DNA of 64,000 bases from Gemmatimonas sp. (GCA_965279375.1 OZ257156.1:704001-768000); one strand, 5' to 3'. Counted from the stretch's first letter, positions 1 through 64,000 are shown. Numbers and translations: made by a program. The notes: generated by a model not told the origin, from the letters alone.

Positions 1-773
1 CCTTCTATGTGCGTGCGAGACGGATCATGACAGAGTACGAACGCATCGGGTTGCGAGCCGTGCAGCAAGCCGAGCGTGACGCCCGCATATGCCGGATGAA
101 ACAGGGATCCCTGCCCCTCGATCACGTCCCAATGATCGGGTGCGTTGTCCGGCGAGAGCTGCTCCGCCGCACCCGCGACGAAGTCCGCCACCACCGCATC
201 GATGGCAACGCCCTCGCCGGCGATCATGATGCCCGTCTGCCCTGTGGCGCGAAACGTCGCCTTCGCGCCCTGCGCACGGAGCGCATTCGTGAGCGCGAGC
301 GCCGTGTACTTCTTTCCCAATGCGCAGTCGGTGCCCACGGTGGCCACACGCATGCCGCTGCGCTTGCGCCCGGTGCCGCACGGAAACACCACGTCGCTGT
401 GCCGCACGTCGTGCAGATGCACACCGTGCTCCTCAGCCGCACGTACCAGCGCTGGAAACGAGGTGAGGCGCGTGTGCATGCCACTCACCACATCCATCCC
501 CGCGCCAATTGCCGCAAGCAGATCGGGAAGCCAGTCGGCGGGCAGCTTTCCGCCCACCGCCGCGATCCCGACGACGATGCTGCCGGCGCCCTGTGCCGCT
601 GCCCGCGCCGGCGACAGTCGCGGCACACCGACGCTCAGCGACGTGCTGGGCAAACTCCACTCGCCCAGCACGTCATCGCGACACCAGTCGCGCAGGCCGC
701 ACGCGGTCTTGGCGTCGCCGATGTCCTGCGCGCCGCCGAGGTACAGCAGGTACGGCTTCCTGAGCTGATGCAT
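1..773 (-). CDS. dgcN: DUF1611 family protein / D-glutamate N-acetyltransferase DgcN-like (3' end truncated by window edge)
   Basis: Not in the ORF track. Manual translation from ATG at 773 gives MHQLRKPYLLYLGGAQDIGDAKTACGLRDW...GMDVVSGMH...TVGTDCALGKKYTALAL, the P-loop-like TDCxxGK motif typical of DUF1611. Confidence 0.8.
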   Translation of the reverse strand, partial: MHQLRKPYLLYLGGAQDIGDAKTACGLRDWCRDDVLGEWSLPSTSLSVGVPRLSPARAAAQGAGSIVVGIAAVGGKLPADWLPDLLAAIGAGMDVVSGMHTRLTSFPALVRAAEEHGVHLHDVRHSDVVFPCGTGRKRSGMRVATVGTDCALGKKYTALALTNALRAQGAKATFRATGQTGIMIAGEGVAIDAVVADFVAGAAEQLSPDNAPDHWDVIEGQGSLFHPAYAGVTLGLLHGSQPDAFVLCHDPSRTHIE

Positions 774-778
774 GCGAG

Positions 779-2917
779 TTACTGGACCGTCTTGGTGCCG
801 AGCGTGAAGCGCGCAATCCACTCGTACTCGCGCTTCATGCGATCCATCTGGTGATAGTACTCGCTGAAGCCGTGGCCTTCGCGCGGATAGAAGACGAGTT
901 CCGTCGTCTTGCCGCGATTCTTGAGCGCGCGGTAGAACTCCATCGGCTGGCCGATCGGTACGCGCTCGTCGTTGCCACCATGCAGGATGAGCAGCGGCGT
1001 GGTCACCTTGTCGCTGTAGCTGATGGCGGAGCGCTCGAGCATGAACTTCATCTGCGGATTCATGATGGAGCCGTCGTACTGCGGATTGCCGTTGAAGAAG
1101 GTGTCGATGTAGCCCGGAATGTCCGTCGTACCCGCCATCGAGAGCAGCGAGGGCAATCCGGCACCCATCATCGCCGCCTTGAAGCGTCCCGTCTGCGACA
1201 CCACCCACGACGTCATGTAGCCGCCGTAGCTCCATCCTTCGAACGCCATGCGCGTGGAGTCCACAATGCCGCGCGCAATCAACGCATCGACGCCCGTCAT
1301 GATGTCGCGATAGTCACCGCCGCCCCAATCAGGGATGTTGCCACGCATCCACTTCTCGCCGTAGCCTGTCGACCCGCGGGGATTGGGATAGAGCACCGCC
1401 CACCCCTGCGCGGCCCAGGTCTGTCCGGGATCGGTGCCGCCCTTGAAGCCGTTCACGTGCGCGCCCGTGGGGCCGCCGTGCGCCGATACGATCAGCGGAA
1501 CCTTGGTGCCCGCCGTCCAACCCACCGGCTTGAGCAGCACGCCTTCCACCGTCGCGCCGTCCTTGCTCTTCCACGTGATGACTTCCGACGCGCCTAACGC
1601 CACGTCGCTGAGCCACGCATTGGACGTCGTGATGCGCTTTGGCGAGGGAATCGACGCATCCTGCACATAGATCTCACTCGGCAGATCCGGCGTGTTGAAC
1701 ACGAACGCCATTCGCGAACCATCCTTGCTCGCAGAGACGCCGGCAACCAGCACGTCCTTCGTCACCTTGCTGTAGCTCTTGGTGGCGATCGTGTAGTCGT
1801 ACAGCGACTGGTAGACGCGATCGCTCGCACTGAACCAGAGATGCTTGCCGTCAGGCGACCAGCGCGGCGCACCAGCGCTCACATCGAACGTCGGCGTGGC
1901 ATGATCCGTCAGCGCGCGCGACGCCACATCCCACGTGACCAGATGCGCGTTGCGAATCGTGCGCGGCATGATGCCGTCCTTGTAGGCCTTCCACTCCTGC
2001 GCGTTGAGCGTGAAGGCCAGTGTGCGACCATCCGGCGAAAAGGCCGGCGTGCTCTCCACTTCACCGGGGATGTTCAGCGCATCGAGCGCCTTGCTGGCGA
2101 CATCGACGACATACGCGCCGCGCCGTTCGTCGCGAATGAGCGTGGTGGGCGATGCGTCGAATGCCAGCTTGCTGCCATCGGGGGACCATGACGGCGCGCC
2201 GCGCACTGTGTAGGCGCCGCTGGTGATCTTGGTGGCCTTCTTCGTGTCCACGTCCACCACCCAGAGGTGGTTCATGCGCAGATCGCCTTCGTACACCTTG
2301 GGATCGTCACGGCGACGCAGTTTCGCTTCGGCGTCGCGCGTGAGCGTGTCCGGCGTGAGATAGGCAATGCGCTTGCCGTCGGGCGACCAGCTGTAGGCGA
2401 CGATGCCATCGCGCGCGCTCGTGAGCTGCGTGCCTTCACCGCCATCCGATGCCAGCAGCCAGATCTGCGGGCGCGGCCCGTCTTCACCGGTGGCCGTGCC
2501 GCGTGCGCTCACGAACGAGATCATGGAGCCTTCTGGCGACCACTGCGGCTGCGATTCACCGCGTTCGCTCGAGGTGAGCTGGCGCGCGTTGCCGCCCGCG
2601 TACGGTACGATCCACACATGCGATCGACGGTCATGCTTGTCGCCCAGCGCGGTGTCGCCCTTGGCGTTGGCATGTTCCCACGCCGAGATCGTGTAGAGCA
2701 CCCGCGCGCCATCGGGAGAAAGCGCCACGCCTCCCACAGCGCGCACGCGCATGATGTCGTCGGCGGTCATGCCGCGTTTGCCCTGTGCGAGCGCGAGCGA
2801 GGGAAACGCGATCGCCGCCGTGCCCATCAGCGTCAGTCGAGCGCGCGACAGAGAGCAACGGAGCTGGTGACCGCCGTGGAGGGACGCGAGACGGTGCCGC
2901 TGGAGCAGGGTGCGCAT
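779..2917 (-). CDS. Secreted S9 family peptidase (dipeptidyl/acylaminoacyl peptidase)
   Basis: PD40-like propeller repeats (WSPDG), HGGP, GWSYGG nucleophile, D (GNDERV) and H (EGHG) of the triad. Start at 2917 chosen for GGAG RBS and signal peptide. Confidence 0.92.
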   Translation of the reverse strand: MRTLLQRHRLASLHGGHQLRCSLSRARLTLMGTAAIAFPSLALAQGKRGMTADDIMRVRAVGGVALSPDGARVLYTISAWEHANAKGDTALGDKHDRRSHVWIVPYAGGNARQLTSSERGESQPQWSPEGSMISFVSARGTATGEDGPRPQIWLLASDGGEGTQLTSARDGIVAYSWSPDGKRIAYLTPDTLTRDAEAKLRRRDDPKVYEGDLRMNHLWVVDVDTKKATKITSGAYTVRGAPSWSPDGSKLAFDASPTTLIRDERRGAYVVDVASKALDALNIPGEVESTPAFSPDGRTLAFTLNAQEWKAYKDGIMPRTIRNAHLVTWDVASRALTDHATPTFDVSAGAPRWSPDGKHLWFSASDRVYQSLYDYTIATKSYSKVTKDVLVAGVSASKDGSRMAFVFNTPDLPSEIYVQDASIPSPKRITTSNAWLSDVALGASEVITWKSKDGATVEGVLLKPVGWTAGTKVPLIVSAHGGPTGAHVNGFKGGTDPGQTWAAQGWAVLYPNPRGSTGYGEKWMRGNIPDWGGGDYRDIMTGVDALIARGIVDSTRMAFEGWSYGGYMTSWVVSQTGRFKAAMMGAGLPSLLSMAGTTDIPGYIDTFFNGNPQYDGSIMNPQMKFMLERSAISYSDKVTTPLLILHGGNDERVPIGQPMEFYRALKNRGKTTELVFYPREGHGFSEYYHQMDRMKREYEWIARFTLGTKTVQ

Positions 2918-3069
2918 GGATCGATCTCCGGAAAGGTGAACTGCCCGAATATGCGCCCTGTTGGCGGCCGAGTCCAAGCGGTGGATCGCCGAGGGGTGGA
3001 TCGCCGCGCGGACTTTGAGTCCGGGCGTAGATTGTGCGCGATGAACTCCTCTCGACTGGGTGCGCGGCG

Positions 3070-4314
3070 ATGACGTCGCTCTTTGGCTGGTGGCAAGCGG
3101 GCGATGCGCGGGCCAAGCGGGCACTGATCGCGGCCGCGGCGGGCTGGATGCTCGACGCATTCGACGTCATGCTCTACGCGCTCGTGATCCCGGCCGTCAT
3201 CAAGGAGTTTGGGCTCACCAAAGGCGAGGCGGGCATACTGGGTTCGGTCACGCTGCTCGCCGCGGCGGGCGGTGGGATCGCCTTTGGCTTCGTCTCCGAT
3301 CGATTTGGACGTACGCGTGCCCTGATGGGCAGTGTACTCATCTACTCGGTCGCGACCGCCCTCTGTGGCCTGTCGCAGAACCTCACGCAGCTGCTGATCT
3401 TCCGCACGCTGCTCGGCATCGGCATGGGCGGCGAGTGGGCGAGCGGCGCGGCCCTGGTCAGCGAAAGCTGGCCCGATGCGCACCGCGGCAAGGCACTCGG
3501 CTTCATGCAGAGTGCGTGGGCGATCGGCTACGGCTTGGCGGCGTTGGTGGTGGCGATCGTGCTGCCCAACTTCGGCTGGCGGGCGGTGTTTTTTGTGGGG
3601 CTGCTGCCAGCTGGGCTGGTGGTCTGGGTGCGACGCAGCGTGGAAGAGTCACCGTTGTGGACCGCTCAGCAACGCCTGAAGGCCACCGCGCCCAGTGCGC
3701 CCAAGGCGAGCCTCGCCGACGCGTTCAAGGGACCACTCGGCCGCATCACCATTGCCGTCACGGCGATGAACGCGTGCACCCTGTTCGGGTGGTGGGGGCT
3801 CAACACGTGGATCCCGTCGTACCTGTCGTTGCCAGAGGCGCAGGGCGGCATCGGCTTCACTCCCACGGTGATGTCGGGATTGGTGATCGCGATGCAGGTG
3901 GGAATGTGGCTGGGCTACGTGACGTTTGGATTCGTCAGCGATGCGATGGGTCGCAAGCGCACGTACATCACCTATCTGCTGATGGCGAGCGTCTTGTTGC
4001 CGCTGTACGGCATCACGCACTCGCCGTGGTTGCTGCTGGCGTTGGGGCCACTCGTCGCGTTCTTCGGCACGGGCTACTACAGCGGCTTCGGTGCGCTCAC
4101 GGCCGAGCTGTATCCCACGGCCATTCGTGGCGCGGCGCAGGGGTTCACGTACAATCTCGGGCGCATCGCGAGTGCCGCCGCGCCGTTCACCGTGGGTTCG
4201 ATGGCCGCGTCACGCGGATTTGCCGCGGCGTTTGCGGTGACTGGGGCCGCGTTTCTCTTGGCCGCGACGGCCTGGCGTTGGATCCCCGAAACGAAAGGAC
4301 GAACGCTCAGTTAG
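3070..4314 (+). CDS. MFS transporter (aromatic acid/sialate:H+ symporter-like)
   Basis: About 12 hydrophobic segments; GFVSDRFGRTR motif A; GIGMGGEW; ELYPTAIRG. Confidence 0.9.
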   Translation: MTSLFGWWQAGDARAKRALIAAAAGWMLDAFDVMLYALVIPAVIKEFGLTKGEAGILGSVTLLAAAGGGIAFGFVSDRFGRTRALMGSVLIYSVATALCGLSQNLTQLLIFRTLLGIGMGGEWASGAALVSESWPDAHRGKALGFMQSAWAIGYGLAALVVAIVLPNFGWRAVFFVGLLPAGLVVWVRRSVEESPLWTAQQRLKATAPSAPKASLADAFKGPLGRITIAVTAMNACTLFGWWGLNTWIPSYLSLPEAQGGIGFTPTVMSGLVIAMQVGMWLGYVTFGFVSDAMGRKRTYITYLLMASVLLPLYGITHSPWLLLALGPLVAFFGTGYYSGFGALTAELYPTAIRGAAQGFTYNLGRIASAAAPFTVGSMAASRGFAAAFAVTGAAFLLAATAWRWIPETKGRTLS

Positions 4315-4371
4315 GCCCGAGCGTTCGTCCTTTGCTGCGCTGCTGACGTGCCCGCAGTCGACTGGCGTGAG

Positions 4372-6048
4372 TCAGTACCCGACGGCCATCCCGTCTTTGC
4401 GCGGATCACTGCCGGCCGCGTAGCCCTTGGCGAGACGCACGATCGCCTGCGCACCACCGAATGAGACCGGCCCTTCGGGGACGAGCACGTGACCCATGGC
4501 CATGAGTGCATCGCGTACACCATCGCCGACCGGCGTTTCGATCGCGACGCGCTGTCCGTCCAGATGACGAAAGCGTGCCGCATCGATGGACTGCTGCACG
4601 TCCATGCCGAACACGAGATGATTGAGCACGAACTGCACGTGCCCTTGCGCCTGCATGCCGCCGCCCATCAGTCCAAAGCTCATGTACGGCTGTTCCTTGC
4701 CATTCTCCCGACGCGTGATGAACGCGGGAATGAGCGTGTGAAACGGACGCTTCCCCGCAGCCGCCGTGTTGGGCAGGTCCGCCGTGAGTGAGAAGCTGGC
4801 GCCGCGATTGTGCAACGCGAATCCGGTCCCGGGTACGACGATGCCCGAACCAAACGCGTCGTAGTTGGAGTTGATCAGCGACACCATGTTCCCTTCAGCG
4901 TCGGCCACGGTCAGGTAGATCGTCTCGCTCGCCGTGCGCAGCGGACCGGGCTCCACGCGCGCCTGCGCCTTGGCGGGGTCCAAATGGCTGCGCCGCTCGT
5001 TGATGAACGCGTCCATCAGCATGCGATCGGCCGGCATCGCCAGATGATCGGCATCGCCCACGAATCGATCGAGATCGGCGTAGGCGAGCTTCTTGGCTTC
5101 GATGAGATGGTGCAGATACGCCGCCGAGTTGTGCCCCATGCCCTTGAGATCATAGGGCTCGAGGATGCGGAGCATTTCGAGCGCGGCGATCCCCTGATTG
5201 TTGGGCGGCAACTCCCACACCCGATAGCCCTGAAACGGAACCGACAGCGGCGTCACCCAATTGGGCGAGTTCTTGCGCATGTCATCCAGGGTGATGAACC
5301 CATCGAGCGCCTTGAGTCGCGCGACGATGCGCTGTCCGATCACACCGCCGTAGAATGCGCCCACCCCCTCGGTGGTGATGGTCTGCAGCGTGCGAGCGTA
5401 GTCGGGGTTGCGGAACCATTCGCCCGCCTTTGGCGCGCGGCCGCCGGGTAAGAATGTCGCGGCCGCCGCTGAGTCCTTCTTGAGCAACGCCGTTTCGTCC
5501 GCCCACTGCGACGCGATGATCGGCGTGACCGGGAAGCCATCGCGGGCGTACCGAATGGCCGGCTGCAGGGCATCGCCCAACGTGCGCTTGCCGTACTTGC
5601 GGATCAGCATTTCCCAGCCGGCCAGCGCGCCCGGCACCGTCACCGACATCACGCCCTGCTGCGATCCGGAGCGAAAGCCGCGCGCCGACAGCTTGTCACG
5701 CGTGAGCAGCGAGCCCGCGCGGCCGCTGGCGTTGAGCGCCACCAGCTTCTGCTCCTTGGCCAGCCAGACGATGGCGAACATGTCGCCGCCGATGCCGGTC
5801 ATATGCGGCTCGGTCACGCTCAGCACCGCCGCGGCCGCGATGGCCGCATCGATCGCGTTGCCGCCGATGCGCAGCACCTCCAGCCCCGCACTCGACGCCA
5901 GCGGTTGACTGGTCGCGACCATGCCGCTGGGCGCATAAACCGTCGAGCGTCCCGCCATGGTGGTCGCGCGTTGCGATTGCGCGTGCGAAGGGATCAGCAT
6001 CGCCACAGTGATCGTAGCGACAGCAGTGGAGAACGAAACACGGGACAT
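4372..6048 (-). CDS. ggt: Gamma-glutamyltransferase (secreted), paralog 1
   Basis: GGNAIDAAIA, GIGGD, ELPPNNQG, autocleavage Thr in ASE-TIYLTVAD, GKRPFHT, SDPRKDG. Confidence 0.93.
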   Translation of the reverse strand: MSRVSFSTAVATITVAMLIPSHAQSQRATTMAGRSTVYAPSGMVATSQPLASSAGLEVLRIGGNAIDAAIAAAAVLSVTEPHMTGIGGDMFAIVWLAKEQKLVALNASGRAGSLLTRDKLSARGFRSGSQQGVMSVTVPGALAGWEMLIRKYGKRTLGDALQPAIRYARDGFPVTPIIASQWADETALLKKDSAAAATFLPGGRAPKAGEWFRNPDYARTLQTITTEGVGAFYGGVIGQRIVARLKALDGFITLDDMRKNSPNWVTPLSVPFQGYRVWELPPNNQGIAALEMLRILEPYDLKGMGHNSAAYLHHLIEAKKLAYADLDRFVGDADHLAMPADRMLMDAFINERRSHLDPAKAQARVEPGPLRTASETIYLTVADAEGNMVSLINSNYDAFGSGIVVPGTGFALHNRGASFSLTADLPNTAAAGKRPFHTLIPAFITRRENGKEQPYMSFGLMGGGMQAQGHVQFVLNHLVFGMDVQQSIDAARFRHLDGQRVAIETPVGDGVRDALMAMGHVLVPEGPVSFGGAQAIVRLAKGYAAGSDPRKDGMAVGY

Positions 6049-6193
6049 CGAGACTCCGAACGGAAAGCCAGCGAAGAAACAACCAAGAACTGACCGAGGA
6101 TCAGCAGGCGCTCGACACACTGCACGCCCTATCGCGGATAGGTTGCGGCGTGGGGCGACACTCGGCAAGTCGGAGGGGCCTCGGCGCGCTCCG

Positions 6194-7303
6194 TTAGATC
6201 AGCACGGCGTCCACGCTCCGTCGCAACGATTGTGGCCGTACGGGGCCGCGCCCGAATCGGACGATCAAATCAGGTCGCTGACCGCTGATGCCCATCGACG
6301 CGGCGAACGGCTCACGGAGCGCCAGGACCTCCAACGGCTGGTTCAACATGGCGACACGAATTCCAAGCGCAGTGCATTGCAAGGCAAATCGCTCATAGCA
6401 GCGGCCAACCTCGATCCAGTGCGCTACGTCGGCCACCTCGGACACAAAGACAGCGATGCCCGCAGAGCTTCGGATCTGTGCCGCGTAGCGGTCGTTGTCC
6501 TTCGCGGGCCGCATCGACAGGTCAAAGAGCAACGGCCCAAGCCACGAGGGGACACTCGGATTTCCGGACGAACCCGCGTACAGTCCGTCGCCCGTGCGAA
6601 TCGCGTCGTCGCGGTTGAAACGAATCCACCGTTTGAGCTCGTCCACGAAGCGATCATCACCCAACTGCGCGCTGTTTCCGGCAGCCACCTGCTCCAGTAT
6701 GCGTTCCATTCCTGGCGTGTCGGTGACCATCCGGACGCGCACGCCCGCACCAGTGACTGCTTGCTCGAGTTGCGCGAGCTCGTGTAGTGGTACCGACTGC
6801 CCGTCGAAGAGTCCGCGCGTGTGCTGTCGGTTTGGAATGGCCTTATAGAGGACGGACGCAACGGCCGCCGTGGGCGTCAGCGTGATGCGTACGCTCTGGC
6901 TCGATCCATCGTACTGCACCTCCGCCTGACGTCCGAACGCCAATGCCGCCTGCACCAGATTCTCAGTGGCGCATCCAAGCGACACGAACAGATGGTGATC
7001 GTCCGGATCGACCACAGGACAGCGCCGAGCGAGATCGGGCGCGATGGTGATCGCGCGACCAACGGGGTCACTGTGGAACAGCCAGCACTGTGTGTTGTGA
7101 CTGGACGGCGCCAGCGTGGCGCACCGAATCAACTCGCGGTACAGCGCCGAGTCGCCGACCGGTGCGGCGTTGGACAAACGCCACGTCGCGCGCGTCGCGG
7201 TGGCATAGCGGTCGATGCTCGCCTGCGATGCACAGCCTTGCAGTGCGGGGAGTGCGCCCACGGTCGTACCGGCCGCAACCACGAATTGGCGTCGAGAAAG
7301 CAT
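6194..7303 (-). CDS. Acg-family FMN-binding nitroreductase-like protein with Tat signal
   Basis: SRRQFV Tat motif, LQGC lipobox-like, LAPSSHNTQ, SLGCATENL, C-terminal RFGRG...SLRR. Confidence 0.85.
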   Translation of the reverse strand: MLSRRQFVVAAGTTVGALPALQGCASQASIDRYATATRATWRLSNAAPVGDSALYRELIRCATLAPSSHNTQCWLFHSDPVGRAITIAPDLARRCPVVDPDDHHLFVSLGCATENLVQAALAFGRQAEVQYDGSSQSVRITLTPTAAVASVLYKAIPNRQHTRGLFDGQSVPLHELAQLEQAVTGAGVRVRMVTDTPGMERILEQVAAGNSAQLGDDRFVDELKRWIRFNRDDAIRTGDGLYAGSSGNPSVPSWLGPLLFDLSMRPAKDNDRYAAQIRSSAGIAVFVSEVADVAHWIEVGRCYERFALQCTALGIRVAMLNQPLEVLALREPFAASMGISGQRPDLIVRFGRGPVRPQSLRRSVDAVLI

Positions 7304-7522
7304 GGATCGGCTCCGAAATCGAGGCACGGACTGAACGCGTCATATCGTCAATACTGCAAGTCGAAGTCCAGCGCGGTTGGCTTCGCGGTAACGAACCCGC
7401 ACTCCGCCAACCTCGACTGAGAGGCCGCGTTGGGCACGATTCCGGCAGTGAGTCTGTCTGCGCGCCGTTTCACGCGCACCGCATGCTGCGTGACGCCTCC
7501 TTCACTCGCACCGGAACGTCTG

Positions 7523-8293
7523 ATGCTCAACAGAGCCAACGAACTCAAAGGGTACGCACTGCACGGCCTCGACGGTGACATCGGGCGAGTCCTCGAGTTC
7601 CTCTTCGACGACAAGTACTGGACGGTTCGCTACTTGAGTGCGGAGACCGGCAAGTGGATTCCCAATCGGCAGGTGCTCATTTCGCCGTACGCACTGGGCG
7701 CGGTGCATGCCGAAGCGCGGACGATCGGCGTATCGCTGACGAAGCAGCATATCCTCGACAGTCCGCCGCTCAGCAGCGACGAGCCCGTCTCCCGCCAGTA
7801 CGAAGAATCATTCTATGGGTACTACCAGTATCCGATGTACTTCGGTGGTGGCAACATGTGGGGCGCGTACCCCTACATCGCCCGGGATCGCGACAGCTGG
7901 AAGAACACCGACCCAGCGGCCAAGCACTGGGATGCGCACCTGCGGAGCACGACGGTCGTCACAGGTTACCACGTGCAGGCCACCGACGACGAAATCGGCC
8001 ACGTGAAGGACTTCATCATCGATGATGACACGTGGGCCATTCGGTATCTCGTGGTCGACACTCGCAACTGGTGGCCAGGCAAGATGGTCCTCGTCGCGCC
8101 GCACTGGATCGATCGGGTGAGCTGGACCGACTCCAAGGTGTTCGCATCGGTCACACGCGACCAGATCAAGAATGCTCCGGAGTACACCGATGGCACCGTG
8201 ATCACGCGCGAGTACGAAGAGCGACTGCACGAGCACTACCGGCAGACTGGCTATTGGATGGACGAGTCGGTGGCGGTGACGCATGCGTCGTAA
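7523..8293 (+). CDS. Tandem PRC-barrel domain protein
   Basis: Two repeats of GYxxxxxDxxIGxVxDFxxDDxxWxxRYLxxxTxxW. Confidence 0.88.
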   Translation: MLNRANELKGYALHGLDGDIGRVLEFLFDDKYWTVRYLSAETGKWIPNRQVLISPYALGAVHAEARTIGVSLTKQHILDSPPLSSDEPVSRQYEESFYGYYQYPMYFGGGNMWGAYPYIARDRDSWKNTDPAAKHWDAHLRSTTVVTGYHVQATDDEIGHVKDFIIDDDTWAIRYLVVDTRNWWPGKMVLVAPHWIDRVSWTDSKVFASVTRDQIKNAPEYTDGTVITREYEERLHEHYRQTGYWMDESVAVTHAS

Positions 8294-8329
8294 CGACGAG
8301 TCCGCGCGAGACGCCTCCGGAGCAACCGC

Positions 8330-8665
8330 ATGAAGGTCCTGCTGAACACCGACCGGAACATTGATGGCGGCGAGGCGCTGGCGCTCCGCGTGCGGGTCGA
8401 CGTGGAAGTGGCGCTGGCGCATTTCAGCGAGCGCATCTCTCGCGTCGAGGTGCATGTGAGCGACGAGAATGGCACGAAACGCGGGCAGGAGGACAAGCGC
8501 TGCGTGATGGAGGCTCGCCTCGAAGGGCGTTCGCCGGTCGCGGTCACCAGCCACGCCGCGACGGTCGACCTCGCGGTGCACAGCGCCGCTGCCAAACTCT
8601 CGCGACTGATCGATCACACCCTCGGCAGTGAACAGCAACCGCATCGCGTCCACCGGGACGACTAG
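8330..8665 (+). CDS. HPF/RaiA (sigma-54 modulation / S30EA) family protein
   Basis: NTDRNIDG...RISRVEVHVSDENG.KRG.EDKRCVMEARLEG signature. Confidence 0.82.
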   Translation: MKVLLNTDRNIDGGEALALRVRVDVEVALAHFSERISRVEVHVSDENGTKRGQEDKRCVMEARLEGRSPVAVTSHAATVDLAVHSAAAKLSRLIDHTLGSEQQPHRVHRDD

Positions 8666-8807
8666 TCACCGCACGGCGGCGTCCGTCATGATTTCCTAAT
8701 CCGGCGCTCATCGACCGCTAACACAATCGAACAACTGACGCCGTATCGTCGAGCTGTCAACACGAGAAGCCTCCGGGACACCACACCCGCTCTCGATACG
8801 GTACGTC

Positions 8808-11800
8808 ATGCGACTATTGCCTTGGTATTGGGTAGCCCTGTTCTCGTGCGTGCCGCTGCTTGCCGTGCGCGCGCAATCCGGAAGGGTCGCTACCCCGACG
8901 TCGCGCCGTGAGCTTCTGAGCGGTCGCGTGACCACCGACAGTGGTCGCGCGGTCGCCGCGGCGACAATCATCGTGACGCGCGCGCCTGACCGAGCGGTGT
9001 TTCAGCTCGCGAGCGATTCAAGCGGAGGATGGCGCCTCTCCGTTCCGGAAGGCACGGGTGACTATCTCGTCTACGTCTCCGCGCCCGGCTTCTCCGCACT
9101 CCGCCGTCGTGTCGCGCGCGACCTGCCGCTGCAAGCCGGCGTTAGCGCGACAGACTCCGGGTTCACGATCGCGATGACGCTGCGACGCGTCGTGCCGCAG
9201 ACGCTCGCGACCGTGGACGTCGTGGCGAAGAAGCCGCGTGCCATGCGACCGACACTCGACATGATGAACCTCGGCGTCGGCGCTTCCGAAACGAATGTCG
9301 AAGGCGTCACGGGGCGCGTGTCCCCGGAACTCGAGGGGAACCTGGCAGCGCTCGCCGCCACCATGCCGGGCATCACGGCGGTAGACGGCGGCTTCTCCGC
9401 CCTTGGACTCGGCGCCAGCCAGAGCGCCATCACCATCAGCGGGCTGCAGTTCTCCGGGCAGGACATCCCTCGCGACCTGCGCACGCTCACGCGTGTGGCC
9501 ACCTCGACGTACGACCCCTCCCGCGGCTGGTTCGGCGGCGCGCAAGTCACGCTCGAAGTATCACCCGGGCTGCAGTACGCCTACAGCAACGCACACCTCA
9601 CGCTCGATGCGCCCACGCTGCAAACGCGAAATCCGCTTGGCGGGCGCGGCGCCTCGCAACTGACCAACCTGCAGGGCAGCTTCGCACGAGAAGCGGGCAC
9701 CATGCAGGATCGGCTGACGTACAGTCTCGGCGTGCAGGGCAGTCGCCGCGCGCAAGACGCGCTGTCGATATACGACGCAGACGCCGACGCCCTGCGACGT
9801 AGTGGCGTCTCTCCGGATACCGCGCAGCGGCTGCGCACCATACTTGGCGCGGTCGGTGTCCCGATCGGGGTACCGTCGTTCGGATCGTCCTGGGGTGCCC
9901 TCACCGAAGATCGTCTCTCGTTCGCCGGGCGTATCGGCACACCGATCGTGGACTACCTCAAGAACGTGGAGCCGAACACGATCGTAGGCGTGTCCGCCTT
10001 TGGATCGTGGCGCCGCACGCAGGGAGTCGGACTCACTCCCACCGCAGTCGGGACGCGCTCCGGTGAAGCGAGTGCGATGACACTCGGCGCCATTGCACAG
10101 TTCTCAAAGTTCATTGAGCCCGAAGGCTGGCTGCTCGAACTCAAGTCGGGACTCTCCGGCACCAGTGACACACAGACGCCTTACAGCCTCCTGCCGACCG
10201 GCCGAGTGCTCGCCGGCGGCGATGCAATCGACGGTTACCCGTCGGGGCTGAACACGCTCGCTTTCGGCGGCAACGGGCAGCTCGATTCACATCGACGCAC
10301 GGCGCTCTGGGAGTCACAAGGCTCCCTAAACTTCTTCGTACCGGGCCAGAACCGGCACGAGTTCCGCGTCGCGGCCGATGTGCGTCTGGACGCGGTACAC
10401 ATCCAGCAGAGCGCGGATCGCTTTGGCACCTATCGATTCGAGAGTCTGACCGATCTCGCCGCTGGTCGCGCCTCCAGCTTTTCGCGGACGCTTCGTACAC
10501 CCGCTGTATCCGCCGCGGGATGGAACGCCTTTGCCTCGCTTGGTGACGAGTGGCGTGTGCGACCCGGGCTTCGACTGCTCTACGGCGTGCGACTGGAAGG
10601 CAATCGCTTCGTGAACGCACCCGATCGAACTGATGCGTTGGTCCGTGCGCTTGGTGTCGAGACGGATCGTGTCCCAAATCGCGTGGCCGTCAGTCCGCGA
10701 CTGGGCTTCACGTGGCGTCGCAGCGTGCGCGAGGACAACTACACGATGGGGAGCATGGGAGCGTTTCGCATTCCGCGCCGCAGCATGATCCGCGGTGGCA
10801 TCGGACAGTTCCGCAATCTGCTCACACCGGATCTCGTCGCGTACGCGCGCTCGAACACAGGGCTCATCGATGGCACCGCACAACTCCTGTGCACAGGCGA
10901 TGCGGTGCCCGAGCCGCAGTGGGCATCGTGGGTGACGGGCGGCACGCTCCCGACGACGTGTGCGGCTGGTGCACCATCGATGTTCGTCGATGCGGCGCCG
11001 CGCGTGAGCACGCTCGACCCACGAGTGAATGCACCGCGAAGCTGGCGCGCGAATCTGGCGCTATCGGGCACGCGCTGGAACGCGAGCTACACACTCGAAG
11101 GGATCGTCTCCTGGAACCTCGATCAGTTTGGCACGCGCGACGCGAACTTCTCCGGCATCCCCCGATTCACCTTGGCGGACGAAGGGCGCCCAGTCTTCGT
11201 GTCGCCGAGCAGCGTCGTCAGCGTATCCGGTGCGGTCTCGCCGGTGGAGTCGCGTATCAGAAGCGAGTTCTCCCGCGTGCTGGTGCAGCATTCGCAGCTG
11301 CGCTCGCTCACGCGACAAGTCTCGCTGACCCTGTCGCCATCCGCCTTCCATTCCCATTGGTGGACGAGTGGCACCTACGTGCTCGGCTTCATGCGACAGC
11401 GCGCAGCGGGCTTTGATGGCGCCACGTTCGGCGATCCTCGCGCGAGCCTATGGTCGCCTGGCGATGCGGACGTGCGACATCAGCTCATCGTGCAGTCGGG
11501 GCTCACCTTCAACGGGATTGCGCTCACACTATTCGGTCGGCTCGCGTCCGGTGCGCCGTTCACGCCACTCGTCGGTTCGGATGTGAACGGCGACGGCTCG
11601 GCAAACGATGCCGCGTTCATCTACGACGTCAACGCCTCGGGGACACCGACGCCACTCGGCAACGAACTTCGCAGCCTCCTCGCATCCGCGCAGTCGCATA
11701 CGCGTCGCTGCATCGAACAGTCGGTCGGCCGCGCAGCGGGACGCAATACGTGCAACGGTCCGTGGACGTCCAGCCTCAACGCACGCATCGGCATCGACGG

Positions 11801-12524
11801 CACCCGCGTCGGACTGGGCGCCCGCACCAAGATCGGAATCAATCTCGCCAATCCACTCGGCGGACTCGATCAGCTACTGCATGGTGATGCGCTGCGCGGT
11901 TGGGGAACTCCCGCGTTTCCGGACCGCGTGCTGTTGCAGGTGCGCGGCTTCGACGCGACACGGCGCGCTTTCACCTATGCGGTCAATCCACGTTTTGGCG
12001 ACACGCGCCCACGCGCCGGCAGTGTGTACGTACCCTTTCGTGCAACGGTTGACGTGTCGATCGATCTCGCGCCGACGATGGCGCTGCAGCAGATGCAGAA
12101 GTGGCTCGGGCCCGGACGGCGCGGCAAGGGTACGCGCTTCACTGAAAAGGAGTACCTCGACCGCTTCCTGCGCGGCAGCCCGGACCCATATCGCACCATC
12201 GTGCAACAGTCGGACACGCTGCTCCTGAACCGTGAGCAGATCGCCGCGCTGCAACGCGCGCAGACGCAGTTTCGCGCCAAAATTCAGGCCATGTGGCAAC
12301 CATTGGCCGCGGAGCTCGCAGCGGAGGACGCCGAATATGATGCACGGCGCTTCGAGCGACGGCAGCACGTCATCGCTGACAGCGTGTGGAACTACACCGG
12401 CGACGATCTGCGAGCCGTGCTTCCGACGATCCTGAGCGCGATTCAACTGCAGCTGCTGCCATCGAGTCCCGCGGCGTACTATCGACAAACCGACAACAGG
12501 CGCCCGTCGTACTTCTTCTTCTAG
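8808..12524 (+). CDS. Large outer-membrane TonB-receptor-like protein with N-terminal carboxypeptidase-regulatory-like domain
   Basis: Signal peptide; LSGRVTTDSG...GDYLVYVSAPGF (CarboxypepD_reg-like); SPRLGFTW, IRGGIGQF, SGAPFTP, DVNGDGSAND motifs typical of Oar-like barrels. Confidence 0.8.
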   Translation: MRLLPWYWVALFSCVPLLAVRAQSGRVATPTSRRELLSGRVTTDSGRAVAAATIIVTRAPDRAVFQLASDSSGGWRLSVPEGTGDYLVYVSAPGFSALRRRVARDLPLQAGVSATDSGFTIAMTLRRVVPQTLATVDVVAKKPRAMRPTLDMMNLGVGASETNVEGVTGRVSPELEGNLAALAATMPGITAVDGGFSALGLGASQSAITISGLQFSGQDIPRDLRTLTRVATSTYDPSRGWFGGAQVTLEVSPGLQYAYSNAHLTLDAPTLQTRNPLGGRGASQLTNLQGSFAREAGTMQDRLTYSLGVQGSRRAQDALSIYDADADALRRSGVSPDTAQRLRTILGAVGVPIGVPSFGSSWGALTEDRLSFAGRIGTPIVDYLKNVEPNTIVGVSAFGSWRRTQGVGLTPTAVGTRSGEASAMTLGAIAQFSKFIEPEGWLLELKSGLSGTSDTQTPYSLLPTGRVLAGGDAIDGYPSGLNTLAFGGNGQLDSHRRTALWESQGSLNFFVPGQNRHEFRVAADVRLDAVHIQQSADRFGTYRFESLTDLAAGRASSFSRTLRTPAVSAAGWNAFASLGDEWRVRPGLRLLYGVRLEGNRFVNAPDRTDALVRALGVETDRVPNRVAVSPRLGFTWRRSVREDNYTMGSMGAFRIPRRSMIRGGIGQFRNLLTPDLVAYARSNTGLIDGTAQLLCTGDAVPEPQWASWVTGGTLPTTCAAGAPSMFVDAAPRVSTLDPRVNAPRSWRANLALSGTRWNASYTLEGIVSWNLDQFGTRDANFSGIPRFTLADEGRPVFVSPSSVVSVSGAVSPVESRIRSEFSRVLVQHSQLRSLTRQVSLTLSPSAFHSHWWTSGTYVLGFMRQRAAGFDGATFGDPRASLWSPGDADVRHQLIVQSGLTFNGIALTLFGRLASGAPFTPLVGSDVNGDGSANDAAFIYDVNASGTPTPLGNELRSLLASAQSHTRRCIEQSVGRAAGRNTCNGPWTSSLNARIGIDGTRVGLGARTKIGINLANPLGGLDQLLHGDALRGWGTPAFPDRVLLQVRGFDATRRAFTYAVNPRFGDTRPRAGSVYVPFRATVDVSIDLAPTMALQQMQKWLGPGRRGKGTRFTEKEYLDRFLRGSPDPYRTIVQQSDTLLLNREQIAALQRAQTQFRAKIQAMWQPLAAELAAEDAEYDARRFERRQHVIADSVWNYTGDDLRAVLPTILSAIQLQLLPSSPAAYYRQTDNRRPSYFFF

Positions 12525-12538
12525 CGTGTACGGACGCC

Positions 12539-13015
12539 CTATCGCGCGCGCAGTCGTATCGTCGCGCGGTACCGTGCCTGCGGAATCGGATCGAGCGTCG
12601 TCGGCATGGGATCGAGCTTGACCAACTGCACCTGATAGCGATCGATGGGAATCGTATCCTTACCCGGTTGCGTCTCGATGGTGAGGGTGCGTTTTCCCTC
12701 GGGGCTCGTTGCGAGCAGCGCCACGGCCGCCGTGCCGCCCCACACGCATTGGATCGTCGCGTTGACAGGGCAGCGCGATTCGTTGGCGACGCTCACGAAC
12801 GTCAGCGACAGCGCGCCCGGCGCGACCACCACAGCCTCGCCCGGCGCCAGCGTGATGTCCTGACCAGCAGCAACCCGCTCGTCGACGGCCAAAAGGTTGG
12901 GACTCGACCCGTCGGACTGACACGCGCCCACAAACGACGCGGTGAGAAGCATCGCGCCGAGTCGGTACAGCTGGCGCCCGAGGCGCCGGTCGTGACTGCA
13001 GGAGTGAGTGTGCAT
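12539..13015 (-). CDS. Hypothetical lipoprotein (ESRCP...CVW motif)
   Basis: Hydrophobic stretch then VGAC lipobox; small beta-rich domain with a Cys pair. Start uncertain. Confidence 0.7.
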   Translation of the reverse strand: MHTHSCSHDRRLGRQLYRLGAMLLTASFVGACQSDGSSPNLLAVDERVAAGQDITLAPGEAVVVAPGALSLTFVSVANESRCPVNATIQCVWGGTAAVALLATSPEGKRTLTIETQPGKDTIPIDRYQVQLVKLDPMPTTLDPIPQARYRATIRLRAR

Positions 13016-13079
13016 GTCCTGCCCTACCTTCGCCACCGCATTTCCGTCACAGCGTACCGGCGCGGGCGCTTTGTGTGTT

Positions 13080-13511
13080 CTAGTGACTGGGACCGGACGC
13101 ACCGGACGTGACGTACGCCTTGTAGTTGTCCAGGATCGCCTGCCAGCCGGCCCGCTGCATGTCGACTGGAAACTCGCGGTCTGGCGTGAAGGTCTGCTTC
13201 ACCAGCGTTGATCCGTCGTGGTCCACGAACTCGGCCACCACTTCGCGCTCTGGACCAAGTGCCATCAGGATGCGCTCATGCGGCGTGACCTCGACGAAAG
13301 TGCCCTCGTAGTCGAATCCCATCGAGCCGTCCTTGGCTTCCATCCGATACGAAAACGCACCGCCCGCCTTCAAATCGAGTTGGGCGCTCGGGCAATGCCA
13401 ATCGGGCGACGCGAAATTCCAGGACGTGATGGCATTGGCGTCGGTGAACGCATGCCACGCCTGCGCGATGCCGGCAGGCACGACGACGGAGACGGTGATG
13501 GGAGCAAGCAT
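13080..13511 (-). CDS. SRPBCC/AHSA1 family protein
   Basis: WNFASPDWHCP, YRMEAKDGSMGFDYEG, QRAGWQAILDNYK. Confidence 0.9.
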   Translation of the reverse strand: MLAPITVSVVVPAGIAQAWHAFTDANAITSWNFASPDWHCPSAQLDLKAGGAFSYRMEAKDGSMGFDYEGTFVEVTPHERILMALGPEREVVAEFVDHDGSTLVKQTFTPDREFPVDMQRAGWQAILDNYKAYVTSGASGPSH

Positions 13512-13655
13512 GGTGTCGAGAGTCGAGGGAGCGAGGCGCGGATGATTCCCGCGCCGAAAAAGCTATCACGATTCCGCAGTTGCAACCAATCGATCGACCC
13601 ACGCCCCTCCTGGACATCGGATAAACGTCGCGGCGATGTGCGGCATCCAAGCATC

Positions 13656-16484
13656 ATGAGACTCGACCACCCGACAATGCGCCGACGCCTCCGCCTCAGC
13701 GCACTCGCCCTCGTCGCTCCTCTGCTCGCTGGCGCGCGCGGTCAACCGCCTCGCGTCGATACGCTCGTGCTCCCGAATGTCACCGTCATCGACGGGACGG
13801 GCGCGCCACCGCGGCGGCAAGTCGACGTGCTCATCCGCGACACACGCATCGTATCGATTCGTCCGACCGGCACCCCGCTGCCAGCCGCGGCGCAGGTCCT
13901 CGAGGAGTTCCGCGGCATGAGCGTGATGCCAGGGCTGATCGATTCGCACGTCCATCTGGCGACCTCTCCCCGTGACTCTGGCGTCACCGCTGCACTGGGA
14001 CGCGCGGTCCTGCTTGGAGGCGTGACCTCCCTCCGCGATATGGGCGGCAACACCTCGCAGCTCCGTCGCATCAGCGCGCAGTATGCGCAGAGCGGCGTTG
14101 CCGCACCACGACTCTATACATCGGCCGTGGTCGCCGGCGCCAAAGGCCCGTGGAACAGCGGCGCGAGGAGTGGCTTTCTCGGTGGCACCGATTCCCCGGC
14201 GGACAGTTCGCGCAACATTCTCGCGACGGACGAATCGTCGACTGTCGCTGCGATCGCCTCCCTGCGTGGCCGTGGCATCATGGGCATCAAGCTGCTCGAG
14301 GACCTCGATCTCGGTCAGCTGCGCGCAGCGACTCGCGCGGCCCGCGCCGCCGGGTTGCGTGTGTGGTCGCACTGGGCAATCGATGACGTCACCCCCATGC
14401 AGATCGTGCGATCGGGCGTCGACGCCGTATCGCACGCCGACATGGCGTCGTGGGCCATGATCGACGGCCGTGGCAATTCCGATTCGGCGCGGCTCGCGCA
14501 GCGACTATGGATCTTCGAGCACGGTCGCATGAATCATCCGGGGTTGCTGGCCGTGCTCGACACCATGCGCGCACGCGATGTCGCGCTGGATGCCACCTTG
14601 TTGGTGTTTGCAATGGCGGCACAAAGCGAACGAGACGCGGCCACAGCCGGGACGGCGCGACGTTATCAGCACCTGATGCGATTCGCGTCGGCCGTGGTGC
14701 GCACCGCACACGAAAGAGGTGTGCGCATCGTCGCGGGCACCGACGCACTCGGCGGCTCCACGCCCAACCTGCACGCCGATCTGCAACTGCTCGTGGATAG
14801 CGCAGGACTCTCTCCGCTCGCAGCGATTCAGGCGGCCACGCGCAACGCCGCGCATGTGTTGGGTATCGCAGACTCCCTCGGCACGGTGTCCGAAGGAATG
14901 CTCGCGGATCTGGTCATTGTCGACGGCGATCCGTCGACGGATATCCGCGAAACGCTCCGCGTACGGGCCGTGGTGAAGAACGGTGCGCTATTCCGGCGAG
15001 AGCGCCCGTTGGTGGCGTCAGGGTTGACACAGCCACCGACTGACTCGGCTCGCATCGCGCGCGTCGAGCGTCGGCTCTGGCCCGCTGTGACGCTCCGCGG
15101 AACGAGCGACTCCGGATGGTCCGTTCACGATCGAATGCGTGCCCATGCGGTCGCTGGACTGAGCGTAGCCGTCGTGCATCGTGGACGCGTTGCTTGGTCG
15201 TGTGCGTATGGCGTTCGGGATCGCGCCACTGGTGATCCGATGACGACCGGCACACTGCTGCAAGCCGGATCGCTCAGCAAGCCGATGGCGGCAACGATCG
15301 CGATGTCGTTGGTGCAAGCAGGAACGCTGACGTTGGACGACGATGTGAATCGCTGGCTGCGTGCCTGGACCGTTCCGCGCGATTCATTCACTACCAAGCG
15401 GCCCGTGACGTTGCGCCTGCTCCTCAGCCACCGCGCGGGCTTCAACGTCAGCGGCTTCGATGGCTATGCCCGGGACAGCGCACATCCGTCAGTGCTGGAT
15501 GTTTTGCGTCGCACTGGCGCCACACGCTCCGACACCATTCGTGTGACGCGTCTTCCGGGTTCAGCCGCCGCCTACTCGGGTGGTGGATATCTGGTCGCGC
15601 AGCAGGTCATGACCGACGCGACGGGCCAGTCTTTCGAGACGCTCAGCACTGCGCGCCTGTTCGAGCCGTTGGGGCTGGCGCGATCGACGTACTCTGTCGT
15701 GTCCGAGCACGTCAACGCTGGTGATATCTCCCGCGGCTACCTCAGCGGCGGACGACCCGTTCCCGGAGGGTGGCGGGTGCTGCCAGAGCAGGCGCCGGCC
15801 TCACTGTGGACGACGCCAACAGAGTACGCGAGGTTCATCGTCGAGCTGCAACGCGCGTTCCGCGGTGACAGTTCGCGCGTGCTCTCCACGGAGCTCGCGC
15901 GTGCCATGATGACGACGCAGGGGAGTGCGGCCGACGAACAAGGGATCGGCGTTGGTCTCAAGGGAAATCCGCCGTTCCGATTCAGCCACACGGGCTGGAA
16001 CGATGGCTTTCGCTCGATTGCCATCGGATACCTCGACCGCGGCGAAGGCATCGTCGTCCTCACGAACGCGGATGACGGTGATGGATTGGCGATGGAATAT
16101 GTGCGCGCAGTCGCACGCGAGTATGGCTGGGCCGATCTCGCACCACAGCTACGTACCGCCATCCCGCTGTCTGCCTCGGAGCGTACTGCGCTCGTCGGTC
16201 GCTACCGCTTGGGGCGCGACTGGCAGATCGAGATTGCGGTGCGGAATGATACGCTCGTCGCCGGACCGACTGGACGACGACCCTTCCCGCTCTTCGCAGA
16301 GTCTCGAGACGAGTACTTCTTCACATTCGCGGAAGATCTGGGACTCTCGGTGCGGCGTGACGCCGCCGGTCACGTGGTCGGCGTTGTCTGGAAGCAAGGT
16401 GATCGCCATACGTATGGCGCACGAGAATCCCGCCGCTCACCGGCGCGCACGCCCATCAAGCCAGCGCGACAACCTCACTCCTGA
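13656..16484 (+). CDS. Fusion: amidohydrolase + class C beta-lactamase-like serine hydrolase + DUF3471-like tail
   Basis: PGLIDSHVH, GVTSLRDMG, VAGTD, ADLVIVDGDP; then GSLSKP (SxxK), LLSHRAG, YSGGGY, SHTGWN. Start 13656 or 13677. Confidence 0.85.
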   Translation: MRLDHPTMRRRLRLSALALVAPLLAGARGQPPRVDTLVLPNVTVIDGTGAPPRRQVDVLIRDTRIVSIRPTGTPLPAAAQVLEEFRGMSVMPGLIDSHVHLATSPRDSGVTAALGRAVLLGGVTSLRDMGGNTSQLRRISAQYAQSGVAAPRLYTSAVVAGAKGPWNSGARSGFLGGTDSPADSSRNILATDESSTVAAIASLRGRGIMGIKLLEDLDLGQLRAATRAARAAGLRVWSHWAIDDVTPMQIVRSGVDAVSHADMASWAMIDGRGNSDSARLAQRLWIFEHGRMNHPGLLAVLDTMRARDVALDATLLVFAMAAQSERDAATAGTARRYQHLMRFASAVVRTAHERGVRIVAGTDALGGSTPNLHADLQLLVDSAGLSPLAAIQAATRNAAHVLGIADSLGTVSEGMLADLVIVDGDPSTDIRETLRVRAVVKNGALFRRERPLVASGLTQPPTDSARIARVERRLWPAVTLRGTSDSGWSVHDRMRAHAVAGLSVAVVHRGRVAWSCAYGVRDRATGDPMTTGTLLQAGSLSKPMAATIAMSLVQAGTLTLDDDVNRWLRAWTVPRDSFTTKRPVTLRLLLSHRAGFNVSGFDGYARDSAHPSVLDVLRRTGATRSDTIRVTRLPGSAAAYSGGGYLVAQQVMTDATGQSFETLSTARLFEPLGLARSTYSVVSEHVNAGDISRGYLSGGRPVPGGWRVLPEQAPASLWTTPTEYARFIVELQRAFRGDSSRVLSTELARAMMTTQGSAADEQGIGVGLKGNPPFRFSHTGWNDGFRSIAIGYLDRGEGIVVLTNADDGDGLAMEYVRAVAREYGWADLAPQLRTAIPLSASERTALVGRYRLGRDWQIEIAVRNDTLVAGPTGRRPFPLFAESRDEYFFTFAEDLGLSVRRDAAGHVVGVVWKQGDRHTYGARESRRSPARTPIKPARQPHS

Positions 16485-17450
16485 GACCGAATCGCGTACC
16501 ATCGCGGAATCGATCCACCCTCGATACTGCGGCAGCGTCTTGAGGTACGTGAGATAGCGCGGGTAGCTGCCGGGATCCTTGCCATCGAGAATCTCGACGG
16601 ACGTTTTGACGGTCGCCGCCGAAAACGCGCGCCAGATGCGCTGCCCGAACGCCGCCGTGGCCAAGCGTGGCGCGCCGAGGTAACCGGGCCAGTCGGAGCG
16701 CGCGGCCACCGCAAAGTCGGCGGCGTAGTTGGCGCCCGAGACGTCCGGTGCCTGTCGATAGTCCTTCGACACCAGCTCGGGGCGCAGATAGAGCATCAGA
16801 CTGTGCTCATCCATCCCCGCGTGCAGTGACAGCCCGTCCGCCGCTTTCTCTGCGGCGGTCATGTCGCTCATCGCACCGCCCCACCCCCCGAGCACCGGAA
16901 GCAGTCCCCACAGGTTCACCATCGTGCCGCGATACGTCTCGCGAAAGAAGTCGCCAGCTTCGTCGAGCGCGCCGATGTGCAGTGGCGACCCGTGTACATG
17001 CACCACGAGAATCCAACGAAATCCCTGCTCGCCCAACTCGCTCGCCAGATCGACGAACGTGGCGCGCAACGTGGACGGACGTATTGCGTACGTGCCCGGA
17101 AAGGAGAAGTGGTTCCCGATTTCATTCGAACCACTCGCCCCCGCCGAAATCTGCGGAAAGACAAGCACGGTCCAGCCCGGCCGCTGTCGTGCGATGCCGG
17201 CCGCCAACTCTTGCGTGAGCCGCGCACTCAGAATGCCGTCCGTGTTCGCCGGCAGATACGGGCCGTGCTCTTCCAGCATGCCGCCCGTCAGCAGCACGAC
17301 GGTTTTGCTCCGATCGAGTGCGCGAATCTGGCGCGTGTTGAGGTCGCCCACGTTCCGTACCTGAGCGACGACGTCCCGCGCGCAGAAGAGGATCGCAGCG
17401 GAGATGACACCGACTGCCCGCGCCCAGCGCCTGCTGTTGCCATGGTGCAT
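16437..17450 (-). CDS. Creatininase family amidohydrolase with signal peptide
   Basis: EEHGPYLPANTD, FPGT, VHG, HAGMDEHS. GGAG RBS upstream of ATG at 17450. Confidence 0.82.
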   Translation of the reverse strand: MHHGNSRRWARAVGVISAAILFCARDVVAQVRNVGDLNTRQIRALDRSKTVVLLTGGMLEEHGPYLPANTDGILSARLTQELAAGIARQRPGWTVLVFPQISAGASGSNEIGNHFSFPGTYAIRPSTLRATFVDLASELGEQGFRWILVVHVHGSPLHIGALDEAGDFFRETYRGTMVNLWGLLPVLGGWGGAMSDMTAAEKAADGLSLHAGMDEHSLMLYLRPELVSKDYRQAPDVSGANYAADFAVAARSDWPGYLGAPRLATAAFGQRIWRAFSAATVKTSVEILDGKDPGSYPRYLTYLKTLPQYRGWIDSAMVRDSVSGVRLSRWLDGRARR

Positions 17451-17604
17451 GTCATACTCCACGCGATGAATGTCGACGACGGACGGCCAATGCCAGTAGC
17501 GCGTGAACATGCGCGGAAAGTACGGCGCGATCCAGTCGTGTCAGCATGTCAACGAAGCGGCGTGGACACGCAGCGAAGCGAAGTCAGCCGTCAGTTTTCC
17601 CGGA

Positions 17605-18207
17605 CTAGTTGTACCAGAGCTGATACGAGCGCCGAATCGGCCACCGGTCGCCGCCCTTCCGCTCCATCCAGAGCAGATATCCTCCGCCACAGTTCTCGCC
17701 GCACCCCTGCACGAACTCCACGAGCGCGGTCGTGCTGTCGTCAGTGAAGGCGATCGGAGAGAACGACAGCACCTGCCGCTGTCCGGGATTCCTGCGCCGG
17801 AATTCGCCCCACCAATCCCTCGGCTGCGCCACGCGTATCGCCTCTGACTCGGCCGCCGTCAACACGCGCACTGGACGCGGGAGCGGCAGACGCGCGCTCG
17901 CTTGCGGCGAGCCACTCAACGCTTCAAGTCGTGCGGGCAGGCCGGAGGGCACCTGCGCGAACTCTTCCCACGTGGTCGGCACGCCCGCCGGTGCACGGAA
18001 CACCACCGTGCTCTCCGGCACGACGATCGGTCCGATCGAGCTGTCTCGTGCCATGGAGTCGAGGACGGCGGCATACACACGTGCGGCCGTCCCCGACGGC
18101 GCTACGAACGCAGCAGATCCTGATTCACTCGATCGCGCGCACGCGATCATCGCGAGGAGACTGAGCGCAGCAACTATCGGTCGTCCGACAGTTCGTTGAG
18201 TGTACAT
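17605..18207 (-). CDS. Hypothetical lipoprotein
   Basis: Signal peptide with MIAC lipobox; C-terminal CGENCGGG motif. Confidence 0.72.
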   Translation of the reverse strand: MYTQRTVGRPIVAALSLLAMIACARSSESGSAAFVAPSGTAARVYAAVLDSMARDSSIGPIVVPESTVVFRAPAGVPTTWEEFAQVPSGLPARLEALSGSPQASARLPLPRPVRVLTAAESEAIRVAQPRDWWGEFRRRNPGQRQVLSFSPIAFTDDSTTALVEFVQGCGENCGGGYLLWMERKGGDRWPIRRSYQLWYN

Positions 18208-18332
18208 GAGAACGTGAGTCGAAAGCTGATCGTGAAGACGGCCGTTGCATTACACTTCCGCGGAACGTCGCCCTGCAACTTCGTCAATGGCGCGACATCT
18301 GGCGAGTGACGGACCGAGAGCCGGGAGACCGT

Positions 18333-18824
18333 ATGCCCACGTGGTTACGACGAGTGCGCGGTGTGCTGGGGATGGGCGTGATCTGGGCTGTCGGCGGAGC
18401 CTGCGTCGGCGGCGCGATTGAACTGCTCGACAACGTGCTCCCGGGTCGACTGGCGTTCATCGCACGCGTGGACATGTGGCCGCAGACGTTGGCGATTCCC
18501 GGATTCATCAGCGGAGCGCTCTTCGCGACGGTACTCATGCTCGCGAACCTCCGTGCACGCACGCGCGGCGATTCGAGTGCCATGTCCTTCTCACGCTTCG
18601 CGTCCATCGGCGCAATCGCCGGCATTCTGCTTGGCGCGATCGCCATGACCATCGGTGCACCACTGCTGTTCGTGGTCGCAACGACCGTGTGGGGTGTCAC
18701 CGCAGCATCGGGCTCATTCCTCTTTGCGCGACGTGCAACCACGCGTGCGCAGCTCGAGCTCGGCGATAGTGACGACTCGACTGACGCACCCGCGACTGAG
18801 CCGCCGAAGACGCTCACGGGTTAG
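18333..18824 (+). CDS. Hypothetical membrane protein (about 4 TM)
   Basis: GGAG RBS; four hydrophobic segments; DMWPQTLAIPGF. Confidence 0.75.
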   Translation: MPTWLRRVRGVLGMGVIWAVGGACVGGAIELLDNVLPGRLAFIARVDMWPQTLAIPGFISGALFATVLMLANLRARTRGDSSAMSFSRFASIGAIAGILLGAIAMTIGAPLLFVVATTVWGVTAASGSFLFARRATTRAQLELGDSDDSTDAPATEPPKTLTG

Positions 18825-18938
18825 GCCACGCTTACCGACTCGGCGTCGATCATCAGCCACAGCCCGGCCCCCACCAACTCGAAGACGGCGGTTGCCGCCA
18901 GCGCGGTTGGCCAGCCGAGTGATTCCACTAGGTAGTCG
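18821..18938 (-). pseudogene. Possible remnant of an MFS transporter C-terminus
   Basis: Translates YLVESLGWPTALAATAVFELVGAGLWLMIDAESVSVA*, resembling the last TM helix of ACS-type MFS permeases; no plausible upstream body. Confidence 0.45.
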
Positions 18939-19059
18939 CTCCGGTCTCCTCGACATTCAAGAGATCGAGCGGGCAGAATCGCGCAGCGTGGAAACCGCCG
19001 CACGTGTGCTCCGTACGCACCGCAGTCCGAGTGATCGCCCCCGCTCTCCGGAGTTGCGT

Positions 19060-19617
19060 GTGCAGGCAGCCGTCTTTCCCCGTCGCCGTGTGCTGTTCGT
19101 TGCGTCGCTGAGTGTCGTCTACTGGGCGCTTCTCGGCTGGCAGCACACACACGGCGGTGTCCCCGCGCACAGCTTCATGGCGCGAGACGACATGCCCAAG
19201 ATGTCCAACTGGTGGGGCGCGCTCACGATCCCACTGCTCGCAGTGGTGCTCACGGGTCTGCTGCAGCGACGCCTCGAGAAACTGCGCGCCGATCCCGTGG
19301 CCGCAGACCGCGCCTTGCGCCACGCCACATTCGCCTTTGTTGGTGCTCTGCTTTACGCGCTCGCGATGGCCGTCAGCTTCAGCATCGACCGTGAAAGTCC
19401 GATCATCGCCACGCTGTTCTTCGCGTTGCCCGCCGTCGCTGTACTGCTTCCGATTTTTCGGCCGGAATACCTGCTGGGGTTCGTCCTCGGGCTCACCTAC
19501 GTCCTCGGCCCCGTCATCCCACTGGTGGTGGCGACGGCGGCGGCGTGCATCAGTGCCGTAGCCGTCTTGCTGCTGCGGCCGCTCGTCCGTCGCGTCTTTC
19601 GAGCAGGCCAGCGTTAG
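19060..19617 (+). CDS. Hypothetical membrane protein
   Basis: GTG start after GGAG; HGGVPAHSFMARDDMPKMSNWWG motif; 5-6 TM segments. Confidence 0.72.
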   Translation: MQAAVFPRRRVLFVASLSVVYWALLGWQHTHGGVPAHSFMARDDMPKMSNWWGALTIPLLAVVLTGLLQRRLEKLRADPVAADRALRHATFAFVGALLYALAMAVSFSIDRESPIIATLFFALPAVAVLLPIFRPEYLLGFVLGLTYVLGPVIPLVVATAAACISAVAVLLLRPLVRRVFRAGQR

Positions 19618-19730
19618 GTCGACTCAGTCGACGAGGTCGATGCGGCGGCGCCTCGAGGGATTCGCCCGGTCCACCTCCGGCGCGCTACACTTCCAGCCCA
19701 ATCGCACCCACCCGCCCCGATCCCACCGCC

Positions 19731-20336
19731 ATGCGAAACACCCTGATCTCTCTGGCACTCGCCCTGCCGCTCTCGACCGTGCTGGCGTCGCCGTTGGTCG
19801 CACAGTCCGGCGCACGCCGCGCCGCGCCGAGCACGCGCGCCACCGTCGAAGTCTCCCTCACGTTCGCCGACACCGCCGCCCAGCGTGCGGCCGGCAAGCC
19901 GGCGCTGCTGCGCATCGACTACGGGCAGCCGCATCTGCGCGGACGACACATCAACACGGCCGCGCTGGTACCCCTCGATTCGGTGTGGCGCCTCGGCGCG
20001 AACGGTGCGACGCTGCTCACCACCGACGTGGATCTGCTCATTGGTGGCAAGTCGGTCCCCAAAGGTCGCTACATCGCCCAGCTGCTGCCGACTCGTAGCG
20101 CATGGACGCTGATTCTGCAGGCCGAGACGACCGGCGCCGCCTCCGTCAATCCAACGGCGTACGACGCCAAGAAGGATGTGGCGCGGATCGAGATGTCCGT
20201 GCGGACGATGAGCGCGCCGACGGAGAGCCTCTCCATTTCGCTCGTCCCGTCCACGGCGGCCGGCGTGCAGCGCGGTGAACTCCAGATCGTGTGGGACACC
20301 GTCATGCTGACGACGGAGTGGTCGCTCAAGCCGTAG
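19731..20336 (+). CDS. DUF2911 domain protein (secreted)
   Basis: Signal peptide; IDYGQPHLRGR, VWRLGANGAT, VPKGRY, LQIVWD. Confidence 0.85.
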   Translation: MRNTLISLALALPLSTVLASPLVAQSGARRAAPSTRATVEVSLTFADTAAQRAAGKPALLRIDYGQPHLRGRHINTAALVPLDSVWRLGANGATLLTTDVDLLIGGKSVPKGRYIAQLLPTRSAWTLILQAETTGAASVNPTAYDAKKDVARIEMSVRTMSAPTESLSISLVPSTAAGVQRGELQIVWDTVMLTTEWSLKP

Positions 20337-20364
20337 TGACGCGTCGGCGCGGGGGGCCGAATGT

Positions 20365-20393
20365 TTGACAGCGCGGCCGGCAGGCCGTAAGTC
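20365..20393 (+). promoter_or_regulatory. Sigma-70-type promoter for susCD
   Basis: TTGACA-N17-TAAGTC about 110 nt upstream of the susC start. Confidence 0.55.
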
Positions 20394-20502
20394 AGCAGCA
20401 CAGCGAAGACAGGCCGTCTGGGTATACCGACGCCACTGCTCGCCCCTTGCCCAGGCGTTCGCGGACCCTGGCACATGCGCCCATGACATAGGAGAAGAGT
20501 CG

Positions 20503-23500
20503 ATGATCGCGCCTCGAAGCATGTTGCGTATGGTGATCGCGTTGTCAGCGCTGTGTAGCGGAGTATCCGTCTCCGCACGCGCGCAGGCACCGGCGACTAT
20601 CAGTGGACTCGTCACCGACTCGATCAGTAAACGCCCGATCGCCGGAGCGGAGGTCACCGTCCTCAGCGGCACCGGCACGCTCGCGGGCACCGCGCGCGTG
20701 GGGGAGAACGGTCGTTACAGCGTGGTCACCAGCACGATGGGGCTCGTGACCGTGCGCGTCCGTTCGGTGGGCTATGCGCTGGACCAGCGTCGTCTCACCC
20801 TCGTTGCAGGCGGGTCGTTCACGGCCAACTTCCAGCTCACCGAACGTACGGCGCAGCTCGACCAGATCGTCGTCACCGGAACGGCCGGCGTCACGCAGCG
20901 TCGCGCCATCGGTAACGTGGTCAATACGGTCGACGCCGCAGCCGTGATGGCCAACGCACCGGTGCGCAGCGTGGAGCAGCTGTTGGGCGCGCGTACGCCG
21001 GGACTCATCGTGCTGCCGTCCACGGGTCAGGTGGGCACTGGTGCGCAGCTGCGTGTACGCGGCGCGAGCAGCTTGTCGCTCAGCAACGATCCGCTCGTGT
21101 TCATCGATGGCATCCGCATGGATGCGTCCGCGTCGCGCGGCCCCGGTCAGCGCGGCGGTGCAGGTGCGAGCCGACTGAACGACATCAATCCGCAGGACAT
21201 CGAAAGCGTTGAAGTGATCAAGGGACCGGCCGCTTCCACGCTGTACGGCACGGAAGCGTCCAACGGCGTCATCCAGATCATCACCAAGCGCGGCAAGGCC
21301 GGAAAGCCGAAGTTCGAGTTCACCACGCGGCAGGGCTCCAACTGGCTGGCCAATCCGGAAGGTCGCACAGGCTACCTGTGGTCGCGTGACGCGGCGGGGG
21401 CGCTCACCAGCGTCAATCTGTACAAGTACGAACGCGAGAATGGTGCGGGCCCGATCTTCACGAACGGCCGCAATCAGGGCTACAACATGAACCTGAGCGG
21501 CGGCACCGATGCCAGCCGCTACTTCCTCTCCACCTCGTACGATGACGATGTCGGCATCGTGCCATGGAACTTCGACAAGAAGTTCAGCGGTCGCGTGAAC
21601 GCGGACATCGCCGCCACCAACACGCTGCGCCTGCAGGGCTCCATCGGCTACGTGCGTGCGCGCACGCGTCTCGCGCAGCCGGCCATCGACGTGGATCCGT
21701 TCAGTCAGGTGGTGTGGGGCAACCCGCTCACGCTGACCACGAACCGCCGCGGCTTCCAGGCGTCGCCGCCGGAAAGCTGGTCCACGGTGGAAAGCCGCGC
21801 CGACATCGATCGCACCACGCTCAGCTTCCGCGCCAACTACGCGCCCAAGCCGTGGTTCACGCATCGCCTCATCACGGGCCTCGACATCGGCTCGGAAAAC
21901 AATTTCCTCCTCTACCCACGCCAGCCGCTCGGCGCCGCCGATCCACTTGGCAGCAACGGCCTCGGCACCAAGAACGTCGCACGAAACACGCGCACGGTGC
22001 TCACGCTCGACTACGCGGGCTCGCTCAAGTACACCATCAAGAACGACTTCAACATGACGTCGTCGATGGGCCTGCAGCACTACCGCAATGAGCTCGCCGG
22101 CATCGGCGCAACGGCCATCACCTTCCCTGCGGGACCGATCACGACGGTCAGCGGCGGTGCGACGCGCTCGGGCAGCGAAGACTACTTCGCCAATGCATCG
22201 GTTGGCATGTTCTTGCAGCAGGAAGCGGCGTGGAAGAATCGCGTGTTCCTGACGGCGGCCGTGCGTGCTGACGACAACAGCAGCTTCGGCAAGGACTTCT
22301 CGTCCATCTACTATCCCAAGTTCAGCGGCTCGTGGGTGTTGAGTGAAGAGCCGTGGTTCAAGTTGCCGTTCACGCAGTCGCTGCGAGTGCGCGCAGCGAT
22401 GGGCGCATCCGGCACGCAGCCCGGCACGTTCGACGCGTCGCGTCTCTACGATCCGAGCGTCGGCTACCAGAACGCGCCCGGGCTGATTCCGGCGTCGTTT
22501 GGTAACCCCGCGTTGCGCCCGGAGCGCAGCACGGAGACCGAGGGTGGGTTTGAAGCGACGATGTTCGACGGTCGCGCCCAGATCGAGTACTCGCACTACT
22601 CGCGCAACGTCACCGACGCCATCGTGAATTCGCCGATCGCGCCGTCCGTCGGCTTCCCGGGATCGCAGGTGATCAACGTGGGCCGCGTGAAGGGCTGGGG
22701 CGACGAACTGTCGATCAACTACAACGTGTTGCGCGGCGAGCGGGTGCAGTGGGAGTTGGGCACACAGCTCGCCAACAACCGCAACGAGATCATCGACATG
22801 GGTGGCACCGAGTTCCTCACCGTGGGCGGTGGCGGACAGGCACAGAATCGCGTGGGCTTCGGCATCGCCGACATCTTCATGTACAAGGTCCGTTCGGCCA
22901 CACTCGACGCAAACGGCAACGTGCTGTCGTCGGTGTGCGACGGCGGCCGCGGCAAGGCGGGCCTCGAACAGGGCGGCCCTGACGTCCCCTGCGCGACGGC
23001 CCCTCGCGTCTTCTGGGGACACACGCAGCCGGTCTGGCAGTTCGGTGTGAACAGCACGCTCACGCTGTGGAAGAATCTGCGCCTGTATGCTCGCGTGGAC
23101 GGAAACGGGGGCAACGTGCAGTCGAACACCGAGATCCGCGCACGTCACAACCAGGGTACGACACGCGCCGTCATCCTGCGCAACGATCCGTTGCTGCAGG
23201 TCTATCGCGCCATCGAAGCCGATGCACCGGGCACGTACGAGGCCGGATTCCTGCGTCTGCGTGAACTCTCGGCGACCTACACCATCGGACCACGCTGGCT
23301 TCGCGCGCTCAACGCGTCTGCGGCAAGCCTGACCGTGGCCGGCCGCAATCTGTCGATGCTGTGGACCGCTCAGCACGGTTGGAATACGTCGCGTGACGGG
23401 CAGGTCACGGTCGATGTCGCGAACATGACGACATGGGATCCGGAGATTCGCGCCGTCGGCCAACTGTCGAACGGCTTCCAGACGATCCTGCCGCCGACGG

Positions 23501-23535
23501 CAAGCTTCGTGACCACGCTGCGACTCACCTTCTGA
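20503..23535 (+). CDS. susC: SusC/RagA family TonB-dependent outer membrane transporter
   Basis: LNDINPQDIESVEVIKGPAASTLYGTEASNGVIQIITKRG signature; GNPALRPE; C-terminal Phe; GGAG RBS. Confidence 0.93.
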   Translation: MIAPRSMLRMVIALSALCSGVSVSARAQAPATISGLVTDSISKRPIAGAEVTVLSGTGTLAGTARVGENGRYSVVTSTMGLVTVRVRSVGYALDQRRLTLVAGGSFTANFQLTERTAQLDQIVVTGTAGVTQRRAIGNVVNTVDAAAVMANAPVRSVEQLLGARTPGLIVLPSTGQVGTGAQLRVRGASSLSLSNDPLVFIDGIRMDASASRGPGQRGGAGASRLNDINPQDIESVEVIKGPAASTLYGTEASNGVIQIITKRGKAGKPKFEFTTRQGSNWLANPEGRTGYLWSRDAAGALTSVNLYKYERENGAGPIFTNGRNQGYNMNLSGGTDASRYFLSTSYDDDVGIVPWNFDKKFSGRVNADIAATNTLRLQGSIGYVRARTRLAQPAIDVDPFSQVVWGNPLTLTTNRRGFQASPPESWSTVESRADIDRTTLSFRANYAPKPWFTHRLITGLDIGSENNFLLYPRQPLGAADPLGSNGLGTKNVARNTRTVLTLDYAGSLKYTIKNDFNMTSSMGLQHYRNELAGIGATAITFPAGPITTVSGGATRSGSEDYFANASVGMFLQQEAAWKNRVFLTAAVRADDNSSFGKDFSSIYYPKFSGSWVLSEEPWFKLPFTQSLRVRAAMGASGTQPGTFDASRLYDPSVGYQNAPGLIPASFGNPALRPERSTETEGGFEATMFDGRAQIEYSHYSRNVTDAIVNSPIAPSVGFPGSQVINVGRVKGWGDELSINYNVLRGERVQWELGTQLANNRNEIIDMGGTEFLTVGGGGQAQNRVGFGIADIFMYKVRSATLDANGNVLSSVCDGGRGKAGLEQGGPDVPCATAPRVFWGHTQPVWQFGVNSTLTLWKNLRLYARVDGNGGNVQSNTEIRARHNQGTTRAVILRNDPLLQVYRAIEADAPGTYEAGFLRLRELSATYTIGPRWLRALNASAASLTVAGRNLSMLWTAQHGWNTSRDGQVTVDVANMTTWDPEIRAVGQLSNGFQTILPPTASFVTTLRLTF

Positions 23536-23549
23536 CCGACGGAGACGAC

Positions 23550-24812
23550 ATGATCAAGAACACGTTCCGCGGCGCGTTGCTGGTGATTTCGCTTGCCGCA
23601 ACCGGCGCCTGCAACAGCCTGCTCGAAGTGGAAGTCCCCGGTCGCGTGACCGCCGACGCGCTTGATGATCCCGGCCTCGCGCCGATCATGCACGCCGCGG
23701 CGCTGCAGTCGGCGCAATGCGCGGTGGCACAGTACGCGGCCACCGGCGGCATGCTCTCCGGCGAGTACCTCTCTTCCAACGGCTTCGTCGACAACCATCC
23801 GTGGGAGTGGCGCGGCATCGTCGAGATCCAGAACGCGCCCGGCAGCTGCCCGGGCAATCGCAACACCACGTCGATGGGCTTCTACACGCCGATGCAGCAG
23901 GCACGCTTCCAATTGGAGGATCAGGCCAAGCGTCTGGCCACCTTCACGGATGCGCAGGTGCCCAACCGTCAACTCATGCTCGCCGAAGCCAACGCCTACG
24001 CGGGATACATGTACACGATGCTGGGCGAAGGCATGTGCGAGATGACGATCGACAACGGCCCCAAGATGACGTCGGCCGAGGTGTTTGCGATCGCCGAAAA
24101 GAAGTTCACCGACGCCATCACCATCGCGACGACGGTCAACAATGCCAGCGTGCTGAACATGGCGCGTGTGGGTCGTGCCAGAACACGGCTCGATCTGGGA
24201 GACGGCGCCGGCGCCGCTGCGGACGCGACGCTGGTGCCGTCGGGCTTTGTGCGCAACGCCGAATTCTCGGAAACGATCGCCGCGCGCGAAAACCGCATCT
24301 ACAACCTGACCGTACGCAACGACTTCCTGTCAGTGGGCCCGGACTATCGCGGGCTCACGGTCAACGGCGTCGCCGACCCGCGTGTGCGCGTCACCAACAT
24401 GAACCGCATCGGGCCTGACAACAGCACGCCGATGTGGCAGCAGCAGAAGTTCACCGGCAGCGGTGCGGTGTCACTACCGATCGCATCGTATGCGGAGGCG
24501 CAGCTGATCCTCGCGGAAGCGTCCACGGGGCAGGCGGCGATCGACGCGATGAATCGCGTGCGGGCGCTGTCCAATGTGGCCCCGCTGCCCGCGTTCACCG
24601 CCGGCACCAACACCGAAGCGCTGGTGATCGAGGAGCGTCGTCGGCAGCTCTTCAGCGAAGGGCACCGCTACAATGACATGCTGCGCAAGAAGATTCCGTT
24701 CCAGATGGGCACCAACGGCGTGAACCGCAAAGGTCAGACCTTCAGCAACCTGACCTGCATCCCGCTGCCGTTCGTGGAGACGCGCAATAACCCGAACTTC
24801 AAGTCGAACTAG
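23550..24812 (+). CDS. susD: SusD/RagB family lipoprotein
   Basis: TGAC lipobox; YAEAQLILAEA, NRVR, EERRRQLFSEGHRYND; directly downstream of susC. Confidence 0.92.
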   Translation: MIKNTFRGALLVISLAATGACNSLLEVEVPGRVTADALDDPGLAPIMHAAALQSAQCAVAQYAATGGMLSGEYLSSNGFVDNHPWEWRGIVEIQNAPGSCPGNRNTTSMGFYTPMQQARFQLEDQAKRLATFTDAQVPNRQLMLAEANAYAGYMYTMLGEGMCEMTIDNGPKMTSAEVFAIAEKKFTDAITIATTVNNASVLNMARVGRARTRLDLGDGAGAAADATLVPSGFVRNAEFSETIAARENRIYNLTVRNDFLSVGPDYRGLTVNGVADPRVRVTNMNRIGPDNSTPMWQQQKFTGSGAVSLPIASYAEAQLILAEASTGQAAIDAMNRVRALSNVAPLPAFTAGTNTEALVIEERRRQLFSEGHRYNDMLRKKIPFQMGTNGVNRKGQTFSNLTCIPLPFVETRNNPNFKSN

Positions 24813-24840
24813 GGATTCCGAACGAGTATTGGAGAAACAG

Positions 24841-24882
24841 AAGGCCCCGCGTTCCGAAGCAGGTCGGAGCGCGGGGCCTTTT
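24841..24882 (+). terminator. Rho-independent terminator after susD
   Basis: AAGGCCCCGCGTTCCGA-AGCAGG-TCGGAGCGCGGGGCCTT followed by TT (stem ends in a TTTT tract). Confidence 0.8.
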
Positions 24883-24927
24883 GGTCGTCAGTGCAACTGT
24901 CGCTACGACAACACGCGTTGCGCCAGA

Positions 24928-25338
24928 TCAGCCCGCAAGCGGCGTGGACACACCCAGCTTGAAACCATCCAGGTCGTTGAACTGGAACATGCGTGCTCCC
25001 CACGGCCGATCGGCGGGCTCACTCAGCAACGTGCCGCCAGCGGCGACGATACGAGCCGCTGCCGCGTCAACTTCAGCCGCGCTTCCAACGTTGAGCTGCA
25101 GGTAGAAGCCCTGCCCCTTGATGCGATCCCATCCAAGCTTTCCGTCGTCCTGATTGAGCACGATGCTGCAGTTGCCCGCGACGATCACAGCCGTGGTGAC
25201 TTTGCCGGCGTTCTCATACTGCTGCACCACCTTGAATCCGGCGGCGTCGCGGTAGAAACGGATCGATGCCTCGAGTTCGCGGCAGGTGATCGAGCACCCC
25301 ATGGCGGTGACGTCGAGGGCGGCGGTGGAATCAGACAT
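24928..25338 (-). CDS. VOC / glyoxalase family protein
   Basis: ASIRFYRDAAGF...PADRPWGARMFQFNDLDGFKL. Confidence 0.88.
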   Translation of the reverse strand: MSDSTAALDVTAMGCSITCRELEASIRFYRDAAGFKVVQQYENAGKVTTAVIVAGNCSIVLNQDDGKLGWDRIKGQGFYLQLNVGSAAEVDAAAARIVAAGGTLLSEPADRPWGARMFQFNDLDGFKLGVSTPLAG

Positions 25339-25448
25339 GAAGGACCTGTTGTCGACGAAGGGGATGGTGGGAACGCACGAGACATGCGACGGCAGAAGCT
25401 CGCGGCGTCGAGCCAATGACACAAGCATGCGTCATTGGCCGAGTGCGC

Positions 25449-28400
25449 TCACAGCATCGGCAGCGCGAGCACGGAGAACGTCTGCGTCGGTCCAACCGGC
25501 GTCACCGTCGTGCCCACCATCGTGCCGATGCTGGCCTTGTACACACCAGCCGGTACGCGCTGCGGTTGACCACGCAGCGCCGCCGCGATGCCAGCCGGAC
25601 CACCGGCTCCGCCGCCACCGCCACCGCCACCACCACCGAACCCGACCGCCGTGCCGATCGCACACGATTGCAGCGTGTTTGCCGCAGGACGCGGCGCGCT
25701 CGCGGTGCTGTCTGCAGCTGCGGCCGGCGGCAGCTGCGCCATCAAGCGGCGTGCCGTCGCGCTGTCCGGCGGGACCGGATCGCTGTTCAGATTCCACACC
25801 AGACGACGCAGGCCCACGTTGCGATCGAGTTCGCAGCGACGCACTTGCTTGCCCGCGTTGTCGCTGATCGTCAGCACGAGTTTTGTGTCGGTGGGAAGTG
25901 CATCACGCACGTGATAGGTGATCCACGCGCCCACCGGCGGGTTGGGCGTGCTGAAGTTTCCGCTGATCGCCAGTGCACCCGCCGCGCCAGCCGGTGCCAG
26001 ACCGCCAGGCACGAACGAATATGCGTGGCGCAGTGGAAACAGGCGTGCCGCTTCGGCGAGCGTCGTGCCGTTGATCTCACGCAGCGCGGAGTAATCGTCC
26101 AGCACGTAGAACCCCCGGCCGAACGTCGCCAGCACGACATCGCTTTCGCGCTTGTGCAGGGTGAGGTCGCGCACCTGCGTCACCGGCAGCCCGCCCTTGA
26201 TCTGCACGTACTGCTTGCCGCCATCCACACTCGCAAACAGACCGAACTCGGTGCCGACGAACAGCAGGTCGCCGTTCACGTGATCCTGCGCGATCGTCCA
26301 CACGTCATGACGCGTCGGCAGATTGCCGGTGATGTTCGTCCACGTGCGACCGCGATCGTTGCTGCGCACGATGTACGGCGCATAGTCGCCACGCTGCCAG
26401 TTGTTCAGCGTCACGAACACCGTGTTCGCGTCGCGCGGCGACGCATGCACATCGCTCACGTAGGTGAACTTGGGCACGCCGGGGAACGATTCGATGCGAC
26501 GCCAGTTCTTGCCACCATCCTCCGACACCTGCACCAGTCCGTCGTCAGTGCCCACCCACAGCAGCCCTTCCATCACCGGCGACTCGTCGATCGCGACGAC
26601 ATTGCTCAAGTCGGTGGTAGACACGTTCAGCGCCACCGAACCGCGCGGCCACACCTTCCCCATGATCGGCAACGTGTCGCGATTCAGATTGCGCGATAGA
26701 TCGGGGCTGATCTTGGTCCAGTTGTCGCCGCGATCGTCGCTGCGATACACGAATTGACTGGCGAAGTACAACCGGTCCGCGTTGTGCGGGCTGGTGATGA
26801 AGGGAGCATCCCAGTTGGTGCGATCACGCACGCGCGGCGCTGCCGGCGTCGTCGCTACTGCGGCCTGTGCCCGCGTCGTGTCGCGCGCAGCGCCACCCGC
26901 TCCAGCCGCACCCGCGGCCCCACCGCGCCCTGCCGCGCTCGTATCAGGCGCCGCTGCACCGCCGTCATCGCCACCAAACGACGCAGTGGTCGGACGGATC
27001 CCCTGTCCGCGACCGGTGCGCATATCGAAGCGCGACAGACCACCGTTCTGCGACTCACCGTAGAAGATGTTCTGGTCTTCCATGTGGCCGCGCGCCTGAA
27101 AGCCATCGCCGCCGACGATGTTGAACCAGTCGCTGTTGCGAATGCCCCACGTGTTGGTGGTGCGCGACGGTCCGCACTGCGAGAAGTTGTCCTGCGTACC
27201 GCCGCACACGTAGTAGAACGGCTTCGCGTTGTTCACACCCACACGGTAGTACTGCGTAACGGGCAGCGTCGCATGGAACTTCCACGTCTCGCCAAAATCG
27301 TACGTCTCGTACAGTCCGCCGTCATTGCCCAGCAAAATGTGGTTCTTGTCCATGGGATCGAACGCCATCGCGTGATGGTCCACATGCACGCCTCGGCTTT
27401 CCCAATTCGTGTTGGACCACGTCGCGCCACCATCCGTGCTACGCGAGAGATTCGTTCCCACCTCGTACAGATGGCCCACGCGGTGCGGATCGAGGAACAG
27501 CTCGCTGTAGTACTGGCCGAGGCCGTTGGTGAACCAGTTCTCACGAGCCGTAGCGACACGCGCGCTGTCCGCCGCGGTTACTGGTGCCGCACCCGCGCCA
27601 CGTCCACCAGCGGCGCCGCCGCCTGCGCCGCCACGACCACCAGCGGCTTGCGCGTTCTTTCCAAAGCGCGCCCACGTCGCACCGTCATCCACCGAGCGAT
27701 AGAGCCCCGACTGGCTGTTGCTGGCTTCGATGAACGCGAAGATCTGCGTCGGTGATGTGCGCCCCTCGATGGCCAACCCGGCGCGACCCACATCGCCCGT
27801 GGGCAATCCGCCGCCGAGCTTCGTCCATGTCTTGCCGCCATCGATGGACTTGTGCAGCCCTCCCTCAGGACTTCCACCGATCGCCTGCCCCACCAGTCGA
27901 CGACGCGGATACGTCGCCGCATAGATCACGTCTGCGTTCTTCGGGTCGAACACGATGTCGGTGATACCGGTGTTCTCGCTGATGAACAGACTGCGCGTCC
28001 ATGTCGCGCCGCCATCAGTGGTCTTGAAAAGCCCGCGTTCACCGCCGGCGGAAAAGAGCGGCCCCTGCGAGGCGACGTACACCACATCGGAGTTGCGCGG
28101 ATCGATGATGATTCGCCCGATATGCTCAGACGTTTCGAGCCCCACGCGCTTCCACGTCTTGCCCGCATCGATCGACTTGTACAACCCGTCGCCAAAGTGC
28201 GCGCTGCGCTGACTGTGGTTCTCGCCCGTGCCGAGCCACAGCACATTCGCATTCTTCGGATCGATCTCGATGCAGCACAGATTGTGCGTGCTCTGCTCAT
28301 CGAAGAGTGGCGTGAACGACGCGCCGCGATTCACGGTCTTCCAGAGCCCACCGAACGCCGTGGCGATGTACCACGTGCTCGGATTGGTCGGGTCGATCTT

Positions 28401-28619
28401 GATGTCGGCAATACGGCCAGTCACCAGCCCGGGGCCAAGCGAACGAACCTGCAGCCCCTTGAGCAGGTCGGCGGTCACTGCAGGCAACGCCGGCGAGTCC
28501 GACTTTGCATCGGCCTTGGGCGCACCACGCGGTGCGCGCTGACCATTCATCACAGAAGGAAGCAGCAGCATCGCGGCAAGCGTGCCGGCGCCGAACGAAC
28601 GAAGGAACGATGAAGTCAT
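25449..28619 (-). CDS. Secreted BNR/Asp-box (VPS10/sortilin-like) beta-propeller protein, paralog A
   Basis: Many S/TxDGGxTW Asp boxes; [34 protein letters not shown]. Confidence 0.88.
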
Positions 28620-28972
28620 TGCGCGAGGAAGCGGGCGGGTGGTGGCGAGATGCAGCACGTGCATCTGAACTCGGTCACGCAGAGTCTACGCGGCGGACGA
28701 TCCCACCGCTCGGCTTGCCAGTCCACCAAGGCGACGGATACTTTCGGGAACCTCTTTCCGGAATCGCCGGTGTTGTGCATGCCCACGGTCTGCTCGGTCG
28801 CGCCTCGCGCCTTCTGAGCTGAGCTGAATCTGTCCGGAACCACTGCGGTGGTTCCGTTGACGCTGCCCGGATGACGCGGGGCGCTACACGCGCTCGACCC
28901 GCACGGCATTTGTCGTGCGCGGCCCTCCCGACCCTGGCGCTCCATCACGCGCGTCGCCTAGCGACGTGGCCG

Positions 28973-30025
28973 ATGGCGCGCCCGATTCCGAGCATTCCCG
29001 TGCAGACATCCCGTCAAACCACGCGCGCGCGCGTCAGCGCCGTGCACCGCACCTCCGCGCAGCTTCTCAGTGCCGAACTGCCCTCGTCGCCTACGCTCGA
29101 TGCGACGCTCGCCGAAGCGCTCCGACGAAACACAGACCCGTTGGCGAGGATTGCCGTCGGCGACTGGGTCCTCGCTGAACGGACGGACGACGGCGCGTGG
29201 CGCGTGCTGGCCATCGAGGAACGTCGGTCCGTGCTCATGCGTCGCGCTGCAGGTGGCGATCGCGCGCCGCAACTGCTCGCCGCCAACGTGGACACGGCGC
29301 TGCTCTTCTCGCCATTCCCGGAACCGCCCAACGTACGCCGGCTGGCGCGCCTCGTATCACTGTGCGTCGCTGGCAACGTGCACCCCATCGTCCTCCTAAG
29401 TCGCGCGGACACCGCGACACCGGATTCCCTCGCGCACGCCTTCGACGCGCTGGCGTCGTTCATGCCGACGCTCTCCGTCATCACCAGTTCGACGCGTGGC
29501 GACGATGGGCTGCGCGAGCTCGATCCGTTCCTCACCCCGGGCGCCACACTCGTGCTCCTCGGACCCTCGGGCGCCGGGAAATCGACGCTGCTCAATCGAC
29601 TCGCGGGAATCGAGCACATGACCACCGGTGGCCTGCGAAGCGACGGGGCAGGTCGCCACACGACCACGCATCGTCAACTGCTCGAACTCGCATCCGGCGT
29701 ATCGATCATCGACACCCCCGGACTCCGGGAAGTCGGCGTGTGGGTCTCGGCGGACGGCAACACGTCGGCGGTCAGCGATACGATCTTTCCCGACATCGCC
29801 GACCGCGCCGCCGATTGCCGCTTTCGCGACTGTTCGCACACCAGGGAACCGGGGTGCGCGGTGCAGGCCGCCGTACAGGGAGGCACGCTCGACCCGGCGC
29901 GCGTGAGCCAATGGCAGCAGCTGGCACGCGAGCAGGCTCATGCGGAGCGCTCGGATCACGAGCGGCGACAGCGCGAGCGTGAGGGTAGCCTCTGGATTCG
30001 GCGCTACCCCAAGAAGGGCGGCTGA
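28973..30025 (+). CDS. rsgA: Ribosome small subunit-dependent GTPase A
   Basis: AVGDWV OB fold, AANVD, GPSGAGKSTLLN, GRHTTT, IIDTPG, CRFRDCSHTREPGC zinc site. Confidence 0.9.
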   Translation: MARPIPSIPVQTSRQTTRARVSAVHRTSAQLLSAELPSSPTLDATLAEALRRNTDPLARIAVGDWVLAERTDDGAWRVLAIEERRSVLMRRAAGGDRAPQLLAANVDTALLFSPFPEPPNVRRLARLVSLCVAGNVHPIVLLSRADTATPDSLAHAFDALASFMPTLSVITSSTRGDDGLRELDPFLTPGATLVLLGPSGAGKSTLLNRLAGIEHMTTGGLRSDGAGRHTTTHRQLLELASGVSIIDTPGLREVGVWVSADGNTSAVSDTIFPDIADRAADCRFRDCSHTREPGCAVQAAVQGGTLDPARVSQWQQLAREQAHAERSDHERRQREREGSLWIRRYPKKGG

Positions 30026-30127
30026 GCGGAGGATCGGCGGCGCCCCTGCTTGCCATGACCGACGTCGCGCCCGCACCTTTTCCGTCCCACCCAGCGCGTC
30101 CCCACCGCTACGCAGGACCAAAACAGA

Positions 30128-32566
30128 ATGCGCGTGTCGCTGGCGCTCCTCCCGATCCTTGCCGCCGTCCTGATCATCCCGACGCGGTCCGCGGCGCGTG
30201 CGCCGGCGCCGCGGACTCCCGTGCGGCTTTCGGCGCGCGATCTGAACGACGTGGTGGGGCAGTACTGTCAGGACTGCCACAACGACACGCGGCGGCGCGG
30301 CAATCTCTCACTCGACACCTTCGACCCGGGGCTCGCCTCACGACACCCCGACGTCGCCGAAAAGGTCGTCGCCAAGCTCCGCGCGGGCATGATGCCGCCG
30401 GTGGGGTCGGATCGCCCGTCGAGCGACACCGTGGATGCGTTGATTGCCACACTCGAACGGCAGCTCGATTCCGCCGCGGCGAAACATCCGAATCCCGGCG
30501 GCCGAACCTTCCAGCGGTTGAATCGCGCCGAGTATCAGGCGTCGATTCGCGATGTGCTGGGCCTTGAGGTGGACGCAGCCGCGTATCTGCCACCGGACAC
30601 CAAGAGCGACAACTTCGACAACGTTGCGTCCACGCAGCTGCTCTCGCCGACGCTGCTCGACGGATATCTCCGCGCGGCCAGCGACATCAGCTGGCTCGCG
30701 CTCGGCAACGCCAAGGCCTCGTCTGCAGCGCACACGTACACCGTGCCCAAGATGGCGTCGCAGGTGACGCACGTGGAGGGCGCGCCGTTCGGTACGCGCG
30801 GCGGCATCTCCGTGGTGCACACGTTCCCCGCGGATGGCGTGTATCGGTTCGACGTGAACTTCTTTCACGAGACGACCGGCGCCTTTGCCGGTGGCCTCGC
30901 GCGCGGTGAGAAGCTCGAAGTATCTGTCGACGGTGAGCGCGCCGCGTTGCTCGAGATCGACCGCTTCATGCACGCCTCCGATCCCAACGGTGTGGCGATG
31001 TCCACCGACACCGTGCGCATCACCGCTGGCCCGCATCGCATCTCGGCCGCCTTCGTGCCGCCTGCGTTTCAGGGCGTCGTGCAGGACTTGATCTCGCCGC
31101 TCAAGTACTCGCTGTCGAGTACGTCGAATGCCACGGCCTACGGATTCACGCAACTACCGCATCTGCGCGAGTTCACCGTGAAGGGCCCGGTGCGCGTTAC
31201 GGGGGTTACGGAAACGCCGTCGCGCAGGCGATTGCTCTCCTGTCACGCATCGAGCGGAGTCGCGGCCCGTGCCTGTGCACAGTCGATCATCACACGAGTG
31301 GGCAGCGATGCATATCGTCGTCCCCTCACCGCGGAAGACCGACGTGGGCTGATGTCGCTCTACGACGCCGGAGTCGCCAACGGTGCCGGCTTTGAATCCG
31401 GCGTGCGCGCAGCGCTGGAAGGAGTGCTGGCCAGCCCCGACTTTGTCTTCCGATTCGAGCGCGCGCCCACTGGTGTCGCACCCGGCAGCAACTACCGCCT
31501 GCGCGACATCGATCTCGCGTCGCGTCTCGCGTTCTTTCTCTGGTCGGCGCCTCCTGATCGCGCGCTCGTCAACGAAGCGGTCGCCGGCAGGCTGTCCACG
31601 CCCGCGGTGCTCAAGCGACAGGTGCGTCGCATGCTCGACGATCCACGCGCGGCGACGCTGGCCACACGCTTCGCTGCGCAGTGGTTACGACTGCCCGATC
31701 TCGACATGGTGCAGCCCGACATTCGGCAGTATCCCGATTTCGACGAGCAGTTGCGACTGGCGATGCGTCGCGAAACGGAGCTGTTCGTGGAGGAGATGGT
31801 GAAGCGCGACCGCAGCGTGCTCGATCTCTATCGCGCCGACTACACCTACGTGAACGAGCAGCTGGCGCGGCACTACGGCATTCCGAACGTGGCAGGACCT
31901 GCCTTCCGTCGTGTGCCGTATCCCGATAGCACACGGCGCGGCATCCTCTCGCACGCGAGCATCCTCACCCTCACCTCGCACGCCGCACGCACCTCCGCAG
32001 TCGAGCGCGGCAAGTGGGTGATGGAAGTGATGCTCAACAGTCCGCCACCACCGCCGCCTCCGGGCGTACCCGATCTCGAGGCGACGCCAGACAACAACGG
32101 TGGGCGTCCGCTCACGGTGCGCGAACGGATGCTCCAGCATCGCGCGAATCCCGCGTGCAGCTCCTGCCACAAGATGATGGATCCGATCGGGCTGGTGCTC
32201 GAGAACTTCGACGTGACCGGCCGCTGGCGCGTGCGTGACAACGGCATGCCCATCGACTCGCGAGGCGATCTGTGGGATGGCACCAAGGCACAGAGTCTCC
32301 CCGAGCTGCAGGGCGCGCTGCTGCGTCGCCAGGAAACGTTGTTGCGCACCTTCACGCGCAATCTGATGGTGTACGGGCTTGGCCGACGCGTCGAAGCCTA
32401 CGACATGCCCACCATTCGCCACATCGTGCGCGATGCCTCGCGCGAGAACCACAAGTTCTCGGCGTACGTGCTTGGCATCGTGCAGAGTCCCGCCTTCCAG
32501 ATGCAGCGTGCACCGGATGCCTCTCCACAGGTATCCGCGCCGCAGTCGACTCCTCCCTCCCGCTGA
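30128..32566 (+). CDS. DUF1592/DUF1588 (PSD-type) cytochrome c-containing protein
   Basis: Signal peptide; CQDCH and CSSCH heme motifs; MPP; RLNRAEY; LASRLAFFLWS.PPD; RTSAVERGKW; LENFD..GRWR. Confidence 0.9.
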   Translation: MRVSLALLPILAAVLIIPTRSAARAPAPRTPVRLSARDLNDVVGQYCQDCHNDTRRRGNLSLDTFDPGLASRHPDVAEKVVAKLRAGMMPPVGSDRPSSDTVDALIATLERQLDSAAAKHPNPGGRTFQRLNRAEYQASIRDVLGLEVDAAAYLPPDTKSDNFDNVASTQLLSPTLLDGYLRAASDISWLALGNAKASSAAHTYTVPKMASQVTHVEGAPFGTRGGISVVHTFPADGVYRFDVNFFHETTGAFAGGLARGEKLEVSVDGERAALLEIDRFMHASDPNGVAMSTDTVRITAGPHRISAAFVPPAFQGVVQDLISPLKYSLSSTSNATAYGFTQLPHLREFTVKGPVRVTGVTETPSRRRLLSCHASSGVAARACAQSIITRVGSDAYRRPLTAEDRRGLMSLYDAGVANGAGFESGVRAALEGVLASPDFVFRFERAPTGVAPGSNYRLRDIDLASRLAFFLWSAPPDRALVNEAVAGRLSTPAVLKRQVRRMLDDPRAATLATRFAAQWLRLPDLDMVQPDIRQYPDFDEQLRLAMRRETELFVEEMVKRDRSVLDLYRADYTYVNEQLARHYGIPNVAGPAFRRVPYPDSTRRGILSHASILTLTSHAARTSAVERGKWVMEVMLNSPPPPPPPGVPDLEATPDNNGGRPLTVRERMLQHRANPACSSCHKMMDPIGLVLENFDVTGRWRVRDNGMPIDSRGDLWDGTKAQSLPELQGALLRRQETLLRTFTRNLMVYGLGRRVEAYDMPTIRHIVRDASRENHKFSAYVLGIVQSPAFQMQRAPDASPQVSAPQSTPPSR

Positions 32567-32577
32567 GGTCACGCCCG

Positions 32578-33960
32578 ATGGCGATCATCGTTCGGCAGCC
32601 GCTCGACCGTCGCACCTTCCTGCAAGGGATGGGGGCGATGGTCGCGCTGCCGTATCTCGACATCATGCGACCGCTCGGCCGGCTTGGCACGACCGCCGCG
32701 AACGCAGCCGACCCCACGCGCATGCTCTTCATGGAGATGGTGCACGGTGCGGCCGGGTGCAGTCCGTTTGGCCTAACCGAGCATCTCTGGTCGCCACCGA
32801 CAACGGGATCAGAGTTTGACCTGAGTCGCACGTCGCTCTCGCCACTCGAACCGTGGCGCAAGCAGCTCACGATCATCAGCAACACCGATGTGCGCATGGC
32901 CGAGGCGTACAAGTCTGAGGAAATCGGCGGTGATCATTTTCGCTCGAGTGCGGTGTTCCTGACGCAGTCCCATCCGACGCAGACGGAAGGGTCGGACGTG
33001 TATGCAGGCACGTCGCTCGACCAGATGTATGCCAAGCGATTTGGACAAAGCACGCCCATTCCCTCGATGCAGCTGTGCATCGAGCCGCTCGATCGCGCCG
33101 GCGGTTGCGCCTATGGCTACTCGTGCATGTACACGGATTCGATCAGCTGGGCATCGCCCACCGAACCGTTGCCGATGATCCGCGATCCGCGCGTCGCGTT
33201 CGAACAGCTGTTCGGTGTGGGTGGTACGGCCGCCGAACGGGCATCGCGAACGCGCAGTACGGGGAGTGTGCTGGACTGGATCACTACGCGTGTCGGACAG
33301 CTCAAGCGGGAGCTTGGCACCGCCGACCGCGCGCGCATGGATCAGTACCTCGACAACATCCGCGAAATCGAGCGGCGCATTCAGAAGGTCGAGTCGCGCA
33401 ACAGCAGCGGCGAAGCGCGTGAGCTAGCGGGTGCGCCTACGGGCGTGCCGGATTCTTTCGACGAGCACGTGAAGATCATGTTCGACCTGCAGGTGCTGGC
33501 GCTGCAGAGCGACATGACACGCGTCTTCTCCTTCAAGCTGGGGCGCGATGCGTCAGCGCGTGTCTATCCCGAGAGCGGCGTGATGACCGGCTTTCATCCG
33601 TCGTCACATCACGGCAACAACCCCGCCCGCGTGCGCGAGTTCGCGGAGATCAATCGCTATCACGTCGGTCTCCTGCCTTATCTGCTGGAAAAGTTGAACA
33701 CAACCATGGACGGCGATCAGCCGCTGCTGGCCAAGACCGCGATCGTGTACGGCTCACCGATGTCGGACAGCAATACGCACAATCACCGCCGCTGCCCGTT
33801 GCTGATTCTGGGCGGCGCCAACGGTGCGCATCGTGGGAACATGCACCTCAAGGCCCCCGACGGCACGCCGATGGCCAACGCCATGCTCAGCCTCATGCAT
33901 CACGTGGGGATGGACGATCTGCATTCGTTCGGCGACAGCACCGGCGAGTTCACCTTCTGA
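32578..33960 (+). CDS. DUF1552 family protein (Tat-like signal)
   Basis: LDRRTFLQGMG..VALPYLD.M; CAYGYSCMY; ISW; HPSSHH; H.H..CP. Confidence 0.9.
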   Translation: MAIIVRQPLDRRTFLQGMGAMVALPYLDIMRPLGRLGTTAANAADPTRMLFMEMVHGAAGCSPFGLTEHLWSPPTTGSEFDLSRTSLSPLEPWRKQLTIISNTDVRMAEAYKSEEIGGDHFRSSAVFLTQSHPTQTEGSDVYAGTSLDQMYAKRFGQSTPIPSMQLCIEPLDRAGGCAYGYSCMYTDSISWASPTEPLPMIRDPRVAFEQLFGVGGTAAERASRTRSTGSVLDWITTRVGQLKRELGTADRARMDQYLDNIREIERRIQKVESRNSSGEARELAGAPTGVPDSFDEHVKIMFDLQVLALQSDMTRVFSFKLGRDASARVYPESGVMTGFHPSSHHGNNPARVREFAEINRYHVGLLPYLLEKLNTTMDGDQPLLAKTAIVYGSPMSDSNTHNHRRCPLLILGGANGAHRGNMHLKAPDGTPMANAMLSLMHHVGMDDLHSFGDSTGEFTF

Positions 33961-33982
33961 CCAGACATCGGGATCGCCAGTC

Positions 33983-35887
33983 ATGCGCGCTGTGAAGAGG
34001 CCTGAAATGATGCGTTGGTGTGCCGTACTGTTGCTGCCGCTGAGCGCGTATGCGCAGGACGCCACACCGCCGGTGTCGTTGAATGCGGTGCCATCACGCT
34101 CGACGTCGACCAGCACCGGATCGTTGGCCGACGCCGCAATGCGTGGCGATCTGCCTAACGTTCGATCACTGCTGCAACGCGGCAGTGACGTGAACGCAGC
34201 GCAGGGCGATGGTCTCACCGCGCTGCACTGGGCCGCCATGAAGGGCGACACGGGGATGACACGCCTGCTGCTGCGAGCCGGTGCCCGCCTCACGTCCACA
34301 ACGCGTATCGGCGCCTACACGCCGCTGCATGTCGCCGTGCAGAACGCGGCCGGACCCGTCGCACAGATGCTGCTGGCCGCCGGGGCGGACGCGCGGGCGC
34401 TGACCAGCGAGGGGGTATCGGCATTGCATCTCGCCGCGATGGCGGGCGACACGCGCATCATCGCTGCGCTGCTGCGCGGCGGCGCCGACGTCAATGTCAC
34501 CGAACCGACGTGGGGGCAGACGCCGCTCATGTTCGCGGCGGAGCGCGGTCGCACCGACGCGGCGCGCGCTCTGCTCGCTGGTGGTGCCAACTGGCGGCAG
34601 CTTGCACGCACGTACGATCCGATGGTCAGCGCAGCGCAGGATCGTCAGGCCAAGCTCGCACGCAACACGACGCTGGCCGCGCTGCGCGAGGCACAGGGCG
34701 CGTCGAAGGTCGCCGGCTGGCAACCCAACTCCCAGCAGGTGCAGGCCGCGGTGCGGGCTGCGAGCGAGGTGGAGCGACGAAGTGCCAGTGCGGGCGCACT
34801 GGCCGACGCGGCGAATGCGACAGCCGCTGAAGAGGCTCGTTTGGCGGCGCAGGGTGGCCCCGGTTTGGACGATGACTCACCGGGATACACGGAGCTGCTG
34901 GGCGCGCAGGGCGGTCTCTCGGCATTGCTGCTGGCCGTGCGGGAGGGACGCGTGGAGACAGTGCGGGCACTCATCGCCGCGGGCGCCGACATCAATCAGG
35001 TCAGCGGAGGTGATCACACCAGCCCGCTGCTGATGGCGGCCATCAACGGGCAGTACGACGTTGCGATGCAGCTGCTCGCGGCCGGGGCGGACCCCAACAT
35101 CGCCAGCGACGCCGGTGCCACGCCGCTCTACGGTGTGCTCAACAAGGAGTGGGCCCCCACGTCGCGCACGCCGCAGCCGGCGTATCACCTGCAGCAGCGC
35201 ACGAGCTACCTCGAGCTCACGGAAGCGCTGCTCAAGGCCAAGGCGAATCCCAACGCGCGACTTGCACGGTCGCTTTGGTACACCACCTACAATCGCGACA
35301 ATCTCCGCGTCGATTTTGCTGGCGCGACACCATTCTTTCGCGCGGCCTACGCCACCGATCTGCCGGCGATGCAGCTGCTGCTGCGCTACGGCGCGGACGC
35401 CTCCATCGGCACCATCAAGCCCGTGCCCGCTGCACGTCGCGCGGCGGCACCTGCCACCGCTGCCGCCCCGGTGCGCCAGGATCCGTCGGGGCTCGCGCCG
35501 GTACCCGCGGGCGGGCTTGGCATTCTCCCCATCCACGCGGCATCCGGCGTGGGATACGGACAAGGCTTTGCCGCCAACGACCATCGGCACGCAACCGACG
35601 GATGGTTGCCGACCGTTCGCTTTCTCGTGGAGCAACTCGGTGCAGATGTGAACGCGCGCGACTTTGCCGGCTACACGCCGTTGCACCACGCCGCTGCGCG
35701 CGGCGACAACGAGCTGATCCAGTATCTCGTGTCCAAAGGCGCAGATGTCAAAGCCGTCGCACGCAGCGGCCAGACCACAGTCGACATGGCCAACGGTCCC
35801 GTGCAGCGCATCTCACCGTACCTCGAGACAGTCAAGCTCCTCGAACAGCTGGGCGCGAAGAACAATCACAAGTGCGTGTCGTGCTGA
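33983..35887 (+). CDS. Secreted ankyrin repeat protein
   Basis: Multiple GxT(A/P)LH ankyrin repeats; signal peptide; ends HKCVSC. Start 33983 or 34007. Confidence 0.9.
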   Translation: MRAVKRPEMMRWCAVLLLPLSAYAQDATPPVSLNAVPSRSTSTSTGSLADAAMRGDLPNVRSLLQRGSDVNAAQGDGLTALHWAAMKGDTGMTRLLLRAGARLTSTTRIGAYTPLHVAVQNAAGPVAQMLLAAGADARALTSEGVSALHLAAMAGDTRIIAALLRGGADVNVTEPTWGQTPLMFAAERGRTDAARALLAGGANWRQLARTYDPMVSAAQDRQAKLARNTTLAALREAQGASKVAGWQPNSQQVQAAVRAASEVERRSASAGALADAANATAAEEARLAAQGGPGLDDDSPGYTELLGAQGGLSALLLAVREGRVETVRALIAAGADINQVSGGDHTSPLLMAAINGQYDVAMQLLAAGADPNIASDAGATPLYGVLNKEWAPTSRTPQPAYHLQQRTSYLELTEALLKAKANPNARLARSLWYTTYNRDNLRVDFAGATPFFRAAYATDLPAMQLLLRYGADASIGTIKPVPAARRAAAPATAAAPVRQDPSGLAPVPAGGLGILPIHAASGVGYGQGFAANDHRHATDGWLPTVRFLVEQLGADVNARDFAGYTPLHHAAARGDNELIQYLVSKGADVKAVARSGQTTVDMANGPVQRISPYLETVKLLEQLGAKNNHKCVSC

Positions 35888-35921
35888 GTCGGGCGCGCAC
35901 CCTGCCGCGATGTTGGGCGCG

Positions 35922-36287
35922 TCAGCCCGTGGACAGCACGAACTGATTCCCCTCGCTGTCCTTGAAGATCGCCGAGGTGCCCCACGATTCGACCTTGGGC
36001 TCCTTCACGAATTCCACGCCGGCTGCCTTGAGCTCGTGGTACGTCGCCACGACGTCGTCGCACTGGAAGGACAGATTCATGAAGCCGCCGATCCAGGCTT
36101 CCTGTCCCGGTGCGGTGAACAGCACGACACCGGTCTGCGCGCGCGGAATGCTCAATTCGATCCAGCGCTGACCGGGTCCCATCGGCGAGTCCGTCGCGAC
36201 GCGGAACCCCAACTTCTCGGTGTAGAACGCGAGCGCTCGATCCTGATCGAGAACGGGAATGTTAATGAACTTGACTTGCTTGATCAT
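35922..36287 (-). CDS. VOC / glyoxalase family protein
   Basis: DQDRALAFYTEKLGF...WGTSAIFKDSEGNQFVL. Confidence 0.9.
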   Translation of the reverse strand: MIKQVKFINIPVLDQDRALAFYTEKLGFRVATDSPMGPGQRWIELSIPRAQTGVVLFTAPGQEAWIGGFMNLSFQCDDVVATYHELKAAGVEFVKEPKVESWGTSAIFKDSEGNQFVLSTG

Positions 36288-36380
36288 GCGCGCGAAGGGA
36301 GAGAGTGACGACGTGTGAAGTTCAGCGGTCGACGACACCATCGCGCAGCGAGAAATGGCGCGCAAGCCGCGCAAACGTTA

Positions 36381-36401
36381 CTATGGCAAACATTGCCATA
36401 G
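36381..36401. promoter_or_regulatory. Perfect inverted repeat (putative operator) between divergent VOC and HTH genes
   Basis: CTATGGCAA-ACA-TTGCCATAG, abutting the GGAG RBS of the HTH gene. Confidence 0.6.
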
Positions 36402-36410
36402 GAGCCCGCG

Positions 36411-36710
36411 ATGCTGGTAGCACTCGACGCGTACATTTTCGACACGCTGATGGCCGATCTGGTCGGGCACGATCGCCAACCGTCAGCGTATCTCGTCTAC
36501 CTCGCGCTCGCCCGCCGTACACTCGGCGCCAACCGGACGCAGATCGCCATCGCGCTGCAGGACATCGCCGAGGCCACGGGGTTGTCCAAGCGCACCGTGC
36601 AAGCGGCACTCGCACATCTCGTTCGGCGTCGCTGTCTCTCGGTCTCGCGAGAATCGGTGACTGCGGTACCGACGTACACCGTGCTGCGTCCATGGCGCCG
36701 CGGGTCGTGA
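36411..36710 (+). CDS. Small helix-turn-helix protein
   Basis: LQDIAEATGLSKRTVQAALAHL winged-HTH; GGAG RBS. Confidence 0.85.
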   Translation: MLVALDAYIFDTLMADLVGHDRQPSAYLVYLALARRTLGANRTQIAIALQDIAEATGLSKRTVQAALAHLVRRRCLSVSRESVTAVPTYTVLRPWRRGS

Positions 36711-36732
36711 CACCGCCGCGCGCCATTCGCAC

Positions 36733-36948
36733 TCACTCCAACTGCGCGTACGACTCGAGGTAGCCGCACTTGGAGCAGCGATACGTCGTGATGACATGGC
36801 GTTCCGCACGCGGCACGCGGATTCCCGTCCAGAATGACTTCTTTGGCTCCCCCTCGGCCCACTGCGCCTGGCCCGTCGCGCCATACGTCTCGTCGAGAAT
36901 GAATCCGTTGTCCATGGCGCCGGCGCACTTCGGGCACGTCTTCGTCAT
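36733..36948 (-). CDS. Small zinc-ribbon protein (PF20097/DUF6487-like)
   Basis: CPKC..M..GF ... W.EG ... RCSKCGYLESYA. Confidence 0.8.
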   Translation of the reverse strand: MTKTCPKCAGAMDNGFILDETYGATGQAQWAEGEPKKSFWTGIRVPRAERHVITTYRCSKCGYLESYAQLE

Positions 36949-36964
36949 CTGTCCGTCCTCGGCT

Positions 36965-38020
36965 TCAGGGTGAGCGAGGAAGATACTCGGGCACAGGTGA
37001 ACCGACGATGATCGGCGGTCCGTTGCCCGCATAGCCACTGCGCGCAAGAATGGATTCCGCGTCTTTCAGAGCGATGAGGTCCCTGATCGCCTGCGACTTG
37101 TCCGCGGCCTGGTTGTAGTACGCCTGCGCAATGCGATAGCCCATGAAGTATCCCAGGTCGCCGGGCCATGCGGGCGTCCCGCTCTCCTGATTGTAGAGCC
37201 ACCGACTGGCGTCCGTACCTGAACGCTCACGCGCGAATGCGGTCCAGAACTCCTGCTCGCGGCTTTGCCATGCCGCGTAGAATGCGATGAACGTCGGCAC
37301 GCGCGCCGACAAGGAGCCTACGAATTCTGCGATGCCCTCGTTCATGGCGCGCGCCAACAGCGTTGCATTGCTCGATCGTCCGCTGCTTCCGGCGGCTCCC
37401 TGCAACAGATGCACATGCTCGTGTGCAATCAGCGCCGGCAGCTCGTTCGACCACGACTTCTGATTGTTGCGGCCGAAGGAGTTCAGCTCGGCGGTCGGCG
37501 CGAGTGCATCGGTGCCGAAGAACTCGATGCCGATGAAGACGCCGTTGCGCCCCACGGTCCCGCCGGTGCTGTAGCGGCCCATGAGGATGGTGACCGGCGG
37601 GAAGAACGCATCCGGATACAGTTGCTTGATGCGGGCGTAGTTCGAGCGTACCTGCGAGAAGACCGGGTCACGTGGTGTGATCGTCGGCCACCAGCTCCGT
37701 AGTGCTTCCAGGTAACGTGGGAATGCAGTCGCCACCTGCGTGAGCGACGCGGCAGTCACCGAGCGAAGTCCAATGAACTCGGAGAGCGGCACCGATGCCG
37801 AATCGAGGTAGATGCGCTGAAAGACCGCGCCCTGCCCTACGCGACCGCCGGCGTCGTAGGCGCGCCAGTAGCGATCGACGTCGGCCGTATTGAACTGCGC
37901 CTGCGCGGGATCGCTCGGGTAGTCGGCGGGATTGGGCCCCGTACTCGAGTCGCCGCAGCCAAGCAGCAGTACGGCCAGCAGCGCACGGCACAGGTGGAGA
38001 CTGGGACGAGTCACGGACAT
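36965..38020 (-). CDS. Lipoprotein, DUF2268-like putative Zn-dependent protease
   Basis: LLGC lipobox; AHEHVH (HExxH), NEGIAEF, DLGYFMGYRIAQAYY. Confidence 0.8.
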   Translation of the reverse strand: MSVTRPSLHLCRALLAVLLLGCGDSSTGPNPADYPSDPAQAQFNTADVDRYWRAYDAGGRVGQGAVFQRIYLDSASVPLSEFIGLRSVTAASLTQVATAFPRYLEALRSWWPTITPRDPVFSQVRSNYARIKQLYPDAFFPPVTILMGRYSTGGTVGRNGVFIGIEFFGTDALAPTAELNSFGRNNQKSWSNELPALIAHEHVHLLQGAAGSSGRSSNATLLARAMNEGIAEFVGSLSARVPTFIAFYAAWQSREQEFWTAFARERSGTDASRWLYNQESGTPAWPGDLGYFMGYRIAQAYYNQAADKSQAIRDLIALKDAESILARSGYAGNGPPIIVGSPVPEYLPRSP

Positions 38021-38427
38021 TCGTTCGGCGTTAGGCTGGAAACGGGCGGGCGGCTCGCGATGGGAACGCGACCTCTCAAGGTTGACTGCATCAGCCGGCG
38101 AATCGTTTGGACGACCGCCTCAGTCGCGCCCCTCCGTACGGAGGTCCGTTGGATCCGGTTTGCGATTCGAAGCATCTCCCGCGAGGCGGAAGGGCTGGCG
38201 GGGCGTCGCTCACCCCTTTCCGCATAACGGAATGCGGTCAGCGGCATTCGTTGAGGTGACACAACATGTGGTGTGGACTCCCCCCAACGCATACAGACGC
38301 GACTGCGACGGATCCGAATGGATTTCGAGCCGGCTGGGCGAACCTACCGTTTGTCGGCATATGGAAAATATTCTCCAATAACGCTTTATGAGTCAGCCAT
38401 GATATTGGTGTGATGTAGGACACCGAC

Positions 38428-38443
38428 CGGCACGGAGTTTGCT
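38428..38443 (+). promoter_or_regulatory. Sigma-54 (-24/-12) promoter of the PEP-CTERM gene
   Basis: CGGCACGGAGTTTGCT: exact GG-N10-GC spacing and near-consensus TGGCACG-N4-TTGCW, 80 nt upstream of the ATG. Confidence 0.75.
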
Positions 38444-38523
38444 GGAAAGTGGTCAGCTTTTTGTGCAACGCGATCAGTGCCCGAACAACACTGATACTCC
38501 CCGTCCCCCACCGTCCTCCACCA

Positions 38524-39267
38524 ATGCTTCAGACTCTACTCCGTCGTTCCGCTCTTGCCGCAGGGCTTGCTGCGGCTTCACTGGCCGCGCCGGCCGTCGC
38601 GAGCGCTCAGAGCGGCTTCTGGGCGCAGGTGCAGGTTGGCAGCCCTCTGGCCGGTTACGGCCTCAACAACGGCGCCTACGTCGCCACGGGCACGATCACG
38701 GGCCTCAACGGCAACACCGTCGGTTCCGGCTTCTCGGGACTGAACATGGTCATCGACAAGTTCTTCTGCACCGACCAGCAGAACACCATTTCGTTGCCGT
38801 CGACGTACATCGCGTGGATCTCGTATATCTCGCCGAACTCGAACATGAGCCAGACGCGTATCGGATCGCGCAACCCGGCCAGCCCGGTGGGTCCGAATAC
38901 GATCTATACGCTGAACGCCAGCTTGGCCAACACGATCACCCTCCCGGCCAACAACGCGAGCCAGGCGGTGAAGAACGCGACCTACGCCGCCAACAACACG
39001 GCGCAGTCGCAGATCTGGAACAACGCGCAGCAGCCGTCCACGCCGAACTACGGCAACTCGTCGTTCAACACGAACGGCTGGTTCGTCGTCACGGCGCCGC
39101 CGGGTCAGGGCCAGTTCGGTGGCACGCAGGAACTGCTCGCCTACTCCAGCACGGTGCAGACGCTCAGCACGGTGCCGGAGCCGGGAACGTATGCCCTGCT
39201 CGTTCCGGCGCTGCTCATCGTTGGCGGCGTCGCTCGCCGTCGTCGTTCTGTCGCGCAGCTCGCCTGA
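38524..39267 (+). CDS. PEP-CTERM sorting domain surface protein
   Basis: Signal peptide; Asn/Thr/Ser-rich body; C-terminal VPEPGTYALLVPALLIVGGVARRRRS. Confidence 0.92.
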   Translation: MLQTLLRRSALAAGLAAASLAAPAVASAQSGFWAQVQVGSPLAGYGLNNGAYVATGTITGLNGNTVGSGFSGLNMVIDKFFCTDQQNTISLPSTYIAWISYISPNSNMSQTRIGSRNPASPVGPNTIYTLNASLANTITLPANNASQAVKNATYAANNTAQSQIWNNAQQPSTPNYGNSSFNTNGWFVVTAPPGQGQFGGTQELLAYSSTVQTLSTVPEPGTYALLVPALLIVGGVARRRRSVAQLA

Positions 39268-39280
39268 TTGCGTAACTGAC

Positions 39281-39351
39281 CAGTGTCGCCGCACTCGGCG
39301 ACACTGCAGTAAAAAGAGAGGCGCTGAGCGAACCCGCTCAGCGCCTCTCTT
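39281..39351. terminator. Two tandem hairpins between convergent genes (terminator region)
   Basis: CAGTGTCGCCG-CACT-CGGCGACACTG (39281-39306) and a 17-bp stem AAGAGAGGCGCTGAGCG-AACC-CGCTCAGCGCCTCTCTT preceded by an A tract (U tail on the minus strand). Confidence 0.8.
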
Positions 39352-39402
39352 CGCATTTGGCCCCGTCGGCCATGTACTACTTAAACTGGCGCTTGAGTGC
39401 TT

Positions 39403-40548
39403 CTACGCTGGCACTCGTGTGGCGCCAAATGCGAGCAGAAGTGCCGCCACAATCAACGTCGACATGGCCATGGTCAACGACGTTGCGTGCGCAATGGCGC
39501 CAATGATCGGCGGACCCACCATGAATCCCACATAGCCGATGGAGGACACCGAGGCAATCGCCGCCGCGCGACTCACTCCCGGCGCGCGCGTCGCTGCGTT
39601 GTAGAGGATCGGGACGATCGTGGCGAGCCCCGCACCAACCACCGCAAACCCGGCAATCGCCGCCCACGGCTTCGACACCAGCAGCACCGCCGCCATCCCC
39701 GTCGCAGCCAAGAGAGGGCCGCTCCGCAACATCACGCGCTCGGACACCCGCGCGCGAATGGCGTCTCCGGCGGAACGGGTCACCGCGGTCGCGCCCGCGA
39801 AGGCGACGTACGCCAGCGCTGCGACTTCCTGCGGCGCCAACAACTCCTGTGTGACGTACAGAACACTCCAGTTGTACATCACGCCTTCGGCCAGCATGCC
39901 GCAGCACGTCAGTAGCCCGACCACGAGCAGGCTGCCCCTCGGCCAGGCGAACACCGCGTGCGCACCGTCCGCCACGGGATGCGCCTCGAGCATGCCGCGC
40001 GATGCCACCGCAATGCACAGCGCGACCACCACACCAGCCGTGAGCAGCTGCACCCAGCCCGCCACGCCAGCGCGCAACATCAGTGCAGCCGACGCCGCAC
40101 CGAACATGCTCCCGACGCTGAACATGCCGTGAAAGCCGCTCATCACCGCGCGCCCACCCAGCACCTCCAGCATGGTGCCTTCGGCATTGATGGCGACATC
40201 GAACACCGATTCACCCGCGCCCAGAAGCAGCATGCCCGCGAGCAACGCGGGGAAGGTCGGCATGACGAGCGCCGTCGCGAGCGCGGCACAGAAGGCCACT
40301 CCCGCCAGCACCGACGCCCTTCGAGCGCCCAAACGCGCCACGATCCGTCCGGCGGCAAAGAGCATCGAGAGCGAACCGACGCTCGTGGCAAGCAGCACCA
40401 CCGCCAGGACGCGCTCGTCGAGGAGATAGTGCTCCTTCACTGTCGGCACGTGCACGCCCCACGTCCCGCCAACGAAGCCAAGCAGCAGGAACTGCGCGCG
40501 CGTCGACCAGCGCGCGCGCGACAGCTCCCCGTCGCTACGGACGCTCAA
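39403..40548 (-). CDS. MFS transporter
   Basis: About 12 TM; DVAINAEG, MSGFHGMFSVG, GYVGFMVGPPIIG. TTG start overlapping the upstream TGA is inferred. Confidence 0.85.
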   Translation of the reverse strand: MSVRSDGELSRARWSTRAQFLLLGFVGGTWGVHVPTVKEHYLLDERVLAVVLLATSVGSLSMLFAAGRIVARLGARRASVLAGVAFCAALATALVMPTFPALLAGMLLLGAGESVFDVAINAEGTMLEVLGGRAVMSGFHGMFSVGSMFGAASAALMLRAGVAGWVQLLTAGVVVALCIAVASRGMLEAHPVADGAHAVFAWPRGSLLVVGLLTCCGMLAEGVMYNWSVLYVTQELLAPQEVAALAYVAFAGATAVTRSAGDAIRARVSERVMLRSGPLLAATGMAAVLLVSKPWAAIAGFAVVGAGLATIVPILYNAATRAPGVSRAAAIASVSSIGYVGFMVGPPIIGAIAHATSLTMAMSTLIVAALLLAFGATRVPA

Positions 40549-41771
40549 GCGGCATGTGCTGGCGACAGCGCCGCCTTGAGTGCCGCCGCGAATCGCGGCG
40601 CGTCCGCCGTCTTGAGACCGCAAATCCCCACGCGCAGTCCCTCAGGGATCGGCACGACGAACACGCCGGCGGCCTGCAAGCGCTCGCACACTGTCATCGA
40701 GTCTGCCGCGTCGATCGTCACGAAGAAGCCACCATCCCAAGGCGCGCCCGCCAGCCCCTCGGCGATCAACGCTGCGTCGAGCGCATCGGCGCGCTCGGTC
40801 AGCTGGCGAGTCCAGAACGCATGTTCGGTTGCCAGCGCGAGCCGGGCCTGTTCATCCTCCTGCATGCGCAGCAGGACGCTCATCGGCGCGCGCGCGCAGT
40901 TGGAGAAGGTCCCGCGACAGCTGGTCGCCAGTGCACCGGCGAGCGCCTTGTCATTCGACCACGGAAACACCAGCGCGCCGGCGCGCGCGCCGTAGATCGT
41001 GAATGCCTTGCTCAGGCTCAAACACGCGCCCACCAGCACCGTTTGTTCCGCACCGAAGGCTGCATAGTCCTGCAGTGCTTGCTCCACCGCGTTGGGATCG
41101 CGCGCGTAATCCAGATACGCCAAGTCCAACAGCAGTGTGACCGGTCCACGCGCCGCGACCTCTCGGAGCATAGCCAGCAGTCCCGCTCGATCAGCGGCGC
41201 TCAAGCTGCGCCCAGTCGGGTTGTGGCAGGGGTCGTTGAGCCAGACCAGCAACCGTCCCTGCGAGCCCAGCAGGCTTTCCGCCTTGGCGCGCCACGCTTC
41301 GATGTCCAGCGCCTCACCAGCAGACGGAAAAGGCGCCGTCTCCAGAAGCACGCCGTTCTCTACGGCCAGCGTGCTGTAGGGTCCCCAGAAGGGCGCCGCA
41401 GTCAGCAGTCGATCGCCGGGCTGCAACAGGTTCCGCAGCGACAACGCCAAGGCGCCGGTCCCGCCGGGCGTGGCGACGCCGACACCATACGTGCTCAACC
41501 CGGGCCACTGACGTCGAGTCAGAGCCAGCAAATACGCCGGATCGCCCATGATCGGTGCGTACGGCGCGAACTCTTTCGGCGTGAGTTTTCCGTATAGCGC
41601 TATCACACTTTCGAGCACAACAAGCGCGCCGTTGTCATCGAGCAACGCGCCGACGGTCGCATTGATGACCGAGTCGCCCGCTGCTGCTCGCCGTTGCGCC
41701 GCCGAGTTGAGCGTGAAGATGATATCGGAACCATCGAACGACGCGCGCGAGGGGAGCAGCTGAGGAATCAT
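40545..41771 (-). CDS. PLP-dependent aminotransferase class I/II
   Basis: TPGGTGAL, CHNPTG, DLAY, SLSKAFTIYGARAG (PLP lysine). Confidence 0.9.
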   Translation of the reverse strand: MIPQLLPSRASFDGSDIIFTLNSAAQRRAAAGDSVINATVGALLDDNGALVVLESVIALYGKLTPKEFAPYAPIMGDPAYLLALTRRQWPGLSTYGVGVATPGGTGALALSLRNLLQPGDRLLTAAPFWGPYSTLAVENGVLLETAPFPSAGEALDIEAWRAKAESLLGSQGRLLVWLNDPCHNPTGRSLSAADRAGLLAMLREVAARGPVTLLLDLAYLDYARDPNAVEQALQDYAAFGAEQTVLVGACLSLSKAFTIYGARAGALVFPWSNDKALAGALATSCRGTFSNCARAPMSVLLRMQEDEQARLALATEHAFWTRQLTERADALDAALIAEGLAGAPWDGGFFVTIDAADSMTVCERLQAAGVFVVPIPEGLRVGICGLKTADAPRFAAALKAALSPAHAA

Positions 41772-41996
41772 GAGTGTCGAAAGGAAGAGGCTGGTTGAGT
41801 TTTGTTTGCATTTTGCAACGAAACGCGCTCAAACATGCGGAGCCGTCATGTAGCGCTCGCGCAACTGGTGCGCTGAATCACAATGACATGTAAATTTGCC
41901 CTCCGTATCGCCTTCCACGAGGGATTGGCGCGCAAGCTCGAGTGGACCGAGCCTGCAATACACCCAGAGTTCTTCGCGTCGGAAAGAGGAGTTGTA

Positions 41997-42818
41997 ATGT
42001 CGCTCTACAACGGTGAGCGCGATGCCGCGCTCGCAAAGCCCGCCAACCCGATCGATCGCTGGAACGATGACGATGCGGCGCAAGCGCACACAACCGCGCT
42101 GAACTTCGCGCCGCCTCGCGTGCTGCCGTCGCCCGGCTTTCCGTCGCTAGGTCTTCCCAACGCCGGTTCGCCGCTTCCTCCGGCGCCGCCCGTATCGACT
42201 CGTCCGACGCCGACTCTGCCGACGCCGACTCTGATCCCTGCGCGCAACGCGGACCTCGCCGCGGCTGGCCTTTCGTCGACCAACAGCAAGATGACGCTCA
42301 CACCTACATCCACGCCGGCTTTCGACGCATCGGCGTCGAGCCCGTCACTGCGTCCGGTGATTTTCATTCTCGCTGGATATCTGGCGCTCTCCGGACTCTA
42401 CGATGCTGTCGGCGTCGTCTCGCCGGGACGCATCAGCAGCACCGCGTGGCGATTCGGTGTGGTCGGCGCTGTCGCACCGACGCTCGTCAAGCCTGTGCTC
42501 GGCCTGTGCCTCGCGTCGTTCGCGCTGCTGTCGATGAACCGGAAGCTGCTGTCGATCGCGATGATCGTGCTGCAGGTGGCGAGCGCGGCCCTGATCGCCG
42601 TGATCATTCCCATGTTCTTGCTCGACGCGCTGCAGGTTCGCCCGGTCCTGCCCGAGAACATGACCGGTCGCCCGTTCGTGATGAACGTTTCCATCGCGGT
42701 CGCATTCCTCGTGGCTGCCATTGTTGTTCAGCTCGCGTGCGCTCGGACGCTCTTCACGGCCATGCGGGCCGCGCAGGCGGAACCGACGTCGGCGTTGCGC
42801 CGCGGCTGGTCAGAATGA
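41997..42818 (+). CDS. Hypothetical membrane protein with Pro-rich N-terminus
   Basis: GAGGA RBS; P/T/S-rich linker followed by about 4 TM segments. Confidence 0.65.
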   Translation: MSLYNGERDAALAKPANPIDRWNDDDAAQAHTTALNFAPPRVLPSPGFPSLGLPNAGSPLPPAPPVSTRPTPTLPTPTLIPARNADLAAAGLSSTNSKMTLTPTSTPAFDASASSPSLRPVIFILAGYLALSGLYDAVGVVSPGRISSTAWRFGVVGAVAPTLVKPVLGLCLASFALLSMNRKLLSIAMIVLQVASAALIAVIIPMFLLDALQVRPVLPENMTGRPFVMNVSIAVAFLVAAIVVQLACARTLFTAMRAAQAEPTSALRRGWSE

Positions 42819-43369
42819 TCTCGTCGGACGCGGCCGGCTGGCTCGGACGCATACGCTGGCGCGATGGAAAGCCGTCGCTGATGGGACGACCGCTCACGGT
42901 CGAGTCGCGTGTGCAGGTCTTCGTGAAGGTTCCGGGCGGCTCGATCAACGACGCGCAGGGTGAAGGGCTGTGGCTCGACGCAGAGGTCGTGGACGTACGT
43001 GACCCGAGCATCGAACTCCGAACGTCATTTGCGCGCTTTCGCGCCGAGGATTCGTTGGCCTGTCGGTGGCCGCCCGACGCGCCGCCGCTGACGCGTCGAG
43101 AGCTCGAAATCACGTTTGCCGATAGTGTGGCAGACGTGTCGACGGCAATGCTGACGCTCGTCGAACAGTTCAAGATCGATCCGCGACTTCGCAAATCGCC
43201 GCTGGAGCCGCTGCTTGGCTACGCGGGCTCGATACGGGAATGCTCCCGCAGAATCGTGGATGTCGCAGCGCTGATGGAAGGGGTCGCACAAGAGCTGTCG
43301 GATCCAGGCGACCGGTCAAAGCTGGTCGTGGGGCAGGCGCGGCCTGACCTCGCAGCGCGGCGTCGGTAG
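42815..43369 (+). CDS. Hypothetical protein
   Basis: ATGA overlap with the upstream gene; plausible globular composition; no family recognised. Confidence 0.6.
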   Translation: MISSDAAGWLGRIRWRDGKPSLMGRPLTVESRVQVFVKVPGGSINDAQGEGLWLDAEVVDVRDPSIELRTSFARFRAEDSLACRWPPDAPPLTRRELEITFADSVADVSTAMLTLVEQFKIDPRLRKSPLEPLLGYAGSIRECSRRIVDVAALMEGVAQELSDPGDRSKLVVGQARPDLAARRR

Positions 43370-43417
43370 AGCGCGCCGGCTCTTCCGTCGCCGGCGCCCC
43401 TGCCCTATCGTGGACAG

Positions 43418-43888
43418 GTGACCCGAACCGCACGCCGCCCTGCGACATGGTATCGCCTGCTGATCTCCCTGTGGGGGGTCTGGTTCGCGACCGTGCTGAC
43501 GGAACCGGCGGGGCTGATGGCCTGCCCACAGCACTCCGGGCACGGTGCACAGCACGCCGCGGCACCCTCGCACGTCGCGACGCATGCGGCGCACCAGCAG
43601 AACGCACCCGCCGCCGGCCATGCCAGCGCGCACGGTTCCGCCGGCCACGATGCACACGCCACACGCGTCGCCGACGAACAGCCGCAGAACACCGGTGGCA
43701 ATCAGTGCTGCACGTGCCTTGGTCAGTGCTGCGCGGCGGCCCCAGCGGCGGCCGTCGACGCCACACCGACATTCGCCGTTGGCCTCGTGCGCACCGTCGT
43801 GCCGTTCGCCTCGGTGCACACGGCGACGCACACTCCGCGGCGCGCGTATGCGCTGCCCTTCGCTAACGGTCCGCCCGCGCGCGTCTGA
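43418..43888 (+). CDS. DUF2946/CruR-like His/Cys-rich leader protein
   Basis: N-terminal hydrophobic segment, CPQH, His-rich linker, CCTCLGQCC, C-terminal LPFANGPP; lies upstream of a TonB receptor. Confidence 0.72.
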   Translation: MTRTARRPATWYRLLISLWGVWFATVLTEPAGLMACPQHSGHGAQHAAAPSHVATHAAHQQNAPAAGHASAHGSAGHDAHATRVADEQPQNTGGNQCCTCLGQCCAAAPAAAVDATPTFAVGLVRTVVPFASVHTATHTPRRAYALPFANGPPARV

Positions 43889-44229
43889 CCGTTCCGCGCG
43901 ATCCGTCACGCAGCAGTTGTCAGGCACGTTGTTCCCGTAAGCGGTCACGCTGACGGCAACGACGCCGACACTGCGTTCAGGAAACGTCGCGACGCTCGCA
44001 CCTGCATCTCCTCGCTGCGCTGACAGCGACCGCCATCTCGTGGCGCGTCGTGCGCGCGTCGACATCGCAGACATCAACCGACCACTGCACCACTCCGCAG
44101 AGACATCCTCTGACGCCTCCACGCGCCGGCCATCGCCGCGCGTGATGGGCGTTGGCGTGATGACGTGCTGGCGACCCACTCGCTCATGGGTCGCGCACGA
44201 CTCGCGGCAACTCCTACCAGTTCGCCGAC

Positions 44230-46617
44230 ATGACCTCGCTTTCGCACTTTCGCGTACCGCAGCTGCGCTCACCGCAGCTGCGCTCACCGCAGCTGCGCTC
44301 ACCGCAGCTGCGCTCGCCGCAGCTACGGGTGCCGCTCCTCCTCCTCGGCTTGCCGCTGTTCGCGGCCACGGCCCTTGCACAGACACCGCCCGTCAAGGAC
44401 AGCACCGCAAGAGACTCCGCCGCCACTATCGGCGGTCTCAAGATCACCGCCGAACGCGACACTCGACCAGCGCTCACCAAGCTCACGCTGCCCGTGTCGG
44501 CGAGCATCACCGCCAAGCGCGTCGAGGAGACGATCAACCTCGTCGACAGCGAGGACGCAGTGAAGTACCTGCCGAGTGTGTTTCTGCGGAAGCGCAACAA
44601 CGGCGACACGCAGGCGGTAATGGGTACACGTGTGTGGGGTGTCAGTTCGAGCGCGCGCAGCCTGATCTTTGCGGATGGCGTGCCACTGTCGGCGTTGATC
44701 GCCAACAACAACAACATCGGCGGACCGCGCTGGGGACTCGTTGCGCCGGAAGAGATCGAACGCATCGACATGATGTACGGTCCGTTCTCGGCCGCGTACC
44801 CGGGCAATTCGATGGGCGCGGTCATGGAGATCACCACGCGCATGCCGGAGAAGTTCGAAGGGAGCATCGTGCAGACGCAGGCCGTGCAGGCGTTCAACCT
44901 GTACGACACCAAGCGCAGCTACGGCACGGCGCAGACCTCAGCGCGTCTCGCGAATCGCTTTGGCAAGTTCTCGTTCTCGGCGACCGGCAACTACCAGAAC
45001 AGCCACAGCCAGCCGTTGACATACGTGACGAGCGGTTCGTTCCCGGCGGGGACTACCGGCGGTATTCCGGCCACCAACAAGCTCAATGGCGCGGCCAATG
45101 TGCTCGGCGCGACCGGTCTGCTGCACACGCAGATGACCAACGCCAAGCTCAAGATCGCGTACGACATCACGCCGTCGCTGCGTGCGGCGTACACGTATGG
45201 CTACTGGCAGAACGACGCGGACGCTGGCGTGGAGTCGTACATCGCACGCAGCGGCCAGCCGACGTACGCGGGACAGGCGGGCTTTGCGAGCGGAAACTAC
45301 GGCCTGCTGCAGGAGCACTCGGCGCAGAGCCTGTCGTTGCGCAGCGACAATAGTCGCGCAACCAAGCGTGACTGGGATTTTGAAGCAGTGGCGACGTCGT
45401 ACAGCATGGACACCGATCGTCAGCGTTCGCCAACCACGGCGCTGGCGACGGGCACGAGCTTTGGCCAGGCCGGTCGCGTGGCTGTGCTTTCGGGTACGGG
45501 CTGGCAGACGCTCGATCTCAAGGGCGCGTGGCATGCCGGCGGCATCGACGCCACGCACACGGTGAGTGCCGGGATCCACTACGATCGCTATGCGCTGGTG
45601 AATCCGACGTACACGACGCCCGACTGGACGACGGGCGCGACGTACTCCGGAGTGGCGACGGAAGGGAATGGGAAGACTCGCACGTCGGCGCTCTGGGTGC
45701 AGGACGCGTGGCGCATCTCGCCGGCGTTTCGCCTGACGGTGGGTGGTCGGTATGAGCAGTGGCGCGCCTTCGACGGCTACAACGTGAACGGCAACACCAA
45801 GGTGACGCAGAAGACTGTCGACGCGGATCGCTTCTCGCCCAAGGCGACGCTGGCGTGGACGGCGTCGCCGGAGTGGACGATCACGGGCTCGGTGGGCAAG
45901 GCGTATCGCTTTGCGACGGCCGCCGAGTTGTATCAGCTGGTCTCGACGGGGGTGACGTTCACGTCGCCGGATCCGAATCTCAAGCCGGACAATGTGCTGG
46001 CGAGTGAATTGCGCATAGAGCGGGCGTTCCCGCGTGGGCGTGCGCAGCTGGCGTTGTTCAACGACGACGTGCACGACGCGATCATCTCGCAGTTCAAGCC
46101 GCTGCTGCCGGGATCGAACACCTTCTTCTCGTACATCTCCAACGTGGACCATGTGCGTGCACGAGGTGCGGAGCTGGTATTGTCGGAGACTGGCGCGCTG
46201 GTGAGCAACCTCGAGCTCTCGGGGAGCGTGACGTATCTGAATGCGCGTACGCTCGCGCTGTCGGGCCGTGCGAGTGCGACCGCGCCGACTGGTGCGGCCG
46301 TGGGCAAGCGGTTGCCGAACATTCCGGATTGGCGTGCGAACTTCGTGGCGACGTATCGGCCGGTGTCGCGTGTGGCCGTGTCGCTGGCGGGGCGTTACAG
46401 CGGTGCGTTGTGGACGACGCTCGACAATGCCGATGTGAACCCGAACGTGTATCAGGGGTTCAGCGGTTGGTTCGTGGCCGATGCGCGCGTGAGTGTGCGC
46501 ATGGGGCAGCATCTGTCGGCGGCGGTGGGCGCGGACAACGTGCTCAACCGCAAGTACTTCCTGTTCCATCCGTTTCCGCATCGAACCTTCTCGACGTCGA
46601 TCAAGGCGGGGTTCTGA
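44230..46617 (+). CDS. TonB-dependent receptor (metal/copper-associated type)
   Basis: EDAVKYLPS, EEIERIDMMYGPFSAAYPGNSMGAV plug signature, FSPK, PNLKP, DNVLNRKYFLFHP, terminal Phe. Confidence 0.92.
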   Translation: MTSLSHFRVPQLRSPQLRSPQLRSPQLRSPQLRVPLLLLGLPLFAATALAQTPPVKDSTARDSAATIGGLKITAERDTRPALTKLTLPVSASITAKRVEETINLVDSEDAVKYLPSVFLRKRNNGDTQAVMGTRVWGVSSSARSLIFADGVPLSALIANNNNIGGPRWGLVAPEEIERIDMMYGPFSAAYPGNSMGAVMEITTRMPEKFEGSIVQTQAVQAFNLYDTKRSYGTAQTSARLANRFGKFSFSATGNYQNSHSQPLTYVTSGSFPAGTTGGIPATNKLNGAANVLGATGLLHTQMTNAKLKIAYDITPSLRAAYTYGYWQNDADAGVESYIARSGQPTYAGQAGFASGNYGLLQEHSAQSLSLRSDNSRATKRDWDFEAVATSYSMDTDRQRSPTTALATGTSFGQAGRVAVLSGTGWQTLDLKGAWHAGGIDATHTVSAGIHYDRYALVNPTYTTPDWTTGATYSGVATEGNGKTRTSALWVQDAWRISPAFRLTVGGRYEQWRAFDGYNVNGNTKVTQKTVDADRFSPKATLAWTASPEWTITGSVGKAYRFATAAELYQLVSTGVTFTSPDPNLKPDNVLASELRIERAFPRGRAQLALFNDDVHDAIISQFKPLLPGSNTFFSYISNVDHVRARGAELVLSETGALVSNLELSGSVTYLNARTLALSGRASATAPTGAAVGKRLPNIPDWRANFVATYRPVSRVAVSLAGRYSGALWTTLDNADVNPNVYQGFSGWFVADARVSVRMGQHLSAAVGADNVLNRKYFLFHPFPHRTFSTSIKAGF
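44256..44330 (+). repeat. 15-bp tandem repeat (ACCGCAGCTGCGCTC) x4 plus 1 degenerate copy
   Basis: Read directly; encodes (PQLRS)n in the signal peptide n-region of the receptor. Confidence 0.95.
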
Positions 46618-46639
46618 TTTCGTGAGGTTCCTATCCGTG

Positions 46640-47236
46640 ATGCGCGCTGCCGCCGTGTGTGATGCCGTGTGTGATGCCGAGTGTTGCGCCGAAGGGCGCG
46701 GCGATCGGCTTGCGTCGACGCTGGTGCGGCCGCTGTTGTCCACGATCGTGGGCGCGCTGAGTGTGTGTGCACTCGGCGCGTGCGCGAAGGGGACGGAGCT
46801 CAAGGCGCCGGCGATCGGTGCCGCGGCGCCCGCGTACGCGGCGCATGCGCTGAGCGACACCGCCGTCACGTTGGCCGCATTGCGGGGAAAGGTCGTGGTG
46901 CTGAACGTCTGGGCCACGTGGTGCCAGCCGTGTCGGGAGGAGTTGCCGTTGCTGGAGGCCTTGCATCGGCAGCACCCCGACGTGGAGATGGTGGGTGTCA
47001 GCGTGGATGCCGCGGGGATGGGCATGGACGTGCAGGACTTCGCCAAGGAGCACGATCTCACCTACACGATCTGGCTCGATCCTGATCGGGAGTTCTCGCT
47101 CAAGTTCCTCTCGGTGGGTGTGCCGGAGACGTTCGTCATCGATCGCCTGGGTGTGATTCGGTGGCGTCATATCGGTGCGCTGGCGCGGAACGACACGACG
47201 CTGGCCGGCGCGGTGCAGCGCGCGCTTGGCGAGTGA
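46640..47236 (+). CDS. TlpA/ResA-like thiol-disulfide oxidoreductase (lipoprotein)
   Basis: GKVVVLNVWATWCQPCREELP, GVPETFVIDR.G; LGAC lipobox. Start uncertain. Confidence 0.88.
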   Translation: MRAAAVCDAVCDAECCAEGRGDRLASTLVRPLLSTIVGALSVCALGACAKGTELKAPAIGAAAPAYAAHALSDTAVTLAALRGKVVVLNVWATWCQPCREELPLLEALHRQHPDVEMVGVSVDAAGMGMDVQDFAKEHDLTYTIWLDPDREFSLKFLSVGVPETFVIDRLGVIRWRHIGALARNDTTLAGAVQRALGE

Positions 47237-47365
47237 GTCGTTGCGTTCCGCTGCCGTCCAACACTGCTGTCTAGCGCCTTTTTCCGGCGTTGCTGCTGCA
47301 AACCGCTGCATAGCGCCGCCGTCATTCCTTCGATCTCCCTCTGAGGTCTCCGCATGCTTCGAACC

Positions 47366-48649
47366 ATGAAGTTCCTCCCCACCGTCGCGGCCAGCGCCGC
47401 CTTACTCACAGGCGCAGCGCTCTCGACGGCAGCCACCGCACACGCGCAGAGCCGCCCCATCGTCCTCGCCGTCGAAGGCCGTGCCAGCGCCAACCCCACC
47501 GTCGCCAGCAACGGCGCCTTCGTGGCCGTGGCGTTTTCGGCGGCGTCCGCCAGCAGCATGGACATCTACGTCGCCGTCAGCGCTGACGGCGGTACGACCT
47601 TTGGCGCGCCTACTCAGGTGAACGCCGTCGCAGGTGAGGCGCGCGTGAGCGGCGAGGAACCGCCACGCATCGCACTCGTGCCCCGTCGTAACGCACCGCC
47701 GGAAATCGTCGTCGTCTGGACGGCAAAGGCGGGACCGACCTGGAAGCTGTTGCGCGCGCGTTCGCTCGACGGCGGCAAGAGCTTCGGCAAGACGGAAGCG
47801 GTGCCGGGTAGCGAAGGCGACGGCTCACGCGGCTGGGAATCGATGGCGGTGGACGGCAGCGGCAAGGTGAGTGTGCTGTGGCTCGACCACCGCGATCTCG
47901 TCGCCGCCGACGCCAAGATGAAGCACGACATGGGGCCCAATGCAGCGCCGATGCCCAAGGCCGATCCCACGGAGCGCGCAGGGCTCTCGCAACTGTTCTT
48001 CGCCTCGCTCGATGGCAACAAGGCGACGCCGATCACGCGCAGCGTCTGCTACGGCTGCAAGACGTCGCTCGTCGCCTCGGGCAAGAACCTCTATGCCGTG
48101 TGGCGCCACGTGTATCCGGGCGGCTTCCGCGACATGGCCTTCACCGCCTCACGTGACGGCGGCAAGACCTTCAGCACGCCAGTGCGCGTAAGCGAAGACC
48201 ACTGGCAGATCGATGGCTGCCCGGACAACGGTCCTGCCATTGGCGTGGATGCGCGTCAGCGCGCGCATGTCGTCTGGCCCACCTCGCAGGACGGCAAGAA
48301 CAACGGAGCGTTAGGCATCTTCTACGCAATCTCCAACGACGGCAAGGCGTTCGCTCCGCGCGTGCAGGTGCCGTCGCGTGGCCCCGCGTCGCACCCACAG
48401 ATCGTCGTCAACGCTGACGGCTCATCCGTCATCGTGTGGGATGAGATTGTCGACGGCACGCGCCGTTTAGGCATCACCAAGGCACGCACTGACGCCGCGG
48501 GCAAGGTCACTTTTGTACCCACTGCAGCGCCGGACGCCGGTCCGGGGCAGTGGTATCCGGCAATTGCGTCTACGGCGAATGGCGCGGTCGTGACGTGGGT
48601 GCGGCAGCAGGAAAAGGGGAGCGTGGTCGCGGTGAGCGTGGTGCGTTAG
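47366..48649 (+). CDS. Secreted BNR-repeat (sialidase-like) protein
   Basis: Signal peptide; SxDGGxTF Asp boxes; VCYGCKT and WQIDGCP motifs; Met/His segment MKHDM. Confidence 0.82.
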   Translation: MKFLPTVAASAALLTGAALSTAATAHAQSRPIVLAVEGRASANPTVASNGAFVAVAFSAASASSMDIYVAVSADGGTTFGAPTQVNAVAGEARVSGEEPPRIALVPRRNAPPEIVVVWTAKAGPTWKLLRARSLDGGKSFGKTEAVPGSEGDGSRGWESMAVDGSGKVSVLWLDHRDLVAADAKMKHDMGPNAAPMPKADPTERAGLSQLFFASLDGNKATPITRSVCYGCKTSLVASGKNLYAVWRHVYPGGFRDMAFTASRDGGKTFSTPVRVSEDHWQIDGCPDNGPAIGVDARQRAHVVWPTSQDGKNNGALGIFYAISNDGKAFAPRVQVPSRGPASHPQIVVNADGSSVIVWDEIVDGTRRLGITKARTDAAGKVTFVPTAAPDAGPGQWYPAIASTANGAVVTWVRQQEKGSVVAVSVVR

Positions 48650-48670
48650 CGCTGCGGCGCTGACGCTCGA

Positions 48671-50725
48671 TCAGAACGCGCCGGCGACCAGACGCTTCCG
48701 CGACGCGAGCCCGCGCCCCGTCGGCGTGGTGCGTCGCGCTGCCGGAGCCCAGATCTCAGGCGACGACACCGTGACGCCGGCATACACGTCGCGTTCCGTC
48801 AGGTCGAACTGCCCGACCATCTGGTTCAGCGACTCGGCCTGACTGGTGAGTTCCTGCGCTGCGGCCGCGGACTGCTCCGCGTTCGCCGCCGCAGACTGCG
48901 TCACGGAGTTCATCTGGTCCGTGCCGGCGACAATCTGCGCGATGCTTTCAGCCTGCTGTCTGCTGCTGGCGGTGATCGCTTCCATCGCGGTCGACACCTT
49001 GCCGACGGTGCTCGTAATCTCGGACAGGCGCAACCGTGTCGCTTCCTTGAGTTCCACGCCACGCTTTGTCGCCGTGAGCGAGCGTTCGATGACATCCGCA
49101 GAACGGCGCGCTTCCTCGGCGCTGCGCTGCGCCAGCGAACGGACTTCATCGGCGACAACGGCAAAGCCACGTCCTGCGTCGCCGGCCCGTGCAGCTTCCA
49201 CGGCAGCGTTGAGCGCGAGCAGGTTGGTTTGGAAGGCGATTTCGTCGATGGTGCGCATGATGCGCGCGGTCTCGCCCACCGAGACGTGGATGGCGTCGAT
49301 GGCCTCATCGAGACGCTGCATCTGCTGGACGCCGTCGTCGGCGGAGGCACGCGCGGCGTCCGACAGACCGCGTACGACTTCGGCTTCGGTCGCCGTCTGC
49401 CGAGAGACGGCGTCGAGTTCCTGAAGGCTGGCGTTGATTTCCTCGAGGGCGCTGGCCTGCTCACTCGATCCTTCCGCCATCGCCTGGCTGCTGGCGGCGA
49501 TCTGGTCGGCCGCGCTGGTGACCTCGGTGGACGCGACACTGACTTCGCGCAACGCCGAGTCGAGCTGGTCGAGCGTGGTGTTGAGGGCAGTGGTGAGGCG
49601 CGAATGGTCGCCTTCGTAGACGCCGATCACTCGCACGCGCAGGTCGCGCTGCGCGACGCGGTCGAGCACCGAGGTGGCCTCGACGATGGGAGCCAGCGTC
49701 TCCTCGAGCATGGTATTCACGCCGCGCACGAGTTCAGCGTACGCCCCCTCGAACTTGGCAGCATCGGCGCGCACCGACAACTTGCCGCGGCGACCGGCCT
49801 CGATCAGCACATGGAACTGCGCGTCCAACTGACGCAGGGTGTCGGCAGTGCGATTGATGCTGCGCGCGAGAATGTCTGAGTCCGACCGCGGCGTCAGGTT
49901 GCGCGACAGATCGCCGCGACTGAGCGCCTCGGCGGCTGTGGCTGTGTCCTGCGCAAAAGCGGTGACAGCGCGGAACGAGTCGGCGAGGCTGCCGATCTCG
50001 TCGCTCGACTGGTGGGTGACCTGCTGCGAGAAATCGCCGATCGCCATGGCCTTCGCCGTCTCGGCGAGCTCGGCGATCGGCCGGCGAATGGCGCGGATGA
50101 TGAGCAACGAAGAGATCGCAAGGGCCAGCACGGCGATCAGGCAGAGCACGGCCAACTTCACCTTCGCGCTGTACGCCACGGATTGTGCCGCGTCGCTGAC
50201 GGCCCGCGAGCTGACCGCGACCTGATCGGCAACGCTATCCTGCACCACTTCCAGGCGGCGAAAGGTGGATTCGAGGTCGGCATTCAGTGCCTGCACGTCC
50301 GACGCGTGGCTTTCCGCGCCACGCGTTGCCGCCGCCGCAACTGCGACATACGACACGACGATCGGACGCATCCGCTCGATCATCGCCTTCACCGTGGAGT
50401 CTTCCGACAGCGCGCCGACCGTATCCACGTCGGCCAACATCGTGACCCCATTTTCCTCCGACTCCGCGACCAGCGCCTTCGCTTCGTCCATCCGTCCTTC
50501 CTGCACGGCGATGCGCGCGATCGAAGAGATCCCGCGCAGGTTGTCGTGCATCATGTCCGCATGCATCTGATGTCGCTGGATGGCGACGGCCACATCAAGG
50601 CGACGGGCCGCCGCCGCAGTGTGCGTGACACCGGAATACCCCACAGCGCCCGCGGCGAACGTCGGCAGCAGGCCAATCAAGGCAAGGGCGATGAGCTTCT
50701 TTGAAAGCGTCAGGTGTCGCAGCAT
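48671..50725 (-). CDS. Methyl-accepting chemotaxis protein
   Basis: 2 TM, multiple HAMP domains, [40 protein letters not shown]. Start 50725 or 50755. Confidence 0.95.
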
Positions 50726-50767
50726 TCTCACTGGAGTCGAAGGTGGCGCCGACATCGGCAGATAGTT

Positions 50768-50794
50768 GTTTCGACTCGCTCCGACCAGAGGTTA
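50768..50794 (-). promoter_or_regulatory. Possible sigma-28 (FliA) promoter of the MCP gene
   Basis: Minus strand TAAC-N15-GTCGAAAC versus consensus TAAA-N15-GCCGATAA. Confidence 0.4.
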
Positions 50795-51019
50795 ACGCTC
50801 CGATTTCCCGTCGCGACACGCTCCATGCCCGCGGCGAAACAGGGGTCACGAAGTACGTCGAGATTTCGTCACGTGAGCGGCCAGATCGTCACGGAAAGCG
50901 GATGGACGACCGGGGGTCGCAGCAGAATATGTGCATGTAACTATTTTGGAAGACGCTCAAGTTCGGCGACCGCGAAGTCGAAGAAACGCTTTCGGTTGAC
51001 TCCTGACTCCCATTGATCG

Positions 51020-51457
51020 ATGCACACATCCGCGACAGACGCGAGCAAGTCAGCGCTGTTGGCGTCGCTGCGTCATGACACGTACCTCATGCTGCGACCG
51101 TCACCCATCGATGGCGTGGGGGTGTTCGCGGTGCGTGACATCCCGAAGGGGTGTCGGGACATGTTCAGCGCGCCGGATCCATCGGAGCAGTGGATCAGCG
51201 TCAGCCACGACGAAGTCGCGCTGCTGCCCGAACACGCGCGTGCGTTGGTGGAGAACTACTGCCTGTTCGACGAGACGCACTTCTTCGTGCCCGCGCGCGG
51301 CTTCAAGCAGATGGACTTGGTCTGTTATCTCAATCACGGCGACGAGCCGAATGTCGTGTCGATCGACGACGGCGAGGCGTTCGAGGCGCTGCGCGATATC
51401 CGCGCTGGCGAGGAGCTGCTGGTGGACTACGGCGAGATCGTCGACAGCACGGAATAG
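51020..51457 (+). CDS. SET domain protein
   Basis: SPIDGVGVFAVRDIPKG, YLNHGDEPN, ALRDIRAGEELLVDY. Confidence 0.9.
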   Translation: MHTSATDASKSALLASLRHDTYLMLRPSPIDGVGVFAVRDIPKGCRDMFSAPDPSEQWISVSHDEVALLPEHARALVENYCLFDETHFFVPARGFKQMDLVCYLNHGDEPNVVSIDDGEAFEALRDIRAGEELLVDYGEIVDSTE

Positions 51458-51482
51458 CGGACGACTGCGACCGCGGGTCTCC

Positions 51483-53213
51483 CTAACGCTTCATTGCCGG
51501 CGTCGCCGCGCGCAGCTCCGCGATGGCGCTGCCATCTTTCCGCGGATCTGATGCCCCCGAGTTCACGCCCGTCTTGAAGTCCCGCACGACCGCCTGCCCT
51601 GCCCCCATTCGCGTGGAGGAGTAGTCGCCGCGCATGATGATCTGGTGGCCGCGCGCGGTGAGCTCCTGGCGAATGGCCAGGGGGATGCGCGACTCGAGAT
51701 TCACGTCGCAGCCGCCGAAGGTGTCCTTGGAGAAGCGCGGCGCGTCGAGTGCCCCCTGCGCGTTCATGCCGAAGTCGACGATGTTGCTGACGAACTGCGC
51801 ATGCGCCTGCGCCTGATTCCAGCCACCCATGATGCCGAAGGCGATACGCACATCACCCTTTTCCATGAACGCCGGGATGATCGTATGCAACGGACGCTTG
51901 CGACCGGCCAACAGATTGGGGCTGTTGGGATCGAGCGTGAAGCCGCCACCGCGATTGTGCAGCACGAAGCCTGCGCCACCCACGGCGAGCCCTGAGCCGA
52001 AACCCACGGTGGAATAGTTGCTCTGAATGAGGGAGATCATGTTCCCCTCCTTGTCCACCACGCTCAGATACGTCGTGCCGTTATCCGTCACACTCGGCAT
52101 GCCGGGCCCGAAATCACACGTCGCCTTGCTCGCATTGATCAGCTTCGCACGCTCGGCGGCGTAGCTCTTCGAGCGCATGGCGTCCACCGGCACCTTGGCA
52201 AAGCGTGGGTCCGCGTCATAGCGCTGCATGTCGGCGTAGGCGAGCTTCTTCGCTTCAATCATGAGATGCAGCGATTGCAGCGTGTTGTGCCCACTGCTCT
52301 GCAGCGGAAACGTCTCCATGATGTTGAGCATCTCGAGTGCCGCGATCCCCTGTCCGTTGGGCGGCAACTCATAGACGGTCCAGCCACGATACGTCGTCGA
52401 GATAGGGTCGACCCACTCGCTCGTGTATTCAGCGAGATCGGCAGCGGTCATCGTGCCGCCGTGACTCTGTGATGTGGCGAGAATCTTCTTGGCGACGGCG
52501 CCCGTGTAGAAACTCGCGGCACCGCTCGTGGCGATCTGGCGATAGGTCCACGCCAGCTCCGGATTACGAAACACTTCGCCCGCTTCCGGTACGCGACCGT
52601 TGATCAGGAACGTCTTGGCGGTGGGTGCATCGGCCTCGAGGTCGGCGCGGCTGTCCTTCCAGTACACGCTCACCACTTCGCCCACGGGAAAGCCGGCTTC
52701 GGCATAACTGATCGACGGCGCGAGCACCTGCGCGAACGTCTTGCGCCCGAAGCGCTTGAGCAGCGCTTCCCATCCCTTCACCGCGCCGGGCACGGTTACG
52801 GCGTTGATACCGCGCGTGGGCATCGTCGTGATGCCTTTGCCGCGCAGATAGTCGGCAGTGAGTTTGGTCGGCGCCCACCCCGACGCATTGATGCCGTAGA
52901 GCTTGCCTGTCTTGGCTTCGTAGATGATGGCGAAAAGGTCGCCGCCGATGCCGTCGTTCATCGGGGCCACCAGCCCCATCATGGCGTTGGTGGCGATGGC
53001 CGCGTCGATGGCATTACCGCCCTGCTCGAGGATGCGCGCCCCCACCTGTGACGCCAGCACGCTCTCGCTGGCCACCACGCCCAGGGTGCTCGACACCAGC
53101 GAGCGCGACTGGGAGCGGTCCTGTGCCGCGAGGATCGACGGCAGCGCCGCGACACCGACGGCCGAGCGTACGTGGCGGCCGAGGAACGCAGAGAAGGCGA
53201 GGGAGCAGCGCAT
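51483..53213 (-). CDS. ggt: Gamma-glutamyltransferase (secreted), paralog 2
   Basis: GGNAIDAAIA, GIGGD, ELPPNGQG, DNG-TTYLSVVD, RKRPLHT, SDPRKDG. Confidence 0.93.
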   Translation of the reverse strand: MRCSLAFSAFLGRHVRSAVGVAALPSILAAQDRSQSRSLVSSTLGVVASESVLASQVGARILEQGGNAIDAAIATNAMMGLVAPMNDGIGGDLFAIIYEAKTGKLYGINASGWAPTKLTADYLRGKGITTMPTRGINAVTVPGAVKGWEALLKRFGRKTFAQVLAPSISYAEAGFPVGEVVSVYWKDSRADLEADAPTAKTFLINGRVPEAGEVFRNPELAWTYRQIATSGAASFYTGAVAKKILATSQSHGGTMTAADLAEYTSEWVDPISTTYRGWTVYELPPNGQGIAALEMLNIMETFPLQSSGHNTLQSLHLMIEAKKLAYADMQRYDADPRFAKVPVDAMRSKSYAAERAKLINASKATCDFGPGMPSVTDNGTTYLSVVDKEGNMISLIQSNYSTVGFGSGLAVGGAGFVLHNRGGGFTLDPNSPNLLAGRKRPLHTIIPAFMEKGDVRIAFGIMGGWNQAQAHAQFVSNIVDFGMNAQGALDAPRFSKDTFGGCDVNLESRIPLAIRQELTARGHQIIMRGDYSSTRMGAGQAVVRDFKTGVNSGASDPRKDGSAIAELRAATPAMKR

Positions 53214-53383
53214 CGAGGACTCCGGACGAGCGAAGGGGAAGGCGCGCCGCGACGCCGGCGCCTTGGACGGGGCAAAGATACGGCCCACCCCAATTCCGTC
53301 CTATATCGCGTCTCCGCCTGCGGAACTAAGTTCGCGGAAGAACCCCCGCTTCCCTGGCTCCCACACTCACCCTGCGAGGATGG

Positions 53384-54021
53384 ATGTCCGATCCGCTGCC
53401 TGAACGCTTCACGGTGTCACGACGGGAGTTCGTTGCGGGGTTGACTGCACTCGGCGCGGTCTGGCTCGCCGCCTGTGGTGGCGAGCAGGGAAAGGCCGCA
53501 GCGCCTGACACGAGCGCGGCGATGCCCGGCATGGCCAAGGAGGCCGATGCCCCACCGCAGAAGCTGGTGCACTTCTCGCCCGAGGACGCCGCGGAGCTGG
53601 AGGCGATGACGGTGCGCATCATTCCCAGCGACGACGGACCGGGGCGAAGGAAGCGGGCGCAGTCTTCTTCATCGACAACCAGCTTGCCGGCATGGTGAAG
53701 GACCAGGCGCCGCTGTTCGCCGAGGGGCTCAAGACGGTGGCCAAGGCCGTCACGGCCAAGCACGGCGCATCGGCCAAGTTTTCGACGCTGACGGCGGAGC
53801 AGCAGGACGAGGTTCTGCGCGGCATCGAGAAGTCGGAGTTCTTCGGCACGCTGCGCTTCGCGACGATCGCCGGTTTTCTGGCGCTCCCCAAGTATGGCGG
53901 CAACAAGGACTACGTCGGCTGGAAGTACATCGGGCAAGCGCACGCCTTCGAGCAGAAGGCACCGTTCGGCTACTACGATCTGCCCGCCAATCAGCAGGCG
54001 TTGCTCGGGAGGGTCCTCTGA
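53384..54021 (+). pseudogene. Gluconate 2-dehydrogenase subunit 3 family Tat lipoprotein, frameshifted at about 53641-53644
   Basis: SRREFV Tat motif and LAAC; IIPSDDGPG continues as AKEAGAVFFID in another frame if one G is added; downstream P.YGGNKD.VGW. Confidence 0.8.
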
Positions 54022-55691
54022 TGCGCCGTCAGACTCAGCCGGCCCCCGGCAAGACGTTCGCCAATGATACGGCCGTCGATTTCGTCATCATCGGCTCGGG
54101 GATCGCGGGCGGCAGCGTAGCGCGCGAGCTGACCAGTCGCGGCTTCGATGTGCTCGTCCTCGAACAGGGGCGCCATGTGCCGCCGGAGGACATGGAGCAC
54201 GACGAGATCGGCGCGCTGATGAACAACCGCTGGACCAACAAGCCGGAGGAGTCGCCGCAGACCTGGCGGAAGACGCCCGACGCGAAGACGGAGAAGCGCC
54301 ACTTTCTGCAGTATGCGCGCGTGGTTGGCGGCACAACGCTGCATTTCACCGGCAATTTCTGGCGCTTCCGTCCGATCGACTTTAACGAAGCGTCGGTGCG
54401 CGGCTCGGTGCCGGGCGCGAACGTGGCGGATTGGCCGATCACGTACGACGAGCTGGAGCCGTACTACACGGCGGTTGAAGAAGCGATGGGCATCTCCGGT
54501 GAAACGCCGACGGACCCGCGCGAGCCCAGGCGCTCCAAGCCGTTTCCGCTGCCGCCGCTCAACGTGACGGGCCCCGGTGTGCTGCTCGAGATCGGTTCCA
54601 AGAAGCTTGGCTGGAATTCCAAGGCCGCGCCGATGGCGATCCTCTCCCAGCCGTACAAGGGACGCCAACCGTGCCACAACTGTGGCTTCTGTCTCGCGTT
54701 TCCGTGCGAATGGGGCGCGAAATCCGGCTCCAACTGGACGATGATCCCCGACGCGCTGCGGTCAGGGCGCTGCGAAGTGCGATCCGACAGCTACGTGCAT
54801 CGCATCGAGACGGACGACAGTGGCCGCGTCACCGGCGTGCTCTACTTCGACAAGGACAAGAAGGAACAGCGACAGAAGGCCAAGGCGGTCGTGCTCTCCG
54901 CCAACGGCGCGGAAACACCGCGCCTTCTGCTCATGTCCACGTCCAATCGTTTTCCGCAGGGACTCGCGAACTCGAGTGGCATGGTGGGCAAGCATCTCAT
55001 GTTCAATGGCAACACGGTGGCCGACGGCCTGTTCGAGCATGAAGTGAATGGCCACAAGGGACCGGTGGTCACGCGCATCACGCAAGAGCACTACATCCCC
55101 GACCCGTCGCTTGGCTTTTTCGGCGGCGGCGGCATCGACATGCGCGTCGACGTGCCGGCGCTCTTCCGCACGGTGTCCATGCCGTCCGATGGCCCCGAGT
55201 GGGGTGCCGCGTGGAAGGCGCGCGCGCAGCAGTGGTTCTCGCACTCGGCGGCCGCGTACGGACACACGTCGTCGTTGCCGGTGGCGACGAACGCGGTGTC
55301 GCTCGACCCGGAGCTCAAGGACGCGTGGGGGATGCCGGCCATCCGCACGACGTTCAAGGAGCACGAGCACGACATGCGCCTGTACAAGTTCATGCAGGAT
55401 CGCACGATGGAACTGCTGCAGGCGGCGGGCGCCATCAAGTCGTACGCCGCGCCGATCACCGATGTCCCCGGCAGCGCCGTGCATCTGTTGGGCACGGCCC
55501 GCATGGGCAACGACCCGAAGTCGAGCGTCGTAGACAAGTATCATCGCGCCCACGACGTGAAGAACCTCTTCATCGTGGACGGCTCCTCGTTCGTGACGAG
55601 CGGACGTGGACAGCCAACGATGACCATTCAGGCGCTCGCATTCCGCGCCGCCGACTACATCGCGCAGTTCGCCAAGAAAGGAGAGATCTGA
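54021..55691 (+). CDS. GMC family FAD-dependent oxidoreductase
   Basis: IIGSGIAG, VLVLEQG, VGGTT, WPITYDELEPYY, CHNCGFC...C, HLLGTARMG, NLFIVDGS, PTMTIQALA. Confidence 0.93.
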   Translation: MRRQTQPAPGKTFANDTAVDFVIIGSGIAGGSVARELTSRGFDVLVLEQGRHVPPEDMEHDEIGALMNNRWTNKPEESPQTWRKTPDAKTEKRHFLQYARVVGGTTLHFTGNFWRFRPIDFNEASVRGSVPGANVADWPITYDELEPYYTAVEEAMGISGETPTDPREPRRSKPFPLPPLNVTGPGVLLEIGSKKLGWNSKAAPMAILSQPYKGRQPCHNCGFCLAFPCEWGAKSGSNWTMIPDALRSGRCEVRSDSYVHRIETDDSGRVTGVLYFDKDKKEQRQKAKAVVLSANGAETPRLLLMSTSNRFPQGLANSSGMVGKHLMFNGNTVADGLFEHEVNGHKGPVVTRITQEHYIPDPSLGFFGGGGIDMRVDVPALFRTVSMPSDGPEWGAAWKARAQQWFSHSAAAYGHTSSLPVATNAVSLDPELKDAWGMPAIRTTFKEHEHDMRLYKFMQDRTMELLQAAGAIKSYAAPITDVPGSAVHLLGTARMGNDPKSSVVDKYHRAHDVKNLFIVDGSSFVTSGRGQPTMTIQALAFRAADYIAQFAKKGEI

Positions 55692-56494
55692 TGGAACGCA
55701 GAGATTTTGTGCGGGCGACGGCCCTCGGCGCGGTCGGACTCGGCACGGGCGCGACGCCGTTCGCCAACGCGGCCGCCGACGGTGCGCCGACGATGAAGGC
55801 ATTCGCTGGTCGCAAGATTCTGATCGCCGGCGGCGGGTTTGGCACCGCCTTCATCAACTACATGGGGCAGCTCACCGGCAAGGCGCGCCCCAAGCTGCTG
55901 TATTTGCCGACGGCGTCGGCCGATCGAACAGATGGGATTCTGACGTGGTTCAAGAACTGCGCGCCGCTCAACGTCGAGGCCTCGGTGCAGGAGAGCTTCA
56001 TCGCCAGCACGCGACAGGACAAGAGCTGGGAAGAGGTGTTTCTTTCGGTGGACGGCATCGTCTGCTCCGGCGGCAACACGCTCAACCAACAGGCAATCTG
56101 GAAGGCACAGGGGATCGACGTCGTACTCAAGCAGGCCTGGGACAAGGGCATCGTGCTTGGTGGCGCGAGCGCTGGGTCGCTGTGCTGGTTCGAAGAGGGC
56201 ACCACCGACTCGCGACCCAAGGAGCTGTCCACGGTGAAGTGCCTCGGCTTCCTCAAGGGAAGTCACTCGCCGCACTATGATCGTGAGCCGGGCCGTCGCC
56301 CGCTGTACCAGAAGCTGATCGGATCCGGACAGATGCTCCCGGGGTACGCCTGCGACAACGACGCCGGCCTGTACTTCGAGGACAACGCGATCAAGCGCGT
56401 GGTGCACACGCGGAAGGACGCGAAGTGCTACCACGTCACCGTCGAGAACGGCAAAGTTGTTGAGCACCTCCTCGAACCCGAAATGATCAGCTGA
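55691..56494 (+). CDS. pepE: Peptidase E (S51) family protein with Tat signal
   Basis: MERRDFV Tat motif; YLPTAS, SGGNTLN, GGASAGSLCW, SPHYD. Confidence 0.85.
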   Translation: MERRDFVRATALGAVGLGTGATPFANAAADGAPTMKAFAGRKILIAGGGFGTAFINYMGQLTGKARPKLLYLPTASADRTDGILTWFKNCAPLNVEASVQESFIASTRQDKSWEEVFLSVDGIVCSGGNTLNQQAIWKAQGIDVVLKQAWDKGIVLGGASAGSLCWFEEGTTDSRPKELSTVKCLGFLKGSHSPHYDREPGRRPLYQKLIGSGQMLPGYACDNDAGLYFEDNAIKRVVHTRKDAKCYHVTVENGKVVEHLLEPEMIS

Positions 56495-56628
56495 TTCGTC
56501 TGCTGATCGATTTCAGGATAGTTTTGCCGAGTTGTTGCTGATCAGTCGACGGAATGCGTTGCGGTCGGTTGATCCGTTCGTGTGTCACTCCCGCCTTACA
56601 TCCTACCCGCAGCTCCCCAGAGGACTCC

Positions 56629-57330
56629 ATGCGTCGCGTATACGGTTCCGCCGCGGTTCTTGCCGCACTCGTAGCTCTGCCCAGCATTTCGTTCGCGCAG
56701 GCAGATCAGGAAGTCTCGCGTAAGGTCGCCGGTGGCGGCATCTCGGTCGCCGGTTGGGCCGGAAAGATCGACGACAAGGAAGTGAAGGCCGGTCAGGTGC
56801 TCGAAAACTCCAAGCTCGCCGCTGATGGCAAGGTGCTGAAGGTCACGACGGGTCCCGCGGTGACGTACTGGAACCCGAAGAACACGGCCAAGGGCGATTA
56901 CACCGTCAAGGCGACGTTCTACGAAGCGCAGTACATGGGCCTCAACGATCACCCGCATCCGTACGGCATCGTGATCGGCGGCAACGATTTGGGCACCGAC
57001 AACCAGAGCTACCTGTACTGCGCCGCGTACGGCAACGGCAACTTCATCGTGCGCGGCATGGGCCCGGCGCCGTTCCAGATGAACGGTCGCGGTGAAGCCA
57101 ATCCGGCGGTGAACAAGGCCGCTGGCAAGGGCTCGCCGGTGACGCAGGAAATCGCCGTGACGGTCAAGGGCGACCAGGTGATGTGCTCGATCAACGGCAC
57201 CGTGGTCGGCACGTACGACAAGGCGGCGCTGGTGGCAGCGGGCAAGCTCAAGAGCACGGACGGCGTCTATGGCGTCCGCTTCGCGCACAACACCGAAGCG
57301 ACGGTGACGGGGCTGACGCTCAGCAAGTAA
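56629..57330 (+). CDS. Hypothetical secreted beta-sandwich protein (DUF1080-like fold possible)
   Basis: GAGGA RBS, signal peptide; VTTGP, GDYTVKATF, HPYGIVIGG, G.YGVRFAHN. Confidence 0.75.
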   Translation: MRRVYGSAAVLAALVALPSISFAQADQEVSRKVAGGGISVAGWAGKIDDKEVKAGQVLENSKLAADGKVLKVTTGPAVTYWNPKNTAKGDYTVKATFYEAQYMGLNDHPHPYGIVIGGNDLGTDNQSYLYCAAYGNGNFIVRGMGPAPFQMNGRGEANPAVNKAAGKGSPVTQEIAVTVKGDQVMCSINGTVVGTYDKAALVAAGKLKSTDGVYGVRFAHNTEATVTGLTLSK

Positions 57331-57356
57331 GCGTTGGCTGCAGTGCGGTGATTCAC

Positions 57357-57534
57357 GCGGATAGGAGCGGATAACCGCAACTGTTTGGAACTGCCGATTA
57401 CGCGGAGAGAAAGCGGAAACGCACGGATACCACAACAGCTTTTGCTGTTTGAAGTATCCGTGCGTTTCTTTTTTCAAATCCGTGTAATCGGCTTCACCCT
57501 GCAGTTGCAGTCTTTTATCCGTTCTCAATCCCGC
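57357..57534 (+). repeat. Nested inverted repeat (about 180-nt hairpin; REP-like or structured RNA)
   Basis: Paired arms 57416-57430/57454-57468 (perfect 15 bp), 57393-57406/57479-57492, 57377-57383/57502-57508, 57365-57374/57515-57524; apex AACAGC-TTTT-GCTGTT. Confidence 0.8.
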
Positions 57535-57537
57535 AAG

Positions 57538-60500
57538 TCAGTTCGACAAGGACACCGTCGGCTGACCCGCCGCCTTGCGCTTCGCATTGAACGCCGCGAG
57601 CTGCGTCGTGCGGATCTTGTTCCACTCGGGCAGCACCTGCGCTGCTTGTGCACGCGCCGCGGTGCATGCGGCAACCTGCGTGGCCGTCGGCGCAACATCG
57701 GCGCCCTGCATCGCCATGGCGGCCGCCTGCAGCGCGTTGCTCACCGTTTCCAGCGACAGCGACGGCGCCGCACCACCGCGGCGACGGAGCGCGCGTACGT
57801 TGCGCACCTGCCCAGGCGCCACGCTCTCGATCGACGCCTTGAGCGCGTCGACATCGGCGCCGGACATCGTGTTGAGCTTGGCCACGAGAGCACGCGCTTC
57901 GACGAACGCGTTGTGTGTGGTCACCGCGCCATCGTACATCTCCTTGCTCAGTGCATTGAGCTGCGCCAACGCGACAGGTGACATCTTCACGCGCGGGTCG
58001 AGCTTGAGCACGAGCGGCTGCGTGTACTTGGCGCCGTCCACGGTGAGCCGCACGGTGTAGTTGCCCGGCGGGGCCCACGGCGTGTTCACGGCAGGGAGCG
58101 TGCGATGTGGCACCGCGCCTGTGGCTTCGTCGTCGCCAACCGGAATGACGTCTTCGGGAGAGACGGGATCATAGTGCAGATCCCAGCTGAAGCGATGCGC
58201 GCCGGCCTTGGCCGAGATAACCATCGACGGCGACGGCCAGTAGAGCGGCAGACCGCAGAACGGCGCAGTCGGCGTCTTCTGACAGACCTTGTTGTACGCG
58301 ACCGGATCGACCGCGGGCTCGGGGTCGAGCGCCTTGTCGGTGCTGGAGTAGGTGCGCACCACCTTGCCCGCCGCATCGAGAATCTCAAGTGTCACCGGCG
58401 ACTTGGCGTCGGATGACAAGTAGTAGTTGAGAATGCCACCGGACGGCGGATTCTCGCCCGACGGCATCTCCGGTGGCCACGGCGTGGGATCGTTGGTGCC
58501 GAATCGCACGCGCACTGCCGTACCGGGCTTGAAGAGATAGGCCTTGCTTGCGGTCTTCGCGGCCTGCAGCGCCGCCGCCTGACGCAGCGGCGTCACATCG
58601 TCGAGAATCCAGAAGCCACGACCGTGCGTGCCGGCGATGAGATCGGCGCACAAGCACGACGCATCGTCCTTGATCTGCAGATCACGCACCGAGATCGCCG
58701 GCATGTCGTTCTTGAGCGACTGCCAGTGATCGCCATCGTCGAACGACACCCACACCTGCAGATCGGTGGCGGCGTACAGCAGCCCCTTCACACGCGGATC
58801 TTCGCGAATGGAGTTGGCCACGGCACCACCGGCGATACCGTTGTTGATCTCCGTCCACGTCTTGCCGCCGTCGTGCGTGCGCCAGAAGTGCGGATTGAGA
58901 TCGTCGATACGCAGCGTGTTGGCCGCGGCGTACGCCGTCTGCGTGTCGAAGTGCCCCGCTTCGATGTTGAAGATGCGCGTCCACGGCTTGATCGCCGCTG
59001 GCGTCACGTTCTTCCATGACGCGCCGCCATCCATCGTCACCTGGATGTTGCCATCGTCCGTGCCGGCCCAGATGCCACCCAGCTTGAGCGGCGAGGGCGA
59101 CAGCGCGGTGATGCTCCCCATCGGCGTCGGCGTGACGGTGCTCGCGTACTTGCCAGCCGTTGCCGGCACGGCCCACGTGGGACGCGCGAGATCGGGGCTG
59201 ATGCGCTTCCACGACTTCGCGCGATCGGTGCTCTGCCACACCACGTTGGACGTGTAATAGAGCGTCGTGTTGTCCACCGGCGACCACGCGATCGGCATGG
59301 TGCGCACGTTGCGATTCATCGTGTTCCCGTCGGGAAACTTTGCACTCGCATCGGGGCCCACGAGCGTCGTCTGCGCGGTGCGCCGATCGTACAACGACAC
59401 GTTCGTGCGCTGGCTGCCGAAGACGAGGTCGGGATCCTTGGGATCCGACGCGGCGATGCCGTACTCCTGAATGTTGACGGGATGCCAGTCGTGGAAGGTG
59501 ATGCGACCGTCCATCGAGCGACTGTCCACGCACGCGGAGCCCGAGTCCTGCTGTCCGCCGCAGACGCGATACGGAAAGTTGTTGTCGGTGGAGACGTGGT
59601 ACATCGCCGCCGTCGGCTGGTTGTACCAGTTGCTCCACGACACGCCGCGATTGCCCGAGACCACGCCGCCCTGATCCGCTACCGCGAGAATGATGTCCGG
59701 GTTGTTCGGGTTGATCCACGTCTTCTGATAGTCGTCACCGCCGGGCGCGCCACGAATCGCGGTCCAGGTGATGCCGCCATCGTCGGTTCGCCAGAACACG
59801 GTGCTCGAGCTGTACACCACGTTCTCGTTCTTCGGGTCCACCACGATCGTCGGCAAATCACCACCACCGATGCGCGTGAGTGGCCGTTGATCGGGTGACG
59901 CCGGCTTGATGCCGCTGGGCCCCGGCGGATCGTTAAACGCGAGATGCCAGTGATCTCCGGCATCAGTGCTCTTGTAGAAACCAACCGTGCCCGTGGTGGT
60001 GGGGCGCGCGGCTGCACCGGTCGCATCGCGCGGAGTGCCGGCGATCATCGCATACAACAGCTTGGGATTGCTCGGCGAGATCGCGATGTTGGCCTGAATG
60101 ACGTTGGGCAAGCCTTCCGTGATCGGCTTCCACGTGTCGCCACCATTGGTGGACTTGAAGATGCCGGTGCTGGTGCCGCCAAACGCGAGCCCTTCGATGA
60201 AGCTTTGCTGCTGCTGCCACATCGTGGCGTAGATCGTATTCGGATTGCTCGGATCGATGCGCACGTCGTTGCCGCTCGTGTACTCATCGGCGTAGAGCAC
60301 CTTCTGAAATGACTTGCCACCATCCAGCGAGCGGAAGATGCCGCGTTCGGTGTTGGGGCCATACGGATGCCCAAGCACGGCCACGAACAACCGATCCGGA
60401 TTCTTTGGATCCACATCGATCATCGCGATCATCTGGCTTTCGCGCAGCCCCAGATGCGCCCACGTCTTGCCACCGTCATTGGACTTGTACATCCCATCAC

Positions 60501-60855
60501 CCACCGCGAGGTCAGGGCGAATGATGCCGGCGCCGGTCCCCACGTATACGATGTTCGGATCGGACGGCGCGACTGCAATTGCACCGATCGACCCGGTCGC
60601 TTCCTTGTCGAACACGGGCACCCAGTTGGAGCCGTAGTCGGAGCTGCGCCACACGCCACCGTTATCGAAGCCGATGAAGAACACATTCGGCTGACTGGGC
60701 ACGCCGGACAACGCGCGCGCGCGACCGGCGCGCACGGGTCCGATGGAGCGCCAATGCATCGCGCTGGCGATGTCGGTCGGCTGCGCGACGATGGGTGATG
60801 CCATCGCGACAACACCAACCATCGCCGCCGCGAACTGCGAGATGGAACGAGACAC
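57538..60855 (-). CDS. Secreted BNR/VPS10-like beta-propeller protein, paralog B
   Basis: WRSIGPVRAGR, Asp boxes, GAPGGDDY, GGQQDSGS, THGRGFWILDD; helical C-terminal tail. Confidence 0.88.
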   Translation of the reverse strand: MSRSISQFAAAMVGVVAMASPIVAQPTDIASAMHWRSIGPVRAGRARALSGVPSQPNVFFIGFDNGGVWRSSDYGSNWVPVFDKEATGSIGAIAVAPSDPNIVYVGTGAGIIRPDLAVGDGMYKSNDGGKTWAHLGLRESQMIAMIDVDPKNPDRLFVAVLGHPYGPNTERGIFRSLDGGKSFQKVLYADEYTSGNDVRIDPSNPNTIYATMWQQQQSFIEGLAFGGTSTGIFKSTNGGDTWKPITEGLPNVIQANIAISPSNPKLLYAMIAGTPRDATGAAARPTTTGTVGFYKSTDAGDHWHLAFNDPPGPSGIKPASPDQRPLTRIGGGDLPTIVVDPKNENVVYSSSTVFWRTDDGGITWTAIRGAPGGDDYQKTWINPNNPDIILAVADQGGVVSGNRGVSWSNWYNQPTAAMYHVSTDNNFPYRVCGGQQDSGSACVDSRSMDGRITFHDWHPVNIQEYGIAASDPKDPDLVFGSQRTNVSLYDRRTAQTTLVGPDASAKFPDGNTMNRNVRTMPIAWSPVDNTTLYYTSNVVWQSTDRAKSWKRISPDLARPTWAVPATAGKYASTVTPTPMGSITALSPSPLKLGGIWAGTDDGNIQVTMDGGASWKNVTPAAIKPWTRIFNIEAGHFDTQTAYAAANTLRIDDLNPHFWRTHDGGKTWTEINNGIAGGAVANSIREDPRVKGLLYAATDLQVWVSFDDGDHWQSLKNDMPAISVRDLQIKDDASCLCADLIAGTHGRGFWILDDVTPLRQAAALQAAKTASKAYLFKPGTAVRVRFGTNDPTPWPPEMPSGENPPSGGILNYYLSSDAKSPVTLEILDAAGKVVRTYSSTDKALDPEPAVDPVAYNKVCQKTPTAPFCGLPLYWPSPSMVISAKAGAHRFSWDLHYDPVSPEDVIPVGDDEATGAVPHRTLPAVNTPWAPPGNYTVRLTVDGAKYTQPLVLKLDPRVKMSPVALAQLNALSKEMYDGAVTTHNAFVEARALVAKLNTMSGADVDALKASIESVAPGQVRNVRALRRRGGAAPSLSLETVSNALQAAAMAMQGADVAPTATQVAACTAARAQAAQVLPEWNKIRTTQLAAFNAKRKAAGQPTVSLSN

Positions 60856-60867
60856 GAGAGTGTACCT

Positions 60868-63800
60868 CTAGGAGATGGACTTCACGCCCTTCGCGGGCGG
60901 AATGAAGATCGGCGGGAGCCCGAGTTCCTGCAGGAGCGCGTTCAACGCCTTGAGTTCCTTCGCCTCGAGTTGCTGCAACCGCTGCAGCTGTACATCGATC
61001 TTCCCGCCGAGATCGTCGAGGATTTCGCCATGCTGCTTGGTCGGTGCCGTTTCCTGCCCCAGCACCTGCGAGTTGAGCGAGAGCATCATGTTGTACAGCT
61101 TGATCGGGAAGTGCAGCGTGGCCTGATCGTCGTGATTGAACCAGTCCACCAGCTCCGTGCGCACGACCTCGAGCTGCTCACGCACCGGCTTGGACGCGTC
61201 CTTCACGCGCTTGGCATACGTCTGCTCCGACGACTGATCCACGCGCACGTCGATCTGCTTCTGCAAATCTTCGATGCGATCGAACGCGTCGACGATGCTG
61301 TTGAGCCGCCCCTGCACCTTCATGCCCAGATCGAACGTCTGCTGCAGGTCAGCCGTGGTGGCATCGAGACGCGGATCGAGCTTGACAGTGAACGAACGCG
61401 TGAGCGTGTCCTTCCCCACGATCAACCGCACGCGATAGTCGCCCGGCACCGCCGATGGCCCGTTGAGCGTGCCCATGTCGTTGACGACGGTCTTGATCGG
61501 GCGCGCGTCCACGTAGCGCAGATTCCACCAGAAGCGATTGCTTCCCGCACGCGTCTGCACGATGGAATCCGACGCGAAGTACGCGAGCGAATCCACCGCC
61601 GCACGCGGCATCGTCGGCGGATTGGTCGTGGTGTCCGGCGCCGGCGCCATCTTGGCCTTGAAGCTCCGCACCACTGTGCCGCGCGGATCGAGGAACTGCA
61701 TCGTCACCGCTTCCTTCGGCACTTCCTTGAACCAGTAGTCCACCAGCACACCATCGTACGGATTCTCGCCCGCGTTGCCGCCACGCCCACCGCGGCCACC
61801 GGCAAAGCGATAGGCGATGGACGGCTGGAACAGGTGCACCTTCTTGGCGGTCACCGAATCGTGCATCTGCCGCAACGATGCGATGTCATCCAGCGCCCAG
61901 AACGCACGACCGTGCGTGGCCACCACGATGTCGTTCCCCTGCACGCGCAGATCGCGCACGCTGGCCCGCGGCAGATTCAGCTGCAACGTCTCCCACTTGG
62001 CGCCGTCGTCGAACGACACGTAGACACCGGTTTCCGTCGCCGCGAACAGCAGTCCGCGACGCACGACATCCTCACGGATCGAGCGCGCGTACGCACCCAT
62101 CGGGATGCCGGCGTCGATGCGCGTCCACGTCGCGCCGTAGTCAGTGGTCTTGTAGAAGTACGGCTTGAAATCATCCAGCTGGTACCGCGTCGCCGACATG
62201 TATGCGACGCCCGGGTCATAGCGCGACGCTTCGATGCCCGTGATGCGCGTGTGCTTGGCCATCGCCTTGGGCGTCACGTCGGTCCACGTCTTGCCGCCAT
62301 CCTTCGTCAGGTGCACGCGCCCATCATCCGACCCAGTCCAGATCTGTCCCTTGTTCGTCGGGGACTCGGCCAGCGAGTAAATCGTCGCATACCACTCGGT
62401 GCCGGTCATGTCCTTGTGCACCGGACCACCACTCGGCCCCATCGTCGCGGGATCGGCGTACGTGAGATCGGGGGAGATCTTCTCCCAGCTGCGTCCTTCG
62501 TTGGTCGACTTCCAGAGATGCTGCGACGCGGCGTACAGAATCGTCGGGTCGTGCGGTGAGAGCATCACCGGGAACGTCCATTGGAACCGATTCGGCACGT
62601 CCTTCACCGCAATGCCGTCGTAGTTGTTGAGCCACACGGCGATGTCGTTCGACTGCTGCGTGCGGTTATCGTGGCGCGCCAACATGCCCGTGTAGCAACC
62701 GCCGTACGTGATGGCCGGATTTCGCGGGTCCACCGCGATGTGCGCGTTCTCGCAGCCAGCGACCGGCCACCAGTCGCGCGTGCCAATCGATCCGAAGTCG
62801 GAGCGCGACGCAATGGAAACGGTGCTGTTGTCCTGCTGCGCACCGTAGATGCGGTACGGCCACTGATTGTCGGTGATGACGTGGTAGAACTGCGCCGTCG
62901 GCTGATTGTCGATCGAGCTCCAGCTCTTGCCGCCATCCAGTGAGACCGTGGCACCGCCATCGTTGCCGTTGATCAACCGATCGGAGTTCTTGGGATCCAC
63001 CCACATGATGTGCGTATCGCCGTGCGGCACGCGCGCGCGCTGGAACGTGCGACCACCATCGATCGACTTCCACACCTGCAGGTTCATCACCCAGAGCGTG
63101 TTCTCATTGCTGGGGTCAGCGGTGACCGCCGAGTAGTACCACGGCCTAACCTGGAACTGCTGCTGGCCGTTGGTGCGCGACCAGGTGGCGCCCGCGTCGT
63201 CCGAGCGGAAGATGCCACCCAGCGTGTCCTTCGCTTCAATCGACGCGTAGATGCGGCGCGGATTGGCCGGCGACACTGCGACACCGATCTTGCCGATCGG
63301 CGCCTTGGGCATGCCGGGGTTCATCGTCAGCTCGGTCCACGTGTCGCCGGCATCGGTGGACTTCCACAAGCCGCTACGGCCGCCGCCCGCTTCCATGCCC
63401 CACGGCGAGCGCTGGAACTTCCACATCGACGCGTAGATGATGCGCGGGTTGGACGGGTCGATGGAGATGTCGTTGCCGCCCGTGGAGTCGTTGATGAAGA
63501 GCACCTTCTTCCACGACTTGCCGCCGTCCATCGTGCGGAAGACGCCACGCTCTGGATTGGGGCCGAACGCATGCCCGATCGCCGACACATACGCGACGTC
63601 CGGATTGTTGGGGTGCACGCGAATGGACGTGACCTGATGCGTTTCAGTGAGACCGAGATGCTGCCACGTCTGGCCGGCATCGGTGCTACGATAGACGCCG
63701 GTACCGTACGTGAGATCCTCGCGCAGCTGCGACTCACCGGCGCCCACATAGATCACGTTGGGATCCGATGGGGCCACCGTGATCGCGCCCACCGATGAGA

Positions 63801-64000
63801 TATCGGTCTTGCCGTCGGTGATGTTCTCCCAGCTCATGCCAGCATTGGCGGTCTTCCACACGCCACCGTTCACGGCGCCCATGTAGAACACGAGCGGCTT
63901 GGTGGGATCGCCCGCCACCGCATCAACGCGTCCGCCACGAAACGGACCGACCAGACGCCAGCGCAGCGCCTTGAAGTTGCGGTTGGTCGCTGAAGGATCG
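60868..64000 (-). CDS. Secreted BNR/VPS10-like beta-propeller protein, paralog C (5' end beyond window)
   Basis: Frame stays open to the window end (...ALRWRLVGPFRGGRVDAVAGDP); Asp boxes, PHGDTH, GAQQDN, ATHGRAFWALDD; coiled-coil tail. Confidence 0.88.
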   Translation of the reverse strand, partial: DPSATNRNFKALRWRLVGPFRGGRVDAVAGDPTKPLVFYMGAVNGGVWKTANAGMSWENITDGKTDISSVGAITVAPSDPNVIYVGAGESQLREDLTYGTGVYRSTDAGQTWQHLGLTETHQVTSIRVHPNNPDVAYVSAIGHAFGPNPERGVFRTMDGGKSWKKVLFINDSTGGNDISIDPSNPRIIYASMWKFQRSPWGMEAGGGRSGLWKSTDAGDTWTELTMNPGMPKAPIGKIGVAVSPANPRRIYASIEAKDTLGGIFRSDDAGATWSRTNGQQQFQVRPWYYSAVTADPSNENTLWVMNLQVWKSIDGGRTFQRARVPHGDTHIMWVDPKNSDRLINGNDGGATVSLDGGKSWSSIDNQPTAQFYHVITDNQWPYRIYGAQQDNSTVSIASRSDFGSIGTRDWWPVAGCENAHIAVDPRNPAITYGGCYTGMLARHDNRTQQSNDIAVWLNNYDGIAVKDVPNRFQWTFPVMLSPHDPTILYAASQHLWKSTNEGRSWEKISPDLTYADPATMGPSGGPVHKDMTGTEWYATIYSLAESPTNKGQIWTGSDDGRVHLTKDGGKTWTDVTPKAMAKHTRITGIEASRYDPGVAYMSATRYQLDDFKPYFYKTTDYGATWTRIDAGIPMGAYARSIREDVVRRGLLFAATETGVYVSFDDGAKWETLQLNLPRASVRDLRVQGNDIVVATHGRAFWALDDIASLRQMHDSVTAKKVHLFQPSIAYRFAGGRGGRGGNAGENPYDGVLVDYWFKEVPKEAVTMQFLDPRGTVVRSFKAKMAPAPDTTTNPPTMPRAAVDSLAYFASDSIVQTRAGSNRFWWNLRYVDARPIKTVVNDMGTLNGPSAVPGDYRVRLIVGKDTLTRSFTVKLDPRLDATTADLQQTFDLGMKVQGRLNSIVDAFDRIEDLQKQIDVRVDQSSEQTYAKRVKDASKPVREQLEVVRTELVDWFNHDDQATLHFPIKLYNMMLSLNSQVLGQETAPTKQHGEILDDLGGKIDVQLQRLQQLEAKELKALNALLQELGLPPIFIPPAKGVKSIS

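Follow-up and report, generated by a model that had tools for sequence, protein, structure and literature searches.

A candidate arginine-less leader of the CruR/CutF type upstream of a TonB receptor operon in Gemmatimonas

Introduction

Can a Cys- and His-rich reading frame at the head of a TonB receptor operon act as a metal-sensing, ribosome-stalling leader if it lacks the arginine of the known leaders of this kind? CruR (Bp2923, DUF2946/PF11162) heads the operon cruR-bfrG(crtA)-bp2921 of Bordetella pertussis (PMC9426467); its translation arrest has been demonstrated and its Arg is essential for that arrest (PMC12992588), and in ApdA and ApdP almost every contact with rRNA is made through the Arg (PMC10951233). 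The window analysed is a 64,000-nt stretch of Gemmatimonas sp. (GCA_965279375.1 OZ257156.1:704001-768000), and positions are counted from its first letter. A sequence-only reading had proposed that it holds a CruR/CutF-like leader in which RAPP/RGPP is replaced by NGPP. We compared this leader (the query) and its operon with homologues, protein profiles, related genomes and published leaders.

Results

The leader and its operon

Translation and residue counts bear out the layout proposed for the leader, namely a 156-aa ORF with a membrane or signal segment at the N-terminus, a linker with about ten His, the cluster CCTCLGQCC and a terminal motif about 45 residues further on (Table 1). The ORF ends in ...YALPFANGPPARV and contains six Cys and twelve His, ten of the latter between residues 39 and 80. 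CCTCLGQCC occupies residues 97-105, and 45 residues lie between C104 and N150. C97-C-T-C100 forms a CxxC in the query, while the conserved core of the family is CxCxxxC: C98, C100 and C104 are invariant in 14/14 aligned leaders, and C104 is kept in 86/86 leaders of a larger alignment. A hydrophobic 15-mer with a Kyte-Doolittle (KD) mean above 1.4 is present in 169/169 family members.

Coordinates and domain matches also confirm that a 341-nt gap, a TonB receptor, a TlpA with WCQPC and a Cys-motif BNR protein follow. The receptor is 35-44% identical to receptors of Ralstonia and Komagataeibacter, and its His780 is invariant (23/23); Cys232, Cys235 and Cys289 of the BNR protein are kept in 36/36, 36/36 and 33/36, respectively. 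The query's own operon includes no known copper gene; at 3 of 17 loci the query receptor family is followed by CopC-CopD. A PDB search with the receptor gave five matches, distant receptors only, with no chain named CrtA, the name of copper receptors (PMC12914433), among them; a PDB search with the BNR protein found no solved relative.

Table 1 Features of the leader and the downstream operon, in window positions.
Feature	Position	Strand	Basis
-10-like hexamer TATCGT, 6 nt upstream of GTG, probable leaderless transcript start	43406..43411	+	sequence; inferred
Leader ORF, 156 aa, candidate Arg-less CruR/CutF-type uORF	43418..43888	+	GTG start; homologue, profile and Atlas comparisons
Predicted hydrophobic signal/membrane segment, about residues 11-28	43448..43501	+	best 15-mer Kyte-Doolittle mean 1.89
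CPQH motif (C36, H39) and His/Ala-rich linker	43523..43657	+	C36 nearly invariant; CxxH in 118/169 members
Cys cluster CCTCLGQCC, core C98-x-C100-xxx-C104, putative Cu(I) site	43706..43732	+	Cys invariance
Putative arrest motif L-P-F-A-N-G-P-P, residues 146-153	43853..43876	+	G-P-P codons GGT CCG CCC; family conservation
C-rich structured intergenic region, 341 nt, without Shine-Dalgarno, candidate Rho loading/termination zone	43889..44229	+	base counts, folding
TonB-dependent receptor, 795 aa	44230..46617	+	PF00593 E 6e-45 and Plug
15-nt tandem repeat x4.6 (QLRSP units), receptor signal-peptide region	44256..44324	+	
TlpA/ResA-like thiol-disulfide oxidoreductase, WCQPC, start approximate	46640..47236	+	Pfam AhpC-TSA E 2e-23; NCBIfam ResA below cut-off
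BNR-repeat protein with CYGCK and GCPDNGP	47354..48649	+	Pfam BNR_2 below cut-off

Distribution of the leader family

A protein search with the query leader found 13 homologues (29-48% identity), and all 14 aligned leaders retain CxCxGxC and PFANGPP. The leader profile matched 1509 representatives of 50% identity clusters at E ≤ 1e-3, the best 150 of which were inspected. The named relatives comprise 14 Gemmatimonadota of 17, two called only 'bacterium' and one planctomycete, and the Atlas agrees; judged from them, the family is apparently one of Gemmatimonadota. Plasmid records searched with the leader gave no match.

Within the phylum the first leader profile matched 109 of 401 genomes, and profile A2, from which the motif had been removed, matched 173 of 401, both tallies including one unpublished genome (G089). 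A2 was built from 86 leaders truncated 14 residues upstream of the di-proline; since this training set was drawn from motif-bearing sequences, the test is blind in scoring only. From the A2 matches listed, 60 regions were retrieved, with 75 further matches beyond those, and 43 leaders were scored, nearly all from places absent from the first-profile search; L150 (wrong frame) and L151 (contig end) were left out, the doubtful L182 was kept, and one copy of L161 was already in the first search. A search anchored on the receptor matched 7 of 40 relatives. The leader was present in all six with upstream DNA, the seventh being a contig start, and the tails found were PYANGPP (1), PFANGPP (2) and PFAIGPP (3).

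The C-terminal motif

The 173 unique leaders, in which PP is 173/173 by anchoring of the alignment, share the unit L-P-[FPY]-[APS]-x-[GA]-P-P: Leu(-6) occurs in 138, Pro(-5) in 172, Phe, Pro or Tyr(-4) in 157, Ala, Pro or Ser(-3) in 163 and Gly or Ala(-1) in 165. Position -2 is Asn in 73 and Arg in a single leader. Among the 43 A2 leaders Pro(-5) is found in 42 and Arg(-2) in one, the residues at -2 being T (11), Q (8), N (6), L (6), H (4), V (3), I (2), K (1), A (1) and R (1). QAPP, HAPP, HGPP and TGPP tails all occur in the family, and this genome also has a RAPP leader of its own (L040). The C-terminal RAPP with an essential Arg that marks DUF2946 leaders is thus missing, and the idea of a lineage-restricted tail without Arg stands. 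The PFxxGPP motif as first proposed is conserved in part: the upstream Pro and the PP are kept, while F, G and N vary, which leaves P-[FPY]-[APS]-x-[GA]-P-P.

A crude gene set of this genome shows depletion of RAPP (6 against 39 expected) and RGPP (3 against 14), in agreement with published findings on other bacteria, and TGPP, IGPP and LAPP are low. NGPP, at 13 against 6.5 expected, is not depleted; by itself it is thus no strong arrest signal. With Asn as one of ten residues at -2 and NGPP not avoided in the proteome, the replacement of RAPP/RGPP by NGPP finds no support in that form, and NGPP as the motif was rejected. A stall at this locus would need to be set by the L-P-F-A context, unless it is a weaker pause sensitive to EF-P like that of CutF, whose stall is EF-P dependent (bioRxiv 10.1101/2025.02.05.636593; PMC9973294); an EF-P gene is present in the genome.

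All four Pro codons are used at -5, 0 and +1, and all Gly and Ala codons at -1. The use of every synonymous Pro codon indicates that the peptide is under selection. The PP is followed mostly by 1-9 residues, and because this tail varies in length, a stop-codon-dependent arrest of the NAP-stop type is unlikely.

Spacing from the Cys site to the motif

The number of residues between the last Cys of CxCxxxC and position -2 is 45-46 in 62 of the 78 measurable genome leaders (in 19 of the 97 the pattern was not exact) and in 130 of 151 database proteins, in line with the spacing of about 45 residues first noted. With an earlier anchoring, 33 of 43 A2 leaders gave 44-47. The His linker upstream of the Cys cluster varies freely in length and sequence. 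The spacing is 45 in CruR, where regulation is lost at +5 (PMC9426467), and 45 in CutF (PMC9973294).

Kinship with DUF2946, CopL and CutF

Kinship with DUF2946 and CopL, as first suggested, is seen in weak HMM matches, in Atlas neighbours and in synteny with a Ralstonia DUF2946 operon. PF11162 (Pfam cut-off 23.7 bits) was matched at E ≤ 0.1 by 17 of 97 family members, the best at 9.4e-5; for the query itself, the HMM search gave no Pfam match at E ≤ 1, PF11162 included. A PF11162 profile search of the query's own genome found nothing. CopL_fam (NCBIfam NF033807) was matched at E ≤ 0.1 by 30 of the 97 members and by the query with 21.9 bits over residues 34-138, short of the 40-bit cut-off. As a lead, the Atlas ranks a DUF2946 cluster third among the neighbours of homologue P0015, with a score of 0.95 and 141 shared features. 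By the rules published for CutF-like proteins (PMC9973294), the query has PP in its last 15 residues and a same-strand neighbour within 1000 nt, and with 156 aa it exceeds the length limit of 150 aa (family median 140).

Plasmid-borne receptor homologues were inspected in 3 of 108 records. Ralstonia wenshanensis p56D2 (CP076412.1) encodes DUF2946-TonB receptor-BNR-redoxin. It shares with the query locus a homologous receptor (35% identity) and BNR protein (27%) behind a leader of spacing 46, but this is a canonical CxxC/RAPP DUF2946 leader, BNR precedes the redoxin and the gap is 80 nt. A profile comparison of the query and Ralstonia leaders was insignificant (probability 1%). The leader of a Komagataeibacter receptor homologue ends in RLLPPLRGPP, the L-P context plus Arg, and a Variovorax homologue has no annotated leader, the gene sitting after a divergent LysR gene.

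Published tails show related features. In the supplement of PMC12992588, Pro(-5) stands at the listed RAPP in 3 of 28 DUF2946 rows examined; an Acetobacter DUF2946 protein ends in VPPATGPP behind an internal RAPP, its tail lying 46 residues after CxxC by our hand count, and two further double-tail rows end in PPSRAPP and PPSTAPP. The CutF tail, P109EPEGPPPRL (bioRxiv 10.1101/2025.02.05.636593), fits P-x-x-x-G-P-P and is Arg-less. The published RQH motifs include QAPP, HAPP, HGPP and TGPP (PMC10987492). Given the Pro(-5) in DUF2946 rows, in the Acetobacter tail and in the CutF tail, Arg-less Pro(-5) tails form a continuum with known leaders; the distinctive point is that a whole lineage has fixed the upstream context while dropping Arg.

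Among the hits listed by literature searches there was no description of L-P-[FPY]-[APS]-x-[GA]-P-P nor of such leaders in Gemmatimonadota, and three short supplements of PMC9973294, that of PMC9426467 and part of that of PMC12992588 contain no Gemmatimonad term. The 5,334-protein CutF-like list and the cluster logos of PMC9973294 may already contain members of the family.

Transcript start, gap and output

TAnnnT lies 5-7 nt upstream of the candidate start in 75 of 169 members, the query included, a placement that suggests leaderless transcripts; the corresponding frequency at random positions is 0.56%, and 75 of this genome's 835 constrained ATG genes have the hexamer so placed.

The query gap has 128 C and 97 G, a skew within the top 7%, and its folding z is -3.45 against shuffles; the anti-SD duplex before the receptor start amounts to -0.7 kcal/mol. 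The gap has no intrinsic terminator and no consensus sigma-70 promoter, and an Rfam search of it found no riboswitch or other known RNA. C exceeds G in 88% of 110 family gaps (mean 0.065); for 330 control regions, all taken from one genome, the figure is 48% (mean 0.0). A search for a conserved switch structure in nine related gaps, the query's not among them, yielded local hairpins and an uninformative covariation term (+1.02). The genome includes a Rho gene.

Across the family the proline codons often pair with the Shine-Dalgarno of the following gene. CCT is the first Pro codon in 76 of 173 leaders, against 50 of 683 [AG]PP sites in this genome, and GGAGG precedes the next gene at 13 of 65 loci whose leaders have CCTCC against 3 of 85 others (Fisher p 0.002). 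Family-wide, pairing of the stall codons with the next-gene start region is -13.4 kcal/mol at the own locus and -11.6 at other loci (0/2000 permutations); in both tests gene starts were assigned heuristically, and related loci do not count as independent. In the query clade (20 loci) cognate pairing brings no gain (-9.55 vs -9.69), and placing a stalled ribosome in the model does not alter how accessible the receptor start is (unpaired 0.46 vs 0.47). Masking of a Shine-Dalgarno sequence by Pro codons was therefore rejected for the query locus, which has no CCTCC, no Shine-Dalgarno, no cognate pairing and unchanged start accessibility; a CutF-type stem-loop masking the next Shine-Dalgarno, seen statistically elsewhere in the family, is absent there.

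Since the locus lacks Shine-Dalgarno and pairing, the gaps are C-rich, Rho is encoded and no intrinsic terminator is found, a CruR-like Rho switch is our best guess for the output. Rho-dependent termination in the 341-nt gap may be the output or may equally not be, for such stable folding is not ideal for a simple rut site and the C-G skew of the gap reaches only the top 7%.

Target genes across the family

The downstream start was called at 150 loci (21 of 171 were dropped), and families were named from cluster representatives. In at least 104 of these 150 loci the leader is directly followed by a TonB receptor gene; others begin with a Met/His-rich outer-membrane barrel (15), an MbnP-containing cluster (10) or PCuAC (8). 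Where at least 3.3 kb downstream was available (124 loci), MbnP, MbnH, PCuAC, Sco, CopC, CopD, YcnI or CtaG occurs at 30 loci and BNR/TlpA at 34; 62 have neither a copper-family gene nor BNR/TlpA. The expected first position in metal-uptake operons is thus borne out. CruR operons list the same neighbour families as the 30 copper-gene loci (PMC9426467). All metal-specific families recognised among the neighbours are copper families, and no multicopper oxidase, CopA, Cus or efflux family was seen among the downstream representatives scanned (60 of 115 short ones), many single-copy genes being outside the scan. Each operon has its own leader copy, tandem units (L051, L078) included. From the copper-family neighbours and the absence of efflux and oxidase families in the scan, copper import appears, by association, the likeliest role.

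Discussion

The CruR/CutF-like anatomy that was proposed, a hydrophobic N-terminus, a Cys site, a 45-residue spacing and a PP near the stop, holds for the query. Like CruR, it is the first gene of a TonB-receptor operon, with an export signal and an extra Cys; 45 residues separate its Cys site from an xAPP/xGPP that stands shortly before the stop, a long C-rich gap follows, and its family shares with CruR operons the neighbours MbnPH, PCuAC, Sco, CopC, YcnI and AhpC-TSA. Unlike CruR, it has CxCxxxC in place of the CxxC, L-P-[FPY] upstream where the Arg is missing, a long His linker, an apparent leaderless start, a score below the Pfam cut-off, and TlpA and BNR partners in place of PepSY_TM. 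With CutF of Rhodobacter capsulatus it shares a CxxxC site, the 45-residue distance and the Arg-less P-x-x-x-G-P-P tail, and many family members also share anti-SD pairing; CutF, however, has PPP where most members have di-Pro, and its detoxifying oxidase is induced via a separate SD stem-loop, whereas the query targets are importers, with no SD or pairing. CopL, weakly matched below its cut-off, precedes the copper oxidase CopA. RQH-family peptides likewise come from membrane-targeted uORFs and have x-[AG]-P-P close to their C-terminus, but they, like LPPP and NAP-stop peptides, monitor Sec/YidC, and the parts of PMC10987492 and PMC10951233 on them describe no invariant Pro(-5) or metal site. 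The query leader would thus work like CruR with a CutF-like tail, while by score it falls outside PF11162 and CopL.

That the query leader is a regulatory stalling leader seems to us very probable, and, if it is, copper is probably its ligand; that copper switches the operon off is fairly likely. Taken as a whole, and with somewhat more reserve, we favour a cis-acting, metal-sensing leader that belongs to the CruR/CutF/CopL (DUF2946-like) superfamily and represents its Arg-less, Gemmatimonadota-type form. Its leaderless mRNA would begin at the GTG, and the hydrophobic N-terminus would target the nascent chain to the membrane. The ribosome would stall at L-P-F-A-N-G-P/P, the conserved Leu-Pro-aromatic context standing in for the Arg of RAPP. 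The 45-residue spacer would set CxCxxxC just beyond the tunnel, where Cu binding, by the mechanism of CruR and CutF, would alter the pull on the chain. At low copper the stall would persist and the receptor-TlpA-BNR uptake operon would be on; copper would bring release and turn it off, through Rho-dependent termination in the gap, as in CruR, not through Shine-Dalgarno unmasking. Against this account stand the Arg that is essential in CruR, ApdA and ApdP yet absent here, the copper-free query operon and the 62 of 124 loci with neither copper-family nor BNR/TlpA gene, the missing PF11162 match and insignificant Ralstonia comparison, and the Variovorax homologue without annotated leader.

Two other readings keep the stall. 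The polarity could be that of CutF, with a weak EF-P-sensitive proline pause prolonged by periplasmic copper binding, so that copper turns on an operon for trafficking or resistance. The Arg-less CutF tail with its P(-5)..G-P-P, a CxxxC like C100xxxC104, the EF-P-dependent CutF stall, the EF-P gene, the undepleted NGPP and the family-wide cognate pairing would all suit such a switch; we nevertheless think it unlikely, because the targets are importers and cuproenzyme-assembly genes, with no oxidase, CopA or Cus among the representatives scanned, and because the query clade lacks cognate pairing and the modelled stall does not change the receptor start. Alternatively, the signal might be a metal other than copper (Zn, Ni, Co) or the thiol-redox state of the periplasm, read through the Cys cluster. 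Six Cys and twelve His are more than a minimal Cu site needs, TlpA and a Cys-conserving BNR protein are in the operon, and certain CutF-like proteins are not Cu-specific (PMC9973294); with copper as the only metal of the metal-specific neighbour families identified and a canonical CxxC DUF2946 leader in the Ralstonia counterpart, this too is improbable.

The two readings without arrest fare worse. As a His/Cys-rich protein with an export signal beside uptake genes, the leader could be an exported metal chaperone or store acting in trans, its conserved C-terminus a sorting or binding signal; the LPFAxG of its tail has what we take to be a superficial likeness to sortase motifs. The fixed Cys-to-PP distance behind a linker free in length and sequence, the lack of a membrane anchor past the motif and the leader copy in every operon make this quite improbable, and neither CutF nor CopL acts in trans (PMC9973294). 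It is very improbable that the tail is conserved as RNA, an anti-Shine-Dalgarno or rut element, with ordinary translation coupling the genes: the excess of CCT at the first Pro codon and of CCTCC before GGAGG would fit, but with all Pro and Gly/Ala codons in use it is the peptide that is kept, and the query has neither CCTCC nor Shine-Dalgarno.

More speculatively, and with more doubt than confidence, L-P-[FPY]-[APS]-x-[GA]-P-P could be a distinct arrest class in which an invariant Pro(-5) and a hydrophobic neighbour replace the PTC-binding Arg and resist EF-P. One lineage would use it for copper beside ordinary RAPP leaders of the same genome, on leaderless mRNAs and with two outputs, anti-Shine-Dalgarno Pro codons and, as here, Rho termination; CutF and the Arg-less alphaproteobacterial DUF2946 tails would belong to the same class.

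We regard the query leader as a member of a large branch, so far unannotated, of the known copper-sensing, ribosome-stalling leaders, one that uORF surveys of proteomes keyed on RAPP/RGPP or Pfam overlook. Structures explain RAPP stalling almost wholly by the Arg side chain (PMC10951233); more than 1000 divergent sequences of CruR geometry without Arg are a natural mutagenesis set for the way in which a di-proline nascent chain is held, and allow one to ask whether the Arg-less stall of CutF and the Arg stall of CruR share one mechanism. For a common but little-studied phylum, the leader family predicts copper-uptake genes.

Leader types within the Gemmatimonas sp. genome

The query leader shares its genome (G000) with a second member of the Arg-less family, L039, downstream of which MbnP and an MbnH-like di-haem peroxidase are encoded. 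Leaders with and without Arg at position -2 coexist in this one genome, since L040 is a canonical RAPP leader; it precedes a TonB receptor different from that of the query. A third, CutF-like type is followed by a gene for a His/Met-rich exported protein. The rho genes of the genome are listed with these leaders.

Coordinates of leaders, rho genes and the receptor repeat in the Gemmatimonas sp. genome (C1, its contig)
Feature	Position	Strand	Detail
Tandem repeat in receptor gene	window 44256-44324		15 nt x 4.6; QLRSP units
L039, second family member	C1:4878838-4879347	-	tail PFAIAPP
L040, canonical RAPP leader	C1:4448504-4448887	-	HxExE/CxxxH/CxxC site
Third leader type, CutF-like	C1:689353-689709	-	tail ESPPPRA
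Main rho	C1:2655633-2656874		
Second Rho-like gene	C1:2304914-2306008	-	445 bits, below cut-off; 688-aa frame

Receptors and unusual loci

The tandem repeat enlarges the n-region of the receptor signal peptide, and was absent from the N-termini of the relatives' receptors that were compared. What lies behind the receptor differs between two subgroups of loci: L046, L048, L072, L196 and L198 have DM13, an ECF sigma factor and an anti-sigma factor there, and L047, L060 and L061 an M16 peptidase. At L008:847-1824 an intact leader precedes only the last ~106 receptor residues, reflecting either an internal deletion or an assembly gap. Two or three leader copies lie close together at L051, L078, L161, L178 and L208, some of these loci being duplicated leader-target units. 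L099, a typical family member, is encoded in a record titled planctomycete.

Tail variants

Four tetrapeptides that each also occur as tail variants within the family are under-represented in the G000 proteome, as counted in a crude gene set (observed vs expected: TGPP, 3 vs 12; IGPP, 3 vs 10; LGPP, 7 vs 18; LAPP, 23 vs 49). The sole family member with Arg at position -2 is L183, whose tail reads PATRAPP; it bridges the Arg-less family and canonical RAPP leaders.
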